Of a DNA stretch of 60,413 bases, positions 1 to 60,413 are shown one piece after another. A program made the position numbers and the translations under genes. The DNA is taken from positions 1-60,413 of the forward strand of contig JAGORV010000006.1 of assembly GCA_018062625.1 (NCBI GenBank), written 5' to 3'. The notes below the pieces were generated by a model, which ran no database searches, had not been told where the DNA came from, and saw nothing but the letters and a program-made list of their open reading frames with translations. Source of the stretch: Candidatus Woesebacteria bacterium (GTDB lineage Bacteria; Patescibacteriota; Microgenomatia; UBA10105; UBA927). Numbering within the stretch: the stretch's first letter is position 1; each line of letters opens with the position of its first letter.

Positions 1-409
1 AAAGCAAGGTGAGTAGCGCGTCAGCTGCTACTGTACCGTCTGGCAAAAACCACGTAGAAAACACCGTAGGGTTTTGCGACTCTATAAATATGGTGCAACG
101 CTCTATAAAATACGGAGAAAACTCACCGTCTGCGTCCACAAACACAAACCAATCCCCGTGCGCAAACTGCACACCAAAATTTCTTTGATACGGAACACTA
201 CGCTTAGAGCTTGCCACTACTCGTATACTGGGGAGTTTTTTAGAAAAGCTTTTGGCAACCGATACGGTGGCATCTTTGGACTTGCCATCTACCACAATAA
301 CTTCAAAATTTCGCTTTGTTTGTGCGGCAAGGGACGAAAGAAGTCTTGGCAGAAACTTTTCTTCATTCAATGCTGGAATAATTACAGAAAATAAGGGTTT
401 TTTATTCAT
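1..409 (-). CDS. GT2 glycosyltransferase, truncated at window start (not in ORF track)
   Basis: Manual translation from ATG at 409: MNKKPLFSVIIPALNEEKFL...EVIVVDGKSKD...QRNFG...FVFVDAD, the GT-A fold start and DXD motif; open to the window edge. Confidence 0.9.
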   Translation of the reverse strand, partial: MNKKPLFSVIIPALNEEKFLPRLLSSLAAQTKRNFEVIVVDGKSKDATVSVAKSFSKKLPSIRVVASSKRSVPYQRNFGVQFAHGDWFVFVDADGEFSPYFIERCTIFIESQNPTVFSTWFLPDGTVAADALLTLL

Positions 410-475
410 ACCCGTCAGCCTATATTATACAAAATATGTGAGGTTTAGAGCAAGTTTACAGGATAAAGGAGAATT

Positions 476-2215
476 CTATTTCTGTATATGATGACTCTTT
501 TGCGACTCAAACATTTTTTCAATTTCAGCGACTGTTGTTGACTGGGCGGGTCCTTTGTCACCACGTATACGAACTAACCGTGGAAATCGTACGGCAAAAT
601 TAGCTCCATGAGTGGGTGACTTGGTCAGATCATCACCAGCAATCTCCACGACTAGCCGTGGATGCACCCACACATCAGGCACAAATGCCTTATTTACACC
701 TGTGTAGGCTGCTGGCTTTGTAGCACACTTTATTTTCTCAAATTCACTTCTCAAGTCTTTCCATAGCTCATCAGACACACCAGTGCCAATCTTGGTCAAT
801 GTGACAAATTCGTCCTTATGTCGGACACCAACCAAAAATGCCCCTATACCAAACCCACTTCTTTTTCCCTCGCCCACATAGTACCCCATCACGACAACGT
901 CTATGGTATCAGTGAGTTTGCCAGTTTTTCCTTCTTCTTCCTTAAATTTCACCCAAGCAAACCCGCGCCTTCCCGGTTCATAATTACTATCCCATTTTTT
1001 TACCACCACACCCTCCAACCCTTTTGATATTTGCGCTTCATGATAGGATCGAATTTTTTCTGCTGAATCAGTAAGTATTTGTGGAGATATAGCGAATATT
1101 TTATCTGGAGATATTGTTTGTTCTAAAATTTTTCTTCGAGTGGAAAGTGGTGTACTCAATAACTCCTTTCCATTCTTATACAGGATGTCAAAAATAAAAA
1201 ATTTCAATGGCATATCTTTTCGTGTCTGCACTATGTCGTGCTTACGCTTTCGCGTCATAGTTTCCTGAAATGAACTCAGTTTTCCGGAAATCGGATCAAC
1301 GCCTATTGCCTCTCCATCCAAAATAACCTCATCGGCGTGTATCTCCCCCGCAATATCTTGTAACTCAGAAAACATTTCTGTCGTATTTTCCAAATTTCTA
1401 GAAAAACTTCTCGCGCTTCCTGAGGCGCCAAATCCACTTTTTTTATAATGAATCTGAATACGAACACCATCATATTTCGGCTCAACAGCTACCTGACCCA
1501 TCTTTTCGATCATTTCATCCGCCGTTGGTAATCGCTGGCAAAGTGAGGCCAGTATTGGTGCCCCGACGCGCGCATGAATATGAGATAACCCACTCGCCCC
1601 ATGTGCTTTCACTGTTTGTGCTAACAACCCTATGTCAGGGCGAACGTTGTATGCATCCTCAAGTCTCGATCTCAACGACTTATCCCCTGTCACCATCCAC
1701 GAAAGACTATCCAAAATTGTCATATCGGAGAATCCTAATCGAAGTTTATCGAGAGGAATACGCGCTATATATCTCGCACTTTGCGCGTCCACCCGATGTA
1801 ATAAATCGGCGATGCATACAATTTTTTTATCTTGAGAACCGGTTCCCGACATTTGTGTAATAGTGCAAAAAATCTGAAAAACATCAGACACAGAGAGCTG
1901 ACCACCTTTTCCTTTATGCATTCGTTCTGCAGCTATCCCTAGGTCGCCAACATGTTTAAATTCCGCAGTTACTTGCTCAACGGGCACATCATACGCCACG
2001 GCTATCGCACGAATCATAAATTTATCAGCAATCCCAAACTCTATAGCCTCATACAGCGGTGCAACACGCCCCAGAAGTAGATAGCAAATATTCCCAATCT
2101 CATCTGCATGTGCTTTCAAAAAAAGCTCAGACAAAATACCCGTCATAGCATTTCGAGAAGAAGTTTGTTCAAGTTGTTGGAAATACCGGGCTAATTCGGA
2201 GAACAACATAATCAA
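476..2215 (-). CDS. ATP-dependent DNA ligase (DBD + NTase + OB, archaeal/eukaryotic Lig1-like architecture)
   Basis: Motif I EPKYDGVR, ILDGEA, FFIFDIL, EGVVVK, WVKFK, VRFPRLVRIRGDK. Confidence 0.95.
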   Translation of the reverse strand: MIMLFSELARYFQQLEQTSSRNAMTGILSELFLKAHADEIGNICYLLLGRVAPLYEAIEFGIADKFMIRAIAVAYDVPVEQVTAEFKHVGDLGIAAERMHKGKGGQLSVSDVFQIFCTITQMSGTGSQDKKIVCIADLLHRVDAQSARYIARIPLDKLRLGFSDMTILDSLSWMVTGDKSLRSRLEDAYNVRPDIGLLAQTVKAHGASGLSHIHARVGAPILASLCQRLPTADEMIEKMGQVAVEPKYDGVRIQIHYKKSGFGASGSARSFSRNLENTTEMFSELQDIAGEIHADEVILDGEAIGVDPISGKLSSFQETMTRKRKHDIVQTRKDMPLKFFIFDILYKNGKELLSTPLSTRRKILEQTISPDKIFAISPQILTDSAEKIRSYHEAQISKGLEGVVVKKWDSNYEPGRRGFAWVKFKEEEGKTGKLTDTIDVVVMGYYVGEGKRSGFGIGAFLVGVRHKDEFVTLTKIGTGVSDELWKDLRSEFEKIKCATKPAAYTGVNKAFVPDVWVHPRLVVEIAGDDLTKSPTHGANFAVRFPRLVRIRGDKGPAQSTTVAEIEKMFESQKSHHIQK

Positions 2216-2218
2216 AAG

Positions 2219-2404
2219 TTAGACAATGAAGAAAAAATACGCTCCAACAATCAATACAAGGAGTACGATACCAAATCCTAACGCAATCGGCCCATCGGGC
2301 TCAGATTTATTTAGTTTACTTATCCCTTGTGCGATGACTGCCAACGCAAATAGCGTAGGGATCACCATAAGGACATAACTAAACTCCGGTCGATTTAAGT
2401 CCAT
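2219..2404 (-). CDS. Small two-helix membrane protein, unknown function
   Basis: 61 aa, two hydrophobic stretches, fills the gap between fic and the ligase gene. Confidence 0.7.
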   Translation of the reverse strand: MDLNRPEFSYVLMVIPTLFALAVIAQGISKLNKSEPDGPIALGFGIVLLVLIVGAYFFFIV

Positions 2405-2417
2405 AATATAATAAAGA

Positions 2418-3461
2418 TTATGTCTTCAGCACGTATTTTGCTCCCTTTGTTGAACCCTCTTTTTTGACTATACCCTTTTTGAGCAAGTCCTTCAATTCTC
2501 GTAATATCGTATCCTCGCTCACCATCGGAAATAATTCAAAAAAAGTTTTATTTTGCAAAAACCCACTTCCTTGAATAAACTCAACTATTTTTATTTGTCT
2601 CTCAGTCAGTGACATTTGTTGTCCACCAAATGATTTTTTAATTTTTAGATCGGTAGACAACGATTTTACTTTTTCTTTTATTCGATTAAGTTCTATAGCA
2701 AGCCCCTCAATAAAATACTCTATCCAGCGCGTCAAATTACCATTTTCTCGAACTACACTTTGTAGAGAGTCATAATATGCTAATGGTTCTCGATCATAAT
2801 ATTCTTCCAACGAAAAGAAACGTTTAATATCATACCCTTCCATGAACAAAACAAGTGTCGCAACGGCACGCGCTACTCTTCCATTTCCATCCAAAAAAGG
2901 ATGTATACGAACAAGCTCGTAATGGACGATTCCTGCTTTGAGCACCGGATGCAACCCATCAGCCACAGCTTGATTTACCCACATAAGAAAATCTTCTATC
3001 AAAAAACCTACCTCTACAGCTGGTGGAGGGCGAAACGTCACCTCTCCAGTTTGTGCATTTTTCACCACGACTTGCGTTTTACGATATTCCCCCACTAGCT
3101 CATCTGGCAATATTCTATGCGCGATAAGCGAATGGAGATGCTTAATAACCTCCTCAGTAATTTTGTCGCCCTGAAACGCTTCAATAAACTTCAACACGTT
3201 TCTGTAATTTAATACTTCCTGAATATCGCGTTCACGTCCTACTATTTTATGCCCAGCGAGCACCTTCTCGGCTTCAGTGAGAGATAAATCATTTCCCTCG
3301 ATATGCGTTCCATGATGCACGCTTCGCACCATCGCTTCTTCACGAAACTTAGATTCCCACGCGGGTACTAGTGGGCTATTTTCAATCACTTCTCGAGACG
3401 CCTCTATCAAGCCGATTGTTTTGAGAATTTTATTAGTGATGGTAAACTGAGGTTGATACAT
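2418..3461 (-). CDS. Fic-domain protein with C-terminal winged-helix
   Basis: Canonical HPFLDGNGRVAR, N-terminal GTHIEGN, C-terminal EDTILRELKDLLKKGIV; start placed at MYQPQFTIT (3461). Confidence 0.92.
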   Translation of the reverse strand: MYQPQFTITNKILKTIGLIEASREVIENSPLVPAWESKFREEAMVRSVHHGTHIEGNDLSLTEAEKVLAGHKIVGRERDIQEVLNYRNVLKFIEAFQGDKITEEVIKHLHSLIAHRILPDELVGEYRKTQVVVKNAQTGEVTFRPPPAVEVGFLIEDFLMWVNQAVADGLHPVLKAGIVHYELVRIHPFLDGNGRVARAVATLVLFMEGYDIKRFFSLEEYYDREPLAYYDSLQSVVRENGNLTRWIEYFIEGLAIELNRIKEKVKSLSTDLKIKKSFGGQQMSLTERQIKIVEFIQGSGFLQNKTFFELFPMVSEDTILRELKDLLKKGIVKKEGSTKGAKYVLKT

Positions 3462-3501
3462 AGTTATTTTAATTCCCGCATATTTACTGTATAATAAACG
3501 C

Positions 3502-3765
3502 ATGGCAGATAAAAAACAACCAAGCAAATTAATTCATCTTGCTATACTGAAGCAAATGCTCACACTCACTACGAGTGGATTTGGGCTTGTTGCGGCGCTT
3601 GCATGGAATAGTGTCATACAAGAATTTGTTACCACGCAAATCAAACCATTTCTACCTAAAGGAAGCGGTCTATGGTCACTTATCATTTATGCGATCGTGG
3701 TTACGGTACTTGCTGTCTCCATCACAATTTACCTATCACGCGTAATCAAAAAGCTGGAATCATAA
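3502..3765 (+). CDS. Small membrane protein, DUF5654-like
   Basis: FGLVAALAWN signature (recalled), two TM segments, TATAAT 6 nt upstream. Confidence 0.8.
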   Translation: MADKKQPSKLIHLAILKQMLTLTTSGFGLVAALAWNSVIQEFVTTQIKPFLPKGSGLWSLIIYAIVVTVLAVSITIYLSRVIKKLES

Positions 3766-3781
3766 TGTATACTAGAAGCAT

Positions 3782-4264
3782 ATGGATTTAGGTCCCCCAC
3801 CGTATGCGCAATCTACAGATATAGTAACCCAAAATAAACACTTTCCATTTGTCACGCTTGCCCTATCGTTACTCATCACGATACTTGGCATCAGCACCAT
3901 CGTTCTTACCTATCAAAACATACAATTAAAACAGCAGATTGACGCGTTATCACGGTCCAAGCTAGAGCCATCGCCCACAATGGCCCCATCACCCACCCCA
4001 CCACAAATTAGTCCCACAACTGCACAGATGATGTGCGGTGGAATTGCGGGCATACCATGCCCTAGTGGATATGTTTGCCAAATGACCGCAATGTATCCCG
4101 ATGCAAGCGGAACATGTACCAAAAAAGATGCATACACATGCCCCAAAAGTGGGTACGTAGATTGTATGCCAAGTCCAAACGCTGGTATTCGTTATGAGTG
4201 CACGTCTGAAGCAATGAATTGGTATAAATCAAACTGTCCCGATTTTAAGGGCGGCGCGTATTAG
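3782..4264 (+). CDS. Membrane-anchored surface protein with Pro/Thr linker and 8-Cys C-terminal region
   Basis: TM at about aa 22-44, PSPTMAPSPTPP linker, CGGIAGIPCPSGYVC...C and CP...DCMP...C...NCP modules. Confidence 0.75.
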   Translation: MDLGPPPYAQSTDIVTQNKHFPFVTLALSLLITILGISTIVLTYQNIQLKQQIDALSRSKLEPSPTMAPSPTPPQISPTTAQMMCGGIAGIPCPSGYVCQMTAMYPDASGTCTKKDAYTCPKSGYVDCMPSPNAGIRYECTSEAMNWYKSNCPDFKGGAY

Positions 4265-5085
4265 GCTTCAATCAAGAGTTGCTTCATGACCTTTGGTATC
4301 TCCGCAGCTAAATCAGAAGCGTTAAAAAATGGTCCTACCGTTTTATAAAGGGAGTCTCCAGCGTATTTATTCAAATAACTTCCAGCACGTGCAGACAAAT
4401 ACGCTTCATGTTTACACGCCAATGCTGCTATCAATCCCGCAAGAACATCACCAGTCCCCCCTTTAGTCATACCAGCATTTCCCCCTTCGATCGTGTCTTT
4501 CTCCCCGCGATCTCCACAGACGATATCTTTCTCACCTTTTAGCAATACGATACATTCATGTTCTTTTGCGAAAATTGCAACTTTTTCTTCATCTGTTTGT
4601 GCATCTTGTTTCCCACGTTTATTCCAAAGTGTCGCAAATTCCCCATGATGTGGGGTCAATATGGCTCGTTTGGGAATATCGGCAAGCTGTAGCATTTGTA
4701 GCGCTCCTGCATCTATCACCCATTGTTTATTTGGATACGATGCAAGAACTCGATGCGTCAACATTTCCGTCTCACTGTCCCGAGTCATACCTGGGCCTAT
4801 CAATATACAATCATCTTCTTCTATGTACGCATCGATATCATTTCGCGAAACCACAATACCATTACGAAACTCTTCTTTTGCTTTCGTGACAATCTCGTTA
4901 TTTTCTGGAACAGATGCATAATGAACTAAGTCCACAATTCGTGAGGCGACTTGTAGCGCCCACAGGCTCGCAGCATGAAAAAGATGTGATCCCCCGATCA
5001 CGAGCAATCGACCATTTTGCCCTTTGTGTGATGCAGCGGCTACAAGATCTATACCCAATAAATATGGCGATTGAATATTTTTCAT
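4261..5085 (-). CDS. nnrD: ADP/ATP-dependent NAD(P)H-hydrate dehydratase (stand-alone, no epimerase domain)
   Basis: KGQNGRLLVIGGS, IGPG, VIDAGAL, LTPHHGEF, GGTGDVLAG. Confidence 0.9.
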   Translation of the reverse strand: MKNIQSPYLLGIDLVAAASHKGQNGRLLVIGGSHLFHAASLWALQVASRIVDLVHYASVPENNEIVTKAKEEFRNGIVVSRNDIDAYIEEDDCILIGPGMTRDSETEMLTHRVLASYPNKQWVIDAGALQMLQLADIPKRAILTPHHGEFATLWNKRGKQDAQTDEEKVAIFAKEHECIVLLKGEKDIVCGDRGEKDTIEGGNAGMTKGGTGDVLAGLIAALACKHEAYLSARAGSYLNKYAGDSLYKTVGPFFNASDLAAEIPKVMKQLLIEA

Positions 5086-6152
5086 AATGCGATAACACTC
5101 ACCTCTTTTGCGCCTAACTCGTCTACTATATCAGCCTCAGCGCTAGTTATAATAGTCTGTTGTTTTTTTGTAACATCAAAGACTATTGCACGATGTTTTT
5201 CATCAAGCTCGGAAAATATATCATCCAAAAGAAGCATGGGTCGATTCCCAACGCTATGCTCCACATACGACAACTCGCCAAGCTTTAGCCAAAGCACACC
5301 AAGGCGCTGCTCGCCACGACTTCCATATTTACTAAGCTCCGTCCAATCTGCATGCTCTGCATCCACAGCTCGTTTCTGTTGCATTTTACTGACAATAAAA
5401 TCATCTCTATGCGGGCCAACAAGAGTCGCTTTCGCAGCAACCTCTTCATCCCTATATTGTTCTAGGCGAGTTTCGGATATAACGCTCTTATCATATGTGA
5501 TGGTGTGTCGAATTCCAGAGATTTCAAACGCTTGAAGATAGTCTATAAATTCAGATCGTTTATTCGTAATATAGCCACCAGATTTTATCAACAATTGATT
5601 CCAAAATAGTAATTGCGATCGCGTTGCCACACCCTCCTTGATTAAATCGAGAAGCTTATTACGCTGTCTAAGCCCTCGCTCATAGGATACAAGATTTCTT
5701 CTGTACTCACGATCCACCTGCATGAGGACCGTATCTAAATATTTTCGACGCAAACTCGGGCTATCGGTAATTAATTCCAAATCTTGAGGCCAAAAAAGAA
5801 CTGCTCTACAGTTCCCGACAAAATCAATCGATCTCCGTGGCACCCCATTAACAAGTAATCGTTTTTTGGGAACAGTATGCCCTCCGAGAGCTCCATGAGT
5901 AATTTGTACTTCTAGTCGCGTATCGGGTGCTATGTGGCCGGTAATATGTGCCATCTCATTTCCCCAGTAGATCATTTCGTTATCTTTATCCGCACGAAAA
6001 CTCTTACCAGTAGCAAGCAACATGATGGACTCGAGAATATTCGTCTTTCCTACCGCATTTTCTCCAACAATTAACGTCGCGCCACCAGAAAGCGTGAATG
6101 TTTTCTTTTTATAACTTCGGAAGTTAGAAAGAGTGATCGAGGTCAGAATCAT
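5082..6152 (-). CDS. recF: DNA replication/repair protein RecF
   Basis: NFRSY, GENAVGKTNILE, VGPHRDD, SRGEQR, LLLDDIFSELD. Confidence 0.95.
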   Translation of the reverse strand: MILTSITLSNFRSYKKKTFTLSGGATLIVGENAVGKTNILESIMLLATGKSFRADKDNEMIYWGNEMAHITGHIAPDTRLEVQITHGALGGHTVPKKRLLVNGVPRRSIDFVGNCRAVLFWPQDLELITDSPSLRRKYLDTVLMQVDREYRRNLVSYERGLRQRNKLLDLIKEGVATRSQLLFWNQLLIKSGGYITNKRSEFIDYLQAFEISGIRHTITYDKSVISETRLEQYRDEEVAAKATLVGPHRDDFIVSKMQQKRAVDAEHADWTELSKYGSRGEQRLGVLWLKLGELSYVEHSVGNRPMLLLDDIFSELDEKHRAIVFDVTKKQQTIITSAEADIVDELGAKEVSVIAL

Positions 6153-6191
6153 GCGGCTATTCTATCATCTCTAGGGGTGAAACATCCGATC

Positions 6192-6893
6192 TTATGTAAT
6201 TGTGGTACCTATAAACTTTTTGTCATCGAGGGCGTCTGCGAGGTTAGTGAGATTTTTTCCATTTAATATTTTTACTGTTACTCCATGTTCTTGTGCAAGC
6301 TTACTTGCAATTGGATCAAATGGGGCATTCATCCCAGGCTTCCATGTATTGCCTACCATTTTTCGGTAGACTGGCCATGTAATATCGACAAGTGGCTTGG
6401 CATCAGGAAACTTTTTTGGATCCTTGCTATAAACCTGATCTACGTTTGTCAAATTTATTACCTGATGTATACCATAATCTTGGCATAAAGTTACCGCACA
6501 ATAGTCAGTACTCCACCCTGGTTTCCAGCCTGCCGCGATGGCAATTGGAGAAACAATTTTTAAAATTATCTCATAATGTTTTATCACACGTGGATCCGCA
6601 ATATCTTTAAAAATCGTTCGCACAAGCTGTGCGTTGAGTCTGGTTGCGTGAACCCCAAGCCAATCAGCATCAGTATCTGCAAGCTCTTCAGTGCGGACGA
6701 CACGTGCAGCCTTTTGATAATCTCTGGTAATTGCCCCGCCACCGACCACTATAAAAAATCTCCGTTTTTTTGCGGAGACTTGATGTCTTATGAATGTATT
6801 AAACTCTGTAAGGAATTGAATATCCACGCCCCCATTAGGGACGACTAATGAACCACCCAAGGAAAGTACTGATACGTTATCTCCGTAAATCAT
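6192..6893 (-). CDS. pyrH: UMP kinase, archaeal type
   Basis: LSLGGS, VVGGG, GWKPGWSTD, NVDQVYSKDPKK, PFDPIAS. Confidence 0.9.
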   Translation of the reverse strand: MIYGDNVSVLSLGGSLVVPNGGVDIQFLTEFNTFIRHQVSAKKRRFFIVVGGGAITRDYQKAARVVRTEELADTDADWLGVHATRLNAQLVRTIFKDIADPRVIKHYEIILKIVSPIAIAAGWKPGWSTDYCAVTLCQDYGIHQVINLTNVDQVYSKDPKKFPDAKPLVDITWPVYRKMVGNTWKPGMNAPFDPIASKLAQEHGVTVKILNGKNLTNLADALDDKKFIGTTIT

Positions 6894-7042
6894 CGCTTTT
6901 TTTTCTTTCTATACCACACAAGGGACGCTTTTTATCCTAACATACCGGCCGTGTTTGTCAAACAAGTAATCTAAAATTCATACATAGGTATGGATTGTTC
7001 AAATAGGCTATATACGATTATATAAAATTTATATAACTCTTT

Positions 7043-7825
7043 TTATCCCTCTAGCCGAGCGAACGCTCCACTTTGCTTTGCACGTCTGTAGGTAAACTGA
7101 AAAATAGTCCATCCAGCGACAAACCAAACAACAGATAGACATCCTCCCACCGCAAGGGCGTTCCAGTCTATGTAACCATTCGTCAATTGTGCTCGCATGG
7201 TTTCAAAGACATAGGTAACGGGCAATCCATAGGAAATCCATCGCACCGATTCAGGTAAAATAGTCACAGGATAAAACACTGCACCAAATGGTTGCACAAG
7301 AAATACAATTGCCCAAGAAAGTGACTGCACTTGCGTGCTATAGCGAAAAATCAGACTCAAAACCATTACCCCAATAGCCCAAGAAAATATAAGCAACTCT
7401 AGGTAATATATAAGCGTCATCCACCCTAGAGAGAATATAGAAAAATCATATAACCAATACCCTATCACTGCCGAAACTGCGACGGTGAGTATTGATTTTA
7501 TTGTGCCTGATATCATTTGTCCCACGATAAACTCTTCCATGGTAAGTGGAGAAATGAACATGCTACTAAAACTTCTTGCCCAAATCTCCCAAAGCGCTCC
7601 CACGGTGATTGAGTATTGCGCTATCCAAATGACATTCCAAAAAATCATGCCTACGATCACATATAACCCTCGATCATCAGGGGTTTTGGAAAACGACAAG
7701 GCGATAAGCGCATAAACCCAAATTTGCAAAACCGGATTCCATAACAAATCAACCCATGTTTCCATACTGTGCCGAAAGTGATACCACGTATGCAAAAATA
7801 CCACCTGAAGTCGTTTTCTACTCAT
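7043..7825 (-). CDS. ABC-2 type transporter permease
   Basis: Six TM segments, GAVFYPVTILPE; start placed at MSRKRL (7825), overlapping the ATPase stop. Confidence 0.88.
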   Translation of the reverse strand: MSRKRLQVVFLHTWYHFRHSMETWVDLLWNPVLQIWVYALIALSFSKTPDDRGLYVIVGMIFWNVIWIAQYSITVGALWEIWARSFSSMFISPLTMEEFIVGQMISGTIKSILTVAVSAVIGYWLYDFSIFSLGWMTLIYYLELLIFSWAIGVMVLSLIFRYSTQVQSLSWAIVFLVQPFGAVFYPVTILPESVRWISYGLPVTYVFETMRAQLTNGYIDWNALAVGGCLSVVWFVAGWTIFQFTYRRAKQSGAFARLEG

Positions 7826-8741
7826 AGCTACCTCCTGCAATTGAAAGAAATACATCTTCAAGATTGGGCTTCTTTACCGCGATGTCTGTTATCCAAATTT
7901 TTTCCTTGGCAAATCCAAAGAGCACTTTAGGAATTTCTTTTTCGGGAAGCATAATTTCAACCACGTGTGTACGTACAAATCGATACGAATGTGTGTAATG
8001 AGAAAGATACGCAACAATTGCATCTTGTTTCCCATCAAATGTTAACAACAACTGAGAATTCCCCACACGCTTGGTTAGTCCAAGCGGTGTGTCTTCGGCG
8101 ACGATTTTTCCATGACTTAAAAACATCACACGGTCACACAATCGCTCGACCTCTTCCATGTTGTGACTTGTGTAGAGAATAGATACTCCTTCTTTTTTCT
8201 GTAATGACTGTATGAGCTCTACAACTTTATTTGCAATATCTGGATCTAAACTTGCTGTAGGCTCATCCATAAGTATAAGTTTAGGACTATTAAGCAACGC
8301 TTTTGCCAAAATTACTCGCGTTTTCTGACCCGAAGAAAGATGCCAAAAAAGCTCGTGAACCAATGACCCTATCTCAAGCAACTCAAGAAGCTCAGTAATC
8401 TTCTTTTTGCTATTCGGGATCTCATAGAGCCCTGCATAAATAGTCATATTTTCCAAAACAGTCATCCGAGATTGGACATGACTGTACGCTGAGGCGAAAT
8501 TTATTCGCGATAATATATACTGACGCTCCTTTGGAAAAGGTCGACCAAAATAGGAAATATTCCCCGATGTAGGAGTCACGAGATCTAACAACATTTGTAT
8601 GGTCGTTGTTTTTCCTGCGCCATTTGGACCAAGAAGCCCTACAATCTCCCCTTCACCGATAGTGAATGAGATTTCATCAACAGCGGTATATGCATCGTAG
8701 CGTTTTGTAAGACCCAAAACTTCAAGAATTGGCTTTGCCAT
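7818..8741 (-). CDS. ABC transporter ATP-binding protein (DrrA/NodI-like)
   Basis: GPNGAGKTT, LSSGQ, LMDEP, TSH switch. Confidence 0.93.
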   Translation of the reverse strand: MAKPILEVLGLTKRYDAYTAVDEISFTIGEGEIVGLLGPNGAGKTTTIQMLLDLVTPTSGNISYFGRPFPKERQYILSRINFASAYSHVQSRMTVLENMTIYAGLYEIPNSKKKITELLELLEIGSLVHELFWHLSSGQKTRVILAKALLNSPKLILMDEPTASLDPDIANKVVELIQSLQKKEGVSILYTSHNMEEVERLCDRVMFLSHGKIVAEDTPLGLTKRVGNSQLLLTFDGKQDAIVAYLSHYTHSYRFVRTHVVEIMLPEKEIPKVLFGFAKEKIWITDIAVKKPNLEDVFLSIAGGSYE

Positions 8742-8770
8742 ATGAGGATTATAACCTACTCCGAGGAGTG

Positions 8771-9880
8771 TTACTTCGCGTGATTTATCACAAACTGCTT
8801 GAGTGTATGTTGAAATATGTCTTTACTGAACTTTTCTGCTTGCTCCTTACACGCCACTTCCCACGACATATTTTTCGAAAGTTTTTGAAAACGCTTTATA
8901 CTCTCCGTCAGTGACCTCACCTCAGGTTTCTCAAAAAATACTCCCGTCTTACCATCTACCACAGTTTCTAATACCCCTCCCTGAGCGAGTGTAATGACCG
9001 GACAGCCCGCTGCCTGAGACTCAACGGGTACTATGCCAAAATCCTCATCGAGGGCACAAAATATTGTAGCTTTCGCCTCTTTATATAAGAGAGCTAATTC
9101 TTGATCAGATACTGCCCCCATAAACTCCACCGTTGGACCAGCGATACTTTGCAAGCGATCACTTTCTGGACCCGTACCAACTATTTTAAGTGGTAACTTA
9201 AGAATGTTTGCTGCCTGAATAATCACATCGGTCTGTTTTGACCAAGCAAGGCGACCCACTGTCAAATAATACTCCCCATTCTGGGCATTCATCACTTTAC
9301 TAGATCGCTTAAGAGATACTGGGGGATAAATCACTGTAGACTCACGTCGATAAAACTTCTCAACCCGACGTGCGGTTTCCATTGAATTTGCCACAAAATG
9401 ATCAACCTTTTGTGCAGTTTCAAAATCATAGTGTCGTAAATAAAAATTAATTAAACTTGTGTAAACGCGTACTGGCCAATATCGTTGCCACATTCCACCC
9501 GTCGCATATCCATAAAGATTTCTTGGTGGATGATGGATATAGCAAATATGCACGGCAGGCTTAGACACCTTTACTCCTCGGCACATGAACCACCCACTAG
9601 AAGAAATCACTACATCAAATTCAGACAAATCAAAACTCTCCCAAATTCGTGGAGCCAAAAATCGCAGTGGCGAATGAAATTTTTTTACTAACCAGTTATG
9701 CTGAACCCAACTGGGGCGAATATCCCATCCACGAAATCGCTTTGCGTGATTGCCTAATCGCTCCCAATCGATAAACGAAGTGTACAGTGGTGCATCTGGC
9801 CATATTTCGTGCATGGCTTCCACCACTCTCTCTGCTCCTCCATATTCTCGTAAAAAATCGTGAACTAATGCAATTTTCAT
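8771..9880 (-). CDS. GT4 glycosyltransferase
   Basis: MKIALVHDFLREYGGAERV, EDFGIVPVESQAAG; start placed at 9880. Confidence 0.92.
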   Translation of the reverse strand: MKIALVHDFLREYGGAERVVEAMHEIWPDAPLYTSFIDWERLGNHAKRFRGWDIRPSWVQHNWLVKKFHSPLRFLAPRIWESFDLSEFDVVISSSGWFMCRGVKVSKPAVHICYIHHPPRNLYGYATGGMWQRYWPVRVYTSLINFYLRHYDFETAQKVDHFVANSMETARRVEKFYRRESTVIYPPVSLKRSSKVMNAQNGEYYLTVGRLAWSKQTDVIIQAANILKLPLKIVGTGPESDRLQSIAGPTVEFMGAVSDQELALLYKEAKATIFCALDEDFGIVPVESQAAGCPVITLAQGGVLETVVDGKTGVFFEKPEVRSLTESIKRFQKLSKNMSWEVACKEQAEKFSKDIFQHTLKQFVINHAK

Positions 9881-9884
9881 AACA

Positions 9885-10832
9885 TCAAAACAACGGTTGC
9901 TGTGTATCATCTGGTACTACTTTTTCTTGTGATACTTTTTTGTCATTATTTTTACTTCCCAATTCTTTTTCTATACGCCTCATAAGAGAGGGAAAGCTCA
10001 GCGCGGTTAGCACAGCGTGCACATTCGGGGTATCAAAACTTCTATATCGACAATCTTTTTCATGAAACTCTACAGGAGCATTTATGCGTATCGTTGCCAA
10101 GTCCTTAGACAAAAATGCGCTATTTTTTCCATCGGTTAATTTTTTCATAACTCCTTCTGAATATTTTTTACGAGCCTCTTCAAGATGCTTATAAAGATTC
10201 TCTACCGAACCAAAATCAGCGATAAATGTAATTGCACTTTTGGGTCCAATACCTGGAACTCCTGGATAATTGTCTGAGCTGTCTCCAGCAAACGCCTTGT
10301 AGTCTGGTATCTCTTTTGGTGCTACCCCGAGTCTCTCGCGCACATCTGATTCGCTATACACTCTTCCTTCAGATAACCCTTTTGTCGGCATATACACTAA
10401 TACTTTTTCGTCTTGTACAAGTTGCAATATATCTCGATCGCCCGTGACGATAATAATCTGTCCTACTTCCGAATGTCTTTGCGCAATGGTGCCGATCACA
10501 TCATCTGCTTCAAACCCATCATGTTCATATGTAGGAATAGCAAATGCATGAAGCATTTCATGCACGATATCTATTTGAGAGGACAAATCATCATCCATCT
10601 TTGGGCGTTTAGACTGATACCCTGCATACATAAGTTTTCGAAAGGTTGGAGCAGCTCGATCAAATGCAACTGCTATATGTGTAGGCTTTAGGTCAGCGAC
10701 GATTTTAATCAACATAGCAGTAAACCCATATACCGCGTTTACCGGCCTATCTGTTGGATCACGCATCGGAGGAATAGAATGATACGCTCGATGAAGTGCT
10801 GCATTACCATCAATAAGAACCAGACGATTCAT
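9885..10832 (-). CDS. Stand-alone 5'-3' exonuclease/flap endonuclease (PolA N-terminal domain only)
   Basis: LIDGNA, FEADD, TGDRD, GDSSDNYPGVPGIGPKSA (H3TH); stops at 315 aa with no polymerase domain. Confidence 0.92.
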   Translation of the reverse strand: MNRLVLIDGNAALHRAYHSIPPMRDPTDRPVNAVYGFTAMLIKIVADLKPTHIAVAFDRAAPTFRKLMYAGYQSKRPKMDDDLSSQIDIVHEMLHAFAIPTYEHDGFEADDVIGTIAQRHSEVGQIIIVTGDRDILQLVQDEKVLVYMPTKGLSEGRVYSESDVRERLGVAPKEIPDYKAFAGDSSDNYPGVPGIGPKSAITFIADFGSVENLYKHLEEARKKYSEGVMKKLTDGKNSAFLSKDLATIRINAPVEFHEKDCRYRSFDTPNVHAVLTALSFPSLMRRIEKELGSKNNDKKVSQEKVVPDDTQQPLF

Positions 10833-10874
10833 AGGAGTATTATAGGGGAAAAATTCTAAATACGATAATAGAAT

Positions 10875-12755
10875 TTATTCAAGCTTTTTTTTGGGGCCAC
10901 CCATAAGCGCCTGAAACTCATCGCTTTCTATGGTTTCTTTCTTCACTAAGGCTGCGGCAACTTTATCTAATTCTTTTCGGTGTTTCTTGAGCACTTCTAC
11001 CGCTTTCTTATAACCAGTATTTATGAATCGTTGAACCTCTAGGTCAATCTTTGCCATCATATCAGCAGATATCTGTTGTTGATCCATAAACTGCTTCCCC
11101 CACTCGGTCACATCATTTTGGGGACCAAAGTTTACTGGTCCCAATTCACTCATGCCAAATTCCATAACCATATATTTCGCGATTCTGGTTGCCTGATCAA
11201 TGTCGTTTGATGCACCGCTTGTTTGTTCGTTAAATATCACTTCTTCTGCGGCTCTGCCTCCCATGGTCATAGCAATTTCGTCTATAAGATGAGATTTTGT
11301 CTCATGTAATCGATCTTTTTCTGGTGGAGACATGGTATATCCCAACGACATACCGCGAGAGACGATGGAGATGCGATGAACGATATCAAGGTATGGACTG
11401 TAGTAACTCACTACTGCATGTCCGGCTTCGTGATATGCTGTCATCTTACGATCCAAATCGCTTTGCAAACGCTTTTTTTCGGGACCTAATTTTACCTTTG
11501 TCGCTGCTTCTTCAAGATCCAGCATATCGATTGCTTTTTTATTTTCTCGAGCGGCAAGGATGGCTGACTCATTCAGCACGTTCTCTAAATCTGCACCAGA
11601 AAACCCTACTGTTCGCTTCGAAACTCGATCCCAATCTACAGATTTTTCAAATGGTTTACCCTTGGCATGTATTGCTAAAATTGCTTTTCTTCCTTCCATG
11701 TCAGGAAGATCTAAAACTACTCGTCTATCAAAACGCCCAGGACGAAGGAGTGCTGGATCCAATAAGTCTCCACGATTTGTAGCAGCAACGAGAAGCACAG
11801 CGGTATTTGGTTCAAATCCATCCATTTCGACCAATATCTGATTGAGTGTTTGCTCACGCTCATCATGGCCACCCATAATCCCTACACTTCTCATGCGACC
11901 AATAGCGTCTATTTCATCGATAAAAATTATTGCAGGCGCGCTCTTTTTTGCCTGTGCAAACAAATCACGAACACGTGCGGCTCCCACTCCCACGAGCATT
12001 TCCATAAATTCACTACCTGCGATACTAAAAAATGCGGTATGTGCTTCACCAGCCATAGCCTTGGCAAGCATAGTCTTTCCTGTACCACTTGGACCCACAA
12101 GAATTACGCCTTTTGGCGTACGTGCGCCTAATGCTTTGTATTTGGCAGGATTTTTCAAAAAATCCACTACTTCTTCCAATTCTTTTTTCGCCTCATCAAC
12201 TCCAGCAACATCTGCAAATGTCACCTTTGGCAAATCCTTGTTGAAGATTCTCGAATTTGATTTCCCAAATGAAAACACATTATCTTGTGCCCCTCTCGCT
12301 TGCCGAAATAGAAACAAGAAAAATGCAACGGTTAATACCAAAGGCAACACATTGGAAATAAGCCCCATCCACACTTGACTCGCGCTTAAATCCTTTATCT
12401 TTATCTCTACACTTTTAGAATCTACCCCAGCGGATTCTAAAAGCTTATACATAGAATCTTGCGGTTCTTTGTGAGATGTAGCTTTAACACCATCCTTATA
12501 AACAACAGTGAGCTTCGTCTCTTCCACTTCTATAGAAGTAACTTTTCCCGATTTAACATCATTTAAAACAGCGGAAAGCGGTTTGTCAGAAAGCAAGGAT
12601 GCCTGTCCACTCAAGCTTCCGATAATAGAAAACAAAAAGAACATCACAAACAAGCCAATAACTATGTTCTTGAGATTGAGCTGCATCTGGAATTGGAACA
12701 TTTTCTTTCCTTTTTTTCCAGTATGTTTGGGTTGAGGTACGTGTTTATCTGCCAT
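10875..12755 (-). CDS. ftsH: ATP-dependent zinc metalloprotease FtsH
   Basis: Two TMs, [27 protein letters not shown]. Confidence 0.97.
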
Positions 12756-12828
12756 AGATGCGCGTGTTGAGCGTCAAGTATAGCATGATTCATGACTCAT
12801 TTCACCCTTGTCTATAAGAAGCGAGAAA

Positions 12829-14208
12829 CTATCGAATTTTTGCACCAATAGGTGCACCATCCGCAGGAACAAAAAGCGGTTTACCATCTTGCCCATCCAC
12901 AGCGAGAATCATGCCTTGTGAAAATTCATCAAGCATCTTTCGTGGCGCAAGATTGGTGATGAACAAAAATTGTTTCCCAGCAAAATATTCTGGAGTGAAA
13001 CCAAACAATCGAACACCCGTAAAGATGATGCGTGGCTTTTCTTCTGCAACATTTACTACAAGGCGAATAAGCTTCTCGCTCCCCTCTTTGTTCGTCGCCT
13101 CCAACACCTTTCCCACCTTTACCTCAACGCGTGCAAATTCATCGATAGAGATCGTATTGCCATGTTGTGGCTTAGGATATTGAAAAAATGAGTACTGGGT
13201 GGTGAGGCCCATTGCATCACGTGCAGATTGCATGGTTTTGGTGGCAATCGCCATTGCTCCTGCTTGGCCTTTTTGCAATATTCGGGTAACTTCCGCTGGG
13301 TTTGCTTTAAGCTCTTCATATGCGGCACGAGCAGGAGCAAAATAGGTAAGCAAACTTTCACACAAATATTCTTTCACTTCTACATCAGATACTTCTCCAC
13401 TTACATAAGAATGCTTTAAGCTTTCCACCTTTTTCTTATCGCCGAAGAAATCGAGATACACAAACACCATGTTGCCTTCAATATGTCCTTTATCAGTTAC
13501 ATGTTTACGAGTCGGATCGGTAAATGTACCATTTACTTGTTTTCGTATGACTTCCTCTGATTCAAAAAGCGCAATAATATTTCCTATGCTTTTACTCATC
13601 TTGCGCTGACCATCAGTGCCAAGCACCACTGCCACTTCTTCAGGTATGTAGGCATCGGGCATTTTAAACACCTGCTTTTTATAAATCTTGTTGAATCGAT
13701 CGGCAATATCACGTGTTATTTCTATATGTTGTTTCTGATCCTTTCCTACTGGAACGAAATCTGGCTGATATAAAAGAATATCTGAAGCCATAAGCATTGG
13801 ATAACTAAACAACCCCACGTTGATATCGTCCTCCAATACATCTTTTTGCAACTTGTCTTTGTACGCATGAGCACGTTTCAAGAGCCCAAGGGGAGTTATG
13901 TTGTTGAGGATCGACTGTCCCTCAGTGTGCAAAGGGACATCAGATTGACGAAAAAAAACAATTCTTTCAAATTCTTCACGAGTCAAAAATCCTTTGAGAA
14001 GTGCAAGCTCGTTTAAAATAAGTGTTTCAATATTGTGCTGAAGCTGCTTCTTGTCTTGAATGGTGGTAAGCCCATGAAGGTCAGCAACCATCAGATACGT
14101 CTCATTCGTTTTTGCCATCTCAATAAACTGCCGTACGGCTCCTAAATAATTGCCGATATGCAGGCTTCCATCTCCACTCGGTGTAATTCCAGATAAAAAT
14201 CGTTTCAT
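12829..14208 (-). CDS. trpS: Tryptophan--tRNA ligase fused to a C-terminal Trbp111/CsaA-like tRNA-binding OB domain
   Basis: GITPSG, HIGNY, YPMLMASDILLY, VPVGKDQKQH, KMSKS; tail ISIDEFARVEVKVGKV...TNLAPRKM...SQGMILA...IGAKIR. Confidence 0.95.
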   Translation of the reverse strand: MKRFLSGITPSGDGSLHIGNYLGAVRQFIEMAKTNETYLMVADLHGLTTIQDKKQLQHNIETLILNELALLKGFLTREEFERIVFFRQSDVPLHTEGQSILNNITPLGLLKRAHAYKDKLQKDVLEDDINVGLFSYPMLMASDILLYQPDFVPVGKDQKQHIEITRDIADRFNKIYKKQVFKMPDAYIPEEVAVVLGTDGQRKMSKSIGNIIALFESEEVIRKQVNGTFTDPTRKHVTDKGHIEGNMVFVYLDFFGDKKKVESLKHSYVSGEVSDVEVKEYLCESLLTYFAPARAAYEELKANPAEVTRILQKGQAGAMAIATKTMQSARDAMGLTTQYSFFQYPKPQHGNTISIDEFARVEVKVGKVLEATNKEGSEKLIRLVVNVAEEKPRIIFTGVRLFGFTPEYFAGKQFLFITNLAPRKMLDEFSQGMILAVDGQDGKPLFVPADGAPIGAKIR

Positions 14209-14292
14209 AATTCTCCTTATTGTATACGAACGCTACGCTTTTCGAAAATGTAAATATATTTATATTCCAACCAACCTACAAATCCAATTCAT

Positions 14293-14772
14293 TTATTCAA
14301 ATAACCAACCATCATTAGAGTATCCTTTTGGATTTTGATAATACCCATACTCAATACTAAGATTAGGTATATTAATTGCGAATGCAAAACTTAAATCTGT
14401 ATTGCGCTCCTCCCCTCTGGGCTTTTTTATATATTCGAAAACAATGCCACTTTTATTATATGATTCTTGCGTCGCTTCCCAATGGGTTAATGATCCACCA
14501 ATAATACCAACGCCTCGCATACTTTTTGCAATTGGAAGCTCGTGATTTAATACACGTAATGGCGGGTCATGAAATACAAACAGCCCTTTGGGCACCAAGC
14601 CCACACCAGCTAAACAATTTGATGCGTTATCCGTCATGACTATCGCATTTCGAAATAAATCTGGTCGTATAAGTTGTCTATGACGCGTGCCGATGTGAAA
14701 AGATTTTTCTCTAATTTTTTCAATCTGTTTATTAGTAAATTCAACATGTTTTATTGCAAATTCTCCAATCAT
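14293..14772 (-). CDS. Hypothetical protein, possible CNF1/CheD/NTAN1-like Cys-His deamidase fold
   Basis: 159 aa with strong SD GGAGGT; TDNASNC53 ... FH68DP ... IIGGS. The fold call is inference. Confidence 0.65.
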   Translation of the reverse strand: MIGEFAIKHVEFTNKQIEKIREKSFHIGTRHRQLIRPDLFRNAIVMTDNASNCLAGVGLVPKGLFVFHDPPLRVLNHELPIAKSMRGVGIIGGSLTHWEATQESYNKSGIVFEYIKKPRGEERNTDLSFAFAINIPNLSIEYGYYQNPKGYSNDGWLFE

Positions 14773-14823
14773 AGTTTACCTCCGTTTATCGTAAGTCACC
14801 ATTCACTTTTTACTCTTTTTTAC

Positions 14824-14853
14824 GAATTCATATTGCTGCAGCAACATGAATTC
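14824..14853. repeat. 30-bp near-perfect palindrome
   Basis: GAATTCAT-A-TTGCTGCAGCAA-C-ATGAATTC, one mismatched pair. Confidence 0.85.
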
Positions 14854-14866
14854 CCAACACATGCAG

Positions 14867-15280
14867 TCACTTTCTCTTTTTTGTTTCTGGAACAAGACTT
14901 CCTGCAGCACCAATCAAAAGCCCCAGTAAGCCAATTGCTCCATCTCGCTTTGCACGTGGATTTATCGGATTTTTTGCTTGCAGTTGTGCCAGCTCGTCTG
15001 AATATAGCTTTAGGATTTGGTCTTCCCTAGCTCCACGTTCAACACCAATTACATCATCAAAACATTCAGCTCCAACACTACTACCACCCGAAAACAATCC
15101 TGTCGGATAACACTGCACTTGAATAGAATATTTATGCTGCATTTGTTCAATGTTGGCATCGTGTCTATTTAACTCGGCAAGTAATGTAGTGTTTTTTATT
15201 GCATCCACTGCAGAACCACCAGTAGTCAATAAGCCACCGATAACCAACGCGTTACTAACCACTTCTCTCATATTTTTCAT
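14867..15280 (-). CDS. Hypothetical two-TM protein with a Cys pair in the loop
   Basis: Start placed at ATG 15280 behind SD AAAGGAGGTGA (15286-15296); hydrophobic ends; CYPTGLFSGGSSVGAEC. Confidence 0.75.
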   Translation of the reverse strand: MKNMREVVSNALVIGGLLTTGGSAVDAIKNTTLLAELNRHDANIEQMQHKYSIQVQCYPTGLFSGGSSVGAECFDDVIGVERGAREDQILKLYSDELAQLQAKNPINPRAKRDGAIGLLGLLIGAAGSLVPETKKRK

Positions 15281-15305
15281 AATTTTCACCTCCTTTCTAA
15301 ATCAC

Positions 15306-15329
15306 AAAAAAACCTCCATTACTGGAGGC
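15306..15329 (-). terminator. Intrinsic terminator (attenuator 3:4 hairpin)
   Basis: GCCTCCA-GTAA-TGGAGG followed by T7 on the minus strand; GNRA loop. Confidence 0.8.
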
Positions 15330-15355
15330 TCATCATGCGTGTATATTTTCTTTTT

Positions 15356-15433
15356 TTACACCACGATTACAGACACCTCCAGAATTAGGAGGTTTTGCCA
15401 ATTATTCCCATGTAAACAATTCTTTTGTTTCAT
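15356..15433 (-). CDS. Putative Trp leader peptide (25 aa, W12)
   Basis: MKQKNCLHGNNWQNLLILEVSVIVV*; starts 2 nt after the trpR stop; TGG (15398-15400) lies just before attenuator segment 1. Confidence 0.5.
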   Translation of the reverse strand: MKQKNCLHGNNWQNLLILEVSVIVV

Positions 15434-15435
15434 AT

Positions 15436-15687
15436 TTATACTTGTATGAATCTTCCCTTTTGCAATTCTTTGGAGCCCCGTGTCACTGTCGAAACTCCAA
15501 CACCCATTTCTTTGGCGATAACGTGTTGCGATATACCCGCTTTTAGCTTTTTCACTATTTGCACACGTCTCGTAATCTCTTCTAATTCCCCCTCTGTTAA
15601 TAGTCCTCTCAAAAACAAAGTCATTTCCTCTCTGTTTTTAATTTCTACTAGAATTTGAGATAACTCATTTAACCAATCAGATTTCAT
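15436..15687 (-). CDS. trpR: Trp repressor family protein (TrpR/YerC)
   Basis: LFLRGLLTEGELEEITRRVQIVKKLKAGISQHVIAKEMGVGVSTVTRGSKEL, the TrpR HTH pattern. Confidence 0.88.
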   Translation of the reverse strand: MKSDWLNELSQILVEIKNREEMTLFLRGLLTEGELEEITRRVQIVKKLKAGISQHVIAKEMGVGVSTVTRGSKELQKGRFIQV

Positions 15688-15693
15688 AACGTC

Positions 15694-15727
15694 GTACTAT
15701 TGTACTAGTATAGTAGTACAATGTCAA
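15694..15727 (-). promoter_or_regulatory. Sigma70 promoter overlapped by a TrpR-type operator
   Basis: TTGACA (15722-27)-N17-TACAAT (15699-704); GTACT-N8-AGTAC (15702-15719) inside a 9-bp inverted repeat; extra GTACT half-site at 15694. Confidence 0.85.
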
Positions 15728-15769
15728 CTCCCCTCTTTGAAGAGGTAAGTTATTTGATACAATTCAATC

Positions 15770-16051
15770 ATGAACCTTGGAAAAATCTCTTTTTATGCCA
15801 GAAAAATACATAACTGGAGTCTATTTTTTGTGGTAATACTTGGACTCACTCAAATGATTACTGGGATTGTTATGCGATACCCCATGACATTCGCATTTAT
15901 AGACGAAATAGCGTCAAGAATGCTCCATTTTCAAACCGCGACCTATTTTTCTATTGCCTTTGGGATTCAAATGATTACGGGGCTTATAATGTACCTTACG
16001 CCGTGGCTCTTGAAGAAAATTGCGCAGAGGCCCATTGTAAAAAGTCAGTAA
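15770..16051 (+). CDS. Small two-TM membrane protein
   Basis: RKIHNWSLFFVVILG...HFQTATYF; TACAAT 6 nt upstream. Confidence 0.75.
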   Translation: MNLGKISFYARKIHNWSLFFVVILGLTQMITGIVMRYPMTFAFIDEIASRMLHFQTATYFSIAFGIQMITGLIMYLTPWLLKKIAQRPIVKSQ

Positions 16052-16259
16052 CTCTTCCTTGTAGATTATTATTTTCAGCAAGAGCGTGTTGGATTGCGCC
16101 TGAATTCACACCAATCCTTTCAGCATGCTGTGTTAATTTTTTTACACCAGAGCCCCTTTCACTCTTTGAAGCATGTAAAGCACGAAGTACGGTAAGCCGG
16201 TCCATGGCTTCCATTGTTTTTGGATCAGAGGTAAATGGGCTAAGTTCTAAATCAGTCAT
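15996..16259 (-). CDS. Hypothetical protein (87 aa)
   Basis: Sits directly behind a perfect-consensus promoter; convergent 56-bp overlap with the previous gene. Confidence 0.65.
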   Translation of the reverse strand: MTDLELSPFTSDPKTMEAMDRLTVLRALHASKSERGSGVKKLTQHAERIGVNSGAIQHALAENNNLQGRVTDFLQWASAQFSSRATA

Positions 16260-16266
16260 AGATACT

Positions 16267-16295
16267 ATTATATCCTATAATATATGTTTTGTCAA
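16267..16295 (-). promoter_or_regulatory. Perfect consensus sigma70 promoter, leaderless
   Basis: TTGACA-N17-TATAAT-N7-ATG. Confidence 0.85.
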
Positions 16296-16302
16296 TCCTT
16301 CT

Positions 16303-16332
16303 TTGACCAATAGGAGCTCGATAAGTTATAAT
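16303..16332 (+). promoter_or_regulatory. Promoter of the tRNA pair
   Basis: TTGACC-N18-TATAAT about 20 nt before the first tRNA. Confidence 0.6.
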
Positions 16333-16351
16333 GAATACGTATTTACAAAAC

Positions 16352-16421
16352 CGCGGGGTAGTGTAAAGCAGCACAGGAGGCTCATAATCTCCTAGACTAG
16401 GTGCGACTCCTAGCCCCGCAA
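16352..16421 (+). tRNA. tRNA (CAT), initiator fMet-like, with non-canonical D and T loops; CCA not encoded
   Basis: Acceptor CGCGGGG/CCCCGCA with C1:A72 mismatch; anticodon arm GGAGG-CTCATAA-TCTCC; T arm CTAGG-TGCGACT-CCTAG. Confidence 0.85.
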
Positions 16422-16454
16422 CACAAAAGTAGTCACAACACGCATTTGCCGGTA

Positions 16455-16526
16455 GCCAGCGTAGCTCAGTGGTAGAGCAGTGTCTTCATAAGGCATTTGT
16501 CGCAGGTTCGATCCCTGCCGCCGGCA
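16455..16526 (+). tRNA. tRNA (CAT), elongator Met or Ile2; CCA not encoded
   Basis: GCCAGCG-TA-GCTC-AGTGGTA-GAGC, anticodon loop TTCATAA, GGTTCGATCC T arm; A4:C69 mismatch. Confidence 0.9.
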
Positions 16527-16527
16527 C

Positions 16528-16878
16528 TCAAAAAAACAATCCCCACCATTTTTGCCAATTTACCGTTCGTTCAGTTTCACTAGGTGGCCCACCACTCCTG
16601 CTACCTGCTCCAGGCAATATCACAATAGATTCACCATCTTTCACCAACCCGAGTGTATTTCTTGCTACTTTTTCTGTGTATTCTTCAGAACCTATTTCTT
16701 TGAGTTCTTGAGTCAGTCGAGCGTTATCCTCTATTTTACGATTCAGCTCAACCTGACGCTCTTGCATAATATCGCGCCTATGCCACAAATCCACTATCGT
16801 TCGAAGCGCACTGATGGATAGCCCGAAGCTAATTATAAGGAGGACAAATCGCACGACGCTAAGCTGAGTTGTTTTCAT
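16528..16878 (-). CDS. Septum formation initiator (FtsB/DivIC family)
   Basis: N-terminal TM, coiled coil, EEYTEKVARNTLGLVKDGE. Confidence 0.85.
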   Translation of the reverse strand: MKTTQLSVVRFVLLIISFGLSISALRTIVDLWHRRDIMQERQVELNRKIEDNARLTQELKEIGSEEYTEKVARNTLGLVKDGESIVILPGAGSRSGGPPSETERTVNWQKWWGLFF

Positions 16879-16981
16879 AACTTTGACTCACCATTGCAAC
16901 CATGAACATTCTGTGATATTATAGGCTTCTGATCTGCTTAACGCGCGTCTGCCTCGCAGCTAGCTTTCAGCACCGCATACT

Positions 16982-17845
16982 ATGGCTGTAGATCTAAAAA
17001 CCGCTCACAAGCAATTCGTCGAACATCTTGAATCTCGCAGACGTGCTCGTGCAACTATCGTAGCATATAGCAAAGATATCGAGCAGTTGGTCTCTTTCCT
17101 TGGAAATACTGGTAAAAAAGACATTACTGAGATCAAAAGCGAAGAGCTTGCGGCTTTCTTAAAGAAACTTGCTTCAGACAATTACACCCCAAAATCCGTG
17201 TCACGCAAGATCAATTCCATGAAGACCTTTTACCGATTCTTAAAGGCTTCAGGTATTGTCACTCTCGATCCAGCGGCTGATATCGATCATCCAAAATATG
17301 AGGTCAAACCACCGCGAATATTATCTAAACTTGAATATCGAGCGCTTCGTGATGCATGTCGAGGTGATTTGCGCACATATGCCATAGTAGAGCTTTTCCT
17401 CCAAACTGGTATTCGTATCGGAGAACTAGCAAATCTTATGGTATCTGACATGCTCGATACTGAGTTGCACATATCTTCACAAGAGGGTCATGAAGAACGA
17501 AATGTACCACTCAATCATGCGGCAAAAGATGCGCTTGCATCATGGATGAAAATTCGTGGCACAAGCAGCACCAAATCAGATGCACTTTTTATCACAAAGA
17601 CCGGTAGACCACTCCTTATTCGAAATATCCGTACAGCCATTGATCGATTCTTCAAAGTTGCGGGTATTGAAGATGCAAAAGTAAATGATTTGCGTCATAC
17701 ATTTATCGCCCATCACCTTATGGCGGGAACTGCTATCACCACAATTAGCAAATTAGTGGGACACAAGCGCTTGTCTACTACAGAGAAATATCTGGAGTTT
17801 ATCAAAGACAAACACGTCGAACACATCAAGCTTGACGAGCTGTAA
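16982..17845 (+). CDS. XerC/XerD-like tyrosine recombinase with a partly degenerate active site
   Basis: SAM-like N-domain, TGIRIGEL, NDLRHTF, LVGHKRLSTTEKY. Confidence 0.88.
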   Translation: MAVDLKTAHKQFVEHLESRRRARATIVAYSKDIEQLVSFLGNTGKKDITEIKSEELAAFLKKLASDNYTPKSVSRKINSMKTFYRFLKASGIVTLDPAADIDHPKYEVKPPRILSKLEYRALRDACRGDLRTYAIVELFLQTGIRIGELANLMVSDMLDTELHISSQEGHEERNVPLNHAAKDALASWMKIRGTSSTKSDALFITKTGRPLLIRNIRTAIDRFFKVAGIEDAKVNDLRHTFIAHHLMAGTAITTISKLVGHKRLSTTEKYLEFIKDKHVEHIKLDEL

Positions 17846-17883
17846 ACATTGCTCCACATCTTGTTCTCATCTACAATTATTCC

Positions 17884-20079
17884 ATGGACAAGAATTTCCA
17901 ACCAAAACTCGTTGAAGATGCCATATATAAAATGTGGGAATCTGGTGGATATTTTGCGCCAACAAAAACTGACAAGAAAGACTTACCCAAAGGTAGAAAG
18001 CCGTTCTCCATCCTCCTCCCCCCTCCAAACGCAAACGCAGATTTACATGTAGGACATGCCATGTACGTTGTGGAAGATATCATGGTGCGATTTCATCGTA
18101 TGATGGGTGATCCTACCCTTTGGCTTCCCGGAGCAGATCATGCAGGATTTGAAACACAGTTTGTGTATGAAAAACATTTAGCCAAACAAGGCAAAAGTCG
18201 CTTCGACTTTGATCGAGAAACGCTCTATAAAGATATTTGGAACTTTGTACACGAAAACCGCGGTAAAATGGAAAATCAACTTCGAAGACTTGGGTTTTCT
18301 CTTGATTGGAGTAGAAACATATTTACCCTCGATCCTCACGTGGTTAACACGGTGTATGGATTATTTAAACAACTTTTTGACGAAGGTCTCGTCTATCGAA
18401 ACAATCGACTCGTCAATTACTGTACGAAAGACGGTACAGGGTTTTCTGATTTAGAAGTTCTTTATGTTGAAAGGGTAGATCCACTTTACTACCTAAAATA
18501 TGGTCCATTTACCATCGCCACCGTTCGTCCAGAAACTAAATTTAGAGACACCGCACTAGCCGTCAACCCCAAGGATAAACGATATAAGAAGTACATTGGT
18601 CAGTCTATGGAGATTATGGGGCTTCTAGGGCCTATTACAATGACTGTAATACCCGATCCAAATGTGGACCCGAAGTTTGGAACAGGAATCATGAAAGTGA
18701 CCCCAGCACATGATCCTCATGATTTTGAATTAGGACAAAAATTTAATCTCCCTGTCACTCCGATTATCGATTTTCGAGGGAAGATGGACTTCTCGTGGTT
18801 TTTGGCAAAACCAAACATCAATCCCAAATACAAAGAGCGGGCAGAAAAATATCATGGCAAAAAAGTGGCAGTGGCTCGAGCGCTGATGGTAGAAGATCTC
18901 AAAGCCGATGGCTTACTCGTAAAAACAGACGAAAATTATACCCATCGCGTCGGCACATGCTGGAAATGTGGCACCGTTATAGAACCACTTCCCCTTGAGC
19001 AGTGGTATGTAAAGGTTGCGCCCTTAGCTAGCGATGCCCAAAAAGCTATAAAGGCCAAAAAAGTTGCGTTCGTTCCAAAACGATTTGAGAAGCGTGCTTT
19101 ACAGTGGCTTACCGACTTTCATGATTGGAACATCAGCCGTCAAAACGTATGGGGAATCAGAATCCCTGCTTGGAAATGTGCCGCATGCGACAAATGGACT
19201 GTCACAAATGGTGAGACACCAAAAAATTGTCAGCACTGTAGCGGCGATACGCTAACCCAAGACACAGATACCTTTGATACATGGTTTTCCTCAGGACAAT
19301 GGCCGTATGCAACCCTAAATGCCACTGGAAAAGACGACTTTGACTATTTCTATCCCACCTCTGTCATGGAGACAGGATACGACATTCTCCCATGGTGGGT
19401 TTGCCGCATGCTTATGTTGGGTATTCACCAAACGGGAAAAGTTCCATTTGAAACTGTATATCTCCACGGACTTGTTCGAGACGCAAAAGGTCAAAAGATG
19501 AGCAAGTCTAAAGGCAACGTTATAAATCCACTACAAATGATTGACCTCTATGGAGCCGATGCACTACGTATGGCACTTATATTTGGTGCAGGAGCTGGAA
19601 ACGATCAAGCACTTTCTGAAGATAAAATTCGGGGTATGCGAAACTTCGCTAATAAACTCTGGAACATTGCGCGATTTATTCTCATGAACTTTGATAATGC
19701 TGGCAAATCGATACCATTCTATGACGAACAGATGAAAAAAGAACTTATCAATGCTGACGATAAAAAAATTATTTCAGAGCTAAACACACTTATTGCGGGA
19801 GCAACTCGAAATATGGAGAAATATAATTTCTCAGATGCAGCACAAAAAATATATGAATTTGCTTGGCACATACTTGCTGATGTGCATTTGGAAAAAAATA
19901 AAGAACGATTTCAGTCGGGTGATGTTCAAGCCCTCGCGGTCTTGCGACACACATATTTAATTATCCTCAGACTTCTCCACCCATTTATGCCTTTTGTCAC
20001 TGAAGAAATTTGGAGTAAACTTCCAAGAAAATATTCAGAGCCTCTGATTATTTCATCATGGCCAACATCAAAATCCTGA
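17884..20079 (+). CDS. valS: Valine--tRNA ligase, lacking the C-terminal coiled-coil arm
   Basis: PPPNANADLHVGH, GADHAG, ATVRPET, GTGIMKVTPAHD, WNISRQ, DTWFSS, KMSKS; ends after LHPFMPFVTEEIW. Confidence 0.96.
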   Translation: MDKNFQPKLVEDAIYKMWESGGYFAPTKTDKKDLPKGRKPFSILLPPPNANADLHVGHAMYVVEDIMVRFHRMMGDPTLWLPGADHAGFETQFVYEKHLAKQGKSRFDFDRETLYKDIWNFVHENRGKMENQLRRLGFSLDWSRNIFTLDPHVVNTVYGLFKQLFDEGLVYRNNRLVNYCTKDGTGFSDLEVLYVERVDPLYYLKYGPFTIATVRPETKFRDTALAVNPKDKRYKKYIGQSMEIMGLLGPITMTVIPDPNVDPKFGTGIMKVTPAHDPHDFELGQKFNLPVTPIIDFRGKMDFSWFLAKPNINPKYKERAEKYHGKKVAVARALMVEDLKADGLLVKTDENYTHRVGTCWKCGTVIEPLPLEQWYVKVAPLASDAQKAIKAKKVAFVPKRFEKRALQWLTDFHDWNISRQNVWGIRIPAWKCAACDKWTVTNGETPKNCQHCSGDTLTQDTDTFDTWFSSGQWPYATLNATGKDDFDYFYPTSVMETGYDILPWWVCRMLMLGIHQTGKVPFETVYLHGLVRDAKGQKMSKSKGNVINPLQMIDLYGADALRMALIFGAGAGNDQALSEDKIRGMRNFANKLWNIARFILMNFDNAGKSIPFYDEQMKKELINADDKKIISELNTLIAGATRNMEKYNFSDAAQKIYEFAWHILADVHLEKNKERFQSGDVQALAVLRHTYLIILRLLHPFMPFVTEEIWSKLPRKYSEPLIISSWPTSKS

Positions 20080-21012
20080 GCTTGTAGCGGTTGCCGGTGT
20101 AGAGGTTGCCACTGGTGTAATGGTTGATGTAAATGAGGCGATTATTTTATCAAACAATACCTCGTCTGCTGCAAAGTCACTCGTAATTCCTACGGGTGCA
20201 AAATGATTAAATTCAACAGAAATCGTATCTGTAACTGGAACTAGTACTCCGCGCATTTTTGTAAAACTATAACCCCCACCAGTTCTTCCTGCAAAATCAC
20301 CAACATATTCATACACACTTTTACCTCCAACGATTGATTGTTTCATGACAAACTGACGGCCAGTTGCATCGGTGAGTATCGCTCCTCGAAAATCAGGAAG
20401 GGTAAATCCTTTCCCTCGAGCAGCTACAGTAAACCGGGTGCTACCTGTAAGGTTTGTTCCTTGAGATGGACAATTTGTTCCATCACATACGGGCGCAGTG
20501 ATTTCGGAAGGTAGCTGATACGAAACACCAGACATAACCTTTTTTGATGATCCACTCATGACCTGATACGTTACCCAACTTCCCTGAGGCTTTACAGCAG
20601 ATCCTGAAGCAGTTTTTATCGGAACAGAGGTTGGTGCATTTACGGTTTCAACAGGGGTGGTCTCAGGGTTTACTATCTCGGCGGGTGTTGCCAAAAACTC
20701 TCGTAACTGCAAGCTCAGCCACACCCCTAATCCAAATAGGATAACAAAAAATACTATATTCCCAAAAACTCTTCCCGCACTCCGCTTGGATGGCGTGTGT
20801 GGAATTCCTGGAATATGATTTTGAGGTGCAGGTTGATGTGTGGGGACTGGCGCTGGCTCTGGCGGTTTCGTGTGTATAGGCTCATTTGCCGCGTGCACAG
20901 ATTCTGCAATCGGCTCGATAATAGGCGTTTCCTCATACGTAAGCGTTGGTTTTGGCTGTGCGTCAGGAGGTGGAACTGTTGGTGCTTGTGAATCTAATGG
21001 TTTGTCTTCCAT
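20068..21012 (-). CDS. Single-pass membrane protein with Pro-rich N-terminus
   Basis: TM IVFFVILFGLGVWLSL; TACAAT 6 nt upstream. Confidence 0.75.
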   Translation of the reverse strand: MEDKPLDSQAPTVPPPDAQPKPTLTYEETPIIEPIAESVHAANEPIHTKPPEPAPVPTHQPAPQNHIPGIPHTPSKRSAGRVFGNIVFFVILFGLGVWLSLQLREFLATPAEIVNPETTPVETVNAPTSVPIKTASGSAVKPQGSWVTYQVMSGSSKKVMSGVSYQLPSEITAPVCDGTNCPSQGTNLTGSTRFTVAARGKGFTLPDFRGAILTDATGRQFVMKQSIVGGKSVYEYVGDFAGRTGGGYSFTKMRGVLVPVTDTISVEFNHFAPVGITSDFAADEVLFDKIIASFTSTITPVATSTPATATSSGF

Positions 21013-21030
21013 GATGATATTGTATGCAGA

Positions 21031-22230
21031 TTATTTTCGAACAAACAAGATGGCATTCGGGATCCCTCGCCCAGGTCCCGCTTTGTATCCCCCACTCCAA
21101 AGTGCGGTTGAGCCACCACTATCTAAATTGAGCGCCCCTTCTAATCCTAAAGCCTTCAATACAATTGCCACCTCAGCAACTGTTGCATTGTGCACGACAC
21201 CAATATACGCAACAGATCCTTTATTACCCACAAAACTCCGATTCCCACGGCTTCCCTGCTTAGGATCACTACCCCCACCAAAGGCTATATTACCACCAGA
21301 AAGTAAAAGTGGCTGATTTGCTATAACACCATCTATCCCCGTGTCTCTTCCCCAATCGAGCGATCTTCCCACAAATCTCATGGATCCACCCATAAATATC
21401 ACTGCTGGAACAGTGCTATACACATTGTTATCGGAATTGAAATACGTTTTATTTTTATTCATAAGCAACGTATCAAATGAATTTTTCTTATCTGCACAGC
21501 TTGGATAATCTGCAGGACAAAAATATGATCCGTTTATTCCTGCAAATGCACCACTTCTGGACACGTAGTCCCCCAATGACAACACAGGGCAATCACGTGT
21601 GCATGTTTCGTTTGAGGCAGTATCGACGATAACCTTAGTCGTTGCCATATCAGCGGCTACCATATCCACCAAAAACGAGGCTGAGTCGGTTTTGACAGAC
21701 TGTCTACTAAACCCTGAACTTGGTGGCGCATTACTTTCTGTTACGTTCTCCGGAATTACAAAAGTGGTTGCAATTTTCGCCTTCGTAGCTTCTATGTCAC
21801 TAGCTAGAGATTTGAGTTGCGCAGAAGCCGATACCCACTGGCGCTTGCTTAAGCTAGAGAGACTATCTGCAAACTCTTGCTCTAACTTTCCACTATCGCG
21901 ACTCACCGAACGCAAATCTAATAACAGCTCATACACCGACACGGCCTGTGCGTATGTAGTTTGCATATTGGTCATTTCCTCTGTGAGTTTGGCATTCTTC
22001 ACAAACTGATCTTCGTTTTTTAGATCAACGAGCTGACCAGAAAGCGACTGTGCCTCTACTTGAAGCTGTGACTTTTGCGACTCAAGCATCTTGGTTTTTC
22101 CTTGAATAACAAAAAATACAACAGCCACCATGACGCATACAGCCAACACACCAATAAAAACTAAAACTTGTCTAAAGAATAAAAAATGTCGTCTGGGAGT
22201 ATTTTGTATAAAAGAAGCAATGGGCTTCAT
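21031..22230 (-). CDS. Membrane-anchored coiled-coil protein with a phosphodiester glycosidase (NAGPA-like) domain
   Basis: AGINGSYF, GNRSFVG, ALNLDSGGSTAL, RGIPNAILF. Confidence 0.8.
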   Translation of the reverse strand: MKPIASFIQNTPRRHFLFFRQVLVFIGVLAVCVMVAVVFFVIQGKTKMLESQKSQLQVEAQSLSGQLVDLKNEDQFVKNAKLTEEMTNMQTTYAQAVSVYELLLDLRSVSRDSGKLEQEFADSLSSLSKRQWVSASAQLKSLASDIEATKAKIATTFVIPENVTESNAPPSSGFSRQSVKTDSASFLVDMVAADMATTKVIVDTASNETCTRDCPVLSLGDYVSRSGAFAGINGSYFCPADYPSCADKKNSFDTLLMNKNKTYFNSDNNVYSTVPAVIFMGGSMRFVGRSLDWGRDTGIDGVIANQPLLLSGGNIAFGGGSDPKQGSRGNRSFVGNKGSVAYIGVVHNATVAEVAIVLKALGLEGALNLDSGGSTALWSGGYKAGPGRGIPNAILFVRK

Positions 22231-22275
22231 ACTATATAGTGTATAGTATGCTTAGAACTTAGCAAGCTCAAGAGA

Positions 22276-22839
22276 CTATCCTCGTTCCAAATACGAATTT
22301 GTTTCTGGATCTACACCAATTATATCCCCAGTTTTGATAAAAAGCGGAACGGTGACAACGGCGCCAGTTTCTAATACTACCGTTTTTGTCGCTCCACTAA
22401 CTGTATTTCCTTTTGCCCCTTCATCAGCCTCAGAAACCTTTAACCAAACTTTTTTAGGAAATCGTAAGCCAACAGCATCTTCATCGAGCATAAGTACCTG
22501 ATATGAATCATTGGGCTTTAGGTATTTTATAAAATCCCCAATCATTATCGAGGAGATTGTACATTGCTCATAGGAAAAATTATCCATAAATACATGGTCA
22601 TCGCCCTCTTTGTAGAGATATTGCATCTCCCGAGTCAAGATTGGTAATTCCTCTGCAGATTCGCCTGATTTGAATGTAAACTCCTGTACTTTTCCAGATT
22701 TCAAGCTTTTAAGCTTGGTACGTACAAATGCTGAACCCTTTCCAGGGTTCACGAATTGCATATCGGTGATCAGATGTGGATCATCTTTAAACTCGATAAA
22801 CATGCCTTTTTTAAATTGTGCTGTAGTTATGGTGGACAT
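22276..22839 (-). CDS. efp: Elongation factor P
   Basis: FVNPGKGSAFVRTKLK, ETGAVVTVPLFI. Confidence 0.96.
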   Translation of the reverse strand: MSTITTAQFKKGMFIEFKDDPHLITDMQFVNPGKGSAFVRTKLKSLKSGKVQEFTFKSGESAEELPILTREMQYLYKEGDDHVFMDNFSYEQCTISSIMIGDFIKYLKPNDSYQVLMLDEDAVGLRFPKKVWLKVSEADEGAKGNTVSGATKTVVLETGAVVTVPLFIKTGDIIGVDPETNSYLERG

Positions 22840-22903
22840 AAAAAAAATCCCTCTGGGACCTATATAATTATCTCACATATGGCCTTCCTCTGGCAAATAA
22901 TTA

Positions 22904-23362
22904 CTATAATTCAAACTTGATAACCTTCCTCCCAAATTTCCCTCCACGACTCTCATAAAACGCGTGTGCTTTGGTCAAGGGTAAACTAGAAGTAAGCTCA
23001 ATGACATGTATACCAATGCTTTTTGCATACATTTTTATGTGCTCAAGCATCATCGTTCCGATGCCTTCTCCTCGATGATTTTTTTCAACTATAAAATCGT
23101 CAATATGAGCAAAAGGTCGACCGCTCATAAAATCAATTAGAATGAAAAAAGTAGCAACTCCAAGAATTTTTCCTTCGTCCTCAACGAGGAATATCAAACG
23201 ATCTTCACGCTTTATGGCTGCGTGATAATTCTCCCTCCCAAGCTCCAAGACTCGTGTATTATCAGGATCAAAATGCACAAATTCATTAATTATTTCTCCT
23301 AATTGGTTTAACAAACCAAGTACTTGTTCACAATCAGAATCTGTTGCCAATCTCACAATCAT
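22904..23362 (-). CDS. GNAT family N-acetyltransferase
   Basis: IDDFIVEKNHRGEGIG, AHAFYESRG. Confidence 0.9.
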   Translation of the reverse strand: MIVRLATDSDCEQVLGLLNQLGEIINEFVHFDPDNTRVLELGRENYHAAIKREDRLIFLVEDEGKILGVATFFILIDFMSGRPFAHIDDFIVEKNHRGEGIGTMMLEHIKMYAKSIGIHVIELTSSLPLTKAHAFYESRGGKFGRKVIKFEL

Positions 23363-23364
23363 AA

Positions 23365-24429
23365 TTATATAAACAACTCTTCCACGGGAAAAAATAAAGT
23401 ATCTTGAATTTTTTTAGTATCAGCAAATAACATAACCAGACGATCGACGCCAACTGCTATACCACTACAATCGGGTAATCCCTCCTTCAGCGCTTCAATA
23501 AAATCATGATCATAGTCATATACTGTTTTACCGCTTCTACGAATCTCAGCGAGCTCAACCTCAAATCGATTTTGCTGTTCCTTCCAGTCGGTAAGCTCAC
23601 TATAACAATCACCTAATTCCAATCCTTCTATATAATATTCAAATCGTTCTGCAACCCGCGGATCCGATGCTTTTTTTCGAGCAAGCGCACCCATACTCGC
23701 TGGGAATTCATACAGAATCGTTGGCTTACCCTTGCCCAAATTTGGCTCAATTTCATTCAGAAAAATCTGATTATATAACTCTTCCCATGTCGTGTTTGCT
23801 TCCACAGAATATCCTTTACTTTGAGCTATTCTTCGAGCACTCGCCTCATCCAGAAACTCATCGAAATTCACTTTTGCCCATTTTTCAAACGCCTGTGACA
23901 CTGTTAATCTTTCCCATGGAGCAGATAAGTCCACTTGTTTACCTTGATATTTTAGTACATGAGTATTTTTCGCTCTATTTTCCTCAATGGACCGCAATAA
24001 ATACGTATTTATAAATAACAAAAGTTCTTCACAATCTTTCATGATCTCCTTGTAGTCTGCCCCTACTCGATACCACTCGAGAATCGTAAATTCTGGATTA
24101 TGTGTATTGCTTTGTGTCTCCATATTTCGAAAGCTTTTGGTAATACTGAAGCAATCTCCTAACCCCGCTACCATCAATTTTTTCAAAGGGACCTCAGGAG
24201 ATGTAGAAAGATACGCCTTATATGGCTGTCTATTTCTATCTAACAACGTCGTCTCGAAAACGTCCAAATAACTTTCTGCAGGAGGCCTTGCTATGAGAAT
24301 TGGTGTTTCAATTTCATGGAAAGCGCGGTTGAAAAAAAAGGTTCGTATAGCGGTGAGCACTTTTTCTCGAATGAAGTATCGACGCCAAAGCGTTGGATTT
24401 GCTTTTAATTTACGCCAGTTGGTCATCAT
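23365..24429 (-). CDS. epmA: EF-P lysine aminoacylase EpmA/GenX
   Basis: EIETP, STSPEVPLKKL, FRNME..HNPEFTILEWYR, ERFEYYIEGLEL, GIAVGVDRL; no anticodon domain; adjacent to efp. Confidence 0.92.
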   Translation of the reverse strand: MMTNWRKLKANPTLWRRYFIREKVLTAIRTFFFNRAFHEIETPILIARPPAESYLDVFETTLLDRNRQPYKAYLSTSPEVPLKKLMVAGLGDCFSITKSFRNMETQSNTHNPEFTILEWYRVGADYKEIMKDCEELLLFINTYLLRSIEENRAKNTHVLKYQGKQVDLSAPWERLTVSQAFEKWAKVNFDEFLDEASARRIAQSKGYSVEANTTWEELYNQIFLNEIEPNLGKGKPTILYEFPASMGALARKKASDPRVAERFEYYIEGLELGDCYSELTDWKEQQNRFEVELAEIRRSGKTVYDYDHDFIEALKEGLPDCSGIAVGVDRLVMLFADTKKIQDTLFFPVEELFI

Positions 24430-24680
24430 TTCTTTCGGTGATGAGTGGGCTTCGTTACTCTATTATCTTGAATTTTTACTACAGTGAACAAATAAATAAT
24501 CTCCACAATACCAGCGGTGTGCACCAGTAAAAACCAAATAAACCACCCAGAGTTCCCTCGTCGTGCAGCATGCCACAGGGCAAGTCCCGTCCAAACAGCA
24601 GACCACATAAACAAAAACAAAATACCCATGGGTAAAAAATCAAATCCCCTACTGTTTCCTAAATACCATGGTAAATGCAT
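24426..24680 (-). CDS. Small membrane protein, DUF5652-like
   Basis: WTGLALWHAARRGNSGWFIWFLLVHTAGIVEIIYL (recalled family pattern). Confidence 0.8.
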   Translation of the reverse strand: MHLPWYLGNSRGFDFLPMGILFLFMWSAVWTGLALWHAARRGNSGWFIWFLLVHTAGIVEIIYLFTVVKIQDNRVTKPTHHRKK

Positions 24681-24714
24681 ATGTAACCCCCTTATGATGA
24701 AGCGTACCGAGAAA

Positions 24715-25362
24715 TTAGAGGAATTTCAATACCTTAGCCTTTTGACGTACCTCCGCAAACCATGTTTGCAACTTCTCGTTCACAATAGAAGTTTTTATCG
24801 CTTGTGTCGCTTCTTGCTTTAGTTTCGCGGGCTCCGTTGCTACTAATGTAGCGGTATTTGTAGCGATATATTGCTGTACATCGGCTTCGGTAATAACAAG
24901 ATCTTTCGTAAGTAATTTTTCAACTAGCAATTGCAATTTAAGTTGATTGATAAAATCCGCTTTTGTAAGTCCCTGAAACTTCAGTAAGTCATCAAGTTTT
25001 ACATCGGCACCTAAACTACCCAAGACCTCTTGCTGTTTAGCTTCAACGTCTTGCTGTGTCACCGTGATCCCAGAAGATCTTGCTTGATCTGCGATTAACT
25101 GCTCGCCTATCATACCTTCAAGTGTCTGTTGACCAAATCTATTTCGCATAGCACTGTTTAGCTGCCATGTGTAAATCGGTTTACCATTCACTACCGCTGC
25201 TATGATCAATCCTTTATTCGCTGCAAGTAGTCCGATAAATAACAAAACTAGTATGCCAACCACTATCTTCCAATTCATTTTTTGATTCCTTTTGTTCTGA
25301 GGAGCTTCAATATATGTAGGAGGCAGTTCCACTTGTTTGGACTCAATTTTTCGCTTAACCAT
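24715..25362 (-). CDS. SurA/PrsA N-terminal-domain chaperone (no PPIase domain)
   Basis: TM, AAVVNGKPI, LEGMIGEQLIADQA. Confidence 0.8.
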   Translation of the reverse strand: MVKRKIESKQVELPPTYIEAPQNKRNQKMNWKIVVGILVLLFIGLLAANKGLIIAAVVNGKPIYTWQLNSAMRNRFGQQTLEGMIGEQLIADQARSSGITVTQQDVEAKQQEVLGSLGADVKLDDLLKFQGLTKADFINQLKLQLLVEKLLTKDLVITEADVQQYIATNTATLVATEPAKLKQEATQAIKTSIVNEKLQTWFAEVRQKAKVLKFL

Positions 25363-25400
25363 AGTTGAACAATATCATAAACGTTGTTTGCATTCAAGAA

Positions 25401-25420
25401 GAACATATACAAATATGTTC
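25401..25420. promoter_or_regulatory. Perfect 8-4-8 palindrome in a divergent intergenic region; possible regulator site
   Basis: GAACATAT-ACAA-ATATGTTC. Confidence 0.5.
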
Positions 25421-25499
25421 CATAGGTCCAACATACACTTGCGACATAATTTATGATACCGTAGACTCAATAACTACCACTGCCTAGATAGTAATAGAC

Positions 25500-26024
25500 A
25501 TGAAAATTCAATTAACGCACTATACCCGATTTATCCCCGCAAAGGCCGTTCGCGCGTCAATCGAGGGGTGGATAAAGCTTGGTTTATGGGGTAGCATCAT
25601 TATTTTACTCGTATTAAATGTGACTATACGATTCGATCAACTTCCCATTATTCAAATTACCAACTCAATCCATAGTCATGTATCATATGCTGGAATGCTT
25701 TGGAGGCAAGGCCAAGTAAGCCTAGCAAAAGATGAGCTATTAAAAATAAATACATTTCGAAACACAAATGTATTGGGAGAAACTACCAACGAGCCATCTC
25801 CTCTATCCGCTTGGCAGAAAAAAAACGATGCATTGCAGAATCAACTTACCTATTGGGAATCCATCGCTTCAAATCATCCCGAATATCGAGATGCCTATCT
25901 TGCTATGGCGCAACTTGGATACGTACTAAATAATCCCAAGATGGTTTCTGAAAACATTAGAAAAGCGGCACTGCTAGATCCCAATGGAACTACTATAAAA
26001 ATATTTGAAAATCTTGCGAAGTAA
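25500..26024 (+). CDS. Membrane-anchored protein with a C-terminal TPR-like repeat
   Basis: TM, HPEYRDAYLAMAQLGY...AALLDPN. Confidence 0.7.
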   Translation: MKIQLTHYTRFIPAKAVRASIEGWIKLGLWGSIIILLVLNVTIRFDQLPIIQITNSIHSHVSYAGMLWRQGQVSLAKDELLKINTFRNTNVLGETTNEPSPLSAWQKKNDALQNQLTYWESIASNHPEYRDAYLAMAQLGYVLNNPKMVSENIRKAALLDPNGTTIKIFENLAK

Positions 26025-26027
26025 ACT

Positions 26028-26726
26028 TTACTCCTTCTTTTCTTTTTCTTCTGAGGATTTATCTGTAGCTTGTGCTTCTGCAGGTTTATCTGTTGCTTGA
26101 GCTTCTGCGGCTTCTGTTGTCGCAGTTTCAGCAGCTGCCTCTTCTGCTGCTGCCTGCTCTTCTGCTGCTTTACTTACCAATGCTCCAACCTTTACCACAA
26201 TAACTTCTGGCTCAGTCAGAACAGTAACTCCCTGAGGAACTTTCAAGTCACTCACTTTAAGCTCTTGATCTACCTCAGCTAATCCAGTCACGTCTACTTC
26301 AATCTTTTCTGGCAACTCTGCAGGTAATGCTTCGACTTCAACTTCTGTAGAAATAGTGAGCAATACACCTTTCTTCTCAGAAACAGCCACTGAATCACCC
26401 ACCAACACTAATGGAACTTTCGTGTGTACTTTTTCCTTCAAATCAACTTGATAAAATTCAACATGAAGTAATTCAGAGGTCACTGCATGTTTTTGAACCG
26501 TATGGACCAAAACAGGACTCATCTGTGTACCAACTGTAAGCTCCACCAAGCCAGTTTCTCCGGCGGTAGCATACATTTTCAAAAACTCAGACGCATTTAT
26601 GGCGATACTTTCACTTTGTATTTTTTTGCCGTATACGGTGGCTGGTACGATACCCTTAGCTCGAAGGGTTTTTACCTTTCGACCAACGAGTTCTCTTTTC
26701 TGACCTTGCAATGTATATTTTTTCAT
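26028..26726 (-). CDS. rplY: 50S ribosomal protein L25/Ctc
   Basis: VPATVYG, LLHVEFY, KVPLVLVG, ALPAELPEKIEVD; acidic tail. Confidence 0.95.
   Translation of the reverse strand: MKKYTLQGQKRELVGRKVKTLRAKGIVPATVYGKKIQSESIAINASEFLKMYATAGETGLVELTVGTQMSPVLVHTVQKHAVTSELLHVEFYQVDLKEKVHTKVPLVLVGDSVAVSEKKGVLLTISTEVEVEALPAELPEKIEVDVTGLAEVDQELKVSDLKVPQGVTVLTEPEVIVVKVGALVSKAAEEQAAAEEAAAETATTEAAEAQATDKPAEAQATDKSSEEKEKKE
26058..26108 (-). repeat. 27-bp-period tandem duplication in the L25 tail
   Basis: AEAQATDKP/AEAQATDKS; 24-bp copies at 26058 and 26085 with 2 mismatches. Confidence 0.85.
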
Positions 26727-29194
26727 AAAGAAGAAGTAAATAGGACCTTTAACTGACTATCTCTAACCAGATCTGTATTGTACTCAAGTACCCCTGGTTT
26801 TGCAAGCTTAAGATCTGTATTTGCGTTCCATGCATCAGGATATTGTATGCTTACGTGCCAAGGAGTACTGGTAACCCCCGCCTGCTTTCTCAGGCTAAAC
26901 TGATACACGCCTGTAGGCTTTGTCATGAGCGCTCCCCATCGCATAGTCGTGACTATAATCTGTTTCTGTGCGTGAACTCCTACAGTGACAGGCACGCCAA
27001 TCGCAACACCGTCGTCAAGCCTCTCTACACGCACTGATGAACTAGATGCATCTTGCTTCCTGGGGTCAAACTGCTCAACAGCTTGCCCATCTACCGACAC
27101 TGAAACTAACTCCGTGTCGGCGGGATACAAAAAGCGCACATAAGATTTATATTCACCGCCTCCATCATGTCCAAGACTTGTTGAGGAGTTGATAAGTGTC
27201 ATAGAGGTTTCTTGGCGAATATCACCTGTTGTGTTTATAACAATCCGTGAATCCGCTTGTTGTTTTATAAAATAATTCACCTTATTCACTCCAAGGTTTG
27301 CCTGAATTATCCCGATACCATCTTGTACACATGGGATATCCTGAAGTATATGTGAACAGGATGGGAATCCTACTCCCCCAGACCATCCCCATTGTGAAAC
27401 TATCCCTTGTACATTTGTGTCATTAAAATAAAATTGCACATCTCGTCCTTCAAGTGAGCTGGCTATCGCAGAAAACAACTTAGCAGGTGAAATGCTTTTA
27501 TCAGTCGTCAAGCGCATCAACAGTGCATTAGTTAAGCTCCCCAAAAAATCTTTCTTTTGTGTAGATCCTGGAAAAAAGTCTGTCTGAGTGTACAACAACG
27601 ATTTTACAAAAAAGTTTCCAGCCGAAATTCGCTCATTAAAATCCGACAATTCAAGTGGACCGGTTACCTCCAGAAGCTTGGTTACCAGTGGTAGCGAAAG
27701 TGCTATAACTCCATCTACCTTTGTGTTCATCTCCTTTTCATAAAACCATGCAGCCTGCGGTCCACTCTTCGAAAAATCTGGATCCCAGTTGCTATCACGT
27801 AGATACCAGTGCTCTTGTCCAAGAAGTGACTGTATAGGTTGTGGTGGATCGACATGACCTTTCAGCTGACCATCAGCAGTATACACATCTTGCACCTCAA
27901 GGTTAGCTAACTTTCCGTCTGCAAACGAAACCAAAAGCAGACTTCCTATAAATCCCCCAGTAGGTCGCAACTCCATACTATTTTGCAACAACACAAGATA
28001 AGTTTGTTTTTTTCGAAACCCTCCAATTTCAGGGTATAACGTTAAAAGTCTCTGAGCATATTCGGTCATTTGACGAAGTGTGACTAATTTTTCCATTGCA
28101 ACACGTGCACCATCTTTAAATCTACCTATGTTAAACGGGAATCGAGATGATAAAAGCAAGGAATCTAGTTGTGCTTGAACAAGGGCAAGATGTTGAGCTA
28201 CTTGGGAAACGTCTGACCGAAGAGCAAGAACATCAGCAAGTCCTTTCACCTGTCCGGTTTGCGCTTCCCCAGAAAGCAAACTCACAGCAACGGCTTTTCC
28301 CCCATCAAGAATTCGCAAAACTCCAACTTCACTTTTGGCAACATCAGCAACGACGGATAAAAATAATTCTTGATCTTGTGCAAATCCTTGCAAACCGAAC
28401 GACTGTAATACTGGTGATGTCAACTGAAGTAATGTAGAAGCGATCTGTGTGTTCCGAGTGCTTTGCGTAATAAACGAATGAGCAAATTTAGAATTTCCTC
28501 GGACCAAAGACATACTGCCCCCATAAAGAAAACCTACCGCCAAAACACATGACACACCGTACAATATCGATGGAATAATTATACAAACAAGTAACCCAAA
28601 TATAACTTGCTTCATTACGCGCCACTTTCTATTAAATGATAAATCGTGTTTCGGTAATACTTTTGATGGAGCAAAAATCTGTTTCATAATTCCCGCGATT
28701 CGTGATGAATCCTGTGAATCTGCGGGGGGCACATAGGATACTGGCTCACGTGATTGTTGCTTGTGTATTACACTAACCACCCTTTTGGTTCCAAGTCCTT
28801 TTCGGGCGTTATATACGATCTGTTTACCGGTGAAAAAATGAGAGAAAACATCACGCGTAAGTGCTTGAGTAAGTGGGACTGGATCCACAAGCACAACCTT
28901 CCCTCCTAAGCGTTGCAAGAATTCATCAGATAAATCGCCGTCATAGACTATAAATAAGCGCTTGGTACCAGAAGATTTTTTCCCCGCTACATAACCTTTC
29001 ACGAACTCACAATCACCCGCCACAATCCAGTACAATGGGTCATGCGTCGTTTCACGATTTACTACCACTGTACACCCTGCTTGATGTAAGAATTCCCGCA
29101 ATGGTTCTATAAAGACTAGATCTTGCCCGTCAATACGCGCCAACGCAGATGAGCGTTCTTCCTCTCCGACTAATTGATTGGTTGTGGCCACCAT
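26723..29194 (-). CDS. DUF4012-like large membrane-anchored protein
   Basis: YLVLLQNSMELRPTGGFIGS, LRDSNWDPDF, VDGVIA, ANLGVNKVN, YVRFLYP. Confidence 0.85.
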   Translation of the reverse strand: MVATTNQLVGEEERSSALARIDGQDLVFIEPLREFLHQAGCTVVVNRETTHDPLYWIVAGDCEFVKGYVAGKKSSGTKRLFIVYDGDLSDEFLQRLGGKVVLVDPVPLTQALTRDVFSHFFTGKQIVYNARKGLGTKRVVSVIHKQQSREPVSYVPPADSQDSSRIAGIMKQIFAPSKVLPKHDLSFNRKWRVMKQVIFGLLVCIIIPSILYGVSCVLAVGFLYGGSMSLVRGNSKFAHSFITQSTRNTQIASTLLQLTSPVLQSFGLQGFAQDQELFLSVVADVAKSEVGVLRILDGGKAVAVSLLSGEAQTGQVKGLADVLALRSDVSQVAQHLALVQAQLDSLLLSSRFPFNIGRFKDGARVAMEKLVTLRQMTEYAQRLLTLYPEIGGFRKKQTYLVLLQNSMELRPTGGFIGSLLLVSFADGKLANLEVQDVYTADGQLKGHVDPPQPIQSLLGQEHWYLRDSNWDPDFSKSGPQAAWFYEKEMNTKVDGVIALSLPLVTKLLEVTGPLELSDFNERISAGNFFVKSLLYTQTDFFPGSTQKKDFLGSLTNALLMRLTTDKSISPAKLFSAIASSLEGRDVQFYFNDTNVQGIVSQWGWSGGVGFPSCSHILQDIPCVQDGIGIIQANLGVNKVNYFIKQQADSRIVINTTGDIRQETSMTLINSSTSLGHDGGGEYKSYVRFLYPADTELVSVSVDGQAVEQFDPRKQDASSSSVRVERLDDGVAIGVPVTVGVHAQKQIIVTTMRWGALMTKPTGVYQFSLRKQAGVTSTPWHVSIQYPDAWNANTDLKLAKPGVLEYNTDLVRDSQLKVLFTSSL

Positions 29195-29359
29195 AGGGGT
29201 ATGAAGGGTTACCTACCTATTATGACAAACATATAAACCGAAAACAACAGAAACTTTGGAGGTAATTGCCGCAGTAAAGCTGAACATAACATGAGCAGAG
29301 CTCAAACGAGCATATGAATAACACGAGATGACAAAATGTGCTCCGAAGAACGATGAAGA

Positions 29360-29806
29360 TTAACTCGCATCAAGCGCTTGGTTTACAAAATAATCTGCTC
29401 GAGCGTTCTGTGCACGTGGCACATAAGAATATGTTATCAAGCCACCAACTTCGACCTCCAGCGAATGAACCTCTAAAAGCAACTGGCGAAGCCTAGGTTC
29501 TTTAACTTTAAATGTGCCGTTGATTTGGTTTACCACAAGTGTCGAGTCCAACAGGAAGTTTATGGTTATATCTCTTTCGGTGACACCGCCTTCGTCACTC
29601 ATCAAGTTTTTGACAGCGCCAAGCGCCTCGATCACTGCGGTGTATTCGGCAACATTGTTTGTTGTCTCCCCTATTTTTTTACCAAATTCTATAACAACAT
29701 TTTTTTCATCATTCGCATCTTTTATTACACCCTCTATAACCACACCCACCGCAGCTGGTCCGGGATTACCTCTAGCTCCTCCATCTGTATGAATTGTTAG
29801 TTGCAT
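29360..29806 (-). CDS. rnhA: Ribonuclease HI (archaeal-like type)
   Basis: IHTDGGARGNPGPA, TNNVAEY, DSTLVVNQ, VPRAQNARAD; start placed at MQLTI (29806). Confidence 0.93.
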   Translation of the reverse strand: MQLTIHTDGGARGNPGPAAVGVVIEGVIKDANDEKNVVIEFGKKIGETTNNVAEYTAVIEALGAVKNLMSDEGGVTERDITINFLLDSTLVVNQINGTFKVKEPRLRQLLLEVHSLEVEVGGLITYSYVPRAQNARADYFVNQALDAS

Positions 29807-29820
29807 AGAAAAAGATTCTC

Positions 29821-31086
29821 TCACGCCTTTGTAGTTTTCGACAATATGGGAAATAATATCATGCAGGACACGGCCAATATTAGTCCTTCCGAGAGTACTG
29901 TTATCCACGCAGACGCCACAGGGCCAAATTGCGGCACAAGCCAAATATTACATCCAATATTTAATAGCATTCCACTTCCATAGATCCACGCTAGATGCCA
30001 TTGACGTTTGTATGTCACCAGCATCCACATAGTCAATGAAGACAAAAAAAAGATTGGCAAAGACAAAACGAGAATACGTAAGTACAAAATGCTTGGTAAA
30101 AAATCGGGTCGTATCAAAACAAAATACGGTGCAAAAAACCACGCAGCGATAAACAGCGCTATTGAACTAACCAGCAGTACACTAGCAGTTTTTTTTACCA
30201 AAGACTTAAATACATCTTGACGCTTATGAGCAACCAACATCATGGGATATACTGCATTCATAAAAAACGTTGGCAACACAAGAATGGTTTCAAATACTTT
30301 ATATGCGAGTCCATAAGTGCCCACTTCCACAGAAGCGCGCGTGAGAGTCAAAACCACACTGTCAGCATGTGCATATATAACGTTGCTAATAAGCGTCAAG
30401 CCCAATGGAACAGAAGCGACAAACAGCTTTCCCATTGAAGAGAAAGAAAAAGTAATAGACAGGGGAGTGATTCGGTTGGCAAACCATAGTGAAATAATCG
30501 CTGTAGTTAAACTCCCACCTAGCAACGCAACTACACCAAGGACTCCTCCTCCAATTTCTATATTACTTACCCAAACCAACCATAAAATTCCGAGCGTAAC
30601 CGCAGAACCAGCAACAACAGCAACCGTAGCGTCTATATATCGCAAATGTTTTTGAAACACTGCATTAGCACTTGTTATTAGCGCTTGAAATATAATGGCG
30701 GGGGAAAACACAATAATTCCAAGCCGTACAAGCGACGTGTATCCTTGTGAGGTGGACTGGGGAAGAAATGCTAAAGCTGCAATAGATATGAACATAAGTC
30801 CAATGCTACCAATTGTCCGAAGACCAAATAACGAGGGGAGTGCTTCTGAATCTGTGCGCTGTAGGTACAATGCGTTTAGCCCGAAGTCTGCGATTAAAAA
30901 AAAGAAACTCACAAACGTTGTGATTTTTACGAAATCACCAAATCCTGATGCCCCAAATTGTCGTGCAATAATAAAACTGAGGATGAATGTTGTTCCTGCC
31001 CCAAAAAATTTTCCAACCAATTGTGCAGACGTATTTATAACCACAACACTTCTGGAACTCCCTTTAGAAAAGATATGCCCAAACAT
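29821..31086 (-). CDS. Wzx/MOP-family polysaccharide flippase
   Basis: About 12 TMs, ADFGL, YAHADSVVL, VGTYGLAYK; start placed at 31086 behind TACAAT-N7. Confidence 0.88.
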   Translation of the reverse strand: MFGHIFSKGSSRSVVVINTSAQLVGKFFGAGTTFILSFIIARQFGASGFGDFVKITTFVSFFFLIADFGLNALYLQRTDSEALPSLFGLRTIGSIGLMFISIAALAFLPQSTSQGYTSLVRLGIIVFSPAIIFQALITSANAVFQKHLRYIDATVAVVAGSAVTLGILWLVWVSNIEIGGGVLGVVALLGGSLTTAIISLWFANRITPLSITFSFSSMGKLFVASVPLGLTLISNVIYAHADSVVLTLTRASVEVGTYGLAYKVFETILVLPTFFMNAVYPMMLVAHKRQDVFKSLVKKTASVLLVSSIALFIAAWFFAPYFVLIRPDFLPSILYLRILVLSLPIFFLSSLTMWMLVTYKRQWHLAWIYGSGMLLNIGCNIWLVPQFGPVASAWITVLSEGLILAVSCMILFPILSKTTKA

Positions 31087-31119
31087 GATGACCATTGTAG
31101 CATGAAAAGTATTGAGGTC

Positions 31120-32397
31120 TTATGAATTCGACGGAAATCGTATAGCTACTGCAGTCAAAGAAATAATTAAACTAAACAGTAATTGCCCTTGCTGCAACGT
31201 AAATAGGTAGTGATCGATCAAACCGAGCATCAATAAAGAAATCATTGATATATACAATGAAGAATAATTATGCTTTCGCTTACGGCTATCATATATAAAC
31301 GATAGGATATAACCCAAAATTATACTTACACCCATAAGTCCAACCTGTGACAAAAGAAGTAAATATATATTATGAACCGGCTGAAGAATATATACCTGTT
31401 GTGATCGCAACGTTGGAGATAAACCAAAAAGAAAATTATTTAATCCTATACCGACGATAGGTGACTGATACCATATTGAAAGCGCCGATTCATTTAACTG
31501 TCTTCTCACTACCACAGACTCGTCTTGAATGGGGGCGACTATAAACCCAGAAATCATAACCAAACATAAGATGCTAATAATACATAATCGAATCTTAGTA
31601 AGCTTGTGTCGAAATATAATTATACTAATCGTACTAAATACGGTTACTACCCATGCGCTTCGACTAAAACTCAACACCAGCGCGATAGCCCCCAAAACTA
31701 TAGCAACCACATACAGGTAATGAGACGTTCGTCGTTTATTATTTTTCATTACTTCCATAAGCATAAGTGGAAGAGTAACTGCCAAAAATCCACCCAACAC
31801 ATTTGGATGTGAAAACGTTGAATATGCCCTCAACTTCAATTCGCAAGAAGAATTAAACAATTGGCAAATAGTAATTCGTGCAATAGCTGGAGTATCTATC
31901 ACAAAAGATCGTTCACCCAAAAACCATAAAGCACCGCCAATCGAACGCTGCAATACATATTGAGAGATACCAATAATGGCAATACCTATAATACCCACCG
32001 CTAAAGGTTTTGTGATGTCAGCCAGTGTAAGGCGTTGTTGGTATACATAACTACACAAGATCACAAGTTCCAATAATTTTATCCATGCAATAAGTGCAAT
32101 TATTCCATTATGCGCAAATATAATATTTATAAAAATAAATATACTTGAACAAAGCGCCATAAAAATAGTTTTACTATTCAGCGATCGAAAGATGAATATA
32201 ATTTTCTTGTAAAGCTTTGTCTCGATTATCCATGTAATTATCAACGCTATAACTAGGATATCGGTAACATATACAGTAGGAGAGAGGTAATCAATTTTAC
32301 GTCCTAGTATAGAAGACCAGTTCGGCCAGAAGTGATAACCAAGTTGTGTCGGAAGAAAAACAACAAGAAGAAATAATAATTTGCGGTGCAAAGTCAT
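31120..32397 (-). CDS. O-antigen ligase/Wzy_C family membrane protein
   Basis: RAYSTFSHPNVLGG, SFSRSAW, GIGLNNF, PVHNIYL; start placed at 32397. Confidence 0.87.
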   Translation of the reverse strand: MTLHRKLLFLLVVFLPTQLGYHFWPNWSSILGRKIDYLSPTVYVTDILVIALIITWIIETKLYKKIIFIFRSLNSKTIFMALCSSIFIFINIIFAHNGIIALIAWIKLLELVILCSYVYQQRLTLADITKPLAVGIIGIAIIGISQYVLQRSIGGALWFLGERSFVIDTPAIARITICQLFNSSCELKLRAYSTFSHPNVLGGFLAVTLPLMLMEVMKNNKRRTSHYLYVVAIVLGAIALVLSFSRSAWVVTVFSTISIIIFRHKLTKIRLCIISILCLVMISGFIVAPIQDESVVVRRQLNESALSIWYQSPIVGIGLNNFLFGLSPTLRSQQVYILQPVHNIYLLLLSQVGLMGVSIILGYILSFIYDSRKRKHNYSSLYISMISLLMLGLIDHYLFTLQQGQLLFSLIISLTAVAIRFPSNS

Positions 32398-32425
32398 TAC
32401 CGCCATTATATCAACGTTGCAAAAA

Positions 32426-32878
32426 TTATTTTGGTTTAACTACGAGGATACGACCATCGCCTTCACCTAACGATTCGGTTACGACTCGCTCATCACCTGA
32501 GAGCGTTACATGAATGATACGTCGCTCCGCAGGGGATAGACGAGTAAGCTCTACTGGTCGAGCTAAAGCGAGCGCGCGATCGGCAGCGTGTTGTGCCATA
32601 TGCATAAGTGCTTCTTCACGCTTTTCTCGATAATCGCCAATGTTTACATATACTTTTACCCATCGCCCCAATTTCTTAGAAACAATGATCCCTGCGATAT
32701 GCTGTAAACTTTCCAAGGTTTTCCCGTGGTGTCCTATAAGCAAGCCTGTTTCTTCAGTCTCGACTCCAACTCGAAAAGCGCCTGTTTCATCCAAGCTCAC
32801 ACTTACAGCTCCAGCAATTTCAAGCTTTGTAAGTATTTCCTCAACAATCTGTGTAACTACCAACGCATCGTTTTCCAT
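32426..32878 (-). CDS. jag: Jag/EloR-like KH + R3H RNA-binding protein (no Jag_N domain)
   Basis: LLIGHHGKTLESLQ, ERRIIH. Confidence 0.9.
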   Translation of the reverse strand: MENDALVVTQIVEEILTKLEIAGAVSVSLDETGAFRVGVETEETGLLIGHHGKTLESLQHIAGIIVSKKLGRWVKVYVNIGDYREKREEALMHMAQHAADRALALARPVELTRLSPAERRIIHVTLSGDERVVTESLGEGDGRILVVKPK

Positions 32879-32884
32879 AATATT

Positions 32885-33691
32885 TTAATTTAATTTATTT
32901 ACCTTCAACTGTTGCATAATACCAAAAACTCCAAATATGTTCCAGTACAACGCTAATCCTAGTGGAAACTGATACGCAAACATACCAAACATAATCGGTG
33001 TTATCAACATCATTTGTTTCTGCATTTCCATTGCTGTATCTTCTGGTTTCTTTTCTTCCACAGCACCTTTTTTCTTGATTGCCAACTTTGCATCTGGAGC
33101 TACTTGTGCTGGCATCATAAGTTTAGACTGCCAGAACTGAAGCAGTCCGGTAATCACAGGAATCAAAAGCAACCACCAACCGTGTGTCTGCCATTGTGAT
33201 GGTTTTACTGCAAGGTTTGTCCCTAAAAACGACAAATCCAACATAGTTATATGAAGCCAAGATGCATATGCAACATGATTTAAATCAGAAACCAACTTCG
33301 CCATATTACCGTTTTGCAAGACTTGATAAAACACATTGTAAAGCGCAATTAATACGGGCATCTGTATAAGCAATGGTAAACATCCCGCAGCGGGGTTTAC
33401 TCCATGCTCTTTATATAAATCAAGTTGTGCCTGTTGTAATGCTGTTTTATTATCTTTATGTTTTGCGGTAAGTGCATCCAAATGTGGCTTCAAATTCTGC
33501 ATTTTTTTAGCGGATGAAAGCTGAGCGTGCATAAGAGGGTAGAGAAGAAAACGAATAGCGATAGTAAGTGCTATCACCGCAAATCCCAATGGCCCAGGAA
33601 TATGCGCCCATTCAAAAATCTTATAAAACGCCATCAACAAATTGATGATTGGCCACATGAATAACTGATTCCAAATATTTGCGTCTAACAT
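32885..33691 (-). CDS. yidC: Membrane protein insertase YidC (short form)
   Basis: TIAIRFLLYP, LYKEHGVNPAAGCLPLLIQMP, LALYW. Confidence 0.95.
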   Translation of the reverse strand: MLDANIWNQLFMWPIINLLMAFYKIFEWAHIPGPLGFAVIALTIAIRFLLYPLMHAQLSSAKKMQNLKPHLDALTAKHKDNKTALQQAQLDLYKEHGVNPAAGCLPLLIQMPVLIALYNVFYQVLQNGNMAKLVSDLNHVAYASWLHITMLDLSFLGTNLAVKPSQWQTHGWWLLLIPVITGLLQFWQSKLMMPAQVAPDAKLAIKKKGAVEEKKPEDTAMEMQKQMMLITPIMFGMFAYQFPLGLALYWNIFGVFGIMQQLKVNKLN

Positions 33692-33697
33692 AGTTTT

Positions 33698-33937
33698 TTA
33701 CCGTACTGGGTCATATCCACCACGTGAAAACGGGTGACAACGTACAATGCGTAATAGCCCCAACCACGATCCGTAGATTATACCATAGCGCTCGATTGCT
33801 TGATATGTATATTCACTACATGTTGGCTGAAACCTACAAGCACTATCTACCAGCCAGAGCGCTTTAGCAATCCCCGTGTCTGGAGATAAATACTTCTGAT
33901 ACCACCGAATAGAGGAAAGTATACGTTGCTTTATCAT
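33698..33937 (-). CDS. yidD: Membrane protein insertion efficiency factor
   Basis: [30 protein letters not shown]. Confidence 0.95.
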
Positions 33938-34281
33938 GATTCTATAGAAAATCCAGCTCGCGTAAGCAAACTTTGCACTTGATTATTGGCCTGTTGTTGA
34001 GAGTCGTAATTAAATCCTTTTTTGACAAAAAATATGAGATCGATCCCCAGCGGAAGCTGTGGATTACGATGTGCAATCGATTCACTAATTAGCCTCTTGA
34101 TGCGATTCCGCACTACCGCTCGCTTACTCGTTGTCGTAGGCACAACTACTGCACAACGCCAATTATCTGATGCTTGTGTTTGCAAAACAGTGCACTGTAG
34201 GCTTGCATCAATTGTTCGCTTTCCGGTTCGCATAACCGTGCTTATACGTACTGAGGGTATCCTGTGGAGTTTAGAAAGCAT
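33934..34281 (-). CDS. rnpA: Ribonuclease P protein component
   Basis: [19 protein letters not shown] (RNR motif); synteny. Confidence 0.9.
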
Positions 34282-34313
34282 ACGTAAACACAAAAATTAT
34301 ACAGTGAGATGTG

Positions 34314-34451
34314 TTAGACGGTGAGTTTTTTTCGCCCATTTGCGCGACGTCGCTTAAGCACTTTTCTACTTATTTGCGTTTTCATACGACTACGAAAGCC
34401 GTGTGTTCGTGCTCGTTTTTTCTTTTTTGGTTGATACGTTCGTTTTGGCAT
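34314..34451 (-). CDS. rpmH: 50S ribosomal protein L34 (not in ORF track)
   Basis: Manual translation [45 protein letters not shown]. Confidence 0.96.
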
Positions 34452-34493
34452 AACTTCTATAGTATATCCTAAACCTATTACTCATGTCCAGAA

Positions 34494-35861
34494 TTATTCT
34501 GCGAGCCTGACTACACACTCTCGAAACTGATTACCGCGATCCGCATAATCTTTAAATAAATTATAGCTTGCAGACGCAGGGGAGAGAAGACAAATTTTTC
34601 CGTTCATCGTATATTTATACGCTAATCGCACAGCCTCTTCCATGGAAGAAACGTCATGTTTTTTTATGGTACATTCTGGATTTGCAGCCAACACTGCCGC
34701 CCAAATTTTGGCCCCCGTATCTGGAAAGAGTAGTAACACATCTATAGGGAACTTGGCTAAATATGTGCCTAAGGCAGTAAAATCTAAATGCCGGTCATAC
34801 CCCCCAGCTATGAGGGTACCCACCTGATCACCAAATGCTGAAAGAGCATGAATAGTTGCCTCAGGAATAGTGGCAAGTGAATCATTATAAAACGTTATAG
34901 CATGGAATGTGCCTATATTTTCTAGACGATGAGGAAGTGGGGTAAATGGATGTATTGCTTCTCCGATAATATGCGGTGCAATACCAAAAAGCTTTGCAAC
35001 CGCGACTGCAGCCATAATGTTTTCTGTGTTTCCCAACAACTGAATATCAGCCATATTCATCACAACTTCGTCTTTTCCAATCTCCTTAGACATAATCGCG
35101 CCATCTTTCACAAAAACAGATGTGCCAGCTGACGATTCAGTGTTATATACAAACTTTTGCGCAGGCGAGTCTATCGCTATTTCTGACACACCAGATGCAG
35201 ACAAATTACAAATAAACGCATCTTGGGGAAATTGAAATCTAGTGATATTGGCTTTTGCGTGTATATACGACTCTATATTTGGATAATAATCCAGATGCTC
35301 TGGTTGGATCGCCAAAAGAACTGCAATCTGTGGGCTATACCGTGCGTCGCTAAGCTGGTGACTAGATAACTCGGCGACAAATACAGTTTTTGATGTTACG
35401 GATTCTATATGATCCAACATCGGCAACCCAATATTACCCACGAGTCGCACGTCAGAAACTGAAGATTTTAATATATGTGCAATCAAGCTTGCGGTCGTGC
35501 TTTTGCCTTTTGTCCCAGTCACACCCACCGTTTGATCACGAAACTGTGACAAAAATATATTTGTGGCACTCGTAACAAATCCACCCAACTTTATATATTC
35601 CACAAGCTCAGGTGTATGTGGTGGAATACCGGGAGAACGTATAACCGTCGAATATTTCGATAACGACGCAAGATATGCAGAACCTGAATAAACCTGCGTA
35701 GACTCCCCAACGATTGGAGCAACTGAGCTAGCATCTGCTATATCCACATGAATCTTAGGATAATGCTCGTGTAGCCATTTATGCGTACTTTGACCTTCTC
35801 GGCTATACCCTAGAATCAACACCTTATCACCGCGTATTTCTGGTAAATCTGTATCGTTCAT
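34494..35861 (-). CDS. murD: MurD-family ligase, probably MurD2 (L-Glu-adding) given the adjacent murL
   Basis: GVTGTKGKSTT, GNIG, ELSSHQL, EHLDYY, FYNDSLAT, GGYDR, LSPASAS. Confidence 0.92.
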   Translation of the reverse strand: MNDTDLPEIRGDKVLILGYSREGQSTHKWLHEHYPKIHVDIADASSVAPIVGESTQVYSGSAYLASLSKYSTVIRSPGIPPHTPELVEYIKLGGFVTSATNIFLSQFRDQTVGVTGTKGKSTTASLIAHILKSSVSDVRLVGNIGLPMLDHIESVTSKTVFVAELSSHQLSDARYSPQIAVLLAIQPEHLDYYPNIESYIHAKANITRFQFPQDAFICNLSASGVSEIAIDSPAQKFVYNTESSAGTSVFVKDGAIMSKEIGKDEVVMNMADIQLLGNTENIMAAVAVAKLFGIAPHIIGEAIHPFTPLPHRLENIGTFHAITFYNDSLATIPEATIHALSAFGDQVGTLIAGGYDRHLDFTALGTYLAKFPIDVLLLFPDTGAKIWAAVLAANPECTIKKHDVSSMEEAVRLAYKYTMNGKICLLSPASASYNLFKDYADRGNQFRECVVRLAE

Positions 35862-37276
35862 ATACTATGCTCCACATTTGCCCACGCTGCTCGTAAAAGC
35901 GAAAGGTGCTCCTCTGTCACGTTATAGGTGTCGCCCCAATGATCCATCACAGACTCTTTCAGTCTACGCACGTCAGTTTCAGATTTGCCCAAATCGCTTT
36001 TTATCAAAAGTAATCCCTCTGGAACTTCTCGGCCTTCTTTTTTATACTTTTCGACACACAACAATAGCGATAAGGATGCTTCATCTCGTGTTCCAACACA
36101 TTCAAACGGTTTAACTTGTGTTAGCCCCACCAACTCACGAATAAAGCGAACTATTGTGGGCTGTGCAAATAAATCCATTCCGAAACTTACTATCATTTGC
36201 TCGTGAGACAAATACGGATAGAGGACTAGATACGTAAATGCGCACTTGGCACATGCACCACACCATGTGTTTGTTTTACTCCCAACATTGCAACTACGAA
36301 ACGTGATAAAAAAATCTGGATGTTTTGAAAAAATCATACTAATTTGTATGTCGTTGAGAGGACGAAGCATGCTAAAGTAGCCAATATCTGCCGTTAAGAA
36401 CTTCGCACAGTACGATCGGAACAATTCTTCAAAACGAAAACTTTTAGAATATTGATGATTTATCTCTAGACCTCTATACACCACGTTTCCCTCGTCAGCA
36501 CTTCGTTCATTTGAAACAATCACATGTGATTTGCCATATAGGCTTGCGACAAGAACCCCCAAAAAAGCCAGATACGCAGAAAATGGGGTATGACCATTCA
36601 TATATCCCTGTTTATTAAGCGCTAAAAGCTGTGGGTCTATTATACGTTTAACCACGATTGGACGGGGTAAACCCGCGGCAACTATATTTGCAAGACTAGC
36701 TTGAGTAGGATTTACTACCATTGTAGAAAAGGGTAGTCCGGAACCAGATAATAGAGCAAGCGTCACGGCCGTATCTTTGCCACCACTTGCGAGCACTAGG
36801 TCTCCACTGTACGAATCTGATCGTATAGATTCAACTCCTTTAAAATCATGCTTTGGACTATCAATACGCTCTATAGTAGAATTCGTATTTTGTACTGAAT
36901 TGGTGATATGAAAAAAATTTGATTGTGTAAAGTCGATTTGATTTTGATAATAAAACTCTCCCAATCCATGCATAAAAAGATCGTTCCAAAATCGAATCTG
37001 CTCGAGAGAAACATCCCCTGCTTCCACTACTATCTCGGCAGGACATGCTACCTTCCAGTAACTTATCATTTCTATCAATCCTACATGGAGTGCAAAAATA
37101 CCAAGCGCCTGCTCATCTATCTTGCCCATAAACGGAATCTGTACCTCTGGGCGAAACACTATGTCAGGCGCAAGTACAAATTCGAATCGAATTATCAATG
37201 CTTCTGTTGTTTGTATAACTTTGTACGATTTGTACGTGAGTCGTGAATGTTTATTTCGTAGTTCTTGCAAGTTCAT
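35858..37276 (-). CDS. murL: Probable UDP-MurNAc-L-Ala-L-Glu epimerase MurL
   Basis: PP-loop SGGKDT, NGHTPFS, SNERSA, NHQYSKS, WCGACAKC, KPFECVG; ATGA overlap with murD; start placed at MNLQEL. Confidence 0.8.
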   Translation of the reverse strand: MNLQELRNKHSRLTYKSYKVIQTTEALIIRFEFVLAPDIVFRPEVQIPFMGKIDEQALGIFALHVGLIEMISYWKVACPAEIVVEAGDVSLEQIRFWNDLFMHGLGEFYYQNQIDFTQSNFFHITNSVQNTNSTIERIDSPKHDFKGVESIRSDSYSGDLVLASGGKDTAVTLALLSGSGLPFSTMVVNPTQASLANIVAAGLPRPIVVKRIIDPQLLALNKQGYMNGHTPFSAYLAFLGVLVASLYGKSHVIVSNERSADEGNVVYRGLEINHQYSKSFRFEELFRSYCAKFLTADIGYFSMLRPLNDIQISMIFSKHPDFFITFRSCNVGSKTNTWCGACAKCAFTYLVLYPYLSHEQMIVSFGMDLFAQPTIVRFIRELVGLTQVKPFECVGTRDEASLSLLLCVEKYKKEGREVPEGLLLIKSDLGKSETDVRRLKESVMDHWGDTYNVTEEHLSLLRAAWANVEHSI

Positions 37277-37327
37277 ACTAAGGTATTGTAGCAAAGTTAA
37301 CGGGGTAATGACCAAAAAACACGTGCA

Positions 37328-38914
37328 TTATGGAGCGACTTCTTGCCAAATGACGGGAAGCTCTTTCATCTCATCTGGCATGGTAACCAAAAGCTTTGGA
37401 TTATACACAAATAATTCTGGGGGATAGAGAGTGTTACCACCATACAAGTCCAGATCTCGCTGAAGCAAGAAATTTCCTGATATAAACATCCCCTTACCTA
37501 CAAATTTCGCGGCTCCAATAGAAGTAGATAGCCCAGTCTGAAATGTTCCTGATGGAGAAAGCACATAAATACCCTCAACTACCGGCGCGGTTGCCGAAGC
37601 AGTCGTGCCCACCGATGAACTGACACTTAAGTATTGTCCACCGACGATAAACGCCACAAAACCGGAACCTGTTATATTTACCTGACCACCGAGCGTGAGA
37701 TTTCCAGTAACGATAAATACTATGTTTTCACCGTCTCCCACAACCCAATCGCCAGATGTCGTCATATCTCCATCTATATAGTAGGGGGTAGGGCGAGATT
37801 CTGGTTGCTCAACCGCTGCTAAATTGATAAAAGATGTGTTATCTGTAGTCGTTGGACTACCATAACGGCGATAAAAATAGTCATAATAATTCACTGTCGA
37901 TCGAGTTTCGTTCACCAACCAATTGTTTGGCGATGACACGCGATCTGCCCCTTGTTCGACACTACCTCCATCAAAATCATACGTAGTGCCATAGGTTACA
38001 ACCCCAGGAGATCCACCTGTGCCATTGGTGCTAAAAACGCGGGGGGTGACGTCTGGAATAAACGATTTTAACGAACCAGAGGCATAGACATCTCCGCCAT
38101 TGGTCTGCACCCAGCTAGTTCCCCACATGTATCCTATATCCCATTGAAGTATCTCTCCATCACCAAGGACGGTAGAAAAACCGGTACTAGAATTACCATT
38201 GCTATTTGTCCAGCAACTTGCTGCAAGCATCCAATTGCTACCAAGCGGTTGAGGATCTATGGTATATGACCCTCCAGCAATAGAAGAGAACGAAACGTAG
38301 TTTGCTCCTGACTGAGTCAGTGGTGTTGGCTGGCTTGCACTAGACTGAGTGAATCCAATAGTGGTGCCATCGATCTCTGCGTTTCCGGTCGAAATTGCAC
38401 GCACATCAGCACACGTCACATCGGTAGGCTGTATTTCAACTGCACGAGCAAGAATAGTGCCTACTGGTGCTGGAGTTGCCGTCGGTTCAACGACCACGGG
38501 CTCTGTAGGATTGGGAGGATTTGGAGTTCCATTTCCCACGGGGTTTCCACAACCCGCATCACAACACTGTGTCTGCCCGAGTTGCGCGTTGTTGTTACAG
38601 ACGCGAAATTGCCAACCATTAGTACAACTGCCCCATGCACCCCAACCCGATGTACAAGTCGCTTGAAACGCTGAACAGGTCATGCCACAGCGTCCGGTAT
38701 TATTATTACAAAATGGTGTACAAGTCGATCCAGCGGGACAAAGACCACTAGTGCAAACTGTTCCACAAGTTCCAGAACTACAAAGTGGCATGGTGGGGAA
38801 AGGCGACACGGCGGGTGTATTTGTTACATACTGTGCATTAACACTGGGTATATTTACAAAACTAAAAAATACTATAAACAACAACGAAAAAAATACACGA
38901 TAAACAACCCTCAT
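37328..38914 (-). CDS. Secreted/surface protein with a 14-Cys N-terminal region and a beta-rich C-terminal domain
   Basis: Signal peptide ending ...SVNA, WGAWGSC, Pro/Thr linker, C-terminal VEGIYV...VYNPKLL. Confidence 0.8.
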   Translation of the reverse strand: MRVVYRVFFSLLFIVFFSFVNIPSVNAQYVTNTPAVSPFPTMPLCSSGTCGTVCTSGLCPAGSTCTPFCNNNTGRCGMTCSAFQATCTSGWGAWGSCTNGWQFRVCNNNAQLGQTQCCDAGCGNPVGNGTPNPPNPTEPVVVEPTATPAPVGTILARAVEIQPTDVTCADVRAISTGNAEIDGTTIGFTQSSASQPTPLTQSGANYVSFSSIAGGSYTIDPQPLGSNWMLAASCWTNSNGNSSTGFSTVLGDGEILQWDIGYMWGTSWVQTNGGDVYASGSLKSFIPDVTPRVFSTNGTGGSPGVVTYGTTYDFDGGSVEQGADRVSSPNNWLVNETRSTVNYYDYFYRRYGSPTTTDNTSFINLAAVEQPESRPTPYYIDGDMTTSGDWVVGDGENIVFIVTGNLTLGGQVNITGSGFVAFIVGGQYLSVSSSVGTTASATAPVVEGIYVLSPSGTFQTGLSTSIGAAKFVGKGMFISGNFLLQRDLDLYGGNTLYPPELFVYNPKLLVTMPDEMKELPVIWQEVAP

Positions 38915-38953
38915 GAGGTAAGGGTATCAAAGTTCAAATCATCATGCAATCAA

Positions 38954-41152
38954 TCAACGCTGAACTATCAAAGAGGGGAATAAAATAGTCTGAATATCAG
39001 CTGGGAAGAATCCATTTACGTATTTTGGATCATCTTGCCCAATACCCACAACAATATTTGGATTTGTTGCACTCAAATTAGGAAAATGAAAACCAAACGT
39101 ATAATTATACGGATTTCCATCGTGTCCAGGATTTGGAAGATTACCCATATCGTTTCCTTTTAGTTTCAAAAGCTTTGCAAGTGACGGCTGGGATGCTCCA
39201 AAAGTGATCAGTCCATTTGTATCATTAAAAAATCCGTCCTCAATCTTAAATATCGGAAGAATCTCTAATTTTGAGTTCATATTTGCAGCGTTTTCCCACA
39301 ACTTGTCAAACGTCGTGCGATTTGTAGCGTCTCCCATGATCTCTTCACCACTGGCGACCAACATAATTTTCCACTCGTCTGGGTTTGGGCTATGTGGAAG
39401 CAATGGATCTAACCATTTCGTTGGGAAAAATTGAAATTTTGTACCATCTGGCAATACGGTATAATACCATGCATCTAGCGCTTGAATTGGACTGTTGTCT
39501 TTAGTTAAGCCATCCCACGTAACTGCAGAGGAATTTTCAAGATATCCAAACTTCGTAGACGTTCCGGTGTTTACATTCACATCAAGATATTGGAATCCCA
39601 TGGTTAACCCTGCCGAAACCTTCCATCGCTCGATCGCAGCGTTAGAAAATGGCTGATTTAGCTCTTCATGCAATAAAATATCTCGAATTAACACGTCTCG
39701 ATACTCAAGGGGTACAAATACAGGAGCATTTATGTCACTACTTACTTCAAATTGTTTAAACCAACCCTTATGTTCTTGACTCCAAAGGAGTGTTTGACCA
39801 TCAATTGTACTCATGGTTGGAGTTTTACCAAATTTATTTTTATTCGCCAAGTCTTCTGTAAGACCAGATGGATCAATATTCACTTTTTCCGTTACAAGAT
39901 TTTGATTTGCGTCCCAATAGGTTATTTGTGTAGTAAACCCACCAGCTTCCGCTGTTATAGATGCTTCAAGCCCAGCATGCTTTTTGAGTGCCGCAGTAAT
40001 TTCTGCGCTTAACTCAAGAGAGTCAATGCTAAATTTTGCCACCTCAACGGGTTTTGCTGGATTTTGTTCAAACCCATGTTCTGCTCCAGGCACAAATAAT
40101 TGCGATGGGGTGGTTTCAGAAGGTTTTTGGATACCCCATACAGGATAGTCACCAAAGTATCCACCCACCAAATCAGTGTATACCACTCCAGCAGGTAGTG
40201 CTACCCACGTATATGCAGGATTTTCTGTGGCGGTAAAGTCAAACCACTCAGCGTTTGGATGATACGAAAAGTTTTCTTCTCCAGCGGCAATCACTGCCAC
40301 TTGTGTGACCCCAGCCTCTACGCGTGATAGAAGTACAAAATTCCGATCAAATGTCTTATTCCAAAAGACCTGTGCTGATTGTTCTCCCTCTACCTTCCCT
40401 TGAATTGCCTCTATGTTTTCGGCGTACGCAACAACCGCATACTCAGGAAGACCAAGCGGATTTGAAGCATCTGCAATCTGCGCCTCTGTGGCACCATGTG
40501 TAAACGCCACTCCTCCTATCGATACATCTTTATAGTCAGGATGACTTCCTATGATATCTGAAGGCGCAACTGGCGTTTCTGTCTGAAACCCAGGAGGGGG
40601 AGTGCTTGTGGCTGTTTCTACAGTTGTTGTGGCTGGAGCCGCTTGTGTAATTTCCGCAGGAATTGAAGTAACTTCAGCAGCTGGCGTTGCAATTGCTGTT
40701 TGACAACCATTTATAATAGGCGCCTGTAACAAAAGCCATGAAGATATAGCTGCTTTATTTTTTGATCTTGCAGCCATAGCACCCAGAGCTAAATCGCCCA
40801 TGATTCCCAGTCCTGCAGCTATAGCCATGGCTGGAGACATTGGTATTGGTAATTTATCTGGAGCAGGTGTGTAAACTGGCGTCTCACCTTGAGAACGAGG
40901 AGTAAATGCGACGTATGCAGTCTCATTGATTGGGACTCGATGTGCTGCATGCTTAAATACATCAGCACGAATTTTTACAGTTCTTGCGCCCATATCAACC
41001 CCAACAGGTTCTTGTTGCCACTGTTTCCAGTTGGCAAAATATGTGGGGTCACTTCTATCAATAGAAAAGGAAATTGGGGCTCTACTTGCGTCGTAGCTTG
41101 CAAGCTTTGTGGCATCAAAAGGCTTTACGTCTCGCTCAACAAATAGTGCCAT
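38954..41152 (-). CDS. Large hypothetical surface protein with an internal hydrophobic anchor or lipobox-like site
   Basis: 732 aa; AMAIAAGLGIMG...LLLQAPIINGC followed by a Thr/Ala/Pro linker. Confidence 0.75.
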   Translation of the reverse strand: MALFVERDVKPFDATKLASYDASRAPISFSIDRSDPTYFANWKQWQQEPVGVDMGARTVKIRADVFKHAAHRVPINETAYVAFTPRSQGETPVYTPAPDKLPIPMSPAMAIAAGLGIMGDLALGAMAARSKNKAAISSWLLLQAPIINGCQTAIATPAAEVTSIPAEITQAAPATTTVETATSTPPPGFQTETPVAPSDIIGSHPDYKDVSIGGVAFTHGATEAQIADASNPLGLPEYAVVAYAENIEAIQGKVEGEQSAQVFWNKTFDRNFVLLSRVEAGVTQVAVIAAGEENFSYHPNAEWFDFTATENPAYTWVALPAGVVYTDLVGGYFGDYPVWGIQKPSETTPSQLFVPGAEHGFEQNPAKPVEVAKFSIDSLELSAEITAALKKHAGLEASITAEAGGFTTQITYWDANQNLVTEKVNIDPSGLTEDLANKNKFGKTPTMSTIDGQTLLWSQEHKGWFKQFEVSSDINAPVFVPLEYRDVLIRDILLHEELNQPFSNAAIERWKVSAGLTMGFQYLDVNVNTGTSTKFGYLENSSAVTWDGLTKDNSPIQALDAWYYTVLPDGTKFQFFPTKWLDPLLPHSPNPDEWKIMLVASGEEIMGDATNRTTFDKLWENAANMNSKLEILPIFKIEDGFFNDTNGLITFGASQPSLAKLLKLKGNDMGNLPNPGHDGNPYNYTFGFHFPNLSATNPNIVVGIGQDDPKYVNGFFPADIQTILFPSLIVQR

Positions 41153-41194
41153 AACTAACCTATAGTATCATCGGTTAACCATTATGTCAACTCG

Positions 41195-41821
41195 TTACAT
41201 CCTCGCCTTAACTCCTATAAAGCTTATCATCAATCGATGTGTCGGTAAACTCTTCCAATTTCCACGAATTATACTATCTAAATCTCGCATACGAGATTCA
41301 TCATCTGCACTCAACCCTGCCTTAGGAAAAATAAGCCCAAACTCAAGCGAACGTGGTGAAGAGAGCGCTTGCACTGTCAGCTCTGCTCCAGAAACACGGT
41401 CTAGAGCTAGCTTTTGTTCAAAGTTTGCATCATAACGGACAAGTTTGTATTCCTTCTCTTGAGGGCGTACAAAACCTGCCAAAACCGTCTGAACCGGATC
41501 GGCATCAAGCACAAATGTAACAGTTATTCCATCTGAGGTCTCCTTGTTCACCTGTACCACGCGCCCATACATTCGATACTCAATGGTTTTTTCACTCACA
41601 GTTTTTACTATAGGAGGTTGCACGGATTTTGAAGTGATTGGTGTTGAGAGGAAGTTGGTAGAGTCTTTTTGATTTTTTGTGGCCTTCATTTTATATATAA
41701 ACACTGGGGGTACAAATAGCAACGCACACACAACAATCACCCAAACGCCTTTATACATAGTAGATGAATGTGATGCTCCACGCATAAGAGTACTATACCG
41801 TGGGATGACAAAGTGGCGCAA
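41195..41821 (-). CDS. Hypothetical membrane-anchored protein
   Basis: TM GVWVIVVCALLFVPPVFIY; the start may be a later Met. Confidence 0.65.
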   Translation of the reverse strand: MRHFVIPRYSTLMRGASHSSTMYKGVWVIVVCALLFVPPVFIYKMKATKNQKDSTNFLSTPITSKSVQPPIVKTVSEKTIEYRMYGRVVQVNKETSDGITVTFVLDADPVQTVLAGFVRPQEKEYKLVRYDANFEQKLALDRVSGAELTVQALSSPRSLEFGLIFPKAGLSADDESRMRDLDSIIRGNWKSLPTHRLMISFIGVKARM

Positions 41822-41855
41822 GAGTTATAGATGTTTAATTCTACATACTCGCATA

Positions 41856-42479
41856 TTACACTGCACTCTTAGTCGAACGAGTGCGTGAAATTTCCGCTCG
41901 CAGCAACAAAAACAAAAAATATACTGATCGACACGCAAGCATCATGTCTTTTCGAGTGGATTTATGAGCCACATAATCCACATCACTTCTCATCCATGCA
42001 TCAAAATCTTCATGATATCTGCCAGAAAGAATTGCGGGGGAAATAATGCCAGGAAGTGCATTATGACGAACCCGCATCCACGGTGCGAGCTTTCGAGACT
42101 CACTCTCTGGAAGTGGTCGCGGTCCTATAAATGCCATGTCGCCACGGAGCACATTCCATATCTGTGGTAGCTCATCAAGACCAGTATGACTCAAAAATTT
42201 ACCTAAGCGTGTAAATCGTGGATCGTTTGGTATTTTAAAAACAGGACCATCGGATATATTTCTTGATTTATACTTTGATTGTAGCTTGTCAGCGTTCACT
42301 ATCATCGTGCGAAATTTATACATCACAAATGGCCTACCATCCTTACCAATGCGTCGTTGCATAAAAAATATTGGAAAACCACAAAACACAAACACCAACA
42401 GGCCGATTATCACCTGTAAGGGAAGGGTGAAGACAAATATACAAATCACTAAAATCTTATAAATCACATTCATAATCAA
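41856..42479 (-). CDS. Initiating sugar-phosphate transferase (Bac_transf, small PGT)
   Basis: FFMQRRIGKDGRPFVMYKFRTM, LDELPQIWNVLRGDMAFIGPRP. Confidence 0.93.
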   Translation of the reverse strand: MIMNVIYKILVICIFVFTLPLQVIIGLLVFVFCGFPIFFMQRRIGKDGRPFVMYKFRTMIVNADKLQSKYKSRNISDGPVFKIPNDPRFTRLGKFLSHTGLDELPQIWNVLRGDMAFIGPRPLPESESRKLAPWMRVRHNALPGIISPAILSGRYHEDFDAWMRSDVDYVAHKSTRKDMMLACRSVYFLFLLLRAEISRTRSTKSAV

Positions 42480-42518
42480 TATACATATAGTCTTTCAAAC
42501 ATACTGTATAATACCCGC

Positions 42519-43286
42519 ATGAAAGACGACTTACAACATTTCTTTGAATTGCTTTTTAGCATGACTCACAAAGAGCTGACCGCACGATATAAACACACAT
42601 TTTTTGGATTTTTGTGGGTCTTTATAAATCCACTTATTCAAATGATAGTCATTGGATTTATTTTTCCCTTCTTTATCAAAGAACCAATTCCACATTACTA
42701 TCTCTATCTTTTTACTGGGTTACTCACTTGGAATTTCTTCTCACTTTCCCTGTCCAAAGCATCTGCGTCAATTGTAAATGAGCGCTCGCTAATAAAAAAA
42801 TCTAAATTCCCACACGCAGTGATTCCTATATCTATTATATTAGCAAACGCTATTAATCTATTAATCTCTTTTTTGTTAATTGTGCCGCCCGCACTATATT
42901 CACGCGTATTACTGGTCGAACAATTAGGAAGCTTTGTTCTGGGGTTTCTACTGCTTCTATGTTTTACAATTGGAATAAGCCTCCTTACGGCAGCACTAAA
43001 TGTAAGATTTCGAGACATAAATTTTTTCGTACAAGCTAGCCTCATCGTGTGGTTTTATCTTACCCCGATCGTATACTCTATTTACTCAGTGCCCTATAAT
43101 CTTATCTGGATATGGCGATTAAACCCCATGACTTCTGCCGTACAGTTTTTCCAACATGCATTTGTAAGCTTTCCACCCCCTGGGATTGCTATGATAGCGG
43201 TGAATAGCAGTATTACACTTTTTGTATTAGCAATAGGGATAGTAGTGTTTCAATCCGAGTCCAAATTTTTTGATGATTGGCTCTAG
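42519..43286 (+). CDS. wzm: Polysaccharide ABC exporter permease Wzm
   Basis: ELTARYKHTFFGFLWVFINP, VRFRD, WFYLTPIVY, LNPM. Confidence 0.92.
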   Translation: MKDDLQHFFELLFSMTHKELTARYKHTFFGFLWVFINPLIQMIVIGFIFPFFIKEPIPHYYLYLFTGLLTWNFFSLSLSKASASIVNERSLIKKSKFPHAVIPISIILANAINLLISFLLIVPPALYSRVLLVEQLGSFVLGFLLLLCFTIGISLLTAALNVRFRDINFFVQASLIVWFYLTPIVYSIYSVPYNLIWIWRLNPMTSAVQFFQHAFVSFPPPGIAMIAVNSSITLFVLAIGIVVFQSESKFFDDWL

Positions 43287-43308
43287 TAGCTCAAATATAG
43301 AAATCGAT

Positions 43309-44034
43309 CTACAAAACATGAGGCTTCGCTGCCCAAAGTCGAAACAATCCATATATATTCCTCACTGCGATAGATAATATGTTGCGTGTCACATATACCT
43401 TTGTGATTCCGGACTTGCGTAGACGATGATGTATCGGTAATTCTTTTATAGAAAGCTTGTGTTTTTTGCATGCTCCTATAAATCCCCACCAAAACCCTTC
43501 ATTTAAAAAATGAAGTTCGTTAACCAGCCGTCGTATAGTTACAGTTTTTCCGAACACATACGGTGCACTTGGATCATGAAGTCGTGTGGGAAACAAAAAA
43601 ATAAACACCATCTTAAACATCAAAGAGAATATTTTACGCTGTTGTGTATCTGCGCGATGCACACGCCATCCAGAAATTATATCAGCCTCTTGCCGGGCAG
43701 ACCAAAACGAATAAAAATCACGAGGATCACATTGTCCATCGGAATCAATAAACAAAATATATTCTGATGAAGCATGCGCGATTCCTTCCAAAACAGCTTT
43801 ACCATATCCACGTCGTGTTTTCTGTGACCAGAGGAGAAGGGGATATTTCTTTTTTAACGAGACAAGAAGCTCTGTAGTACCATCGGTTGACCCATCTTCA
43901 CACGCGATAAACGTATATGGAATTTTTCTTTTTTTGAATTCATTATCCCACTCTTTTAATAAACGAGGGATAATGTCTCGTTCGTTATAAATAGGCAAAA
44001 TCAAACTTACCATCGGCTCAACTGTAAGTTTCAT
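43309..44034 (-). CDS. GT2, polyprenol-phosphate glycosyltransferase-like (DPM/GtrB type)
   Basis: ILPIYNE, EDGSTDGT, GYGKA, FIDSDGQ, GWRVHRAD, ELPIHH. Confidence 0.88.
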   Translation of the reverse strand: MKLTVEPMVSLILPIYNERDIIPRLLKEWDNEFKKRKIPYTFIACEDGSTDGTTELLVSLKKKYPLLLWSQKTRRGYGKAVLEGIAHASSEYILFIDSDGQCDPRDFYSFWSARQEADIISGWRVHRADTQQRKIFSLMFKMVFIFLFPTRLHDPSAPYVFGKTVTIRRLVNELHFLNEGFWWGFIGACKKHKLSIKELPIHHRLRKSGITKVYVTRNILSIAVRNIYGLFRLWAAKPHVL

Positions 44035-44061
44035 ATTAAGGTAAACACTATAATATACTAT

Positions 44062-45705
44062 ATGCGTTCGCAACTACCCATAAAATATAAAAATATACTA
44101 CCCATTAGTAGATTAATTTGCCTCTTGATAATAGTTGCATTCCTCCTCTGGTTACGACTCTATGGGATAAATAGAGCCCTCTATTACGATGAGGCGGCTA
44201 CTTGGTATATAGGCTCACACACATCTGCTCTTGATGTTCTTCGAGGACGCTATATTCAAGAAGGAAACATGCCGCTTGGCTACATTGTGTATGGCTTGTG
44301 GAGCACATATATGACAGAAGAGTGGTGGATCAGAACGCTCCCTCTATTATTCGGTGTGGGTAGTATAGCCACAACGTATTATGCTCTATTAAAAATTAAC
44401 AGAGGCATGGCTGTTATCGGAGCGGTCATTACCGCATTGCTTCCAATACAGGTCTTTCACTCTAGAGAGTTCAGGCCATATATCATGGCTTATTTTTTTC
44501 AAGTACTCTCCGCATACAATTTTTTACTACTCTGGCAATCGCACACTCCAAAATTTAAAAATTATTTTCTCTTCTTTATGAGTCATGGTATAGCACTGGG
44601 AAGCGGTTTTTCATCCATCTTCTTGTCTCTTTGGTATCTCATTACCATCGCTATAAACTTTAAACAAAAACCGTTTTATTTTCTAAAAAGAGTTGGCATA
44701 ATTGTCACAGCACTTACTGCTGGAGCTGGACTTTGGCTCCTGTTCTATCTTTCCACGCCATATGCACAGACAAGCGCACAAAACTTCCATGAATATGGAA
44801 ACCACAATATATGGGCATCGCTCTATTATACGCTTGAGCGATTGATCATTAACAAAGAAAACTGGACGATTTATGACACGAATGTCTTCTGGGGAAGAAT
44901 TTTTTCTCCCATACAGTGGGTAGCAACTAGCAGTGCGATATTTATGCTTTGGCTAACAGCGTATCCGTTAGTACAATATTTTTTTAAATTACGTTCAAAA
45001 AAACAGCCGATAACTTCTATAGAACAGGGTACGCATAACACCCTTCTTATTTGTTCTGCATTTGTCTGGTGTACCTTACTCATCGCACTGATAGTGTCCA
45101 AGACATCAGTCAATATCATAAGCGCACCAAGACATATCATGATAATTTATATACCGCTTGTGTATATTGCGTCCTATTGGATATATCACTCATACAAAAA
45201 TATGAACAATTGGCTATGGAGGCATGTCGCGACAGCCGCTATCTGCATAATCCTAATTACTATGATCGTAGTCGACATGCATAATGCCACAGCAAAATCC
45301 TTAAATTTTGACCTAGTATTTCAGCAACTATCAAGAGCGCATATTGCAGACGGCCGCTGCAGCTATTTAATTATCGCTAACATAAATACCAGGGACTTAA
45401 TATCTTTTTATCAAAAAAAATATAACACAGCATTTCCTGACAACAAAACAGTCTCACTCGTCATTCAAACAAACTTAGAGAAGAGTCTTTCAGATGGACA
45501 AAAACAACTACGCCAGATCAATTCGCGGCAATTACGAAGCCTATGCCCCAATCTTTACTATTTTGGGTATGCTGACCTTGATTGGCAAAACGCTAACCCT
45601 TCGCACAATGAATACGTACTACTTAAAAACAAATACTTTCCAGTCAAAATCTATAATGAGCACAATATAATCCATGGTGCAAAATATTCACTACACCAAG
45701 AATAA
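44062..45705 (+). CDS. GT-C fold multi-TM glycosyltransferase (PMT/ArnT-like)
   Basis: ALYYDE in the first loop, HSREFRPY, about 11 TMs. Confidence 0.8.
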   Translation: MRSQLPIKYKNILPISRLICLLIIVAFLLWLRLYGINRALYYDEAATWYIGSHTSALDVLRGRYIQEGNMPLGYIVYGLWSTYMTEEWWIRTLPLLFGVGSIATTYYALLKINRGMAVIGAVITALLPIQVFHSREFRPYIMAYFFQVLSAYNFLLLWQSHTPKFKNYFLFFMSHGIALGSGFSSIFLSLWYLITIAINFKQKPFYFLKRVGIIVTALTAGAGLWLLFYLSTPYAQTSAQNFHEYGNHNIWASLYYTLERLIINKENWTIYDTNVFWGRIFSPIQWVATSSAIFMLWLTAYPLVQYFFKLRSKKQPITSIEQGTHNTLLICSAFVWCTLLIALIVSKTSVNIISAPRHIMIIYIPLVYIASYWIYHSYKNMNNWLWRHVATAAICIILITMIVVDMHNATAKSLNFDLVFQQLSRAHIADGRCSYLIIANINTRDLISFYQKKYNTAFPDNKTVSLVIQTNLEKSLSDGQKQLRQINSRQLRSLCPNLYYFGYADLDWQNANPSHNEYVLLKNKYFPVKIYNEHNIIHGAKYSLHQE

Positions 45706-45789
45706 CCTTAACTCATTACCCACTCTATTGAGAGTATCGTATAATACGCTACACATGAAGCTGAAGAGCTTTTTTTCAAATTATTTCTT

Positions 45790-46491
45790 ATGAAGAAATC
45801 GCCAACCGTAATTCAGATATCACAAATAAGCAAACGCTATGAAATTCATCACGAAAAACCAACGCTCGTAGAAAAATTTATTACAAATAAAAACGAAGTT
45901 TTTTTTGCATTAAAAGATATTTCTATAAATATCAAGCGAGGAGAAGCAGTTGGAATTATTGGAAGCAACGGTTCTGGAAAAACCACCCTACTGAAACTAA
46001 TCACGGGAATCACCACCCCCACATCTGGCTCAATAACCACAAAAGGAAAGATTGTTTCCCTCATCGATCTAGAGGCCGGGTTTCATCATGATTTGTCTGG
46101 ATATGAAAATATTTTTCTTAACGGCATGCTGCTGGGAATGGGCAAAGCAGAAATTACAAGAAAAATTCTATCTATCATTCATTTTGCTGACATTCATCAG
46201 TTTATAGATGCGCCGCTTTATACATATTCTCAAGGAATGAAGTTGCGCCTTGGATTTTCTATTGCTATTCATGCAAATCCAGACATATTAATTTTGGATG
46301 AGGGAGTGGGAGTAGGGGATATACAATTTCAAAAAAAATCTCAAAATGCGATTATACGTTTGTTTCGCAAAGGCAAAACTATCATCATATCCACACATCT
46401 CATTAATATAATTAGACAATATTGTACTCGCGTCATTGAAATAAAAAATGGCCAAGTAATCATGGATGTGCCAATTAAAAAATTTTCATGA
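45790..46491 (+). CDS. wzt: Polysaccharide ABC exporter ATPase Wzt (no C-terminal carbohydrate-binding domain)
   Basis: GSNGSGKTT, LSGYENI, YSQGMKLRL, LDEG. Confidence 0.92.
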   Translation: MKKSPTVIQISQISKRYEIHHEKPTLVEKFITNKNEVFFALKDISINIKRGEAVGIIGSNGSGKTTLLKLITGITTPTSGSITTKGKIVSLIDLEAGFHHDLSGYENIFLNGMLLGMGKAEITRKILSIIHFADIHQFIDAPLYTYSQGMKLRLGFSIAIHANPDILILDEGVGVGDIQFQKKSQNAIIRLFRKGKTIIISTHLINIIRQYCTRVIEIKNGQVIMDVPIKKFS

Positions 46492-47675
46492 ATATTCACA
46501 CTAATGGAAATGACCGATATATACTCTACACGATAGATGATTTTCAGTATGGGGGCGTGACTACATTTGTTAAACAATATACCTCTATGGCATCCCTATC
46601 TGGATATCAGAGTGTCGTTGTAGGATTTTCTGGCGATATACCAAACCCAAAAGCGCTATTTCCTCACTCCATAGTTATAGAAATTCCACGTTATATTATT
46701 TATGGGTTTTTTGGTCGCCTCATAAGTTTTTTCCGCTATAGACAGGCCATTCAACAGCTTTATAAAAAATATACTTTTGAAACAATTCATTTTTCTACCA
46801 CTTGGTCGACACTCTATACCTATACGATTAAAAAAACATGGCAAACAAAAAATGTAATTACATTTTATGGTCTTTACCATAAAGAGTTTATAAGCTTGTT
46901 TGGAGATAAACCTCCAAAATTTGCTTTTATAAAAAGCCTGCTGATCTTTATGTTTCAAAGATTGTCTCTATTTCTCCCCAATACCATTATCACCTTTAGC
47001 ACCTTTGCTAAACAACAAATTCACTCATCTTTTGGGATTGCATTTTCTATGAAAACTACCATAATACCTGGAACTATAATTCCTTCTAAATTCACCCCTC
47101 ACCGTAAACAGCCGCGCGCTCCATTCACTATCGTGAATCTTGGAAGAGCAGAGCTTAGAAAAGGGATTTCTTTACTATTGGAGGCATGCAGATTATTAAT
47201 AAATAAGGATATTGATTTTCAGGCCTTGATAGCTTCGCCAATCGTGTATTATAAAAATAATCATATATTAGAAATATATGAACATCTACAGTTGTTTTCT
47301 CGAGTCCATTTACTCCATGCAGCAAATACATTAGATAAAATACGTCTTTTGAGACAGGCAGATGTTTTTGTTATGCCTTCAATTAAATTAGAAACGTTTG
47401 GAATGACAGTTCTAGAAAGTCTCCAAGCTGGGGTGCCCGTGATCGCAACTCCCATAGGCGCATTATCAGAAATACTCAGAAAGGTAGATAAGCGTCTTAT
47501 CTGCAAAACAACGACCCCAAAGAGTCTTGCGGATCAACTCATGTGGTATTACCAGTTAAGCACTAAAGAGAAAAATGTACTGCGACGCAAATCTTGGCAT
47601 GTCGTACATACCTACTATAATCACTATGTATGGAAAAATACGTTAAAGCAAATTTACCAAAACCTTTCCACATAA
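46488..47675 (+). CDS. GT4 glycosyltransferase
   Basis: VFVMPSIKLETFGMTVLES. Confidence 0.88.
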   Translation: MNIHTNGNDRYILYTIDDFQYGGVTTFVKQYTSMASLSGYQSVVVGFSGDIPNPKALFPHSIVIEIPRYIIYGFFGRLISFFRYRQAIQQLYKKYTFETIHFSTTWSTLYTYTIKKTWQTKNVITFYGLYHKEFISLFGDKPPKFAFIKSLLIFMFQRLSLFLPNTIITFSTFAKQQIHSSFGIAFSMKTTIIPGTIIPSKFTPHRKQPRAPFTIVNLGRAELRKGISLLLEACRLLINKDIDFQALIASPIVYYKNNHILEIYEHLQLFSRVHLLHAANTLDKIRLLRQADVFVMPSIKLETFGMTVLESLQAGVPVIATPIGALSEILRKVDKRLICKTTTPKSLADQLMWYYQLSTKEKNVLRRKSWHVVHTYYNHYVWKNTLKQIYQNLST

Positions 47676-47684
47676 GATAAATTT

Positions 47685-48863
47685 TTACTTTGCAGTAGGG
47701 GTCAAGACGGTGTCTAAAAAAAACCTTTCAATATCCTTTGCAATAATCTTCTTGTCATATCGGGATTCCATAGAGGTAAATATTTTATTTCGCAACAGTT
47801 CTCTTTTTTTCACGGACTGCGATTTAAACCATTGAATCGATTTCGCGATATCAGATGGTGCAATGGATTTAGCAATAAGTTTTTTTTCTATCGGTCCAAG
47901 TATCTCTGGAGTTGCACCTGTAGGAGTGCCCACCACCGGAACACCACGAGCAAGTGCTGATATCGTCATCATGCCAAATGTTTCAAGATCTTTTGATGGA
48001 ACGACACAGATATCTGCTTGATCTAACAAATAGTTCAGCTGAGCATGTGATACTTTATGTATAATATGCACATCGGTAAACAAATTCAATTTCTCATAAA
48101 GCTCAAGAAAATCAGTTGAATACATAGACTCAAAAGATCCTGCAATCGTAAGACGAAAGTCAACTCCTGCAGCTTTCAGCAGCGCCGCAGCTCGTAATAT
48201 ACTATCAACACCTTTTCTTGGTTCAAATCGACACACGGTAAGAAGCGAGAGTGTTTTTGAATTAACATGTCTGTGTTTTCGAACAGAAATATATCCGGGA
48301 ATTACCGTCACGCTTTCTTTATTTAGGAGGGGATAATGCACGTACAATAGTTTTTTCGCATATTGTGAAAACGTGAGTATTCTACTAGCCGAGACAATTA
48401 CTATAGATTGTATCAATCGATGACGCCAAGTTTGCATCTTGGTATACCAACTCTTTGGATGCATAGCAGCACTTTGCAACTCTAATGCAACATCTCCACA
48501 AAATGCATATACACGAGGCACAAACCACGTTGCTGGGCAACACATACCAACGATATACGCTCGAGAAAGAGGAGAATAAAAAAGCATTATATTGTATGTA
48601 CGATACACGGAATAAATTGCGCGTACAGTTCTTGAAAACCAGCGCAACCGGCCAATGATATTTCCATACCCTTGAAAAACTGGCAGCTCAAGGAGATGCG
48701 CTTGAGGAAAAATGCTTGCAGGGTCATTCAAATCACCTTTTGCGCCTACAATAACCACGGCATACCCCAGTTTTATCATTGCGCGGTAGTGCTGTTCCAT
48801 AAATGCAGTGGCTCCTCCAACATGGAATGAGTCTGTGACAAAAAGTGCTGCGGTCTTTTTCAT
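47685..48863 (-). CDS. GT4 glycosyltransferase, paralogue of 46488-47675
   Basis: RFEPRKG, VVPSKDLETFGM; start placed at MKKTAALF. Confidence 0.88.
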   Translation of the reverse strand: MKKTAALFVTDSFHVGGATAFMEQHYRAMIKLGYAVVIVGAKGDLNDPASIFPQAHLLELPVFQGYGNIIGRLRWFSRTVRAIYSVYRTYNIMLFYSPLSRAYIVGMCCPATWFVPRVYAFCGDVALELQSAAMHPKSWYTKMQTWRHRLIQSIVIVSASRILTFSQYAKKLLYVHYPLLNKESVTVIPGYISVRKHRHVNSKTLSLLTVCRFEPRKGVDSILRAAALLKAAGVDFRLTIAGSFESMYSTDFLELYEKLNLFTDVHIIHKVSHAQLNYLLDQADICVVPSKDLETFGMMTISALARGVPVVGTPTGATPEILGPIEKKLIAKSIAPSDIAKSIQWFKSQSVKKRELLRNKIFTSMESRYDKKIIAKDIERFFLDTVLTPTAK

Positions 48864-49047
48864 ATTGGTTGCCGGTATTCTATCACGGCAGCGTGAAATA
48901 TTTTCATAGAAAACAATTTTTAATTTCATTCCTTCTACAAGCTGTAGTAACGATTTTGTGTCTACAGTATAATGCGAGCGCTATGGACAAACAAAATAAA
49001 TACATACAAAGAATAAATACTACAACAATCACAGCATATAATTCTCT

Positions 49048-50004
49048 ATGATCTCAGTCATCATTCCTACAAAAAATCGCAATAATAAGCTATATCGTTG
49101 TATTCGATCAATCGTAAACAATACATTTCAGCAATATGAAATAATCATTATTGATCAAAACGACTTCACTCATCCCACAAATCTTTGGCTATCACAAGTA
49201 AATTCGCAGATAAAATATTTTCATTATCCCCGCGGGGGGAAATCTATGGCACTCAATACTGCTCTACATCAGGCCAAAGGAAATATCATCGCATTTACTG
49301 ACGATGACTGTATCGTGTCAAAAACTTGGCTTGCATCTATATATAAATCATTTTCATTACATCCAAATATCGTTGGTGTATTTGGCAGCACATACCCATA
49401 TCTTCCAACAAAAGTTCCTCACACGATTTGCCCATCTACATTCACGTATAAAAAATCGCGTCACATACGCCGCATCAGCCACATATCTCAAATTGGATTT
49501 GGAAATAATATGGCAATACGTAAACAATCATTACGTGCTGTGGGAGGATTTCGTGCTTGGTTAGGACCAGGTACTATAGCACCTGCAGCGGAAGATGCAG
49601 AAATCGCAACCCGACTCCTTGCCTATAACAACGAGCTCTTCTATGAACCAGCTATGCGTGTGCATCATAATCGATGGCTCTACTCATCCGAAATGAGACG
49701 ACAGGATGTGTTGTACTATCGAGGAGAATTTGCCTGTTATGCATATTATGCATCTCAAAAATATTTAGTTACTCAATACAACATTACGCAAAAAATGCTT
49801 ATACTCGTACATCGAATACAGATCGTGTGGAAAAATATGTTTTATAAAGGCTTGAATCGCGATACGATAGGGGCAACCTATTGGCAGACTCGGATTTTTA
49901 CTTCAGCATTACTGGGTGTATGTATAGGTCTTTATTTTGCTCTCATTGATCCAATAGATAAAAATACTAAAATGACACAAGACATAAAATACTCTCAACC
50001 ATGA
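49048..50004 (+). CDS. GT2 glycosyltransferase
   Basis: SVIIPTKNR, FTDDD, GNNMAIRK, AEDAE. Confidence 0.9.
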   Translation: MISVIIPTKNRNNKLYRCIRSIVNNTFQQYEIIIIDQNDFTHPTNLWLSQVNSQIKYFHYPRGGKSMALNTALHQAKGNIIAFTDDDCIVSKTWLASIYKSFSLHPNIVGVFGSTYPYLPTKVPHTICPSTFTYKKSRHIRRISHISQIGFGNNMAIRKQSLRAVGGFRAWLGPGTIAPAAEDAEIATRLLAYNNELFYEPAMRVHHNRWLYSSEMRRQDVLYYRGEFACYAYYASQKYLVTQYNITQKMLILVHRIQIVWKNMFYKGLNRDTIGATYWQTRIFTSALLGVCIGLYFALIDPIDKNTKMTQDIKYSQP

Positions 50005-50936
50005 CAGCTCACCCAACATTTTCAATCATTGTAGTAACGAAAAATAACAGCGGCTTACTTACAAAAAGTATCGCCGCCATCACAAGGCAATCTGAAAAAA
50101 CAAAAACTCCGATAGAAATTATTGTCATAGATAGCTCACCTAACGAGCAATTAACTCGTCGACTTACTTTAACAGCAAAACACTCCTCTATACATCATGT
50201 ACGATTTCGGAAACATGGCATTTCATTGGCAAGAAATTATGGTATATCAATAGCAAAAGGGAGATACATTTGCTTTATCGATGACGACACGATCATCAAC
50301 AATCAGTGGCTCCGTATACTCTGTAGCGCTACAGTAAATCATCCATCATGCATTATATTTGGACAAATTCTACCCACATTTGAAAAAAAAGTTAGTGAGT
50401 ATGCTCTCTCATCAATCGAAGAGGTGACACCATGGATTTTTACCTCAGTCAAAGCAAGCAACCCGAAATCTATATGGCCGTATGCGGTAAATGTATGCAT
50501 CCCGAGGCAAATCTTCAAGACTCATGGTGCTTTTTCGGAACTTTTCGCAAACGAGGAAGGACCCGTAAAACATCCCTATGGCGAGGATCCAGAATTTTTC
50601 TCTCGTGTGCTTACCCAAGGAGCGAAAATAAAATTCGAACCAAATCTTATATGCTACCATCACCTTAAAAGCGACAGATTATCTTTACCATATCTTTTTT
50701 CTCGCTATATTGATGATGGAAAAAATAGCGTACTTGGATTTATTCATGAAACTCATAGAATACATCCACTACATATCGCACGATTTATCTTGCGCGATCT
50801 GCATACCGCTATAACACAAAACAAATGGACCAACTTATATACACATTTATACACAGTAACAAGGCTTTTTGGAGAATGTCTCATGTGTGTGTACCTTATT
50901 CGATATCATTCGTATTATCTAACTCGCGTGAAGTAG
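50001..50936 (+). CDS. GT2 glycosyltransferase
   Basis: ISLARNYG, FIDDD, GEDPEF. Confidence 0.9.
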   Translation: MTAHPTFSIIVVTKNNSGLLTKSIAAITRQSEKTKTPIEIIVIDSSPNEQLTRRLTLTAKHSSIHHVRFRKHGISLARNYGISIAKGRYICFIDDDTIINNQWLRILCSATVNHPSCIIFGQILPTFEKKVSEYALSSIEEVTPWIFTSVKASNPKSIWPYAVNVCIPRQIFKTHGAFSELFANEEGPVKHPYGEDPEFFSRVLTQGAKIKFEPNLICYHHLKSDRLSLPYLFSRYIDDGKNSVLGFIHETHRIHPLHIARFILRDLHTAITQNKWTNLYTHLYTVTRLFGECLMCVYLIRYHSYYLTRVK

Positions 50937-50963
50937 AATATATATCCAACAAGATAATGACAT

Positions 50964-52097
50964 TTACTTTAGCTTCATCAGAATAGTGGAAATCTTTTGT
51001 TGCCAACTCATAGCCCTTGCTTCTTTTCGCTGTTTTTTCTGCATATCCACGCCCCATCCCTCATCACGAATGCTTTTGACTGCTTGGGCAAACTCATCTG
51101 GTCCAGAAATTATTCGAAGTAATTTATTCTGATGATATTTGCGCAGTGAAAGAATGTCCGTAGAAACAACGGGCTTACCAAGCGCAAAATACTCTAATGT
51201 CTTCATGGGGAATGAATATTTGTTAAATAAATTATCAACACGATATGGAATCAGACATACATCAAATTGAGAAATAATTTTGGAAATTTGTTTTTTGGCT
51301 ACCTGTCCGTTCCAAGTAACATTTTTTTCTTCTAATAATTGCCCAAATAAACTTTGCACATGTCCTATACGACCAAATACATCAACTTCGATGGGCCCAA
51401 CAAGCACAAACTGCACATCGGGTAGTTTCTTTACCACACTCGCAAGCAAGGCAAAGTCTAATCGATCACTAATCCCTCCAACAAACCCAACGGTCATCTG
51501 CAGCATATGTGACGATCCCTCGTGGGGAGGAACCTTATCAAACAATTCATGTGCAAATCCAAGCGGAACTACTTGCACATCAGGCCGTGTTTTTCTTAAT
51601 TGGGTAGCAAGTGGTTTTGAATTAGCAACGACATATGTCGCACATGGCAAAATGCGTGCATGCTCTGTTTTTGCGAGATCATTAAATCCTGGATAATAAT
51701 CCACACAGTCGTACAATGTCGTACAGCCCTTAAACAAAAATAGTAATTGAGATATATAAAATGGCTCAAAAAACCATATTATTTTCTTTTGCCCAATATG
51801 CTTACATTCCATCCACAGTCGTACCCCCGCGATAACGACCACATAACTCAACAGTTTCACCATGCGAAATCGAATTCCTGGTAGAAAACTAATTGGCCTT
51901 ATGACTATTGCGCCATCTGTCTTGCGAACCACCCAACGATCGTTGCTAAATAACCATTTAGGGAATGAAATAATGTCTCCGAGCGCTATGCCATATACAA
52001 AGTTTTTCTTGGCCACTATCCGCATTGTTTGGATAACATAATCGCAACCACTCGAAAGCGGAGAATTAAAAATAAAAATGATTGATGCGCTATTCAT
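50964..52097 (-). CDS. GT-B glycosyltransferase (GT4/TuaH-like)
   Basis: LYDCVDYY, VGFVGGISDRLD, FPMKTLEYFALGKPVVST; start placed at MNSAS. Confidence 0.87.
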   Translation of the reverse strand: MNSASIIFIFNSPLSSGCDYVIQTMRIVAKKNFVYGIALGDIISFPKWLFSNDRWVVRKTDGAIVIRPISFLPGIRFRMVKLLSYVVVIAGVRLWMECKHIGQKKIIWFFEPFYISQLLFLFKGCTTLYDCVDYYPGFNDLAKTEHARILPCATYVVANSKPLATQLRKTRPDVQVVPLGFAHELFDKVPPHEGSSHMLQMTVGFVGGISDRLDFALLASVVKKLPDVQFVLVGPIEVDVFGRIGHVQSLFGQLLEEKNVTWNGQVAKKQISKIISQFDVCLIPYRVDNLFNKYSFPMKTLEYFALGKPVVSTDILSLRKYHQNKLLRIISGPDEFAQAVKSIRDEGWGVDMQKKQRKEARAMSWQQKISTILMKLK

Positions 52098-52155
52098 ATT
52101 CGCTATTATACCAAGGGCATGAAATCTACACGCTTCTCTGATACAATTCGTGCGC

Positions 52156-53148
52156 ATGAAACAATCACCACTTCGGGTTATAGTCATTGGAGCAGGATTT
52201 TTTGGCACCAAACGCCTCGAGGCGTGTCTCGCACTGCCAAACACATTTACCGTTGTCGGCGTTGTCGATCCAGACGCGTCATCACAAGAGAGAATAAAAA
52301 CTCGCTACAAGCTTCCCACCGCGTCATCGCTATCTCTATTAAACATACCAGCAGACCTAGCAATCATCGCTACTCCAAACCTTTATCATGCCAAAGCGAG
52401 CATTGAAGCCATGAAGTATGGGTTACATGTGCTATGTGAAAAACCTCTGGCTATATCTAAAAAAGATGCACATCACATTGCGCTTGCTGCGATAAAATAT
52501 AAACGAATAGTCAAAACAGGTTCTAATCATCGTTTTTTTCACACAGTACAGAAAGCAAAAGAGCTGGTAGACAACCGAAAAATTGGAAACATATTATTTT
52601 TCAAAGGAAGCATCGGCACAAACGGAGAACGTGTTTCTAAACGCTGGTTTTGGCAATCAGCCATATCTGGAGGGGGAACATTTATCGACAACGGTTGTCA
52701 CTTACTTGATATTGCGCGCATGTTCATGGGAGATTTCAAGTCATGCACCGCTACCATGACGACAAATCTTTGGAAACAATCAAAAGTGGAAGATGTTGGA
52801 AGCGCTATATATATAACAGGGGACAACAGGCAAGCGATTATAACGTCCTCATGGATCCAGTGGGCGGGTTATGTACACATAGAACTTTGGGGCGAAAAAG
52901 GCTACATAGTTATCGATTCAACAACGCACGACACAGTAACGGTGGGTGGTAAAGATGGAACGTTTGTCGTGTATGACTACTCGAACGAAACCAAGGATTC
53001 ATATCATCGCGAATTGTTATATCTAGCCGAATGTATTCGCACAAACAAGCAACCCACTCCTAACGCAAAAGATGGGGCAGCGGTCATAGGAATGATAGAG
53101 GCAGCATACACATCGTCTACCAAACATACATGGATACCCATAAAATAA
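52156..53148 (+). CDS. Gfo/Idh/MocA oxidoreductase
   Basis: VIGAGFFG, HVLCEKPL, GGGTFIDNGCH. Confidence 0.92.
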   Translation: MKQSPLRVIVIGAGFFGTKRLEACLALPNTFTVVGVVDPDASSQERIKTRYKLPTASSLSLLNIPADLAIIATPNLYHAKASIEAMKYGLHVLCEKPLAISKKDAHHIALAAIKYKRIVKTGSNHRFFHTVQKAKELVDNRKIGNILFFKGSIGTNGERVSKRWFWQSAISGGGTFIDNGCHLLDIARMFMGDFKSCTATMTTNLWKQSKVEDVGSAIYITGDNRQAIITSSWIQWAGYVHIELWGEKGYIVIDSTTHDTVTVGGKDGTFVVYDYSNETKDSYHRELLYLAECIRTNKQPTPNAKDGAAVIGMIEAAYTSSTKHTWIPIK

Positions 53149-54257
53149 TTCCAGTAAATAGACCAGCAATACCAAAGAACGCAAGGAAATATCTCAACCA
53201 ATGCGTGTCTGAGGGATGGTTTTCTTCTGAAGGACCGTTTGTAAAAAGATTTGAGGATTCATTCGCGCGTTACCTTGGAGTATCCTATGCTTCTACCACC
53301 AGCTCTGGCACAGCGGCGCTACACCTCGCCCTTATGGCTCTAGGAGTGGGTCCTGGAGATGAAGTGATTCTTCCAGCGCTCACCATAGCCTCATGCTATT
53401 TCGCAATCTGGTACACAGGTGCGAAAGCAGTACCAGTGGACGTTGACCCAGAAATCTATTGCATAGATCCACGACTTATTGAGGCTAAAATCACGAAACG
53501 CACCAAAGTTATTATGGTTGTCCATTTGTTTGGGCATCCTGCGGATATGGATCCAATCATGAAAATAGCCAAAAAACATAAACTCAAAGTATTAGAGGAT
53601 GCGGCAGAAGCACATGGCGCAGAATACAAAGGTAAAAAAGCGGGGTCTATTGGCGATATCGCAATCTTTAGTTTTTATGCCAACAAAATTGTAACAACAG
53701 GCGAAGGTGGCATGGTCGTATCAAACAACAAAAAATACATACAAACGATCAACAAGCTCAAAACGCTCAATCACTCAAAAACACGATTTATACATGATGG
53801 AGTAGGGTACAACTATCTTATGAGCAATATGCAGGCTGCTGTAGGACTCGCGAGTCTCGAAGAGATTACGGCTTCAATAGCGAAAAAACGAGCCATGGCA
53901 AAAATCTATAACAAACTATTATCTAAAATTTCTTCGATTACATTACCCACAGAAAAATCTTGGGCAAAAAGCGTGTATTGGATGTATGCAGTTGTCCTCA
54001 AAACCACGTCGACTATCACACAAAACACTCTCATGAAAAGACTAGGTCAATCATATGGAATACAAACGCGATCCTTTTTTTATTCACCAAAAACTGCATT
54101 TAAAACAATAAGCCTCTTTCAAACCGGCAAGTATCCTGTAGCTGAATCATTAGAACAGACTGGGTTATATCTACCCTCAGGGCTCGGAAATAAAAAGTCT
54201 GAATTTCAACAAACCGCAAAAGCTCTCAAAAAAATACTACTAGCAATTAATCGTTAG
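53130..54257 (+). CDS. DegT/DnrJ/EryC1/StrS PLP aminotransferase (perosamine synthase-like)
   Basis: SSGTAALH, EDAAEAHG, FSFYANKIVTTGEGG. Confidence 0.93.
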   Translation: MDTHKIIPVNRPAIPKNARKYLNQCVSEGWFSSEGPFVKRFEDSFARYLGVSYASTTSSGTAALHLALMALGVGPGDEVILPALTIASCYFAIWYTGAKAVPVDVDPEIYCIDPRLIEAKITKRTKVIMVVHLFGHPADMDPIMKIAKKHKLKVLEDAAEAHGAEYKGKKAGSIGDIAIFSFYANKIVTTGEGGMVVSNNKKYIQTINKLKTLNHSKTRFIHDGVGYNYLMSNMQAAVGLASLEEITASIAKKRAMAKIYNKLLSKISSITLPTEKSWAKSVYWMYAVVLKTTSTITQNTLMKRLGQSYGIQTRSFFYSPKTAFKTISLFQTGKYPVAESLEQTGLYLPSGLGNKKSEFQQTAKALKKILLAINR

Positions 54258-55819
54258 TCTGCAAATTTAGGACGCTCAAATCGATGGATGTACAGATTAT
54301 AGTGTGGTGCCGCTATCTGAGCTATGGTTCCTATTCGTCTAAGCTTGCGAAAATCATGCGGATAATGACTTGCCATTTCAGACAGACAGTAATCATTTGA
54401 TGTGAAATTAAACTCTCCAATTTTACAAACCACATAGACATACTTCGGCACCGTAACTAATGGCTTGCTATTTTGTGAACCTGCCACCACCTTAGTTAAC
54501 TCTTTGCCAGTTATTGTTTCTAATATATACCAATACTGTTCCGAAAACATTCCAAAAATTCCAGGGTAATGACCTTCAGCGGCAATCACCCAAAAATCAT
54601 ACGGCTCATCTGCTTGATCCTCCAAACGCCTATAATCACTTAAAATTCGCTCGGCAACAGTTCTCGTGGATATAAAATCTCTATTTGGATCATTAAACAC
54701 GAGTGTGTATGTGTAATAGGATGTTCCTAAAAGCAGGAATGTTGCCAAAATCATCCTAACTCCAGGATGAATTATCCTGTCAATTAAAACGGTAAATCCG
54801 AACAGTGCAACAACATAAAAAGCATCAAAATAATAATACGGAACACTGTCTCCGTATACTGCACATACACCAAGCAAAGAAATAATCCAAAATATACTGC
54901 TGACAATAAACGGGCGTGGGATTGATTTTATGACTCCTGGAATTCTTTTTAAGATAAGCAGCCCTAATAACATTTCCCCCAAAATTATTTTTAATATCGT
55001 CTCAGCCCCAAAAAATAAATAACGCAAAAAAGACATCAAGCCTAAGCCCATGCGCTGAGGCAGCGCATTGTCATATGCATGGGCACCACCGGTAACCATC
55101 AAGTGAAAATCTGACACTTTTATATAGAGGAGCGCCCAAACAAAAAGTAGAAAATAATATATAAAAAATATAAGTAAACTTTTGTGAAATTTTTGCGCAC
55201 GAATGACTTCCCATACTAATGCGATGGAAAAAAATACTAGCACTGGAAGGTAACCTAAATGCAATGCAACCCCGCTGAACATGCAAATAACCAGAAGCAG
55301 CCCGTCATGAAACAACTCACTTCTGTGAAAACGAACATAAAATATCATTGTTAACACTATCAGCAGCCCCATTAGATTTGGTTGCAAAATTGATCGAGAA
55401 GGGACAACGGTTATATAACTAAACGAAACAAGTGACGCAAACAATAAACCAGTAAACGAATTGCGAAGCATTTTTCCTAACATATACGCGAGTACAATCG
55501 TAACAACCCCCATAAAAGCAAACGCTGTCATGACAAACGAAACTGTGTGACCAATTGAATACAATATCGCGATGAGCCAGAAGTACAGTGGGGTATTGTC
55601 CAAGAATGAGGTTCCACTTGGGGGCGGCGAATTAAACCACGACGCGCTTTGTTCCACCATATGTTTTGCAACCAATAGATCTCGCCCAGCATCTTCCTCC
55701 CATGGCATTCCATTGAACACTTGATAAAATCGAATAAAAATCCCTACCAACACTATAGCTGCAAGCAACAAATGCTGTGGCAAAATATGTTTATAAATTT
55801 TTTTGAATATCTTATTCAT
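54254..55819 (-). CDS. GT-C fold multi-TM glycosyltransferase (GT39/83-like)
   Basis: WEEDAGRD first-loop motif, PLYFWL, many TMs. Confidence 0.8.
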   Translation of the reverse strand: MNKIFKKIYKHILPQHLLLAAIVLVGIFIRFYQVFNGMPWEEDAGRDLLVAKHMVEQSASWFNSPPPSGTSFLDNTPLYFWLIAILYSIGHTVSFVMTAFAFMGVVTIVLAYMLGKMLRNSFTGLLFASLVSFSYITVVPSRSILQPNLMGLLIVLTMIFYVRFHRSELFHDGLLLVICMFSGVALHLGYLPVLVFFSIALVWEVIRAQKFHKSLLIFFIYYFLLFVWALLYIKVSDFHLMVTGGAHAYDNALPQRMGLGLMSFLRYLFFGAETILKIILGEMLLGLLILKRIPGVIKSIPRPFIVSSIFWIISLLGVCAVYGDSVPYYYFDAFYVVALFGFTVLIDRIIHPGVRMILATFLLLGTSYYTYTLVFNDPNRDFISTRTVAERILSDYRRLEDQADEPYDFWVIAAEGHYPGIFGMFSEQYWYILETITGKELTKVVAGSQNSKPLVTVPKYVYVVCKIGEFNFTSNDYCLSEMASHYPHDFRKLRRIGTIAQIAAPHYNLYIHRFERPKFAD

Positions 55820-55828
55820 ATGTAGTCA

Positions 55829-58573
55829 CTACCAAAAAACTTGATCATTCATTAGTTCTATAAGTTGGACCCCCCCATATATGGGTCTACTCGTCGTTAT
55901 TTTAGTCACTGGTTTATTCACATAAAACAATGGTAGTCGGTCTAAGTGAACCATACAAACATCTGGATGCAGACAGGCTTCAAATTTAATACTCGTTACC
56001 ATACTCCCAGATTCAACTTGCATGACTATATCATCTCCCAATAAACCATCCCGTGGGTCAAAAGAGAATAATACAGACAGACTCCTAGAACTTATTCTAC
56101 GTGTTTGTAACTGGTAATTAAGCTCGACAAGAGAATTCTTTTGTGTTTCTACGCGTTTCCAAGCGGATTCATACTTACGCAACTTACTTCCCTCTGATTT
56201 TGGAATGCGTCTCAAATCAATGTTGATCAACTCATTCATGAACACATAATTTAGTTGCGCATCGCCACTGAACGCATCGTGCGTAGATTGGGTTCTTTTC
56301 ATTATTACAAATTGTCCAATCAAAGCCACTGACTCATAATGGGTAAATATATATTTGTGAAGGACTGCATTTCTTACCAAATTCGGCACGCCATCCATAA
56401 AGTTGGGATTCGCAATATTTAAAACAACATATCGAATATCATTTCGGTCAATAAATTCTACATTTAGCTCTTGAGAGGCTTTTGGCGTTGCATCATAAGC
56501 GTTAAATATTGGCGGAGGCTTCTGTCCCAAAAGGACATAAAAAATTGGGTCGCCTGGATAACTATAGATTTTCCCATTAAACCCAACCTGACTCTTCATC
56601 CATCTCACAGCCTCATAATACGCTTCCATGCTGGCTCTTGGTAAAGCAGACAAGGGATTGCGCATACATTGCGCAAGTTGAGACGCAACAGGTATAGATC
56701 TTGCCATACGGGCTCTAGAGACTACATAGGAATCTTGCAACACAGCTACGCCACGAACAACTTTCGAATAAGAAAGATCAGGGAGGAAACAACATAAAAC
56801 ACAGACCGAAACCCACAACACCCTCCATCTTTGCCCAACCCTCTTCCTTGTTAAAGCTAAATGTACTACCGACAACGCACTTAAGATTACAAAATACAAA
56901 GGGACAAGAATATCATTATCAATTGCTCGAGTTGTATTTTTATATTGAATAATACCCAATACACAGATCGCCCCAAGTAGCGCATACATTTGCATAGATC
57001 GAAGCTTATTGAAATAACATATATATACATAGACAACAAGTGTTATGGCGATCCAAATACTGCCAGATATCCATATATCTCGAACCTGCCAACTAGAAAC
57101 AAAATAGGGCAACTTACCATAAAGGATGATTTTAGAATTAGCCGAAGCAAACTCCAAAAAAAGCGGTACTAAACCTTGCCTAATCAATGGTACGATAAAT
57201 ATCGATGCGCCTAACAAAAGACCCAACATATACCTAGCGCTTTGTGCTACAAAAAGGACAAATAAATTTCTTTTTTCTTGAGTGCTTCTTTGAATAACAG
57301 TGGAATCAACAAAAATCAGAACCAAAGACGCCACTATCAACACCATGCCTTGATCGGTAAGTAAAAAATAAAGCCCAGAAGAAATCACTCCCAAAACGAA
57401 AGTTGCGTATTTTTGGTATTTCGTATTTTTTGTAAACGCCCACGCAAATAATCCGATTATAACAGGGGCCGTTCCGTAGCGATAAAACGCCCACAGATAA
57501 GAGTTTGCTGAGATCAACACGAGGAGCACACCAAGCAAGATATATGCCAAAATAGACGACTGATACATTTTTTTTATCACAAAGAAAAACGCAACAAACA
57601 AACTCGATATATATACCCACAACAACACTCTCACCCAAACTAATCCTTCAGCAAAGAAGGTCAGATAACCATAGAGGTAAAAAATATCAATATTTGGCCT
57701 AAATCCGCGAGAGGCAGCATAGAACCAAGTTAAATAATTTTGGGAATCAAACCCAAGATCATATACTCGTGTAAAACACGACAAAAGATGAGGGAATGAA
57801 ACAGTAAAACTTATAAACACCACAAGCAATGCTTCTTGCATCAGCGACCAGCTCTTGCTCCAAGTGGAATGCCTAAAGCGGCGATAAAGAGCGCCGCTCA
57901 CAATGATCGAGCCTATTAACCATACTGGGGTTATTGCCATAAACACACTTTGAACGATTAAATATATTGCTGCGCAAGCAAGCACGAGTTTCGTATGTAT
58001 CAACAAATACTTATGGGTAAAGTATGCGTCTACCTGTTTTTCCAAATAACCTAGACAGACGCTCACCGCAAGCAAAATGAAGATATATTTGATTGATGGA
58101 GAATCTTGGTATTGCCCAATAAAACCAAATAAATAAAATAAAACATGGAACCACAGGCCTATCGATACTATGTTCGGCGTAAATCTTAGTAGGGAGGGGG
58201 ATTGATGAATAACCCGAGCGTAAGAAGGCGAAGCAGTATTTTCATCAAAGTATACATTTCTCTTTCTCAGAAAGAATACTCCAAACACTAAACTAAGAAC
58301 AAAAACAAAAACCCAAGGCAAATATAACACTAAAAATTCTCCAACATATGAGACTCCCTGATACTGAGCGACAGACATAATGCCCGCCGCCCCATATACT
58401 TCCTGAGGAAGCCACCTACTTAATGCCCCATAATACAAATAAACACATACTCCGTAAATCGCTGCTCCGATAAGCATAATGCCTAAAAACAACACCTTGC
58501 GAAGCTGCTCTTTGTGAAAAGCGATTACACTGGCCACAACAAGCAATGTAAATACTAGGAGCAACCTAAGCAT
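55829..58573 (-). CDS. Very large polytopic membrane protein, possible GT-C
   Basis: About 20 hydrophobic segments, LGFDSQNY, YGYL, C-terminal soluble domain; start placed at ATG 58573. Confidence 0.7.
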   Translation of the reverse strand: MLRLLLVFTLLVVASVIAFHKEQLRKVLFLGIMLIGAAIYGVCVYLYYGALSRWLPQEVYGAAGIMSVAQYQGVSYVGEFLVLYLPWVFVFVLSLVFGVFFLRKRNVYFDENTASPSYARVIHQSPSLLRFTPNIVSIGLWFHVLFYLFGFIGQYQDSPSIKYIFILLAVSVCLGYLEKQVDAYFTHKYLLIHTKLVLACAAIYLIVQSVFMAITPVWLIGSIIVSGALYRRFRHSTWSKSWSLMQEALLVVFISFTVSFPHLLSCFTRVYDLGFDSQNYLTWFYAASRGFRPNIDIFYLYGYLTFFAEGLVWVRVLLWVYISSLFVAFFFVIKKMYQSSILAYILLGVLLVLISANSYLWAFYRYGTAPVIIGLFAWAFTKNTKYQKYATFVLGVISSGLYFLLTDQGMVLIVASLVLIFVDSTVIQRSTQEKRNLFVLFVAQSARYMLGLLLGASIFIVPLIRQGLVPLFLEFASANSKIILYGKLPYFVSSWQVRDIWISGSIWIAITLVVYVYICYFNKLRSMQMYALLGAICVLGIIQYKNTTRAIDNDILVPLYFVILSALSVVHLALTRKRVGQRWRVLWVSVCVLCCFLPDLSYSKVVRGVAVLQDSYVVSRARMARSIPVASQLAQCMRNPLSALPRASMEAYYEAVRWMKSQVGFNGKIYSYPGDPIFYVLLGQKPPPIFNAYDATPKASQELNVEFIDRNDIRYVVLNIANPNFMDGVPNLVRNAVLHKYIFTHYESVALIGQFVIMKRTQSTHDAFSGDAQLNYVFMNELINIDLRRIPKSEGSKLRKYESAWKRVETQKNSLVELNYQLQTRRISSRSLSVLFSFDPRDGLLGDDIVMQVESGSMVTSIKFEACLHPDVCMVHLDRLPLFYVNKPVTKITTSRPIYGGVQLIELMNDQVFW

Positions 58574-58642
58574 AAATTCCAAAATCTCTCGCAACGAATA
58601 ATTACAAAATTATATACGTTATAAATATAGTAATATAGGGCA

Positions 58643-59362
58643 ATGAAAAAAACGCCGTTAATCTCCATAATTCTCCCAGTATATTATGAACAAAATAATA
58701 TCATTTGGACGCTTTCTCAAATTCATACCCAAGTAAAATACCGTCACGAAATACTCATTATTTATGATAACGACTCAGACCCAACGGTAAAAACAGTCAA
58801 AACTCAAACACGATCAAATAACATAAAAATAATAAAAAATTCCCACGGAACAGGAGTGCTTAACGCAATAAAAACAGGATTTGAAAACGCTAACGGAGAG
58901 GTATACGTTGTAATGGCTGCAGATCGAACAGATTCACCGAAAACGATAAACTCCATGTTTGTCAAAATACTACAAGGATATGATCTTGTGTGTCCAACAC
59001 GATATTCTTTAGGTGGAAAGGTTATCGGAAAAAATTCTCTCAAATCAATTTTGTCTCGACTCGCTGGAACAAGCACACCATTCGCACTGGGTATACCCAC
59101 GTCTGATTTAACATACTCATTTAAAATGTTCAGAAAAACCCTTCTAAAGAAAATACCTATTCAATCCAAGAGTGGGTTTGAGTTTTCAGAAGAAATGACG
59201 ATTAAAGCACATCTGTATGGATTTAAAATCGTAGAAGTTCCTACGATTTGGCGTGATCGAAAATATGGGGTTTCTAAATTTAAGTTAATTCAATGGCTTC
59301 CCAGTTATATGTATTGGTTTATTTGGGGGTTTATTCGACGACATCAGAAGCATTCCAGATGA
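58643..59362 (+). CDS. GT2, polyprenol-phosphate glycosyltransferase-like (DPM type)
   Basis: IILPVYYE, MAADRTD, CPTRYSLGG, EVPTIWRDRKYGVSKF. Confidence 0.88.
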   Translation: MKKTPLISIILPVYYEQNNIIWTLSQIHTQVKYRHEILIIYDNDSDPTVKTVKTQTRSNNIKIIKNSHGTGVLNAIKTGFENANGEVYVVMAADRTDSPKTINSMFVKILQGYDLVCPTRYSLGGKVIGKNSLKSILSRLAGTSTPFALGIPTSDLTYSFKMFRKTLLKKIPIQSKSGFEFSEEMTIKAHLYGFKIVEVPTIWRDRKYGVSKFKLIQWLPSYMYWFIWGFIRRHQKHSR

Positions 59363-59379
59363 ATCGTTTCACAGATATA

Positions 59380-60413
59380 TCACTCAACACCCAATTTTAT
59401 TCCACATAGTGCGTCTGTTTGAATCAGTTCAAACGCTTCCAGAGCAACATCAAGGTATTCTGCAGACGAAAAATGCGAGTCGTCTATAAACCTTGATGGT
59501 AGAAATTCTGTCGTTTTCTGTAAATCAAATAATGATAAATTATGTTTATGTGCCAAATCTCTAATCACCTCGTTATACAATGGAACGCTCATTCTCCATC
59601 CACCCTTATTGAGGTCAAGACCTCGCCAACCCTCTAGATGTGTAGCGTTATATGGGCGAGTAACAAGAACAACTTTTGTATCCCGCTTCTCTGATTCAGA
59701 GATCATATTTTGTACATTTTCTAAATATTTTCTAGCACTTACTCGGGGTACATAAGGAGCGCTTAGTGGGTCTACCGTATACCAATTTTTGAAAATAAGA
59801 AAAAGCCGCGACTTGCTTAAGATTTCAAATATCGGTGAGTAATGATTAACAAATTCGTTATCTGGAATTCCCATACTTGGAGCCGCATCATTCCACCCGA
59901 AGCTTATAAAAAGCACTGTAGGACGAATACGGTCTATTACTTCATTTAGTTTTTGTTGTCCTTGCATCGATGTATACCCAGCAACGCCTGCATTTATGAC
60001 TCGGCTGTTCATGCCTCTTGAGAGAAGTAGCTTATCTAATTCTTCTGGCCAAGAATTATTCTCTATGCCCTGAGTGTTGGAATCACCAAGGGCAAGAATG
60101 ACGCATGCATTCGATGCATGAGACATATCAACCTCTGCTAGCCCCACACGCCCAATATACCCATCTTTGTTAAATCTCCAATCACCTTTTTTGGGTTTCC
60201 ACAACAACCGCGCGTCTGGAACAAACTGCTCATCTCTCATCATATGAGTCAATCGCCAATCCTCGCTTTGTTGACTGGGTCGAATAAGCCGCTGAACATG
60301 AATTGGCTGGAAATAAGACACCCAACCTTTATCCGTTATCATACGAGCAGTAAATTCAACTGCACACAACATAATACCCGTCGTAATGATCAATACACCA
60401 ATATATTTTAATG
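59380..60413 (-). CDS. SGNH/GDSL hydrolase or acyltransferase, truncated at window end
   Basis: GDSNT, INAGVAGYTS, FGWNDA, DDSHFS; the frame stays open to position 60413. Confidence 0.88.
   Translation of the reverse strand, partial: LKYIGVLIITTGIMLCAVEFTARMITDKGWVSYFQPIHVQRLIRPSQQSEDWRLTHMMRDEQFVPDARLLWKPKKGDWRFNKDGYIGRVGLAEVDMSHASNACVILALGDSNTQGIENNSWPEELDKLLLSRGMNSRVINAGVAGYTSMQGQQKLNEVIDRIRPTVLFISFGWNDAAPSMGIPDNEFVNHYSPIFEILSKSRLFLIFKNWYTVDPLSAPYVPRVSARKYLENVQNMISESEKRDTKVVLVTRPYNATHLEGWRGLDLNKGGWRMSVPLYNEVIRDLAHKHNLSLFDLQKTTEFLPSRFIDDSHFSSAEYLDVALEAFELIQTDALCGIKLGVE

Follow-up and report, generated by a model that had tools for sequence, protein, structure and literature searches.

Directly behind a Trp-repressor gene of Candidatus Woesebacteria bacterium, an ultra-small CPR bacterium (contig JAGORV010000006.1, GCA_018062625.1), a short ORF with one Trp codon is followed by four complementary segments and a T-run. 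Does this stretch simply end the trpR transcript, or does it control the genes that lie beyond it? An initial annotation of the window (positions 1-60,413 of the contig, the whole stretch of 60,413 nucleotides analysed) had proposed a classical Trp attenuator. The evidence assembled here, all of it computational, favours the second possibility, a ribosome-mediated leader-peptide transcription attenuator. The element, within an operon and immediately after trpR, would sense charged tRNA-Trp, and a probability of about 80% can be attached to this reading. Low charged tRNA-Trp would most likely raise expression of the trpS operon.

Organisation of the locus

The features of the region are collected in Table 1. 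The trpR stop codon (TAA, 15438-15436), the leader ORF, its Trp codon, the four segments and the U-tract all lie on the minus strand at exactly the positions originally proposed.

Table 1. Features of the trpR-trpS region, from promoter to trpS
Feature	Coordinates	Strand	Description
Promoter TTGACA-17-TACAAT	15699..15727	-	11/12 of sigma-70 consensus; overlapped by TrpR-operator-like palindromes
Operator-like palindrome core GTACTAGTAT	15702-15711	-	in promoter of trpR unit
trpR	15436..15687	-	83 aa, Trp-repressor family protein; PF01371 59.8 bits (cut-off 27)
Leader ORF (trpL-like) MKQKNCLHGNNWQNLLILEVSVIVV	15433..15356	-	25 codons + stop; ATG 15433, TAA 15358-15356
R1 match extent	15304..15409	-	88.7 bits, E ~9e-16
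Regulatory Trp codon (predicted), TGG	15400..15398	-	codon 12; in-frame TGG, conserved
Segment 1, ACCTCC	15393..15388	-	5' arm of 1:2; 4 nt past TGG
Segment 2, CTGGAGGT	15382..15375	-	partner of segment 1 or segment 3
Spacer hairpin	15332..15367	-	between segments 2 and 3; -9.8 kcal/mol
Segment 3, GCCTCCAG	15329..15322	-	terminator 5' arm or antiterminator 3' arm
Segment 4, TGGAGG	15318-15313	-	terminator 3' arm; GUAA loop between segments 3 and 4
U-tract, T7	15312-15306	-	directly after segment 4
orf137	14867..15293	-	137-aa orphan, first gene behind attenuator; SD GGAGGT 15293-15288, ATG 15280
orf159	14293..14772	-	159-aa orphan, second gene behind attenuator
trpS	12829..14208	-	tryptophanyl-tRNA synthetase + C-terminal tRNA-binding domain; PF00579 192 bits, PF01588

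The upstream gene belongs to the TrpR family by its match to the PF01371 profile over the helix-turn-helix, and Trp binding is predicted. Residues 16-76 align to E. coli TrpR structures, TRGS included, and the recognition helices read GVSTVTRGSKEL versus GIATITRGSNSL in this alignment. The gene has no SD, and its -10 box ends 11 nt upstream of the ATG. The palindrome RTACTAGTAY occurs at one place in the whole 1.07-Mb assembly, the promoter of the trpR unit, and TACTAGTA palindromes are present in the promoters of all orthologous loci.

The genes behind the leader are trpS and two orphans, without Trp biosynthesis genes. The SD of orf137 lies 7 nt before its ATG and the predicted product has hydrophobic N- and C-terminal segments. 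Neither orf137 nor orf159 belongs to a Pfam or NCBIfam family, and tblastn found no homologue of either in any fetched related locus. No convincing promoter for trpS alone was revealed, by eye or by a scan, in the 84 nt between orf159 and trpS (14293-14208); the scan did return a promoter-like site inside orf159 (14482..14455) which could feed trpS independently. Since trpE and trpB were not found in the genome, the organism is probably a Trp auxotroph.

An in-frame Trp codon in a leader tied to trpR

The leader ATG lies 2 nt past the trpR stop codon and is not preceded by an SD, so that its translation would rest on re-initiation after trpR. Within the family, orthologues of trpR were found in 7 of 81 genomes (TrpR identity 52-90%). 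All seven loci carry a W-containing uORF of 21-27 codons with Trp at codon 11-14, and in each the Trp codon is followed by a hairpin, a spacer, a terminator and a U-tract.

A wider sample comprised 80 Microgenomates trpR loci. A covariance model, R1, built on the element from Trp codon to U-tract, has a single match in the window, which is also its only match in the whole assembly, and finds 38 good matches at other Microgenomates trpR loci. All 38 have the TGG in the frame of an ATG ORF (0/38 and 1/38 for the other two frames), and TGGCA is invariant in alignments A1/A2. W-containing uORFs starting between -15 and +60 of the trpR stop codon occur at 50 of 79 loci (shuffles average 10.7 and never exceed 19), and W accounts for 5.7% of leader residues across the Microgenomates trpR loci (expected ~1.3%).

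The proposed coupling to trpR also recurs. In 30 of 36 loci the leader starts at -8 to +11 of the trpR stop codon; an SD-like 4-mer is absent from 29/36 leaders and present in 7/36; and in five relatives TrpR and the leader are fused in frame, the Trp codon and segment 1 forming the TrpR C-terminal tail. These arrangements suggest that the leader is translated and that its translation is coupled to that of trpR.

Most relatives resemble the window locus in having a single Trp codon (22/36), and tandem WW occurs in 8/36. Characterised trp leaders have at least two Trp codons. With only one, the sensitivity of the present element may be low.

Mutually exclusive helices

The 176-nt region folds at -46.4 kcal/mol, compared with -27.4 +/- 3.5 kcal/mol for shuffles (z = -5.4). 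The evaluated energies of 1:2, 2:3 and 3:4 are -10.0, -11.3 and -11.5 kcal/mol, respectively, and the 2:3 antiterminator comprises eight pairs. A terminator scan returned a hairpin at 15331..15310 (9 pairs, loop of 4, then a T-run), the only terminator-like site on the minus strand within 12500-17000. The spacer hairpin shortens the loop closed by 2:3 and carries the leader stop codon in its 5' arm; a comparable hairpin is found in some relatives (z < -1.5 in 13/36).

The unconstrained minimum-energy fold is none of the three simple helices but a nested 1:4 + 2:3 helix, which also ends at the U-tract and arises because segment 1 resembles segment 3 and segment 2 resembles segment 4. When the leader is folded with the ribosome mask, the full-length minimum-energy structure at this locus still contains the 3:4 terminator (-26.4 kcal/mol). 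As the antiterminator is not thermodynamically dominant, the switch must be kinetic, as in E. coli, and 2:3 would have to be kinetically trapped for read-through to occur. Once segment 3 has been made, 2:3 is preferred over 1:2 if no ribosome is present, so that replete-state termination may depend on the nested 1:4 helix. We infer a kinetic competition between the helices, and likewise which way and how strongly the element responds.

Covariation and spacing in relatives

Pair counts could not be taken from a MAFFT alignment of 35 leaders (A4), whose registration was too poor; a model-guided alignment, A7, took its place. In A7, 1:2 and 3:4 together are 94.6% paired, with double (compensatory) changes at 12 of 15 pairs, counts that are inflated because the loci are phylogenetically related and A7 was fitted to R1. 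These values were reached by none of 500 shuffles, and controls with slid registers gave 44-68%. Taken separately, 1:2 is 91.3% paired with double changes at 6/7 pairs, and 3:4 is 97.3% paired with double changes at 6/8; the terminator is present in 36 relatives. The alignment of trpR-downstream regions across Microgenomates thus bears out both expectations of the initial annotation, a conserved TGG and compensatory changes in the 1:2 and 3:4 stems. Changes of this kind in 1:2 are not needed by a lone terminator.

The 2:3 alternative is 86.4% paired in 32 sequences, compared with 62-65% when slid by one position. Its mean duplex energy is -11.9 kcal/mol (-7.2 for dinucleotide shuffles), and matched segment 2/3 partners pair better than mismatched ones in 2000 of 2000 permutations. 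Covariation specific to 2:3 is weak (3/7 pairs; observed values reached by 6-18 of 500 shuffles) because segments 2 and 3 are themselves conserved in sequence. An additional pairing that had been suggested, between segment 3 and a fifth GGAGGT, the SD of the next gene, finds no comparative support, since the downstream genes and the distances and contexts of their SDs differ among relatives; nor is it needed by the attenuation model.

Counted from the first base of TGG, segment 1 spans +7 to +12 and segment 2 starts at +18 at the window locus. The offset of segment 2 lies between +13 and +25, with a median of +18, in 35 of 36 loci. The close spacing between Trp codon and segment 1 on which masking by a stalled ribosome was postulated is likewise kept in relatives, and supports the notion that a ribosome stalled at Trp would cover segment 1 and leave segment 2 just outside. 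Judged by comparison with relatives, the arrangement is far beyond what chance would be expected to produce.

Proposed mechanism

Transcription would start at the TrpR-operator-controlled promoter, and a ribosome that has translated trpR would re-initiate almost at once on the SD-less leader. If Trp-tRNA is plentiful, the ribosome would pass TGG-12 and reach the leader stop codon. Segment 1 is then free, so that segment 4 would always get a partner, either segment 3 in the local hairpin (1:2 having formed behind the ribosome) or segment 1 in the helix nested around 2:3. In either case a hairpin would abut U7 and RNA polymerase would terminate at ~15306-15310.

If Trp-tRNA is scarce, the ribosome would stall with TGG in the A site and would cover or unwind segment 1, leaving segment 2 as the only partner free for the newly made segment 3. 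Stacked on the spacer hairpin, 2:3 would be the first helix to form and would keep segment 3 from segment 4, and the polymerase would then read through into orf137, orf159 and trpS. TrpR repression and attenuation together would provide two-layer control in the style of E. coli, responding to free Trp and to charged tRNA, with the repressor gene itself upstream of the attenuator.

Alternative interpretations

Regulation by the leader and hairpins could involve a different read-out: a TnaC-like nascent peptide that responds to free Trp at the stop codon, a switch working in the reverse direction, or pairing of the CCUCC/GGAGG segments that affects how stable the mRNA is or how well the next gene is translated. 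TnaC, from the E. coli tryptophanase operon, is a 24-aa leader peptide with Trp at codon 12; its conserved nascent chain responds to free Trp, and Rho-dependent termination is thereby blocked. The present leader is also Trp-related, of ~24-25 codons and with Trp at the same codon. However, the likeness is superficial: the sequence and length of the peptide after the Trp codon vary among relatives, the conserved Asp/Pro of TnaC is absent, the stop codon lies 2-13 codons past W (either inside the loop of 1:2 or downstream of segment 2), and the terminator, a hairpin with U7, is intrinsic rather than of the Rho type. On the grounds of the unconserved peptide and the intrinsic terminator, the TnaC-like reading was rejected. 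All four segments are SD/anti-SD-like and the next gene has the fifth GGAGGT as its SD, which would suit control of translation, but neither the downstream SD itself nor its distance is constant from locus to locus, whereas the spacing of the Trp codon to segments 1 and 2 is conserved, as the classical model requires. That the antiterminator is not thermodynamically dominant at the window locus also speaks for another read-out, as does a second trpR-linked leader class (...GQGLVW*) in other Microgenomates, whose lack of a terminator implies that non-classical Trp sensing occurs in this group. On balance another read-out is improbable here.

That the element does no more than terminate the trpR transcript, as a plain intrinsic terminator to which the uORF, TGG and upstream hairpin are incidental, is already disfavoured and appears very improbable. 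This reading would account for the single Trp codon, the missing leader SD and the absence of a matching Rfam family, and CCUCC...GGAGG terminators do recur in these genomes, with many weak R1 matches across the class. It leaves unexplained the frame of the TGG codon, the excess of W-containing uORFs over shuffles and the compensatory changes in 1:2. Moreover, two of the seven family members (G018 and G072) have tandem WW leaders with trpB2 directly behind, and at the window locus same-strand genes with strong SDs follow the terminator with no promoter between.

That the uORF encodes a functional micro-protein to which the hairpins are secondary is scarcely credible: a short W-Q-x-L motif does recur in many leaders, but its codons (TGGCAAAACCTyC) coincide with segment 1 so that conservation is at the nucleotide level, the C-terminal part varies from 2 to 13 residues past W, the peptide of five loci is just a TrpR tail, and even where TrpR is 90% identical the N-terminal residues differ (MKQKNCLHGNN in G000, the window genome, and MNKTQLLSHNS in G016, which retain the frame, W12 and the RNA segments).

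Other known Trp-responsive leaders were also considered. Rfam Trp_leader (RF00513) has no match at E<=1 within 12500-17000 and none in six related loci. A T-box leader (RF00230) was rejected, there being no Rfam match in 12500-17000 or in the six related loci. A Bacillus-type TRAP site consists of ~11 (G/U)AG triplets spaced by 2-3 nt; with 5 scattered [GT]AG triplets in 15280-15440, a TRAP-binding trp leader was likewise rejected. Rfam searches of the six related loci, 14 'type B' loci and the L034 structured RNA returned no family beyond tRNAs, apart from one sub-threshold Phe_leader match in G023 (32.6 bits, cut-off 55).

Comparison with known systems

Control of a synthetase gene by charging-responsive premature termination is known from E. 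coli pheST, whose 5' leader pheM contains Phe codons, and from the T-box leaders of Firmicutes trpS, which bind uncharged tRNA directly and without translation. The attenuator favoured here would share with both an aminoacyl-tRNA synthetase gene as its target and the charging of the cognate tRNA as its signal.

The closest mechanistic parallel is E. coli trpL, in which starvation leads to stalling, formation of 2:3 and read-through (textbook knowledge, summarised in PMC7755916). Both systems have a short leader ORF with the Trp codon(s) in or next to segment 1, mutually exclusive 1:2/2:3/3:4 helices, an intrinsic terminator ending in a U-tract, and a promoter whose TrpR operator, made of CTAG-type palindromes, adds a second layer of control. 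There is, however, no sequence or model similarity between the two. Unlike trpL, the present element is internal to an operon, behind trpR, rather than at a 5' end; its leader has no SD and abuts the trpR stop codon (overlapping trpR or fused to it in relatives); a single Trp codon replaces the two of trpL; its leader stop lies beyond segment 2; the likeness of segment 1 to 3 and of 2 to 4 (CCUCC/GGAGG) permits the nested 1:4 + 2:3 fold; and its cargo is trpS with orphan genes.

In Chlamydia trachomatis, trpR is the first gene of an operon, and the stretch separating trpR from the Trp salvage genes has been proposed to hold a Trp leader and attenuator (PMC7755916). The order trpR-TrpL-trpBA resembles the trpR-leader-trpB2 order of G018 and G072. 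The same source describes chlamydial TrpL as an atypical ORF of 59 aa whose Trp codons are not consecutive; as an attenuator it is unvalidated and expected to perform poorly, and the attenuation known there is exerted in trans by YtgR (PMC7755916). The element described here, in contrast, is compact, canonical and conserved, with covariation.

As read here, the trpR-linked element is a variant of the known leader-peptide attenuation mechanism. No description of such attenuation in CPR/Patescibacteria was found in the literature searched. Leader-peptide attenuation requires translation to follow transcription closely, and conserved, covarying switches in Microgenomates would therefore provide indirect evidence for transcription-translation coupling in CPR bacteria. 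CPR bacteria are not yet genetically tractable.

Genes behind the element and wider distribution

The link to Trp that had been drawn for this locus extends beyond the trpS gene found here. Directly behind the element in relatives lies a gene for a trpE-like protein, trpB (TIGR00263, 572 bits) or trpB2 (NF009057, 702 bits), and trpS is downstream, in the same orientation, in 23 trpR loci (G016, G018, G023 and about 20 more). Other genes behind such leaders encode TIGR04076 proteins, a racemase and enzymes of unknown function. All of these, and here the two orphans, become candidates for functions in Trp starvation.

The locus would extend the textbook case in three ways: the attenuator lies behind the repressor gene and is translationally tied or even fused to it, a single regulatory codon is often enough, and an apparent Trp auxotroph regulates the synthetase instead of the pathway.

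A broader reading, about as likely as not, joins these observations. The sensor would be the very ribosome that has just made TrpR: on a nearly leaderless trpR mRNA, the ribosome finishing trpR would report tRNA-Trp charging to the polymerase ahead. In the five relatives with fusions the ribosome would simply continue, since there the Trp codon and segment 1 are part of the TrpR tail. The trpR-coupled switch would belong to a modular Microgenomates attenuator family with four CCUCC/GGAGG segments, of which no description was found in the literature searched, and in a genome that is probably Trp-auxotrophic it would tune TrpRS and two orphans rather than biosynthesis.

On this reading the same scaffold also carries Cys-Cys-Cys leaders before cysteine synthase and Phe/Tyr/Trp-rich leaders before DAHP synthase. 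With model R1, operons that respond to amino acids could be annotated in CPR genomes, for which few regulators are known.

The leader downstream of trpR

Reading the minus strand bore out every coordinate of the initial annotation (see table). E. coli TrpR structures align with the window TrpR through the TRGS recognition helix. The 3:4 hairpin, the presumptive intrinsic terminator, is the sole minus-strand terminator-like site that a terminator scan returned between 12500 and 17000. The attenuator region folds much more strongly than its shuffles (z = -5.4), and an Rfam search found no family for it.

Features of the trpR leader and of related elements (G-numbers, genomes compared, G000 being that of the window; L-numbers, related loci; C-numbers, contigs)
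Feature	Position	Strand	Remarks
Promoter TTGACA-17-TACAAT	15727..15699	minus	promoter scan
trpR, TrpR family, 83 aa	15687..15436	minus	PF01371, 59.8 bits (cut-off 27); stop TAA
Leader uORF, 25 codons (G000)	15433..15356	minus	MKQKNCLHGNNWQNLLILEVSVIVV; ATG 2 nt after trpR TAA
Regulatory Trp codon TGG	15400-15398	minus	sole TGG of uORF
Segment 1, ACCTCC	15393-15388	minus	begins 4 nt past TGG
Segment 2, CTGGAGGT	15382-15375	minus	
Spacer hairpin	15367..15332	minus	-9.8 kcal/mol
Segment 3, GCCTCCAG	15329-15322	minus	
Segment 4, TGGAGG + T7	15318-15306	minus	
SD of next gene, GGAGGT	15293-15288	minus	
Leader peptide, G016			MNKTQLLSHNSWQHLRILEVSVIVM
Leader peptide, G018			MSTYSNVVQTWWQNSQQLESAVLLD
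Leader peptide, G072			MANIIINSQRWWQNLFREVLM
Leader peptide, G023			MKNFDKNHTVNIYWQGLQMVEVCLVMD
Leader peptide, G089			MKQNKSVDQSWQSLPNGEVCLVMD
Leader peptide, G085			MKFQFVNEFESWQSFTYVGGFVLV
R1 match, other codons, L121	G290:C6:16457-16562		
R1 match, other codons, L128	G338:C154:8640-8739		
R1 match, other codons, L124	G382:C34:46172-46273		
R1 match, other codons, L126	G053:C1:17483-17589		
R1 match, other codons, L127	G280:C23:50862-50961		

Alternative pairings and ribosome position

Counting from the first base of TGG, a ribosome with this codon in its A site would extend to about +12, where segment 1 ends. The start of segment 2 is at +18 in the window, and between +13 and +25 (median +18) in 35 of 36 related loci. 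The evaluated energies are -10.0 (1:2), -11.3 (2:3) and -11.5 kcal/mol (3:4). Since segment 1 resembles segment 3 and segment 2 resembles segment 4, the minimum free energy (MFE) structure of the free leader is a nested 1:4 plus 2:3 fold abutting U7; as long as segment 1 is free, segment 4 always has a partner, so that termination is expected. When segment 1 is masked as by a ribosome, RNA that stops at segment 3 has 2:3, stacked on the spacer hairpin, as its MFE structure, but the full-length MFE is still 3:4. Both this and the nested fold depart from the pairing scheme initially proposed. Read-through must therefore depend on 2:3 forming first, a kinetic requirement. The E. coli trp leader, in which 3:4 is likewise more stable than 2:3, shares this requirement.

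The attenuator interpretation is supported in silico. We consider that this sequence-based evidence points to classical ribosome-mediated attenuation, which would sense charged tRNA-Trp and be layered on TrpR repression (probability about 0.8). A genuine leader with another read-out, whether TnaC-like, through SD masking or of opposite polarity, seems unlikely. The mode of working is like that of E. coli trpL, although the element does not match the Rfam Trp_leader family. The closest architecture is the trpR-IGR-trpBA region of Chlamydia, whose annotated TrpL is atypical and unvalidated (PMC7755916). The mechanism itself is textbook; what is new is the presence, modularity and trpR coupling of such attenuators in CPR bacteria, the implication that these bacteria have transcription-translation coupling, and a synthetase as attenuator cargo. 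No paper describing attenuation by leader peptides in CPR/Patescibacteria turned up in full-text literature searches.

Conservation and covariation

A TrpR-alignment scan with one genome per species gave 80 loci, named Gottesman-, Roizman-, Levy-, Daviesbacteria and other Microgenomates. A Trp-containing ATG uORF starts between -15 and +60 of the trpR stop in 50 of 79 loci (10.7 on average and 19 at most in the shuffle control), and Trp accounts for 5.7% of leader residues (about 1.3% expected from composition). The full layout of uORF and strong terminator (type A) occurs in 36 loci. A covariance model built on the element and spanning Trp codon to U-tract (R1) matches the window once (15409..15304, 88.7 bits), this being its one match in the whole assembly, and gives 38 good matches on the sense strand of trpR loci. 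All 38 carry a fixed-position TGG in frame with an ATG-started ORF; the other two frames qualify in 0 and 1 of the 38. A plain terminator behind a chance uORF is very improbable given this reading-frame conservation.

The compensatory stem changes looked for across Microgenomates were found at 12 of the 15 pairs of 1:2 and 3:4, as double changes in an R1-guided alignment of 32 sequences, the loci being related and the alignment fitted to the model. Pairing of 1:2 and 3:4 is 94.6%, a value reached by none of 500 shuffles, and 44-68% in slid controls. For the 2:3 antiterminator, pairing is 86.4% and falls to 62-65% on sliding by 1; conservation of both its strands leaves it little covariation of its own. 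In a separate comparison, the mean energy of the best 2:3 duplex is -11.9 kcal/mol (-7.2 once the upstream part is dinucleotide-shuffled), and segment 2 fits the segment 3 of its own locus better than those of other loci in 2000 of 2000 permutations.

Of the 81 genomes of the family, which includes a MAG named Candidatus Gottesmanbacteria, only 7 have a TrpR orthologue, and within the genus only 2 of 18. The uORF with its Trp, whose absence from relatives had been named as the outcome that would reduce the element to a terminator, is kept 3' of trpR at all seven orthologous loci (21-27 codons, Trp at codon 11-14); after it come a hairpin, a spacer, a CCUCC/GGAGG terminator and a U-tract. In G018, ACTCTC:GAGAGT replaces ACCTCC:GGAGGT, amounting to three compensatory pairs. 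Tandem Trp-Trp leaders occur in G018 and G072, the two with trpB2 directly 3'. The window and G016, with TrpR proteins 90% identical, have scrambled codons at the leader N-terminus, yet frame, W12, segments 1-4 and stop are all preserved. In the window the leader ORF runs past segment 2 to its stop, whereas in 9 of 36 relatives the stop precedes segment 2, within the 1:2 loop or close to it, which is also its place in E. coli. This variable position indicates that RNA and Trp position are conserved rather than the peptide, and a functional micro-peptide is the least probable reading.

Probable coupling to trpR translation

The proposed coupling to trpR is supported by several features. The leader uORF lacks an SD and the next gene has GGAGGTG; an SD-like 4-mer precedes the leader in only 7 of 36 loci, and in 30 of the 36 the leader start falls within -8 to +11 relative to the trpR stop (ATGA, ATGnnTAA and TAAnATG types). 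At five loci (L045, L046, L050, L061, L063) TrpR has a C-terminal extension that includes, in frame, the Trp codon and segment 1 (for example ...GSKEIAKGRFSSITEKGWRPPKSGG* and ...KGRFSSITEKGWRPPKSGG*), at trpR 3' ends located at about 1750-1790 (L046-L063) and about 1235-1270 (L045); there the TrpR ORF itself would be the leader peptide. This supports the ribosome translating trpR as the sensor. trpR also lacks an SD, and its -10 box TACAAT ends 11 nt 5' of the ATG (window 15687-15727), as close as at orthologous loci, which likewise lack an SD; the trpR mRNA may thus be leaderless or nearly so.

Putatively regulated genes

The attenuator of the window is followed by a 137-aa orphan, a 159-aa orphan and trpS, which has a C-terminal tRNA-binding domain. 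Family profile searches found no family for either orphan, and neither has a homologue in any related locus. The scan found no further minus-strand terminator 5' of trpS. A promoter-like site inside orf159 (TTGGGA-16-TATAAT, 10/12, minus strand, 14455-14482) could provide basal trpS expression independent of TrpR and attenuator.

A same-strand trpS is also found downstream in G016, G018 and G023 and, even within flanks of only 1.5 kb, in about 20 more trpR loci. Directly 3' of the element are an anthranilate-synthase-I-like gene at L063 (TrpE models best, 417 bits), with an N-terminus common to five more loci, trpB at L067 (TIGR00263, 572 bits), trpB2 at L061 (NF009057, 702 bits) and, among relatives, also genes for TIGR04076 proteins, for an Asp/Glu-type racemase and for unknowns. 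No trpB/trpB2 or trpE was found in the assembly (88% complete); the organism is probably a Trp auxotroph tuning its synthetase.

In the 1.07-Mb assembly the core of the TrpR operator, RTACTAGTAY, is present only once, at the trpR promoter (15702-15711), against 10 occurrences per strand for its backwards-read control. Repressor and attenuator would therefore both serve one unit, and the TrpR regulon seems, as judged from this motif, to be a single trpR-trpS unit.

In G016, the closest relative (L031:4507-6958), three genes replace the two orphans: a TIGR04076-like protein, a luciferase-like (LLM) oxidoreductase and a 359-aa protein without family. Turnover of the genes that separate attenuator and trpS is rapid. 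In G018 (L032:2853-4754) and G023 (L033:3625-5547), TrpRS has, besides its C-terminal tRNA-binding domain, a YbaK-type aminoacyl-tRNA editing domain (PF04073) at the N-terminus, and a gene for an Asp/Glu-type racemase separates attenuator and trpS in G023 and G085, which hints at Trp-linked D-amino-acid handling.

Related elements in Microgenomates

R1 also matches the same 1:2/3:4 scaffolds with other regulatory codons. Cys-Cys-Cys leaders (MNINIIKSCCCTS..., ...NLNCCCSLIC...) lie directly 5' of cysteine-synthase/CBS-type genes (cysK 397 bits, above cut-off), an aromatic-rich leader (..QWYYFYFT..) 5' of DAHP synthase (NF006421, 422 bits) and a ..HWWY.. leader 5' of a HisC-like aminotransferase; a ..FFFSYFTF.. 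leader is a further match. Classical attenuation seems to serve several amino acids in Microgenomates.

A second trpR-linked element (type B) is found just 3' of trpR at L044, L047, L052, L055, L057, L068, L070, L076, L089, L097, L109 and L116. Its uORF ends in ...(E)GQGLVW[LFG]*, the nucleotides CAGGGGTTAGTTTGG being nearly invariant, with a CCCCUG/CAGGGG hairpin 5' of UGG; neither an intrinsic terminator nor an Rfam match was found at these loci.

At L034:1880-2230 (G089), about 180-350 nt of structured non-coding sequence (MFE -75.6 kcal/mol, z = -4.1) directly follow the Trp attenuator and precede a small Zn-ribbon membrane protein gene, with a matching part of L004/L033 in G023. An Rfam search relaxed to E<=5 gave no match for this sequence, and its opening GTTAGCAAG is common to G018.

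Many MAG records with Microgenomates-type loci (behind L037-L039 and others) are titled 'uncultured Gammaproteobacteria bacterium'. Other loci from the same TrpR query bear Microgenomates-type names (Gottesman-, Roizman-, Levybacteria), and the gammaproteobacterial titles look like bulk mislabels.

Follow-up and report, generated by a model that had tools for sequence, protein, structure and literature searches.

A likely MurL–MurD2 route to peptidoglycan D-glutamate in a Candidatus Woesebacteria genome

Two overlapping genes in the genome of an ultra-small Candidatus Woesebacteria bacterium (Patescibacteriota; GenBank assembly GCA_018062625.1) probably encode the MurD2/MurL bypass for peptidoglycan D-glutamate, in which L-Glu is attached and then inverted at the expense of ATP. 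We put the probability of this reading at roughly 85%. It draws on homology, fold, gene coupling, specificity residues, phyletic pattern, and the absence of MurI and of the D-amino-acid aminotransferase; which substrate each enzyme takes, and with what stereochemistry, we infer by transfer from the systems of Xanthomonas oryzae, Micromonospora, and Salinispora. The pathway itself is known, and it is the lineage that is new for it as far as the open literature goes. In about 8.4 million open papers and preprints, MurL or MurD2 does not co-occur with Patescibacteria or CPR. An earlier, sequence-only reading of this DNA had proposed that the organism makes D-Glu peptidoglycan without MurI, and knew of no description of the route in Patescibacteria. 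The profile searches, the absence of MurI, and the clade and residues of the MurD all support the former claim, and no open paper was found that contradicts the latter by linking either protein to these bacteria. Its account of MurD2 and MurL in Xanthomonas and actinomycetes was also correct (PMC8788868).

The pair lies on the reverse strand of the window, by which we mean the whole 60,413-nucleotide stretch analyzed (contig JAGORV010000006.1), at exactly the positions that the sequence-only reading had given (Table 1). An in-frame TTG upstream, at 37315, offers an alternative start for murL, but the ATG is supported because homologues begin at the same position. The ATGA that joins the genes is a real overlap, as had been claimed, and on this arrangement we regard murL and murD2 as translationally coupled; a GGAG stands 8 nt upstream of the murD2 ATG. 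Promoter and terminator scans of the region gave counts at chance level, with 10 promoter-like sites against 8.8 expected from shuffling, so the site ahead of murL is at most suggestive of a separate bicistronic murL–murD2 unit.

Table 1. Features of the murL–murD2 region, in window coordinates
Feature	Position	Strand	Remarks
murL ORF	35858..37276	(-)	472 aa counted from ATG; NF041275 match
murD2 ORF	34494..35861	(-)	455 aa; TIGR01087 match, three Mur-ligase domains
ATGA overlap	35858..35861	(-)	murL stop TGA and murD2 start ATG, 4 bases in common
Promoter-like site TGGTCA-18 nt-TACAAT, with TG	37285..37314	(-)	ends 9 nt before murL ATG; weak
PP-loop SGGKDT, ATP alpha-beta pyrophosphatase motif	36770..36787	(-)	MurL residues 164-169; G166, K167, D168 invariant
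NGHTPFS	36578-36598	(-)	MurL residues 227-233; N227, G228, H229, P231 invariant
NERSA	36497-36511	(-)	MurL residues 256-260; E257 and S259 nearly invariant
NHQYSKS	36440-36460	(-)	MurL residues 273-279; N273, H274, Q275, S277, K278 invariant
Four-Cys cluster C329-x9-C339-x2-C342-x2-C345	36242..36292	(-)	C329, C339, C342, C345 invariant
KPFECVGT motif with fifth invariant Cys	36089..36112	(-)	K389, P390, F391, C393 invariant
MurD2 Glu188 codon (QPEHLD)	35298..35300	(-)	aligns with E. coli MurD Asp182, X. oryzae MurD2 Glu197
MurD2 Arg357 codon (GGYDRHLDF)	34791..34793	(-)	aligns with E. coli MurD Lys348, X. oryzae MurD2 Arg358

The upstream protein is a MurL homologue. Its sole NCBIfam match is NF041275 (MurL, EC 5.1.1.23; E 1.8e-66, 224.5 bits, model positions 64-391 of 447), and a six-frame profile scan of the whole genome returned the same MurL match as the protein-level search. 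The score falls far under the equivalog cut-off of 700 bits, but this model takes its name from Xanthomonadales and is tuned to them, so a lower score limits automatic naming and is no argument against homology; indeed, none of 55 Patescibacteria MurL homologues reaches 700 bits, the top score being 456. The alignment to the model omits its first ~63 and last ~56 positions, and this, together with the low score, marks the Microgenomates-type MurL subfamily as only distantly related to the enzymes that have been assayed. Other Patescibacteria MurLs reach as many as 456 bits and align to model positions 5-443; the window protein shares homology with them over its length and is ~33% identical to those most like the model. 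No Pfam family matched at E <= 0.01 among the models scored, a set that excluded the MurL domains PF26298 and PF26299; both of these domains are present in the precomputed annotation of homologues whose identity ranges from 97% to 46%. Public resources thus tag such proteins implicitly, through these precomputed domains and through one JGI name, "MurL epimerase."

All of the motifs listed in the sequence-only reading (SGGKDT, GHTPFS, NERSA, NHQYSKS, and a Cys cluster) are present in the 472-residue protein. Invariance was judged over an alignment of 67 sequences, 33-80% identical to the window protein, and every residue invariant among these homologues is found in it, which argues that the motifs did not arise by chance. 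NGHTPFS, NERSA, and NHQYSKS together span 36440..36598 (-). We take the four-Cys cluster to be a QueC-like metal site, probably for zinc, by analogy with the zinc site of QueC. The fifth invariant cysteine, Cys393, may serve epimerization as an acid/base or thioester residue.

Two reviews of the route describe MurL as having no known domains, and a PDB sequence search returned no solved relative, only noise at E ~0.7. The AlphaFold2 model of the window protein is of high confidence (pLDDT 94.2, pTM 0.93) and predicts a PP-loop core with a QueC-like fold. The top Foldseek matches to this model were QatC (E 8e-7), QueC 3BL5 (E 7e-4; TM 0.64 across the 195-residue target), Cap9, and argininosuccinate synthetase. 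QueC (7-cyano-7-deazaguanine synthase, B. subtilis 3BL5) and the anti-phage proteins QatC and Cap9 adenylate a carboxylate with a core of the PP-loop ATP-pyrophosphatase type, as the modeled MurL core would, and in all of them, as in MurL, a four-Cys motif of nearly equal spacing follows this core. MurL differs from QueC in showing no sequence-family match to it, in having double its length, additional domains at the N and C termini, and a fifth invariant cysteine, and in its genetic partner, which is a Mur ligase rather than the queuosine or defense genes found beside QueC-type proteins. The predicted fold fits the published requirement, in which MurL consumes ATP and yields AMP (PMC8788868, PMC5808125).

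Only the downstream protein matches MurD in a genome that also has MurC, MurE, MurF, MraY, MurG, FtsW, Ddl, and PBPs and so would need such a ligase; on one contig mraY abuts ftsW, with no murD between them. It scores 334 bits against TIGR01087 murD (cut-off 212) and matches PF21799, PF08245, and PF02875, that is, all three Mur-ligase domains. Taking the correspondence of E. coli and X. oryzae specificity residues from PMC8788868, we find that it carries glutamate and arginine at the two positions of the experimentally defined specificity pair (Table 1); in X. oryzae MurD2, the E197D/R358K double mutant switches from L-Glu to D-Glu (PMC8788868). The Glu plus Arg pair (at E. coli D182/K348) occurs in 81 of 93 MurL-linked MurDs, versus 0 of 40 from Patescibacteria that lack MurL. 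At the K348 position alone, Arg is present in 89 of the 93 and Lys in all 40 of the others, counts that do not represent independent events because the split is largely one clade's signature. Neither residue is diagnostic of MurD2 singly, since the D-Glu-using MurD of S. mutans has Arg at the K348 position (PMC8788868) and 15 of the 40 canonical Patescibacteria MurDs have Glu at the D182 position. X. oryzae MurD2 also carries Pro at the A414 position and Phe at L416, which in mutants do not determine specificity; in the window MurD these are Ala and Tyr, and the MurL-linked MurDs vary at both (Ala 51, Pro 26, and Ser 13; Tyr 54 and Phe 37).

Phylogeny agrees with the residues. A split with 99% SH-aLRT support separates 31 MurL-linked MurDs, including that of the window, from 45 canonical Patescibacteria MurDs and the E. 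coli enzyme, and a FastTree of 134 rows likewise divides MurL-linked from canonical MurDs. Assignment of the window MurD to the MurD2 type is therefore supported by the Glu/Arg pair and by membership in the MurL-linked clade, and to this extent the MurD2 identification of the sequence-only reading stands. The link from the window pair to the characterized MurL and MurD2 proteins (those of X. oryzae, Micromonospora, and Salinispora, and SmltD of S. maltophilia) is the HMM and the residue mapping of the review.

Through that link, the closest comparison is X. oryzae (reviewed in PMC8788868). Its MurL and that of the window share the HMM NF041275 and a length of ~450-470 residues, each lies directly upstream of a co-oriented MurD-type ligase (the XOO_1319/XOO_1320 arrangement), and both genomes lack MurI and D-amino-acid aminotransferase. 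The ligases share the three-domain MurD architecture, Glu at the E197 position, Arg at R358, and coupling to MurL. At L416, the Tyr of the window MurD and Phe435 of X. oryzae MurD2 are both aromatic; at A414, the window has Ala where X. oryzae has P433, a position without effect on specificity in mutagenesis. The window MurL differs in scoring 224 bits against the 700-bit Xanthomonadales cut-off and in belonging to another phylum and a genome of ~1 Mb.

If the analogy holds, the QueC-like PP-loop domain of MurL would spend ATP on adenylating the terminal L-Glu at its alpha-carboxylate, with release of PPi and later of AMP, and this adenylation would make the C-alpha proton acidic. Inversion would then follow ligation and would cost one extra ATP. 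In the standard MurI plus MurD route, in contrast, a cofactor-independent two-Cys racemase makes free D-Glu first. Because the bypass would never need free D-Glu, a genome that uses it could dispense with both glutamate racemase and D-amino-acid aminotransferase.

The distribution of the genes is consistent with such a replacement. Among 401 Patescibacteria genomes, MurL is present in 55 and MurI (over cut-off) in 125, and no genome has both (Fisher p 2e-10). At least 12 families and at least four genera hold both the MurL and the MurI state, never within one genome, and 49 of 50 other MurL-positive genomes lack MurI. Thus, judged by gene content, the MurL route turns out to be common in Patescibacteria, occurring in ~14% of sampled species, always in the place of MurI. 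The absence of MurI is by itself no proof of this route, because at least 94 Patescibacteria genomes have a MurD and neither MurI nor MurL. The association with the ligase is also widespread. Across 113 MurL loci drawn from many lineages, a MurD-type gene lies within the examined flank at 100; it stands downstream within 60 nt at 74, upstream at five, and within 700 nt at 14, and is fused at three. One MurL–MurD fusion protein was confirmed by HMM, and among the 55 Patescibacteria matches to MurL, about 10 fall in frames of 812-939 residues. No Xanthomonadales are among the closest 80 MurL loci listed in the genome contig scan. A 350-genome sample from the phylum of a 4.5-Mb MAG labelled "Proteobacteria" (G411) contains no other MurL, which indicates that this phylum is not the one to which Xanthomonadales belong.

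Several other explanations of the gene pair could, in principle, be offered. First, the PP-loop protein may adenylate the alpha-carboxylate of the stem-peptide Glu for a different outcome, such as iso-glutamine amidation (compare MurT/GatD, or the carboxylate-to-amide step of QueC) or another modification, with the ligase acting as an ordinary D-Glu MurD supplied by the host or by an unrecognized racemase. The QueC-like core lends this some plausibility, as QueC-type enzymes perform amide or nitrile chemistry, and so do the score of just 224 bits against the model of the assayed family, the presumed host dependence of Patescibacteria, and the 94 or more genomes described above, whose canonical-type MurDs imply another source of D-Glu in the phylum. 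We nevertheless consider it unlikely. It leaves unexplained why MurI occurs in 0 of 55 genomes with MurL versus 125 of 346 without, and why the MurD beside it belongs to a separate clade bearing the Glu/Arg pair that determines L-Glu use, whereas the MurDs of genomes lacking MurL keep Lys. Moreover, the homology to the higher-scoring Patescibacteria MurLs extends over the full length of the protein, and no glutaminase or GatD-like partner adjoins murL.

Second, the organism may follow the canonical route, with murI or a D-amino-acid aminotransferase lying in the unassembled ~12% of the genome and the MurL-like gene redundant or otherwise employed. The assembly is 88% complete in 70 contigs. 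TIGR00067 (MurI), PF01177 (the Asp/Glu racemase family), and PF01063 (class-IV/D-amino-acid aminotransferase) found nothing in it, as the sequence-only reading would predict. Nor did tblastn find murA, murB, or alr; murA is present in 12 of 12 congeners, so genes are truly missing from this assembly, and a lost murI is conceivable on that account. However, the same 12 congeners (84-100% complete) have no MurI over cut-off and no Aminotran_4, a 100% complete genome (G288) has MurL and MurD2 without MurI, and the phylum-wide exclusion of MurI from MurL-positive genomes points the same way. On these genus-level and phylum-level data, we reject incompleteness as the cause of the missing murI and regard this explanation as very improbable.

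Third, and least credible of all, the upstream gene could be QueC, TtcA, or another tRNA- or queuosine-related PP-loop enzyme that stands beside murD by chance, as its PP-loop, C-x9-C-x2-C-x2-C cluster, and likeness in fold to 3BL5 might suggest, but the QueC (PF06508) and ATP_bind_3 (PF01171)/TtcA profiles give no match at E <= 0.01, so that membership in those families is rejected and MurL remains the only family match, the protein is about twice as long as QueC and has its extra terminal domains, adjacency or fusion to MurD is conserved in Patescibacteria, Bacteroidota, and Bacillota, and structural likeness to QueC does not refute a MurL whose core is itself QueC-like.

The MurD2/MurL bypass thus seems most likely in this genome, where it would explain how a ~1-Mb, host-dependent bacterium without glutamate racemase makes a normal peptidoglycan stem peptide. 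We also lean, with less assurance, toward a broader picture in which MurL/MurD2 is a mobile cassette of two genes (sometimes one) that has taken the place of MurI and canonical MurD repeatedly and reciprocally, even within single Patescibacteria genera, and that extends to gut and rumen Bacteroidota and Lachnospiraceae, with MurL as an adenylating enzyme of a QueC-like Zn/PP-loop type that inverts its substrate through the fifth invariant cysteine. Were this so, epimerization after ligation would be a major rather than a marginal way to peptidoglycan D-Glu. Published accounts restrict the route to a few genera of proteobacteria and actinobacteria, and it has been proposed as a narrow-spectrum drug target. 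Its apparent presence in many Bacteroidota and Bacillota genomes in addition to the sampled Patescibacteria suggests that it is not rare, and so wide a distribution weakens the published case for a pathogen-specific, narrow-spectrum antibiotic target. It would likewise correct metabolic reconstructions in which these genomes are scored as unable to synthesize D-Glu. Finally, the predicted QueC-like fold points to residues of MurL that can be tested directly, namely those of the PP-loop, the four-Cys site, and Cys393.

The upstream protein of the gene pair is a MurL homologue, as the sequence-only reading had proposed. In a profile search, its sole NCBIfam match was NF041275 (MurL_Xanthmoales; E 1.8e-66, 224 bits, model positions 64-391 of 447), a profile tuned to Xanthomonadales, whose 700-bit equivalog cut-off lies far above this score. 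The PP-loop, the Cys cluster, the GHTPFS, NERSA and NHQYSKS motifs and the ATGA coupling to murD that had been picked out by eye were all located in the two ORFs (see the table below). Because the PP-loop GKD, NGH.P, NHQ.SK and the four cysteines are invariant in 67 homologues (33-80% identity to the window MurL), these motifs are family signatures and not chance; a fifth cysteine, C393 within KPFECVGT, is invariant in the same set. Homologue N-termini align at the ATG, and an in-frame TTG 13 codons above it has no homologue support.

Features of the murL-murD locus and its surroundings
Feature	Position	Strand	Details
murL homologue	35858-37276	-	472 aa from ATG
murD	34494-35861	-	455 aa; downstream ORF, co-oriented with murL
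ATGA overlap		-	murL TGA stop / murD ATG
GGAG	8 nt 5' of murD ATG		
MurL motifs	residues 164-169, 227-233, 256-260, 273-279		SGGKDT, NGHTPFS, NERSA, NHQYSKS, respectively
MurL Cys cluster	C329-x9-C339-x2-C342-x2-C345		
Two large ORFs directly upstream of murL	37328-38914, 38954-41152	-	528 aa and 732 aa; no Pfam match
Polysaccharide genes either side of locus	29821-32406, 41856-42479	-	
rpmH-like ORF	34314-34451	-	45 aa; looks like ribosomal protein L34

A search of solved structures by sequence with the window MurL returned none related. Its AlphaFold2 model (67-sequence alignment; pLDDT 94.2, pTM 0.93) has QatC (E 8e-7) and QueC (3BL5; E 7e-4) as top PDB fold matches, with further matches to Cap9, argininosuccinate synthetases and MnmA; the class is that of PP-loop ATP pyrophosphatases, enzymes that adenylate their substrates. 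MurL uses one ATP, produces AMP and works in the L to D direction only, and its authors, who noted no recognisable domain, proposed an adenylated Glu alpha-carboxylate (PMC8788868, PMC5808125). The PP-loop fold, as modelled, agrees with this ATP-to-AMP chemistry. MurL would bind the ligase product, and the PP-loop would adenylate its terminal alpha-carboxylate. The four-Cys cluster, whose spacing we take to be that of the QueC Zn site, is by this analogy probably structural, and Cys393, His229, His274 and Lys278 are candidates for acid/base or transient-thioester roles.

The downstream protein is MurD, the only one in its genome: it scores 334 bits against TIGR01087 (cut-off 212), contains all three Mur-ligase domains and has MurD 3LK7 as its closest solved relative. 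E. coli MurD and X. oryzae MurD2 differ at D182/E197, K348/R358, A414/P433 and L416/F435, and an E197D/R358K double mutant of the latter switches fully from L-Glu to D-Glu (PMC8788868). Aligned to E. coli MurD (literature numbering being position minus 1), the window MurD carries Glu188 at the D182 position and Arg357 at the K348 position, both decisive, with Ala at A414 and Tyr at L416. We compared 93 MurDs that adjoin MurL or are fused to it (Patescibacteria, Bacteroidota, Bacillota and other lineages) with 40 other Patescibacteria MurDs, 20 from MurI-positive genomes and 20 from genomes lacking both proteins. At the K348 position, 89 of the 93 have Arg and all 40 have Lys, and the Glu+Arg pair occurs in 81/93 versus 0/40, counts that are not independent events, as the split is essentially the signature of one clade. 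In trees of MurL-linked, canonical Patescibacteria and E. coli MurDs, a branch with 99% SH-aLRT separates 31 MurL-linked MurDs, including the window's, from the canonical and E. coli proteins. Arg alone is also present in the D-Glu-using MurD of S. mutans (PMC8788868), and Glu alone at the D182 position in 15/40 canonical Patescibacteria MurDs.

Four MurL-linked MurDs (loci L141, L154, L153 and L147, in genomes G010, G291, G218 and G134) carry the canonical Asp/Lys pair and group among canonical MurDs in the tree. The first three have the order MurD then MurL, with divergent MurL-like partners; in G134, a strong MurL is encoded on the opposite strand, and congeners of that genome use MurI. These loci may belong to a separate subfamily or reflect an intermediate state.

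MurL (counted at E < 1e-50) was found in 55 of 401 evenly sampled genomes of the phylum, from about 33 families, and MurI above its cut-off in 125; no genome had both (0/401; Fisher p 2e-10), and nine MurL-positive genomes gave weak racemase-superfamily matches only (E ~1e-12 to 1e-6). Both states occur, in different genomes, within at least 12 families (e.g. f7, f8, f22, f34, f48, f58, f64, f89 and f115) and four genera (g57, g61, g91 and g141), and the exclusion thus arose repeatedly. Among 50 further MurL-positive GTDB representatives, many of which are 2-4.5 Mb in size and carry Bacteroidales or Lachnospiraceae labels, 49 lack MurI. Across 113 loci, MurD lies downstream of MurL within 60 nt in 74 and within 700 nt in 14, upstream in 5 and fused in 3. 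Other Patescibacteria encode MurL and MurD as a single polypeptide (L012:1498-4020 in G058, where residues 4-404 are MurL and 432-833 MurD; L139:2107-4605 in G183; L036:2447-4768), and about 10 of the 55 phylum MurL matches sit in 812-939-aa frames. Translational coupling, or in relatives outright fusion, would hold the two activities stoichiometric.

Judging from sequence and comparison, we put the probability that the gene pair constitutes a MurD2/MurL route, acting by the mechanism proposed here, at roughly 85%. An adenylation-dependent modification of another kind, for example amidation, would suit the same fold class, but the exclusion of MurI and the MurD2 signature of the partner make it unlikely. 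Still less probable is a murI hidden in sequence missing from the assembly. In that assembly (1.07 Mb, 70 contigs, 88% complete), tblastn with E. coli queries detected no murA, murB or alr; as murA is present in 12/12 congeners, the assembly does have gaps. Nevertheless, the predicted lack of murI and D-amino-acid transaminase held in what is assembled: the glutamate racemase profile TIGR00067 had no match at E <= 1, the Asp/Glu racemase family gave a 10.7-bit noise match only, and no class-IV aminotransferase was found. Nor did the 12 congeners (84-100% complete) yield a MurI above cut-off or an Aminotran_4 protein; in the sister family, 2/6 genomes have MurI. The genome encodes MurC, MurE, MurF, MraY, MurG, FtsW, Ddl, PBPs, FtsA and FtsZ. 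In its dcw cluster (contig C30:3689-6705), ftsW and murG come straight after mraY, leaving the usual murD slot empty, and its one murD, coupled to murL, adjoins rpmH-rnpA-yidC-khpB. Finally, a QueC/TtcA-type enzyme beside murD by chance, suggested by the fold, is the least credible explanation, as no QueC family match was obtained.

The MurD2/MurL pathway itself is known: it was described in X. oryzae, Micromonospora and Salinispora orthologues have been assayed, and its range has been stated as some Xanthomonadales, a few Alphaproteobacteria and rare actinomycetes (PMC8788868); "low-similarity orthologues" were mentioned for a fungus, cyanobacteria and an amoeba (PMC5808125). Among open papers and preprints, we found none linking it to Patescibacteria or CPR. 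A Pfam copy without PF26298 and PF26299 gave no match to the window MurL. At least 5202 public homologues were found at E <= 1e-10 among 8000 candidates scored, most of them annotated "hypothetical protein" and belonging to Patescibacteria and Microgenomates; PF26298 and PF26299 are precomputed on 120/120 homologues among the matches listed, and one JGI (IMG) entry is already named "MurL epimerase". Such proteins are therefore implicitly covered by domain databases and one IMG name. That the route is common, mutually exclusive with MurI and spread across phyla is moderately interesting, both for cell-wall biology and with regard to the "narrow-spectrum target" argument.

MurL-MurD2 pairs with 35-41% identity (L047-L095, G426-G449) lie in genomes of 2-4.5 Mb whose labels are Bacteroidales, Lentimicrobiaceae, Lachnospiraceae, Ruminococcaceae and Bulleidia; relatives are encoded by at least 595 species representatives. 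Among the MurL-positive genomes found, just one, G410 (locus L025; 2.5 Mb, labelled Actinomycetota), also carries a bona fide MurI, which scores 228 bits; either a chimeric bin or a transitional state may account for it. Both MurI and MurL are missing from at least 94 of the 313 Patescibacteria genomes in the phylum sample that have a MurD; the MurDs of such genomes have the canonical Lys in 20/20 examined, and the D-Glu of these organisms could come from an aminotransferase, another racemase or the host.

Around the locus, the flanking polysaccharide genes encode a Wzx-type flippase (Polysacc_synt), a Wzy_C/O-antigen-ligase-like protein and a Bac_transf sugar transferase. The rpmH-like ORF opens the rpmH-rnpA-yidC-khpB cluster directly 3' of murD2. 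The 528-aa ORF next to murL may encode a surface protein, given its signal-peptide-like N-terminus, Cys-rich stretch and Pro/Thr linker.
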